NCBI GenBank assembly: GCA_913020725.1
Contig: CAJWCD010000076.1
Span: forward strand, 1-17,881
Origin: an uncultured Pseudomonadota bacterium
Lineage (GTDB): Bacteria > SAR324 > NAC60-12
Length of the DNA stretch: 17,881 bases
Reading direction: 5' to 3'
The notes beneath the pieces are model-generated. The model was not told the origin of the DNA. It saw only the letters and a list, made by a program, of their open reading frames with translations, and searched no databases. This document shows positions 1-17,881 of the stretch, piece by piece. Position 1 is the first letter of the stretch. Each line of letters begins with the position of its first letter. The position numbers and the translations under genes were made by a program.

Positions 1-11
1 TTTATAAATTT

Positions 12-35
12 CTGCACTGATTTGGTGCAGTTTTT
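12..35 (+). terminator. Possible intrinsic terminator hairpin just past the end of the island operon
   Basis: CTGCAC-tgatttg-GTGCAG stem followed by TTTTT on the + strand, ~20 bp beyond the stop codon at 51. May act bidirectionally. Confidence 0.4.
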
Positions 36-50
36 CCAGTTGAAAGTGTT

Positions 51-932
51 TCACTGTTGCAATAAAAAATTTATTCTTTCAATTGATTTTTTAAATAATT
101 TCTTTTCGTTCGTATTGATTTCACCTTCGTGGTAATACATATTTGCACCGGACAGGTTACCGCTTTTTTCTTCTATATATCCCATTGTAAAGTAGTACCT
201 GACTCCACTTTCATGACTTTGAATTCGTAATTTTGCAGCCTCGAAAATCCTACTGCCTATGAAATCAGCAGCCATTTTATCAATCTCAAAAGTGGATTGT
301 TCTTGCACAACACTCTTTAAGTATGGAGCAAACGTCTTTCTTAAAATATTTTGTATGGCTTGGGTTAGGTGTATGTTTGTGCCGCTTGGTAGGATTCCAG
401 TCGTTTTTACATTTATTGGGAATTCAATAGTTATTACCTCTTTTCCTGAATCTTTAATCACGATCTTTGCTTGCCCTTTCGTGCTTATGGTTGTTTGGTA
501 GCTTCTCACTTTCCCAGTTCTTGATGAACATGGATTTTTCTTGCGCAGATAATTGCAGCGAGTTAAAGTGACATTTTCAGTAATTTGCCTTGATGACTCG
601 TTTGGTTTTTCCAGTTTCAACGAAACTGTGATTGCCGTGAAATCCTTGGTGGGGACAACCTGGCCAACACCAAATGGCGCAATGAGTTTTCCTGTGCTGT
701 TGACATCTTGCATGACATCATAATCGCTGTTCATCAATAATTCAGTTAAAATATTTTTCAAATGATAACCATCTCTATCTAAATTAGTCACCAAAATTTG
801 TTTGTTTGTTAAAATTTTCAGTGGTGGTGTAAAGTAGGTGATTGTAAAGTTTTTTCTTGCAGAGAAAGGGCTACACCCAAAAAGCAACATTGATACTGCG
901 AAGCACCAAGCACTACAACGTATTTTTTTCAT
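51..932 (-). CDS. Hypothetical lipoprotein with TPR-like C-terminus (paralog of 913..2124)
   Basis: 293 aa. Signal peptide II with lipobox LFGC, Cys loop RCNYLRKKNPC, C-terminal YYFTMGYIEEKSGNLSGANMYY resembling a TPR. Overlaps the end of the upstream ORF. Confidence 0.85.
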   Translation of the reverse strand: MKKIRCSAWCFAVSMLLFGCSPFSARKNFTITYFTPPLKILTNKQILVTNLDRDGYHLKNILTELLMNSDYDVMQDVNSTGKLIAPFGVGQVVPTKDFTAITVSLKLEKPNESSRQITENVTLTRCNYLRKKNPCSSRTGKVRSYQTTISTKGQAKIVIKDSGKEVITIEFPINVKTTGILPSGTNIHLTQAIQNILRKTFAPYLKSVVQEQSTFEIDKMAADFIGSRIFEAAKLRIQSHESGVRYYFTMGYIEEKSGNLSGANMYYHEGEINTNEKKLFKKSIERINFLLQQ

Positions 933-2124
933 TCAACACCTTGATGTTTTTAAGCGCTTCGACATACATTCTTTTGTAGCCGCCTGCATTGATGGCTTTT
1001 GTATAGTATTCTTTTGCTATCTCAAAATCTCCATAGGTATGATAAATTAATCCCAGATTATAATAATCCGTTGACGATTCAAACATGTTTTCAATAACGT
1101 TTTTTTCCAGAATTTTTCTAGCAACTTCAATTTCACCCTGCTTCAGCCATGCTATTGCAGCATTGTGATTTCCTTCATCAATTTCCAGCCTAACTGTCAG
1201 GTTCATTGTCCCTATGTTATTGCTAATGATCGGGCCTAGTCCCGCTGCAATACTTTGGTTCAAAATTTTTTCATCCTGATAAGGTGTTCTCATTAGTTGG
1301 TAACCATTGAGGCTTTTATGATGAGTGTATTGATCATTTTCATTTATGTAGAAATCACCAGAATACCAAAGATCAATCAACGTTAATGCGTTCTGATCCA
1401 ATCTGATTTCATTCCAAGTTGAGTTTGCTGTAGCTCGACAAGGTTTATATTTTTTTGGTGGTTTTTTTAAATGAAGATGAGAAGCCTCGACAGGCAGCGA
1501 GGGATCCGAAAAAGTGGCAAGCGGCTTTTCATTTGAGAGGGGCAATGCTAGATTCAGGATGTCAGTTTTTGTTGGAATTTTCAAGGAAGTGACTGACACA
1601 GGGTCTTCCAGAAGCGGATTGTCTAAGTATTGACAGCGAGTTTCCTTCCTATAAAAATTATACTTTCTTTCTTTTTCATACCTTCCCGTTTGGATACTGT
1701 AGGATATTTTTAAGCGAATCAGCGCGTCTAGTTTTGGATCTTTGTGACCTGCGGCAGGTCTGATTTTTCTTAAATCATTTTTAATTCGCTGATACTCTTC
1801 CAACGAGAATACTGATTTTCCATCAAAGGATAATGATTCACTTAACGCATCAATTATAATTTTCTTGTTTTGAGGCAAGATTCCTTTTTTGATAACCCTG
1901 TTCGAATGTAACGAGATCCTTCTTTCAGAGAAATCTATTTTATCGAGTTCCAAATCAACAACAACCGTTTTAGCTTTGTTAAATTTTAAATCATTGGTGA
2001 TTTTCCTTTCTAACTGCAGGAAATGCCGATCTGCACAACCATGAAGAACGATTGAAACAAACACTGCATATAACAAAATAATTAACTTATTTGATAACAT
2101 ACGCTTTTGTTTCTGAGATGACAT
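913..2124 (-). CDS. Lipoprotein with C-terminal TPR, carrying a 52-codon in-frame insertion
   Basis: 403 aa. AGGAGG 8 nt before ATG 2124, lipobox LHGC, TPR motif YYNLGLIYHTYGDFEIAKEYYTKAI. Residues LDNPLLED...EASHL are encoded by the inverted copy of 3394-3549. Confidence 0.88.
   Translation of the reverse strand: MSSQKQKRMLSNKLIILLYAVFVSIVLHGCADRHFLQLERKITNDLKFNKAKTVVVDLELDKIDFSERRISLHSNRVIKKGILPQNKKIIIDALSESLSFDGKSVFSLEEYQRIKNDLRKIRPAAGHKDPKLDALIRLKISYSIQTGRYEKERKYNFYRKETRCQYLDNPLLEDPVSVTSLKIPTKTDILNLALPLSNEKPLATFSDPSLPVEASHLHLKKPPKKYKPCRATANSTWNEIRLDQNALTLIDLWYSGDFYINENDQYTHHKSLNGYQLMRTPYQDEKILNQSIAAGLGPIISNNIGTMNLTVRLEIDEGNHNAAIAWLKQGEIEVARKILEKNVIENMFESSTDYYNLGLIYHTYGDFEIAKEYYTKAINAGGYKRMYVEALKNIKVLNEKNTL
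1473..1628 (-). repeat. 156-bp inverted repeat, copy 1 (inside the lipoprotein gene)
   Basis: Reverse complement matches 3394-3549 at 152/156 positions. Mismatch pairs are 1608/3414, 1594/3428, 1581/3441 and 1487/3535. Confidence 0.97.
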
Positions 2125-2656
2125 TGAGCTTGCCTCCTGTCTCCTCTGTGGTTGATAAACTCAAAGAGTACTTATTTCCGGAAGTGACGGCCATTAACAA
2201 TTCTGTTGAATCATCTATTTTATAGATCAAGACGCTATTGTTTCGTGAAACGCTAGGCGTGGTTACAGTCTTAACAATAAGTTCATTCCAACTCTTACTG
2301 ATTGTACAACCCTTGCCACAGTCACTCCTTTGATTTCTGTTGACAAGGTTTGTGGTTGTGTATTTTTTTGTGTCACCCTGCACTTTTCTAGTGTAGCCAT
2401 AAAGCACTATATTTTTTTCTGTTTTTACGACACCCATGTTTTCAAACGAATTGATTGAAATAATTTGAAACCCTTTCTCTCTTAGCTTTCCTAGGATTTT
2501 GTTAAGTAGTTCATTTGTCTCACATTCACAATAGATGACACTGTAATTTTTTTCGATAACAAGTTCTTTCGCTTTACTCTTTTCTATTATTGTTAATTTT
2601 TGTTTTGAACACCCAACTATTGAAATCAACATGAAAACAAAAAATAGTTTCTTCAT
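2087..2656 (-). CDS. Hypothetical lipoprotein
   Basis: 189 aa. MKKLFFVFMLISIVGC lipobox and internal CGKGC loop. Its start overlaps the stop of 2653..3255. Confidence 0.85.
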   Translation of the reverse strand: MKKLFFVFMLISIVGCSKQKLTIIEKSKAKELVIEKNYSVIYCECETNELLNKILGKLREKGFQIISINSFENMGVVKTEKNIVLYGYTRKVQGDTKKYTTTNLVNRNQRSDCGKGCTISKSWNELIVKTVTTPSVSRNNSVLIYKIDDSTELLMAVTSGNKYSLSLSTTEETGGKLNVISETKAYVIK

Positions 2657-3255
2657 AATCTAAAACCTATTGTGAAATTTAACCCAATAGTTAATGCCGG
2701 GTTGTTATCCTTGATAAAGTTTTTATAATTTTTATTTTCAGATTGAAATGTACTATCGTCTGCCAAATCAAAGGAACTGGTATTTATTTCACTTGTGGAC
2801 AAAGCAAAAACACGAATCCCGTAATACACCTCATCACGATCATAGCCTTTGATAGTGGTGGAATACTGCACCATGGGTCCAATGTAAGTAACATTTTTAC
2901 TGAATTTGGTTTTGTTAATCTTTCCAAAATATTCATTTAAATTGGTGGTCACTCCAACATCCCACCGATGAACATATTTTTCAATGCGGTAAAAAAGATG
3001 GAAATCGTAACTTGTTAGTTTTAATTTTCCTGTAAACCCTGAAACGGTATGAACCTTGGTTGATTGTACACTAGCACTAACGCCGTAGCCTTTCACACTA
3101 GCAACTCCCATTTCCAATTGTAACGGGAAAATATTTTCCATCCTTCCTGAATAAAAAGGAAGGCCGATTCCAAAATCCCACGTCTCTGCAAAAACACTGC
3201 TGCTGCTGAATAACAAAAAAATCATCGCTAAAATTAAATTCCTCACTACGTTCAC
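2653..3255 (-). CDS. Probable outer-membrane beta-barrel protein
   Basis: 200 aa. Signal peptide I (VFA|ETW), alternating hydrophobic/aromatic beta-strand pattern, C-terminal LTIGLNFTIGFRL resembling a beta-signal. Confidence 0.75.
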   Translation of the reverse strand: MNVVRNLILAMIFLLFSSSSVFAETWDFGIGLPFYSGRMENIFPLQLEMGVASVKGYGVSASVQSTKVHTVSGFTGKLKLTSYDFHLFYRIEKYVHRWDVGVTTNLNEYFGKINKTKFSKNVTYIGPMVQYSTTIKGYDRDEVYYGIRVFALSTSEINTSSFDLADDSTFQSENKNYKNFIKDNNPALTIGLNFTIGFRL

Positions 3256-3393
3256 CTAATTAAAAAACGTAAAAATTTAAAAACAACACATCCGCTTTTA
3301 CTTGTCATTCAGTTTTAAAAAAATCAGATCTCATCTTCTGGTTCATTTCATGAATTATTGTCACTGTAATGCTGGGATACATAGCGACTCAGA

Positions 3394-3549
3394 ACTTAGA
3401 CAATCCGCTTCTGAAAGACCCTGTGTCGGTCACTTCCTTGCAAATTCCAACAAAAACTGACATCCTGAATCTAGCATTGCCCCTCTCAAATGAAAAGCCG
3501 CTTGCCACTTTTTCGGATCCCTCGCTGCCTGTCGGGGCTTCTCATCTTC
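3394..3549 (+). repeat. 156-bp inverted repeat, copy 2 (upstream region plus first 20 codons of 3490..4332)
   Basis: Matches the reverse complement of 1473-1628 (152/156). Hand count gives 76/156 G+C. Lies at the AT/GC transition. Confidence 0.97.
3438..3466 (+). promoter_or_regulatory. Candidate sigma70-type promoter for 3490..4332 and the surA-like gene
   Basis: TTGCAA (3438-3443), 17-bp spacer ending in TGn, CATCCT (3461-3466), 23 bp before ATG 3490. The -10 match is weak. Confidence 0.4.
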
Positions 3550-4332
3550 TGCGGAACCGGGCTGGTCGCCGCTTCCGGTCATGCCGCAACGTCACCGCTT
3601 GCGTGGGAAGATCTCCAGTTTCAAATGAACCAGCATGTCAAATGGTGGCGCATTTACCTTGAAACCGAGGTGCAAGTGTTCGATCCCCTGCAAACGGTCA
3701 CGGACGCCAAGGGCAAGTTTCGTCCGGTGGAGCGGCCCGCCCGCCGCTACCGCCAGCGCATTCACTGGAAAGCCGATGAGGCCATCATCGTGGAGTCCCT
3801 GGGATTCCAGCAGCGACGGCTGCACGTTCACCTTGAATACAAGGACAACTACGCCGACACGGTCCTGCATCCCGGATTCGACTGGCACGAAACTTCGCCG
3901 TGGTACTTGCGACTGTTAGGCCGAAATTCTCAGAACCGTGAGCAAACACTCTGGGAGTACGGCCTTTCCGGATTTGACGTCACCCTGCAACTCACTGAGG
4001 ACAGTCACGCCTTCTATCGTGTGGGCCATCCTGAATCCGGAGCTTACGCCTTGATTCAGCCTGTCAACTTCCAGATTCACTCGCTGCACCGCGAAGTTCA
4101 ACAGCCGGATGGCACGGTTTGGCAGTTGGAGGTACGCTTTTCGAAATTCAAGATTTACCGGAAACAGGCGTATCCGCAAGTCACGGAATACCTCCTTGAC
4201 GGCAAGCTCCACAAACGCGTCACTGTCACCAAGCTGGAGTACCTGCGACGCATTCCTGTGACCGATCGTAGCACTGCACTGCAACCCTTTGCTCAACCGA
4301 TGACCTCACTTGCGCTCGACCATGCCCGCTAG
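3490..4332 (+). CDS. Secreted hypothetical protein (beta-rich, possibly LolA-like fold)
   Basis: 280 aa. N-terminal signal peptide, beta-strand-rich C-terminus (YPQVTEYLLDGKLHKRVTVTKLE), overlaps the downstream chaperone gene. The fold guess is weak. Confidence 0.75.
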   Translation: MKSRLPLFRIPRCLSGLLIFCGTGLVAASGHAATSPLAWEDLQFQMNQHVKWWRIYLETEVQVFDPLQTVTDAKGKFRPVERPARRYRQRIHWKADEAIIVESLGFQQRRLHVHLEYKDNYADTVLHPGFDWHETSPWYLRLLGRNSQNREQTLWEYGLSGFDVTLQLTEDSHAFYRVGHPESGAYALIQPVNFQIHSLHREVQQPDGTVWQLEVRFSKFKIYRKQAYPQVTEYLLDGKLHKRVTVTKLEYLRRIPVTDRSTALQPFAQPMTSLALDHAR

Positions 4333-5266
4333 ATTTTGGCTTCTGCTGCTCGGAGCTTTGTTGTTTTCCTCCGCCCAATCTGGAGCAGCCCCCCAAGTAA
4401 TTGACCGCATTTTCCTGATTGTCAACAGTCAGATGATGACCCAGAGCGAGGCAGAAGACATTGTCCGTTCGCTCAAGGAACAGATTCAACAAGCGATCCC
4501 GGAAGGGCCGGAGCGCGACCGGCAGTTTGCTGAAGTCGACCGCACCACCGTGGACAGTCTGATTCAGGAACTGCTGCTGCTCGACCGCGCTCGTGTTCTG
4601 AAGATCGAGATTTCCGACAAAGAAGTGGATGCGCAATTGGACCGCATTTCCGAATCCAATCCACAACTGCTCACGGTGATGCCGGAAAGCGAGCTACAGC
4701 TACGCATCGTCAAAGACCTCAAGAAGCAGCGAGTGCTGTCCCGCGAGGTGGACTCGAAGATTCGGGTGGACGGCACCGAGATTCAGTCCGCCTGCCGGAC
4801 GCATCGGCAATCGTTGCGGCAGATCAGCTTGTCACAGATCCTCTTCCGGACTTCCGAAGTGGAGGCGCAAAACCGGGCACAAGAAGTGCGTGCTGCTCTT
4901 ACGGCAGGCAAGGAATTTTCCGCCATCGCCCGCGAGGTTTCGGATGACCCCGGGGCGAAAAAAAATGGTGGGGCACTCGGAAAATTCCAGCAGGGGCAAC
5001 TGCTCCCGGCGATTGACCAAGCTGCCTTTACCCTTCCGGTGGCGCATCCCAGCGAACTGGTGCAATCCCAGTTTGGCTTCCACGTCCTCTTCATCACCAG
5101 GGAGGCGTTCCCCAACGCTCCAGACTGCGCGAAGCTCTCCGCCGAGCAGTCAGACGCGCTTGCCAATTCCGTGTACCAACAAAAACGGAACGAGGCGATC
5201 CAAACCTACCTCAACGAACTCCGGCAGTCTGCTCGCATTACCGTCAAAGAAGTTCCCTCCGAGTGA
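4322..5266 (+). CDS. surA: SurA-like periplasmic chaperone / parvulin (PpiC-type) peptidyl-prolyl isomerase
   Basis: Signal peptide from ATG 4322, SurA N-domain IDRIFLIVNSQMMT, parvulin motifs FSAIAREVSDD...GGALGKF and SQFGFHVL, C-terminal YLNELRQSARI. Confidence 0.85.
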   Translation: MPARFWLLLLGALLFSSAQSGAAPQVIDRIFLIVNSQMMTQSEAEDIVRSLKEQIQQAIPEGPERDRQFAEVDRTTVDSLIQELLLLDRARVLKIEISDKEVDAQLDRISESNPQLLTVMPESELQLRIVKDLKKQRVLSREVDSKIRVDGTEIQSACRTHRQSLRQISLSQILFRTSEVEAQNRAQEVRAALTAGKEFSAIAREVSDDPGAKKNGGALGKFQQGQLLPAIDQAAFTLPVAHPSELVQSQFGFHVLFITREAFPNAPDCAKLSAEQSDALANSVYQQKRNEAIQTYLNELRQSARITVKEVPSE

Positions 5267-5409
5267 GAGCGAGCAACGTCCCCATGTTCCTGATCGTCTC
5301 AGAGATTTCCAAAACACCGACAAGGCCAAGCTACCGACTTCAGGTTATCGCTGTGGGACGACACGCCAAAAACCGAGTGTACGACGATGCCCGCAAGCGC
5401 ACTTTTTGA
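5267..5409 (+). pseudogene. relE: RelE-family toxin remnant (5'-truncated, internal deletion)
   Basis: One frame reads PHVPDRLRDFQNTDKAKLPTSGYR and another VIAVGRHAKNRVYDDARKRTF*. These resemble RelE segments (KIKLRSSGYRL...VISVGKRERSEVY) and are joined at the shared octamer GTTATCGC (5344-5351). Confidence 0.7.
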
Positions 5410-5420
5410 AAAATGAGAGG

Positions 5421-5891
5421 TTGACAGAGCAGATTTTGCAGCCCTTCACCAAGACCGCCGGCAAGCCAATGGTGACGGTTTTGCTGGACTTCGGCTTCCA
5501 CTACGCCGATTTTGTGCTGCGCCCAGATCTGCTGTCCCTCACCCGTCTCGTGATCGGCGAGGCCGAGCGTTTTCCAGAAATCAGACGGAACTACCACCGC
5601 TCCAGTCCCCAGCAAGCCCTGTCCGGAATCATCGCTTACCTGCAAACCCTCACCGCCGAGGGCAAGCTGGAGGTCGAGGATTTTGAGCTTGCGGCCAATG
5701 ACCTGTGGTCACTGATGCTTTCCACACTCCGCGACCTCTACCTGCACATTCCGGACTTGGCGATGAGCCCGGCCGAAATCCACCGCTACCTCTTCAACGG
5801 CATCCGCGTGTTTCTGAAGGCGTACTCCACGAATGCTGACGCGGACCTCGCAGAGTTGGAGGCGTTCCGGACAAAAACGACAAAGCAATAG
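5421..5891 (+). pseudogene. TetR/AcrR-family C-terminal domain lacking the HTH (truncated gene or stand-alone domain)
   Basis: LSLTRLVIGEAERFPEI...AYLQTLTAEGKLEVEDFELAA...GIRVFLKAY is typical of TetR C-terminal ligand domains. No HTH upstream. Possible starts are TTG 5421 or ATG 5469. Confidence 0.7.
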
Positions 5892-5905
5892 CGGGCTTTT
5901 CCACT

Positions 5906-7378
5906 TCAGGGCACCACGCGCAGGTGGAGAAGCGGCTGGGAATTGAGCAGCAATTCTGGAAGTGGTGGCCAACGGATTTGAGCAAGCCCTTCCAGCACGC
6001 CGAGCAGGAATGCAGGCGAACCTTGCCGCGAAAGCAAGCGCAGGGTCGGCGACTCCGCTTGCTTGGAAAAACGTAGTTCCAGCACCAATTCAGAATCCGG
6101 ACGGTGACGTTGCAGTGGGCGGAAACTCGACTCCACCGCCTTGCGGAGTTTTTCGTGCCAAAGTTCCCGCGCCCCCTGCAGCACCTTGCGACGCGCCAGC
6201 CGTTTTTTCGTTTTGGGGCTCATGCCGATTTTGCTTGCCGAAGTGTCCGGCGGAACATGCAGATGCGTCAGTGGAGCCATGCGAAAACGGAAGGTCACAC
6301 GCAACTGTTCATCCGGAAATCCAAAAGGCAACGGCGGCAGCAACACGGTGTCCACTGCCCGGAGCGCGACTTCCTGCACACTCTCCGGCAGTTCACCCGT
6401 GGCCTGTGCCTGCGTGTCTAAAATCCGTCCGTCCCGATTGACTTTCACAGTGACCCACACCTCTCCACCTTGCGGATGTTCCCCGGACAGGTACTCGGTG
6501 GGTGGGTGCTGCGCCCAGTAAAATCGCGTCTGCTCGTTCCAACGCTTCAGGTAGTCCGTGTATTCCCAATCGTAGGTGCTGAGTTGATGGTTGGTGTAAT
6601 AGTGGACGGTGAGTTGAGGATCGGTCATCGGTCGTCGGTCGTCGGTCGTCGGTTGGTAGTCGGTCATCGATGCGCGGACATGGCCTGCTCCTACAAAGTC
6701 TGCCTTCTGCTTTTTGCCTTCTGCTTTGTCGGGATCGGCCTCAACTTTGGAGGCGTTGTCAGCAACAGTTTCAGAGGCAGCGAGTTGGGGTTGCGATTCA
6801 GGCAAGGTCGGTCCTTCCACGCGCTCCAGATACTCAAACTTGGTGATGAAGAGCGGGGCGCCCATTGCATCAACCGCCTCGGCGCTAGCTTCCTTGAGGT
6901 GGTCTTCGTCATCCGGAAATGCCAGTCCCGTGAAGCGCACCCACTCGCCGACCCGAAAGGTGGCGAGCCAGTCGTAAAGTTCGGTTCCCGGAAAAACGAG
7001 GGTGCCGTAATCCAAGTCCAGATAGGCGTTGTTCCATGTCCCCACCCGTGGCCGCACCTGAGCATCAACTCGTTGGGGATCGGCAACCGTGATTTCCAGA
7101 TACGCCTTACCATTCGCTGTTGCCCGCAGCGACGTCAGCACTCCGACCCATTCCAGAAACTGACGATCCGGGAGCAACTTCGCCAGATACTCCTTGCGCT
7201 GTTTGCGAATCAGGAACTGCTCCAGCGGATTTTGAGAATCGGACCACTGCTGATGAAACGCTGCGATGGCCTGCTGGAACTGTTGCTGTTTCACAGGCGC
7301 AACGGCGGTTTCTTGCGCAATCACCGTTCCTGCCAAAGACACGAGCAAGAGCGATCCCAGCCAACGAAGTTTGCTCAC
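5906..7378 (-). CDS. Secreted protein with an unknown N-terminal domain and two TonB/TolA C-terminal-like domains
   Basis: 490 aa. Signal peptide, acidic linker, then GEVWVTVKVNRDGRI...LPPLPFGFPDEQLRVTFRF and a second unit ELVLELRFSK...SPAF...WPPLP. GTGA overlap with the upstream gene. Confidence 0.8.
   Translation of the reverse strand: MSKLRWLGSLLLVSLAGTVIAQETAVAPVKQQQFQQAIAAFHQQWSDSQNPLEQFLIRKQRKEYLAKLLPDRQFLEWVGVLTSLRATANGKAYLEITVADPQRVDAQVRPRVGTWNNAYLDLDYGTLVFPGTELYDWLATFRVGEWVRFTGLAFPDDEDHLKEASAEAVDAMGAPLFITKFEYLERVEGPTLPESQPQLAASETVADNASKVEADPDKAEGKKQKADFVGAGHVRASMTDYQPTTDDRRPMTDPQLTVHYYTNHQLSTYDWEYTDYLKRWNEQTRFYWAQHPPTEYLSGEHPQGGEVWVTVKVNRDGRILDTQAQATGELPESVQEVALRAVDTVLLPPLPFGFPDEQLRVTFRFRMAPLTHLHVPPDTSASKIGMSPKTKKRLARRKVLQGARELWHEKLRKAVESSFRPLQRHRPDSELVLELRFSKQAESPTLRLLSRQGSPAFLLGVLEGLAQIRWPPLPELLLNSQPLLHLRVVP
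6621..6666 (+). repeat. Heptamer tandem repeat (TCGGTCG consensus) inside the TonB-C protein linker
   Basis: TCGGTCA TCGGTCG TCGGTCG TCGGTCG TCGGTTG gtag TCGGTCA. Encodes MTDYQPTTDDRRPMTD on the minus strand. Confidence 0.9.
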
Positions 7379-8976
7379 AGTCGTTTCCCTTCCGCGTCAA
7401 ACTGGACGACAAACACATCCAAGCCGCCTTGGTGCGTGTGTCCATCCAAACTGCCGCCCACGCTCCCGGTGGCGACAAGATTTCCGTTGGGAAGAAAGGC
7501 CAACGCCCGGACTTCATCGGCTCCGGACGTGCCGAACTGCCGAGTCCACAAAAGGGTGCCGTCCATCTGCAACAAGCTGACGAAGGCATCGCCCTGCGCG
7601 GCGGTTTGCTGCTCCGGAAAAACCCCCTGGGTGGAGCCGCCAATGGCAAGGGTGTTGTTGTCGGAAAGTGCGATGGCGTGGACCCGTTCGTCGGCTTCCG
7701 TACCCAATTGCTGGAGCCACTGCGGGTTGCCTTGAGCATCGAAACGGACGACAAAGGCATCATCCCCCTGTCCGGATTCCAGGACTTCGGCAAGCGAGGA
7801 ACCGTTCGCCCGCAGCTTGCCTCCAGTCACGCCTGCCACCACCACTCCGTCTGCGTTTGCGGCAAGCGCGGTGACGGCATCGCTGAAGGCCGTGGGCAAG
7901 CGTCGGCTCCAGCGTTTCAATCCAGAGGGGTCGAGTTTCATCACAAAACCGTCCTGTGTGTGGGTTGAGGGAGTGCCGTCCAGCGGCCCGGTCACGATTC
8001 CCCCTGCGTAGAGCGTGGCACGTTTGTGCAGGGCAAGGGCTTTCACGAAAATCCCGGAACCCAGCGTGGCAGAAGAGCGCTGCTTCCAACGTCGGTGATT
8101 GACGCGCAAATGTCGCCGCGTGTCGCCGGACGAGAGCAGATTGCCTGCGGGATCGAGAACCAGCGCGGAACCTTGCGGGGCTGAGGGCCAGCTAAACTCG
8201 ACAGGTGGCCCAGCAACACCGTCTTCGCCAAAACTCGTGAGCGCAAGCGTGGTTCCGGATGCTCCCGGAAGCAAGGCTCCCACGCGCCATCCGGAATCCG
8301 TGGGCTGAAGCGCAAGCGCGTTGGGCAGTTTGCCGAATCCCGGTTGCTGAATCCACTGCTGGTCGCCTTCACGGTCGTAGAGTGCGAGGAAGCCATCCTC
8401 CGAAACATTGTCATCGTTTTCAAAACGGGAGGCGCCCGCGACGAGCAGCCGCCCCTGCGCATCAGTGTGCAGGGCGAGGCCAAGGTCATCTCCGGACGCA
8501 CCAATTGAGATCGTCCATTTTGTCGGAAAACGGTCCTCGGTCGTGTAGACGGATTTCAAGGGTGCGCCTTTTTTGCTCTTGGCTTCCGGAGTGATGCGAA
8601 GCTGGTAGCGAACCTTGCGACGCAACGGTTCCGTCGGCAGGAATTGAAAGCTTTTCTGCTGGTCGGAATTTCCGGTGCGGATGAGCAGGGCGCAGGTCTG
8701 GAAACCATCCGGAGAGAGCTGAACAACGCCCGTGCAGCTTCCATCTGTGGGGAGTTCCTTGCCAAGCTTGGAGTCCATCGGCAGCGAGAAGCTCACCTCG
8801 ATTTTCGGCAGCAGCGAAATCGTGGTGCCGTTGTCCGTGGGAGACACCGAAACGACTTCCGGCGTGGGCAGTTTTGGTTTCGCTTTGGGAGTTTTGGGTG
8901 CCTCCGGAGTGCTTTCAAAACACCCTGCAAGCAGGAACAGGAGACCGATGATCAGGGTCAGGAAGGAGAAACGCAT
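7375..8976 (-). CDS. Lipoprotein with an Ig-like (Big_5/SbsA-type) domain and beta-propeller (SBBP-type) repeats
   Basis: 533 aa. Lipobox LAGC, Pro/Lys linker, PEVVSVSPTDNG...IEVSFSLPMD Ig-like start, repeated DAFVV.FD..G...W..Q.GT...D/E motifs. Confidence 0.88.
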   Translation of the reverse strand: MRFSFLTLIIGLLFLLAGCFESTPEAPKTPKAKPKLPTPEVVSVSPTDNGTTISLLPKIEVSFSLPMDSKLGKELPTDGSCTGVVQLSPDGFQTCALLIRTGNSDQQKSFQFLPTEPLRRKVRYQLRITPEAKSKKGAPLKSVYTTEDRFPTKWTISIGASGDDLGLALHTDAQGRLLVAGASRFENDDNVSEDGFLALYDREGDQQWIQQPGFGKLPNALALQPTDSGWRVGALLPGASGTTLALTSFGEDGVAGPPVEFSWPSAPQGSALVLDPAGNLLSSGDTRRHLRVNHRRWKQRSSATLGSGIFVKALALHKRATLYAGGIVTGPLDGTPSTHTQDGFVMKLDPSGLKRWSRRLPTAFSDAVTALAANADGVVVAGVTGGKLRANGSSLAEVLESGQGDDAFVVRFDAQGNPQWLQQLGTEADERVHAIALSDNNTLAIGGSTQGVFPEQQTAAQGDAFVSLLQMDGTLLWTRQFGTSGADEVRALAFLPNGNLVATGSVGGSLDGHTHQGGLDVFVVQFDAEGKRL

Positions 8977-9141
8977 GGGGCCACGAAGGTCAATGCCCCA
9001 AAAAGCATCACAATGTGTGCCAAGTGATCAGGAGGTTGGGGAGTAGGGGACAGATTATGGATGCGGAACAAAACGACCCGTGTTCATCCGCACAATCCGT
9101 AGCGGGAATCGAGAGCCGAAGACCGATGGCAGCCAGCAGCA

Positions 9142-9683
9142 GCAGAGCAGCGCGGCGTGCTTGGGGTCGGCGGCGAGGGGTTGGTCGCGTCCGGCGAGGA
9201 CTTGGATGAGGCGGGTGAGCTTGGGCCTTCCGGGCTGGCGAGGTCGAGGTCGCGCTGCAAGGCCAGTTCGAGCCTGGTGATCTTTTCCTCGACCGCATCG
9301 AGTTTCTGCTCCAGGGGCTTGACCGCCGTGCGGCGGTCCCACGCGATTGTAGGCGAAGAGGGCGATCAGCATGATCAGCGATCCGAAGAGCATGAGGGTC
9401 ACATTCATCTGCTCGGAGAAGCCCTCAGCCATGCGGCGGTCCATGCGCTCAAAGCGCTGGTCCATGCGCTGCTCAACGGCCTCGAAACGCTCGTGAATGA
9501 CTTTGAACTCCGCCTTGATCTCGGCAAGGGACTCGATGATCTCTCGGTCCGAGAGGCGTGGGGCAGTCTCGATGGCGAACGGAACTCCGGGCAGCAGAAT
9601 CCCGGCAATCAAAAGACCCCAGTGAGGAATAGACGAAACACGCGCCCCATTGCGTAGTGAAGGCAGCAACTATCGAAAACCAT
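9142..9683 (-). pseudogene. Coiled-coil single-TM membrane protein gene with three frameshifts
   Basis: GGAGG then ATG 9683, whose frame stops at 9609-9611. A second frame gives APRLSDREIIESL + coiled coil + TM. An extra base at 9347-9348 interrupts YIAWDRRTAVKPLEQKL, and a missing base near 9223 returns to KLTRLIQVL. The 3' end is approximate. Confidence 0.7.
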
Positions 9684-9893
9684 GAGCCTCCACGCTAACC
9701 CACCTCCTGTCGAGATGCAAGGGCAGTCTCTGGAGTGCTGGTGCCTGTTCTCAGCAAAATTCACCCTGTAAAGTGTTGTGACTTTGCAAATAGACAGCGT
9801 TTTCCGGTGTGTTTTCCTCGGTTTTCAGTGATTTTTCCAGAATTTCAGAGAAACAACACTCCAGAGGGAGACCATCGAACGCCCGGAGTCCTG

Positions 9894-11318
<1,425 letters not shown>

Positions 11319-11484
11319 CTAAAAATTGTTGTGTTTCAGCATGACGCACCTGCCGAAAAACGCAATTCCAGCGTTTCTGCAAGCAGTTCCCACCCGGAAC
11401 AGCTTGAACCGCCTGTGGTTTGAGTTATCCTGCAAGCGTTCTACTCAATAGCAATCCTGTTACCGCGCCTTCTCCGCATTTTCG

Positions 11485-14400
11485 GTGCCTCACGCTCACG
11501 TTTCCAAAACGATCCCACACACGCTGAAGGTCCACCGACTGGCCGGATCGAGTGCCGCATGGTGGTTGTCTGAACTTCAGGTCCAGCGTCAGCAACCGCT
11601 GCTGATCCTCTGCGAAAGCTTTGAGCAGGCGGAATCCTGTTTGGGCGACCTCGCGTTTTTCAGCGGGAAGGACGGGCTGCACTTCTTCCCCTCGTGGGAC
11701 GTGATGCCCTACGATTTCTTCTCGCCGCAGAAGGAACTCGTGGGGCAGCGAATGCAAACGCTCGATGCACTTCTGCACGAAAATGTGCGCTTTGTGGTCA
11801 CGACTCCACAAGCGGTGATGCAGCGGGTGCTGCCCAAGGAATTATTCCAGAACGCTCTGCTGGACCTGAAAACCGAAGCGTCGCTTGCCGAACACAAACT
11901 GCGTCGCAAGTTCCGGATGCTGGGTTATGTGGAGGTGGACACAGTGGAGGATCGTGGCGAGTTCTGCCTGCGAGGGACACGGCTGGATATCTTTCCCAGC
12001 AACCAGTCCACCCCGTTTCGCCTAGAACTCCGGGGCCGAGATGCTTCCGGATTGCAACGGATTTCCTCGATCCATCCCTTCGACCTGCGTTCGCAAATCT
12101 CCGAGCAAACCACCCTGCTGAGCCTGCGGCTGCTGCCGGCCTCGGAGGTGCAGTTGAGTCCGGAGCAGTGCGACCACGCGCTTGACGAACTGGAGCAGTA
12201 TCGAGAACAACTTCCGGACAACCAGTTCTCGTCCACCCAGCACACCATCCGCAACGGACAGCCTTTTCCGGGGATGGAAAGCCTCGCCGCGCTCTACCAC
12301 AAGCTCGACACCGTGTTCGACTATCTACCGCCAAAAACGCGGGTCGTGTTGCAAGAGGATGCAAAACTTCAGCAACACGCCACCTTCTTCCGGGACGAGG
12401 TGCTGCGCGAAGCCGAAATGAGCATGGCGCAGGGACGCCTCACGCTCGATCCGGATCTGCTGTTCCTTGGCCCTGCGGACTTGGAAAGCTTGCTGGAAGA
12501 GTGGCCCTGTGTGGGTGTCACCTCGGCCCACGAGGTGGAGGCTCCGCCAGACCCTTTGGCTGCGCTCAGGGCAGGCTTCCAACGACTCGCCGGAGCCAGC
12601 TCGCAGAGTTTCAGTTTTCAGGGAAACAGCTCCCTGCGCGAGGGCTTCCGTGCGGCCAAGGCACTTTCGGCGGTCGGCAACGCGATGGAGCGGCTGCGGA
12701 CGTGGCAGGCGGAGCGGGTTCCGGTGGTGCTGGCGGCACGTTCGCAGACACAGGCCGATCATTTTCGGGAATTGCTGTTCGATCTCGAAGTGGAATCCCG
12801 GCTTTTGCAGGATCACTTTTCCGGGGCGGACAGTCCGCCGCTGCCTTCTTCGATTTTGCCGTGGGCGGAGTTTTGTGCAGGGACGGGCTGGAGCCACAAG
12901 CTTGCAAAGCAGTGGGGCTGGAATCCGCAAACCACTGGAATCCTGCCGATTGTGGTAGGGGAGGTGTCCTCCGGATTCCGCTTGCTGGATGCCGAAAATC
13001 AGGTGTGTTTTGCACTCGTCACCGAGGATGAGGTTTTTGGGAAAAAGACCCGCCAGCGCCGCTTGCAGCGCGTGGCCATGCCGGGTTGGTCGGGCAGCCT
13101 CGACGATCTCAACGAGGGGGATTTCGTCGTGCATCTCGATTACGGCATCGGCTGCTACCGGGGTTTGCAGAAAATCGAGGCGGCGGGCATCCAAAACGAA
13201 TTCATGCTGCTGACCTTTGCGAGGGAGGAGAAGGTGTACGTTCCGGTCAGCAAGTTCCACCTCGTGCAAAAGTATGTGCATCCGGACGGGGGCCGTCCCA
13301 AGCTCAACAAGCTCGGCGAGAAGGCGTGGAAGAAAACCCGCAGCCGCGTGGCCAAGGCAGTGGAGGACATCGCAGAAGAACTTGCCGAAATCTATGCGGC
13401 CCGCAAGGCGCGGCGCGGCCATGCCTTTGAGCGCGATTCCCACGAGATGCAGGAGTTTGAGCAGGGCTTTCCCTTCGAGGAAACTCCGGACCAGCTTGAG
13501 GTCATCATGCAGGTGAAACGAGACATGGAATCCACCATGCCGATGGATCGTCTGGTGTGCGGCGATGTCGGCTTCGGCAAGACCGAAGTGGCCATGCGGG
13601 CGGTGTTCAAGGCAGTGAGCGACGGCAAGCAGGTCGCCATGCTGGTGCCCACCACCATCCTCGCTCAGCAGCATGATGTCTCCTTCCGGCAACGCTTTGA
13701 GGAAACCGCGATCACAGTGGAATCCCTGAGCCGCTTCCGAACCACAGCCGAGCAACGAGGCATCCTCAAACGACTCGCCGAGGGTAAGCTGGACCTCGTG
13801 ATCGGCACCCATCGGCTGCTCTCCAAGGACGTGAAGTTTGCCGACTTGGGGCTGCTCGTGGTGGACGAGGAGCAGCGTTTCGGAGTCAAGCAGAAGGAGC
13901 GCATCAAGCAGTTCCGCGCCGAGGTTGATGTCCTCACGCTTTCCGCGACACCGATTCCACGCACGCTGCACATGTCCCTGATGGGCCTGCGCGACCTCAG
14001 CATCATCAACACCCCACCCGCCGACCGCATCGCCATCCGCACTCGGCTCGTCCACACCAACGACACGGTGATTCAGGAAGCCGTGAGCCGAGAACTGCGG
14101 CGGCAGGGGCAGGTGTTCGTCGTCCACAACCGCGTGGAGACGATCTTTGAATACGGACGCCACCTCCAGCGCATCCTCCCACAAGTGCGCATCGCGGTCG
14201 CACATGGGCAGATGAGCGAGCATCAACTCGAACAGCTCATGCTCGACTTCATCGAGGGCCGCTACGATCTGCTGCTCTCCACCACCATCATCGAATCCGG
14301 ACTTGACATCCCCCGCGCCAACACCATCCTCATCAACAACGCCGACCGCTTTGGCCTCGCACAGCTTTACCAACTCCGGGGGCGCGTGGGCCGCAGCAAC

Positions 14401-15156
14401 GTGCAGGCCTTCGCCTACCTGATGGTCTTGCCTGAAAAAATCATCAGCCAAACGGCGCGGGATCGGCTACAGGTTTTGCAAGACCTCAACGACCTCGGCG
14501 TCGGGTTCAAGTTGGCGTCCCGCGATCTGGAAATCCGGGGGGCCGGAAACCTGCTCGGCTCCGAGCAGTCCGGGCAAATCGCCAGCGTGGGGCTGGAGTT
14601 GTACACGCAGATGGTGGACCGTGCCGTCAAGCGTTTGCAACGGCAGGAAGCCGGACAGGAGGAGAATTTGGAAGTGCGCGTGATCTTCAATGCCATCGTC
14701 CAAGAAGTTCCGGACGCCTACATTCCCAACACCAACAAGCGGCTCTCACTCTACAAAACCCTCGCGTCGCTGGACGCGGAAGACACGCTTTGGGATCTCC
14801 GCAACGGCACGGAAGATCGCTTCGGGCCGCTTCCGGAAGCCTTGCTCAATCTCTTCAAGTCCGCACAGGTTCGGATTTGGGCGCAGGAACGCTGTGTGCA
14901 AACGGTCGAGTTGCGGGGCGAAAAACTACGGCTCCAGATTGCCAAACCAGACGCGCTCAACCACGAAACGCTGATCCACTGGCTCAGCGAACCGGATTCT
15001 GCCCTGCGCTACATTCCGGAAAACACGCTGGAGGTCCGCAACGTCCCTCCCGATTTTGACGCAATTCTGGGAGAACTGCGACTCTTGGAAGACCTGTTTG
15101 CTGGAAAATCCGCGCCGCTTCCCGCGGTGCCACTTCCCACCGGAACCAATGGCTGA
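11485..15156 (+). CDS. mfd: Transcription-repair coupling factor
   Basis: 1223 aa. UvrB-like N-terminus (FPSWDVMPYD), RID (GDFVVHLDYGIG), CGDVGFGKTEVA, DEEQRFGV, SATPIPRTL, QLRGRVGRS, TRG motif DLEIRGAGNLLG, C-terminal TRCF domain. Exact start uncertain. Confidence 0.97.
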   Translation: MPHAHVSKTIPHTLKVHRLAGSSAAWWLSELQVQRQQPLLILCESFEQAESCLGDLAFFSGKDGLHFFPSWDVMPYDFFSPQKELVGQRMQTLDALLHENVRFVVTTPQAVMQRVLPKELFQNALLDLKTEASLAEHKLRRKFRMLGYVEVDTVEDRGEFCLRGTRLDIFPSNQSTPFRLELRGRDASGLQRISSIHPFDLRSQISEQTTLLSLRLLPASEVQLSPEQCDHALDELEQYREQLPDNQFSSTQHTIRNGQPFPGMESLAALYHKLDTVFDYLPPKTRVVLQEDAKLQQHATFFRDEVLREAEMSMAQGRLTLDPDLLFLGPADLESLLEEWPCVGVTSAHEVEAPPDPLAALRAGFQRLAGASSQSFSFQGNSSLREGFRAAKALSAVGNAMERLRTWQAERVPVVLAARSQTQADHFRELLFDLEVESRLLQDHFSGADSPPLPSSILPWAEFCAGTGWSHKLAKQWGWNPQTTGILPIVVGEVSSGFRLLDAENQVCFALVTEDEVFGKKTRQRRLQRVAMPGWSGSLDDLNEGDFVVHLDYGIGCYRGLQKIEAAGIQNEFMLLTFAREEKVYVPVSKFHLVQKYVHPDGGRPKLNKLGEKAWKKTRSRVAKAVEDIAEELAEIYAARKARRGHAFERDSHEMQEFEQGFPFEETPDQLEVIMQVKRDMESTMPMDRLVCGDVGFGKTEVAMRAVFKAVSDGKQVAMLVPTTILAQQHDVSFRQRFEETAITVESLSRFRTTAEQRGILKRLAEGKLDLVIGTHRLLSKDVKFADLGLLVVDEEQRFGVKQKERIKQFRAEVDVLTLSATPIPRTLHMSLMGLRDLSIINTPPADRIAIRTRLVHTNDTVIQEAVSRELRRQGQVFVVHNRVETIFEYGRHLQRILPQVRIAVAHGQMSEHQLEQLMLDFIEGRYDLLLSTTIIESGLDIPRANTILINNADRFGLAQLYQLRGRVGRSNVQAFAYLMVLPEKIISQTARDRLQVLQDLNDLGVGFKLASRDLEIRGAGNLLGSEQSGQIASVGLELYTQMVDRAVKRLQRQEAGQEENLEVRVIFNAIVQEVPDAYIPNTNKRLSLYKTLASLDAEDTLWDLRNGTEDRFGPLPEALLNLFKSAQVRIWAQERCVQTVELRGEKLRLQIAKPDALNHETLIHWLSEPDSALRYIPENTLEVRNVPPDFDAILGELRLLEDLFAGKSAPLPAVPLPTGTNG

Positions 15157-15868
15157 GAATTCCCCGGAACGCTGGCTTCAGTCGCAAACCAGCGACTTGC
15201 TGGAAACCGCTATCCTGTTGCTGGATCGGCTGCATTGTCCCCCCTTCGAGTTGGGTTGGCTGCATTCCGAAAGCGGGCAGACCTACCGGACGCTGCTGCT
15301 GGAAGTGGAGCGGGTGCTGCTGGAAGTCTGGGAGGCCACTCAAAATAAAAAATTCGCAGAACTGGAGGACTCGCTGCAACTCTGGTTTCAGGATCAACTT
15401 CGACAGGAAAACGGACTGTTCCGGCAGTACCAACGATTGCACGAGGCACTGGAGGACTGGCGCCACACTCCGGAACCGCAACAACAGGGTTTGCAGGGTT
15501 GGCTCGATTTCCAGCTTCACATGCTAGTCCAGGAACCCACCCTGCTTGTCCGCAAGGCGCAGGATGCGCAAGTGTCCATCGAAGAGCTGGAGATCTTGTC
15601 GGGAAAAGCCCTCGCGTGGGTGCAACCCCTGGCATCCGAAACCCCGCACGACCTGCTCGATGAATTTTTCACCCTGCTCCGTCCCTTCACCAAAACCCAC
15701 CCGGAACTCCTACCCCTCGACCACCTGCAAGCCCCTCCCGCTTCCCGGAACGCCCCCCTGCTCGACCAACTCCGCTCCGCCCTCAATGATCAGGACGACT
15801 GGGAATCCTCCGGGATCGAACTGGCGAAATGGCTACGGGAGGCCGTTGTGTTTCATTCGGCAAAGTGA
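15149..15868 (+). CDS. Hypothetical all-helical cytoplasmic protein, coupled to mfd
   Basis: ATG 15149 overlaps the mfd stop and is in frame with the listed 270-aa ORF. Leu/Glu/Gln/Trp-rich with core-like codon usage. No recognised motif. Confidence 0.75.
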   Translation: MAENSPERWLQSQTSDLLETAILLLDRLHCPPFELGWLHSESGQTYRTLLLEVERVLLEVWEATQNKKFAELEDSLQLWFQDQLRQENGLFRQYQRLHEALEDWRHTPEPQQQGLQGWLDFQLHMLVQEPTLLVRKAQDAQVSIEELEILSGKALAWVQPLASETPHDLLDEFFTLLRPFTKTHPELLPLDHLQAPPASRNAPLLDQLRSALNDQDDWESSGIELAKWLREAVVFHSAK

Positions 15869-15878
15869 ATGAAACGAT

Positions 15879-16397
15879 TTATGGTTCTGCAAACTGCTGA
15901 ACAGACTTGAGGGGCAGGAAGAGTCGGAGCGGGAGATCTGAGAAAGCAATGAAGCCGAATTTTTCATAAAAGGACTTCGCCTGCGCATCCTTCGCGTCCA
16001 CCACCATTGCATGGATGGCAATGGAGTGGCTTGCGGCCAAAGCGCGTTTGAGGGCATCCACGAGCAGTAGCTTTCCAAGTCCCTGTCCCTGAAATTGCGT
16101 ATCCACCGCCAAGCGTCCCAACAAGACAGCGGGCAGTGGATACTGAGGAAGTTTTTTCGCCAAAACCGTAGGCATAGACCTCGCCTGAATCACTGCCGCA
16201 CTGAGGGTGTAGAATCCTGCAACTCGGTGGTTGTTGAGCGGACGCATCACAAAGACTTGAGCAAGACGTCGTTTCACGTCCTGGCTGGCTTGTCGAAGCA
16301 GGTACGTCTCCAGTGCTTCCTGACCACAGGAAAATCCCGATTTCTGATGATGCTTGCCGAGGGGTTCTACAACATACCGAGGTTCAGGCATCCCCAT
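15879..16397 (-). CDS. GNAT acetyltransferase toxin (TacT/AtaT type)
   Basis: FSCGQEALETYL, VAGFYTLSA, PAVLLGRLAVDTQFQGQGLGKLLLVDAL, VVDAK...FYEKFGF. Start at ATG 16397 or 16391, overlapping the antitoxin end. Confidence 0.92.
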   Translation of the reverse strand: MGMPEPRYVVEPLGKHHQKSGFSCGQEALETYLLRQASQDVKRRLAQVFVMRPLNNHRVAGFYTLSAAVIQARSMPTVLAKKLPQYPLPAVLLGRLAVDTQFQGQGLGKLLLVDALKRALAASHSIAIHAMVVDAKDAQAKSFYEKFGFIAFSDLPLRLFLPLKSVQQFAEP

Positions 16398-16680
16398 GCG
16401 CAACAACTTCATTACTGTGGTCAGCAAACGCGCTCCGTAGCGCCCGATTCGGCGGCGGCGGGTCCAGCAAGGCCGCGAACAGTCGATCCCGGTCTTGGTC
16501 ACTCAGGGTCAGGGTTTCGTGATCCCCGATGATTTTTTCAGCGGAGGCCAAGGCACTGGCCAGCACAAAGCTGCTGACCGAGCGTTGGGCAAAGGTCGCC
16601 GCTCGTTCAATTTTTCGCTTGGCGTCCGCATCAAGACGGAGCGAAAGACGCGAGGATAGTGCTGAAACGGTTTGAGACAT
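16384..16680 (-). CDS. DUF1778 ribbon-helix-helix antitoxin (TacA/AtaR type)
   Basis: 98 aa. RLSLRLDADAKRKIERAA...SVSSFVLASA...LSDQDRDRLFAALLDPPPPNRAL. GGAGGG RBS before the ATG; directly upstream of the GNAT gene. Confidence 0.93.
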   Translation of the reverse strand: MSQTVSALSSRLSLRLDADAKRKIERAATFAQRSVSSFVLASALASAEKIIGDHETLTLSDQDRDRLFAALLDPPPPNRALRSAFADHSNEVVAHGDA

Positions 16681-16721
16681 AGCCCTCCGGAGCGCATGGG
16701 TTTAGTGGAGCAAACCCGAAA

Positions 16722-16750
16722 AATGTACAGCAAAATGACACACCAAGCAA
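16722..16750 (-). promoter_or_regulatory. Candidate sigma70 promoter of the TA operon with an overlapping imperfect palindrome
   Basis: Minus strand TTGCTT-17 bp-TACATT. Imperfect inverted repeat TGTACA..N7..GACACA over the -10/spacer, as expected for RHH autorepression (inference). Confidence 0.55.
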
Positions 16751-17263
16751 GATAAGGATCGCAGAAAAAACCTTAAAAGTGACAGAATTCGCCACAGTGG
16801 ATTTTCAGGAGTTGGAGCGGTTGTCCGCGAAAACGACATCCTGTTCCCCGCCGAAACGTGGACAGCAGTCCGAATCCTGTGTCAGGAACGGGGCGTGGAC
16901 GGAGTGCCTCAGAATACAGCCTCCGAAGCCATTTTCCAGAAAACTTTATGAGGTGGTCTGCGGTTTGCAGAAGATTGAGGGAGGGCGCGTTTTTGAAAAA
17001 CGCGCTCGCAGAAAAGCACGGGGGATCAAAGGCCATTGGGCTCGGACCATCCTTGGTACACAAATCCATCCTTGGATACATGACCAGTGATCGCCCCGTG
17101 CTAAATTCTCGCTAAGTTTTGGAAAGCAAATCGTGAACCAATCCTCAGCGGCAGCTCTGCTTTCCAGTTAATCCACTGATATTCAGGACATTCGCAAACG
17201 CTCGGCGGCGGGAGAATTGCTTCTCGATCCTGAGATTTCTTGCCGACCAGCAGGTTTTTCCCC

Positions 17264-17290
17264 GTAGGGGCGGGTTTCAAACCCGCCCCT
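17264..17290 (+). repeat. GTAG-headed REP-like palindrome overlapping the aminotransferase stop codon
   Basis: GT-AGGGGCGGGTTT-C-AAACCCGCCCCT: perfect 12-bp arms (17266-17277, 17279-17290), starting with GTAG. Confidence 0.75.
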
Positions 17291-17881
17291 CCAGAAAATC
17301 ATCGAACACTCCCATGAAGCGCTGCATCTCCGACAGAGGTTGCACACTCATCCGGAAGGTGTGGTCAAGCGGTGTTCCCTGTGGGCGCACCCGAATGTCG
17401 TTGCGATGGAGATGCTCCACCAGTTCCGGGATACGGTCGGGGGCGACCAGCAGGAAGTGCGCCTTGCTGGGGAAATAACGCACTCCGCGCTTCTGAAAAT
17501 ACGCCTCAAGCGCGGGCTTCGCTTCCTCCATCAGATGCCGCACCCGCCGCAGCATTTCCTCCCGCTCATCCAAAACCGCCTCAGCCGCCACAGCTGCCAT
17601 CATGTTGACATCAAACGGCCCTTGGATCTTCCGCAACTCCTTGATGAACTCCGGGTCGGCGATAACGTACCCCACACGCAGGCTCGGCAGAGCGAAGGCT
17701 TTCGAGAAGGTGCGGAGGACAATCAGGTTCGGAAGTTCCCGGATCAAGCCCGCACAGGTTTCGCCCGTGAATTCGTAATACGCCTCATCCACCAAAACCG
17801 GCTGTTCAGGAAAGCGCCGGGCGATCTCCTGAATTTGCTCCTGCGTGACCGCCGACCCAGTGGGGTTGTTCGGGTTGATGA
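17277..17881 (-). CDS. hisC: Histidinol-phosphate aminotransferase-like PLP enzyme (5' part outside window)
   Basis: The frame stays open to the window edge: NPNNPTG, VDEAYYEF, LRTFSKAFALPSLRVGY (PLP lysine). Confidence 0.88.
   Translation of the reverse strand, partial: INPNNPTGSAVTQEQIQEIARRFPEQPVLVDEAYYEFTGETCAGLIRELPNLIVLRTFSKAFALPSLRVGYVIADPEFIKELRKIQGPFDVNMMAAVAAEAVLDEREEMLRRVRHLMEEAKPALEAYFQKRGVRYFPSKAHFLLVAPDRIPELVEHLHRNDIRVRPQGTPLDHTFRMSVQPLSEMQRFMGVFDDFLEGRV

Follow-up and report, generated by a model that had tools for sequence, protein, structure and literature searches.

In Escherichia coli, quasipalindrome template switching proceeds by a switch to a nearby alternative template and leaves an inverted copy behind. 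Phase-variation systems such as Hin/Gin, FimB/E and the shufflons use short inverted repeats and a dedicated recombinase to flip a segment carrying a promoter or the 5' end of a gene. The FoSTeS/MMBIR events described by Hastings et al. 2009 are, in the part of that account drawn on here, mostly complex, range from kilobases to megabases and come from human and E. coli amplification systems (PMC2621351). Short-range template-switch mutations involve a transient switch to a nearby template, often on the opposite strand, which leaves an inverted copy (Walker et al. 2021, PMC7954356). At the genome level, a long-read study found the highest structural-variant density in SAR324 MAGs, about 120 variants per Mb, with insertions and deletions averaging <200 bp (PMC12379486).

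The locus described here belongs to SAR324 and was analysed in a 17,881-nt stretch of DNA (the window), which is a whole MAG contig. A predicted lipoprotein gene, lipoB, contains an inverted copy of the front of a nearby core gene. The locus resembles the FoSTeS/MMBIR events presented by Hastings et al. in that nearby DNA appears to have been copied into a breakpoint with the donor retained, in the inverted orientation that is common there, with neither transposition machinery nor target-site duplication; it differs from them in being one clean 156-nt in-frame insertion with junctions of 0–1 nt in a wild bacterial population (PMC2621351). It likewise resembles the short-range template-switch mutations (PMC7954356) and quasipalindrome switches, but such events typically involve a few to tens of bases within tens to hundreds, whereas the lipoB copy is 156 nt long and comes from 1.77 kb away. 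The 156-bp presence/absence variant and a 127-nt MITE polymorphism at the same locus are of the same size class as the SAR324 variants of the long-read study; the part of that study considered here contains no description of the lipoB locus, of templated inverted insertions or of in-frame coding gain (PMC12379486).

Results

An inverted copy of the front of a core gene within lipoB

The inserted copy (1473..1628, reverse strand) comprises 156 nt, or 52 in-frame codons, which encode residues 168-219 of lipoB (LDNPLLEDPVSVTSLKIPTKTDILNLALPLSNEKPLATFSDPSLPVEASHLH). It is identical to the reverse complement of the donor copy (3394..3549, forward strand) at 152/156 positions, as determined by alignment and by script, with mismatches at window positions 1487, 1581, 1594 and 1608. 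A repeat search of the window returned one inverted pair (1473-1633 / 3389-3549), whose 161-nt arms are 96% complementary and lie 1755 nt apart, and the flanks of the inner and core copies were unrelated on both sides when aligned. BLAST detected just two copies of the 156-nt sequence in the whole MAG, the inner copy with an E value of 1.9e-71; given this count and this E value, the similarity is neither a chance match nor a dispersed repeat. Among the 28 same-contig repeat pairs of at least 60 nt found in a genome-wide scan of the MAG, this pair was the only inverted one, and there is thus no sign of a general habit of fragment capture.

The donor copy consists of the 96 nt upstream of core gene 3490..4332 and its first 20 codons, position 3490 being the ATG of that ORF. 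The GC content of the insert is 47.4%, versus 34.3% for the rest of lipoB and 57% for the core gene. The lipoB ORF (913..2124, reverse strand) is open over 403 aa, including the 52 stop-free codons of the insert. These results bear out the initial annotation, which had reported the inverted copy at the same identity, its 52 stop-free codons in the lipoB frame, its GC content of about 47% in an AT-rich gene and the composition of the donor. The annotation had also labeled the captured upstream DNA a promoter. This label is unverified: a sigma-70 scan of 3150-3650 gave no site, and the combined promoter and terminator scan of that region gave 0 sites. The DNA fold of 1430-1670 had a z-score of 0.8, the insertion site being without a special hairpin, and an Rfam search of window positions 1-6000 with E values up to 1 gave only a sub-threshold IMES-2 match at 4289-4403.

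Gene neighborhood of the insertion

lipoB is part of an AT-rich four-gene cassette that lies at the end of the contig. The first gene, omp (2653..3255, reverse strand), encodes a 200-aa protein with a signal peptide and no assigned family. lipoC (2087..2656, reverse strand), in the same operon, encodes a 189-aa predicted lipoprotein and overlaps lipoB by 38 nt, and the last gene, lipoA (51..932, reverse strand), encodes a 293-aa predicted lipoprotein and overlaps lipoB by 20 nt. The initial annotation had regarded lipoA as a paralog of lipoB sharing a motif with it; this label is unsupported, the BLASTP E values being 0.049 and 0.88 and the hhalign probability for the two families 6.7%. The 1765-nt segment between the two copies (1629..3393) runs from the 5' part of lipoB through lipoC and omp to an AT-rich intergenic region. 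A 127-nt MITE polymorphism was observed at 3261/3262; this element is present in the metagenome contig L017 and has at least 11 copies.

The core gene (3490..4332, forward strand) lies upstream of a SurA-like gene and encodes a 280-aa protein with a signal-peptide-like N-terminus and no Pfam family. It was matched in 30 of the 40 relatives searched (31/41 when G000 is included).

The empty allele and the direction of copying

A natural allele without the insert was identified on a 20,997-nt contig (L021) that is 98.9% identical to window positions 1616-7000 and 86-1472, lacks exactly the 156 nt, and also carries the donor copy. Deleting 1473-1628 from the window yields exactly this empty allele, with the loop RCQYLKKPPKKYKPC, in agreement with the earlier proposal that exact excision restores a short loop. 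The protein of the empty allele (P0002, 351 aa, i.e., 403-52) is encoded on 9 contigs, and the 8 further cluster members that cover the loop region all have RCQYLKKPPKKYKPC. In sequencing run X17, one Logan contig joins 1471 to 1628 and skips the 156 nt, with only 29 nt on its short side. Both alleles, with and without the insert, occur in ocean metagenomes.

In the sister species G002, the cassette likewise lies next to this core gene and its gene order is retained; the lipoC orthologue there is 78% identical, and lipoB is without the insert. The insert is also missing from 27/27 other lipoB homologues, in which exactly 12 residues separate the two cysteines (C-x12-C). The donor sequence is in place at the core gene of G002 (83.5-84% identity) and, from about window position 3428, in G001 (76-78% identity); no homologue of the island genes was found within the 6 kb fetched for G001. 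The earlier designation of the core copy as donor is upheld by the 27/27 homologues without the segment and by its retention at the core site in both same-genus genomes. We conclude that the locus very probably records a duplicative insertion that is recent and for which the core copy served as donor, and the comparison shows that non-coding and out-of-frame DNA was converted into 52 new residues of lipoB. A loop-diversification hotspot, the alternative raised in the initial annotation, is ruled out by the loop length, which is constant in every other homologue (27/27); the alignment revealed a short Cys loop everywhere else and no other captured inserts. The insertion is a one-off event at this loop.

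Independent assemblies and haplotypes of the inner copy

Support for the junctions was taken from contigs of independent assemblies. An independent 3556-nt metagenome contig (L017) contains the insert and both junctions with 99.9% identity, and the insert is found in 5 distinct full-length proteins of 403/395 aa (P0001, P0031, P0033, P0036 and P0038) on 10 contigs from JGI, ENA and NCBI. At the left junction, the insert and its flank are joined in a Logan contig of run X9; under a 31-nt rule, this contig (X9 record 29) is the only one among the listed Logan contigs that strictly bridges a junction. The assemblies of runs X2 and X4 merge both copies into a single unitig of double depth.

Position 1594 of the inner copy differs from all core copies examined (4/4), and the variant at 1581 was seen in the inner copy only, in some inner copies. 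These private substitutions indicate that the inner copy is physically distinct. At 1608 it is the core copy that is polymorphic, since in L021 this copy carries the base of the inner copy. A change in the inner copy is clear for 1594 and 1581 and probable for 1487. The polarised changes in the inner copy are G-to-A and C-to-A. Three inner-copy haplotypes lie stepwise away from the donor, from E,Q,G (P0038) through E,Q,E (P0001 and L017) to E,K,E (the window). This shows that the inner copy has gained two to three substitutions since the insertion, which, as had been suggested, has persisted.

A long hairpin is predicted to carry the insert at its tip

The hydrophobic leader of lipoB ends in a lipobox (...HGC) of which Cys30 is invariant in 26/26 sequences. 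The protein (403 aa, or 351 aa without the insert) is a predicted lipoprotein in which an alpha/beta N-domain with a long hairpin is followed by a C-terminal TPR domain, and the 52 added residues fall between two invariant cysteines. In the AlphaFold (AF2) model with the insert, the stretch with pLDDT <50 coincided exactly with residues 168-219 and lay between strands 134-163 and 230-262, while the model without the insert gave a confident hairpin (134-164/177-210, pLDDT 86-92). This pair of models, proposed as a check in the initial annotation, predicts that the insert is disordered and extends the tip of a beta-hairpin of about 30 residues. The tip would be surface-exposed and tolerant of the insert, a prediction that draws on weak fold matches.

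The N-domain weakly resembles outer-membrane lipoproteins of the CsgG/TraT/LptE type (PDB 4uv2, 9e2v, 7rxu and 2iqi), in which an alpha/beta domain likewise projects long beta-hairpins. The top Foldseek match of the empty-allele model was CsgG (4uv2_F) with an E value of 1.1e-3, a probability of 0.99 and a weak TM of 0.26/0.36. VIA matched lipoB residues 43-306 to Cj1090c (Z 9.5) and TraT (Z 8.9), as well as to XCC0632, in a Z range (8.9-9.5) that is common according to the tool. Unlike the CsgG-type proteins, lipoB has low TM values, an extra C-terminal TPR domain and no Pfam CsgG match: a Pfam scan of 26 lipoB members with E values up to 1 detected no CsgG family, TPR-type families in 26/26 and scattered single matches. 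The NCBIfam scan of lipoB gave weak TPR-type matches alone, all far under the cut-off, and a PDB sequence profile search gave nothing beyond TPR matches. The ESM Atlas pointed to DUF6340 (0.91; 169 shared features), which we treat as a lead only, the family being absent from the Pfam scan.

Outside the insert, lipoB differs from that of L021 at 5 synonymous and 3 non-synonymous codons; although these numbers are small, lipoB is still under constraint as the host gene. The sequencing-run search for the locus returned 0 RNA runs.

Recombinant ORFs and a putative inversion

Some metagenomic ORFs combine parts of the two loci. P0032 joins the N-terminal half of lipoB, the repeat and the right flank of the core copy, and P0034/P0035 join the left flank of the core copy, the repeat and the C-terminal half of lipoB. 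Together they match both junctions expected if 1629..3393 were flipped. These ORFs lie on three contigs of 1.1-1.3 kb from as many independent assemblies, versus contigs of up to 20.7 kb for the collinear form. Real flipping and assembler error both fit these junctions, as wrong edge pairing is possible at a repeat with an identical core of 93-106 nt (a length taken from the spacing of the mismatch sites). No strand-changing joints are listed in runs X2, X4, X9 and X17, which says little because Logan contigs break at the repeat. A tentative and rather unlikely reading is that recombination between the inverted 156-bp copies flips the 1.77-kb segment in wild SAR324 populations, forming a switch that needs no recombinase.

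The arrangement is similar to phase-variation inversion switches in that inverted repeats flank a segment with promoter and gene 5' ends, and a flip would disconnect the 3' half of lipoB and lipoA. It is unlike these and other recombinase-driven switches in that the repeats are a 156-bp duplication of accidental origin, none of the 15 window ORFs compared with Pfam gave a match to a recombinase, integrase or transposase family, and the flipping itself is putative.

Formation of the insert

To determine junction homology, the product was set against the donor flanks and the empty site of L021. The homology amounts to 0-1 nt: one junction has a single T/A ambiguity, the other has no shared base, and the match at the return is imperfect (3/4). 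The insert copies a sequence of the same genome, and its donor is retained, nearby and inverted, as expected for MMBIR-type insertion, but the lipoB junctions do not show the 2-5 bp of microhomology given for MMBIR/FoSTeS junctions in the account of Hastings et al. (PMC2621351). A single replication template switch, with the core copy 1.77 kb away as the template, is the likely origin of the inverted 156-nt copy; to the more specific proposal that the nascent strand moved onto the opposite strand of the same replication fork we give about even chances. The open frame would be explained by survivorship, as selection on the gene would let an insert persist only if it were in frame and free of stops; only 14.8% of 156-nt segments within about 3 kb, on either strand, are stop-free at the phase of the insert.

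The near lack of junction homology, below the 2-5 bp of microhomology-primed switching in the same source (PMC2621351), would fit a double-strand break in lipoB whose repair took in 156 nt of neighbouring DNA, captured as a fragment or copied during repair synthesis and joined without homology, as would the missing target-site duplication. Such a repair is possible, if on the unlikely side, as no Ku (PF02735) was matched in the 93%-complete MAG (absence from a MAG not being proof), a donor 1.77 kb away in inverted orientation is what a switch from one arm of a fork to the other would be expected to use, and the sole inverted pair among the 28 same-contig repeats gives no hint of fragment capture. 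Homology-free junctions also suit end joining in a route where staggered breaks 156 nt apart at the core gene and another break within lipoB led to an inversion of 1629-3393 that left the 156 nt at either end, after which homologous recombination between these new inverted copies flipped the segment back; P0032 and P0034/P0035 correspond to exactly the two junctions of that intermediate. We find this order of events improbable: two rare events are needed instead of one, the recombinant ORFs are confined to the 1.1-1.3 kb contigs and not the collinear ones of up to 20.7 kb, assembler mispairing at the 93-106-nt identical core produces the same junctions, and neither a strand-changing joint in the four runs nor Ku was found.

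An assembly chimera, in which the assembler placed the 156 nt in lipoB through the shared repeat or a strain mixture, has a negligible chance of being correct. The window being a whole contig with the cassette at its end would suit such an error, but on either side the inner copy is bordered by lipoB sequence unlike the flanks of the core copy, it carries substitutions of its own (1594 in every inner copy, 1581 in some), and the same structure is found on independent JGI, ENA and NCBI contigs (L017; 10 contigs) and on the X9 Logan contig. At the level of contigs, this goes against the chimera that the initial annotation had named as a refuting case. Just as remote is the idea that a native lipoB segment was copied to the front of the core gene, or that a mobile element, a diversity-generating retroelement or a recombinase switch was at work. 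Copying toward the core gene would agree with the lipoB frame being open across the core copy as well (ORF 3369..3662), and the A at 3/4 mismatches in the inner copy would suit either that direction or an active system; however, the segment is absent from lipoB in the 27/27 other homologues and G002 and present at the core site in G002 and G001. Active systems are further opposed by the gene content, with no reverse transcriptase (PF00078) matched in the 93%-complete MAG and no recombinase, transposase or integrase family among the 15 window ORFs compared with Pfam. Unlike a transposable element or MITE, the sequence has two genome copies only (the 127-nt MITE in L017 has at least 11), and its junctions show no target-site duplication and no terminal repeats. 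Unlike in a diversity-generating retroelement, the polarised inner-copy changes are G-to-A and C-to-A and not A-to-N from the template.

Discussion

Clean natural examples of the one-step conversion of non-coding and out-of-frame DNA to protein are rare, and rarer still are those for which one wild population shows the ancestral allele as well as the donor and more than one descendant haplotype. The junction pair of lipoB, with its 0-1 nt of homology, provides a concrete test case for models of bacterial templated insertion. Should flipping of the intervening genes prove real, the locus would also illustrate how one replication error can give rise to an invertible switch. A flip would break full-length lipoB and uncouple lipoA from upstream transcription, and flipping back would restore both; one mutation would then account at once for the 52 new residues of a surface loop and for an on/off polymorphism by inversion.

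The locus represents a dated, polarised case in SAR324, an abundant uncultured ocean bacterium, and may serve as a mechanism-level example behind the richness in structural variants <200 bp reported for this group in the long-read study (PMC12379486). It indicates that an envelope lipoprotein can accommodate 52 arbitrary residues at a hairpin tip predicted to be exposed, and that the resulting allele can still spread, being found on 10 contigs.

An inverted copy of the start of a core gene lies within lipoB

A repeat search of the window returned one inverted repeat pair (1473-1633/3389-3549), whose clean core, by alignment and script, matches 1473-1628 to 3394-3549 at 152 of 156 positions, with mismatches at 1487, 1581, 1594, and 1608. 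The flanks of the two copies are unrelated on both sides, and the sequence occurs nowhere else in the metagenome-assembled genome (MAG). The inner copy lies in the lipoprotein gene lipoB (913..2124, minus strand), where it forms 52 codons without a stop in the lipoB frame and has a GC content of 47.4%, versus 34.3% in the rest of the gene. The outer copy comprises 96 nt upstream of a core gene (3490..4332, plus strand) and its first 20 codons. Alignment, reading frame, and GC content therefore bear out the initial annotation, which had described such a copy and named this source.

Read from 1532 to 1473 on the minus strand, the inner copy also carries the ATG and 20 signal-peptide codons of the core gene, in a different frame from lipoB; this ATG opens a frame of ~26 aa that shows no sign of use. 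The stretch at 3440-3489, upstream of the core ATG (around AAAACTGACATCCTGAA and the next 30 nt), is nearly invariant in the three genomes of the genus and is now also found inside lipoB. No promoter was detected in it by a sigma-70 scan, and a Shine-Dalgarno sequence is not obvious. It could have a regulatory role or be a leader of an unusual kind.

Locus and genome setting

The window is the entire contig C76 of a MAG of 3.45 Mb (204 contigs, 56.8% GC, 93.3% complete). It is AT-rich from 1 to ~3390 (30-41% GC), while the remainder has 53-59% GC. The AT-rich part carries four overlapping minus-strand genes, encoding a secreted protein of 200 aa (2653..3255), lipoC (2087..2656), lipoB, and lipoA (51..932). 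On its far side lies the core gene, coding for a secreted protein of 280 aa, followed by further core genes (SurA-like, TetR-type, thiolase, Mfd, and others). The overlaps within the cassette (20, 38, and 4 nt, at 913-932, 2087-2124, and 2653-2656) suggest one translationally coupled operon. No Pfam family was found in the four genes except a TPR at the end of lipoB. A mis-joined cassette was ruled out: contigs from public sequencing runs X17, X9, and X2 extend across the AT-rich/core boundary, a metagenome contig (L028) continues past the window start, and in the sister species G002 the cassette adjoins the same core gene with its gene order unchanged.

L028 matches window 1-1238 at 100% identity and runs on for another 2557 nt at 99.9% identity to the end of MAG contig C81 (14590-17146), so C76 and C81 are neighbors in the genome. 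In that direction, two further lipoproteins (458 and 288 aa) are predicted, and GC rises. The MAG, against its mean of 56.8%, has ~40 stretches below 42% GC (e.g., C12:1-4000, C77:1-2500, and C103:11501-13500), many of them at contig ends; low-GC islands are thus common in this organism and tend to break its assembly.

At window 3261/3262, another metagenome contig (L017) is interrupted by an AT-rich miniature element of 127 nt (L017:102-228) that apparently has short terminal inverted repeats and a TA duplication. Near-full copies of this element, at 77-99% identity, number at least 11 in the MAG, where fragments also occur at the ends of contigs. In runs X4 and X9, the loose ends at 3261 correspond to the element, so its presence or absence is a second polymorphism in this intergenic region.

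Filled and empty alleles and the direction of copying

An assembly chimera had been named as an outcome that would overturn the finding, and independent assemblies argue against it. L017 (3556 nt) is 99.9% identical to window 1-3262, insert and both junctions included, and ten contigs from JGI/ENA/NCBI, the longest of 20,690 nt, encode insert-bearing full-length proteins of five distinct sequences (P0001, P0031, P0033, P0036, and P0038). Across 14 studies (seawater, marine, and hydrothermal vent), 19 public runs contained half or more of the words sampled from window 1000-4200; assembled contigs of four of these runs (X2, X4, X9, and X17) were compared with the window, using a bridging threshold of 31 nt. 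An X9 contig covering 1162-1530 crosses the left junction, and contigs of X2 and X4 begin at 1599, 30 nt within the insert and one short of the threshold. The inner copy also bears substitutions absent from every core copy examined, so it is physically separate.

The empty allele is found as well. Contig L021 (20,997 nt) matches the window at 98.9% identity to either side of the insert and is missing precisely those 156 nt; its protein, P0002, has 351 aa (403 minus 52) and occurs on nine contigs, and eight more cluster members covering the loop region all read RCQYLKKPPKKYKPC. In X17, 1471 is joined to 1628 within a contig of 1938 nt (short side 29 nt) and a 75-nt contig carries the left junction of the insert, so both alleles seem to co-occur there.

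The insert is absent from lipoB of G002. Among 5.8 billion proteins, 27 other homologs were found (268-370 aa; 38-86% identity, a BLASTP figure that counts the insert gap), all with exactly 12 residues between two invariant cysteines. The donor sequence is kept upstream of and inside the core-gene ortholog of G002 (83.5-84%) and, from about window 3428, in G001, another genome of the genus (76-78%); the 6 kb fetched from G001 held no homologs of the island genes. This pattern identifies the core copy as the donor and the lipoB copy as derived, in agreement with the direction first proposed.

Origin of the insert

When empty site, donor, and product are compared, a single base is ambiguous at one junction and the other has no such base; there is no target-site duplication or terminal repeat at the insert. 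With only two copies in the MAG, no match to recombinase, transposase, or integrase families in the 15 window ORFs scanned, and no reverse transcriptase or Ku in the MAG (93% complete), there is no indication of a mobile element or of an enzyme-driven system. A short inverted copy with its source 1.77 kb away and the donor retained has the geometry expected of a nascent strand that, within one fork, copied the opposite template for a short stretch before returning to its own. Such copying belongs to the class of events covered by the FoSTeS/MMBIR models (PMC2621351), which expect 2-5 bp of microhomology, whereas the insert junctions share less. We therefore give a replication template switch only about an even chance. 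Break repair without homology, in which a fragment was captured or copied, is a somewhat unlikely alternative, and an inversion-first route a very improbable one.

Whatever the route, no special mechanism is needed to explain the open frame. Of the 156-nt segments in the neighborhood, only 14.8% are stop-free at this phase, and the length must be a multiple of three, so the observed insert is a rare survivor of selection on lipoB. Of 28 same-contig repeat pairs of at least 60 nt in the MAG, this one alone is inverted; together with the fixed loop length in every other homolog, this marks the insertion as a one-off accident and not the loop-diversification hotspot that the initial annotation had also entertained.

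Age and later history

The four differences between copies were polarized with outgroups. The change at 1594, silent in the protein, is in both inner DNA copies aligned (window and L017); that at 1581 is confined to the window's lineage, L017 and P0001 keeping the donor base (Q rather than K); and at 1487, P0038 has the donor base (G rather than E). The inner haplotypes thus form a series leading away from the donor. These three changes are all toward A on the lipoB sense strand. The fourth mismatch (1608) is a core-copy polymorphism, the core copy of L021 bearing the base of the inner copy. In X2 and X4 both copies collapse into a single unitig (in X4, 3394-3534 at depth 81 versus 39 in the flanks) and must be nearly identical in these populations. 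Strains diverge by ~1%, and the insertion is more recent than that divergence. In lipoB apart from the insert, window and L021 differ by five synonymous and three non-synonymous codons; lipoB shows no sign of decay there, although these numbers are small.

Possible flipping between the copies

The insertion leaves 156-bp inverted repeats around 1629-3393. Three 246-aa ORFs in the protein cluster, on three contigs of 1.1-1.3 kb, match exactly both junctions of a flipped segment: P0032 runs from the N-terminal half of lipoB through the repeat into the right flank of the core copy, and P0034 and P0035 from its left flank through the repeat into the C-terminal half. Recombination between the copies would produce these junctions, but so would an assembler pairing the wrong edges, as the identical repeat core of 93-106 nt between mismatch sites can exceed the k-mer, especially at low depth. 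The shortness of the three contigs favors this artifact, and we consider real flipping rather unlikely. If it occurs, it would truncate lipoB and cut lipoA off from upstream transcription.

Consequence for the protein

For the empty allele, an AlphaFold2 model built on an alignment of 25 homologs (mean pLDDT 82.9) predicts a very long hairpin from strands 134-164 and 177-210, with a confident 12-residue turn between the cysteines (pLDDT 86-88). In the model of the window's protein the strands are retained (134-163 and 230-262), and the residues with pLDDT below 50, 168-219, are precisely those of the insert. One cysteine closes the first hairpin strand and the other opens the second, which makes a disulfide at the base of the loop plausible. 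The C-terminus is a TPR (Pfam; VIA Z 11.5). The N-domain resembles outer-membrane lipoproteins weakly: the best Foldseek neighbor is CsgG (E 1.1e-3, probability 0.99, TM 0.26/0.36), and VIA neighbors are Cj1090c (Z 9.5), XCC0632 (Z 8.9), and the TraT decamer (Z 8.9). Some of these proteins have barrels built from such hairpins; if lipoB did likewise, the insert might lie at the cell surface.

Significance

A limited keyword search, which does not prove absence, returned no papers describing this locus or, in marine bacteria, in-frame insertions that are templated and inverted. The main points of the earlier reading were right and the finding is real: an unusually well-documented new natural instance of a known mutation class, not a new kind of system. 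According to PMC12379486, SAR324 MAGs rank highest in structural-variant density (~120 per Mb) in Mediterranean long-read metagenomes, with a mean insertion/deletion size below 200 bp. The 156-nt polymorphism falls in the same size class and would give one such variant a mechanism.
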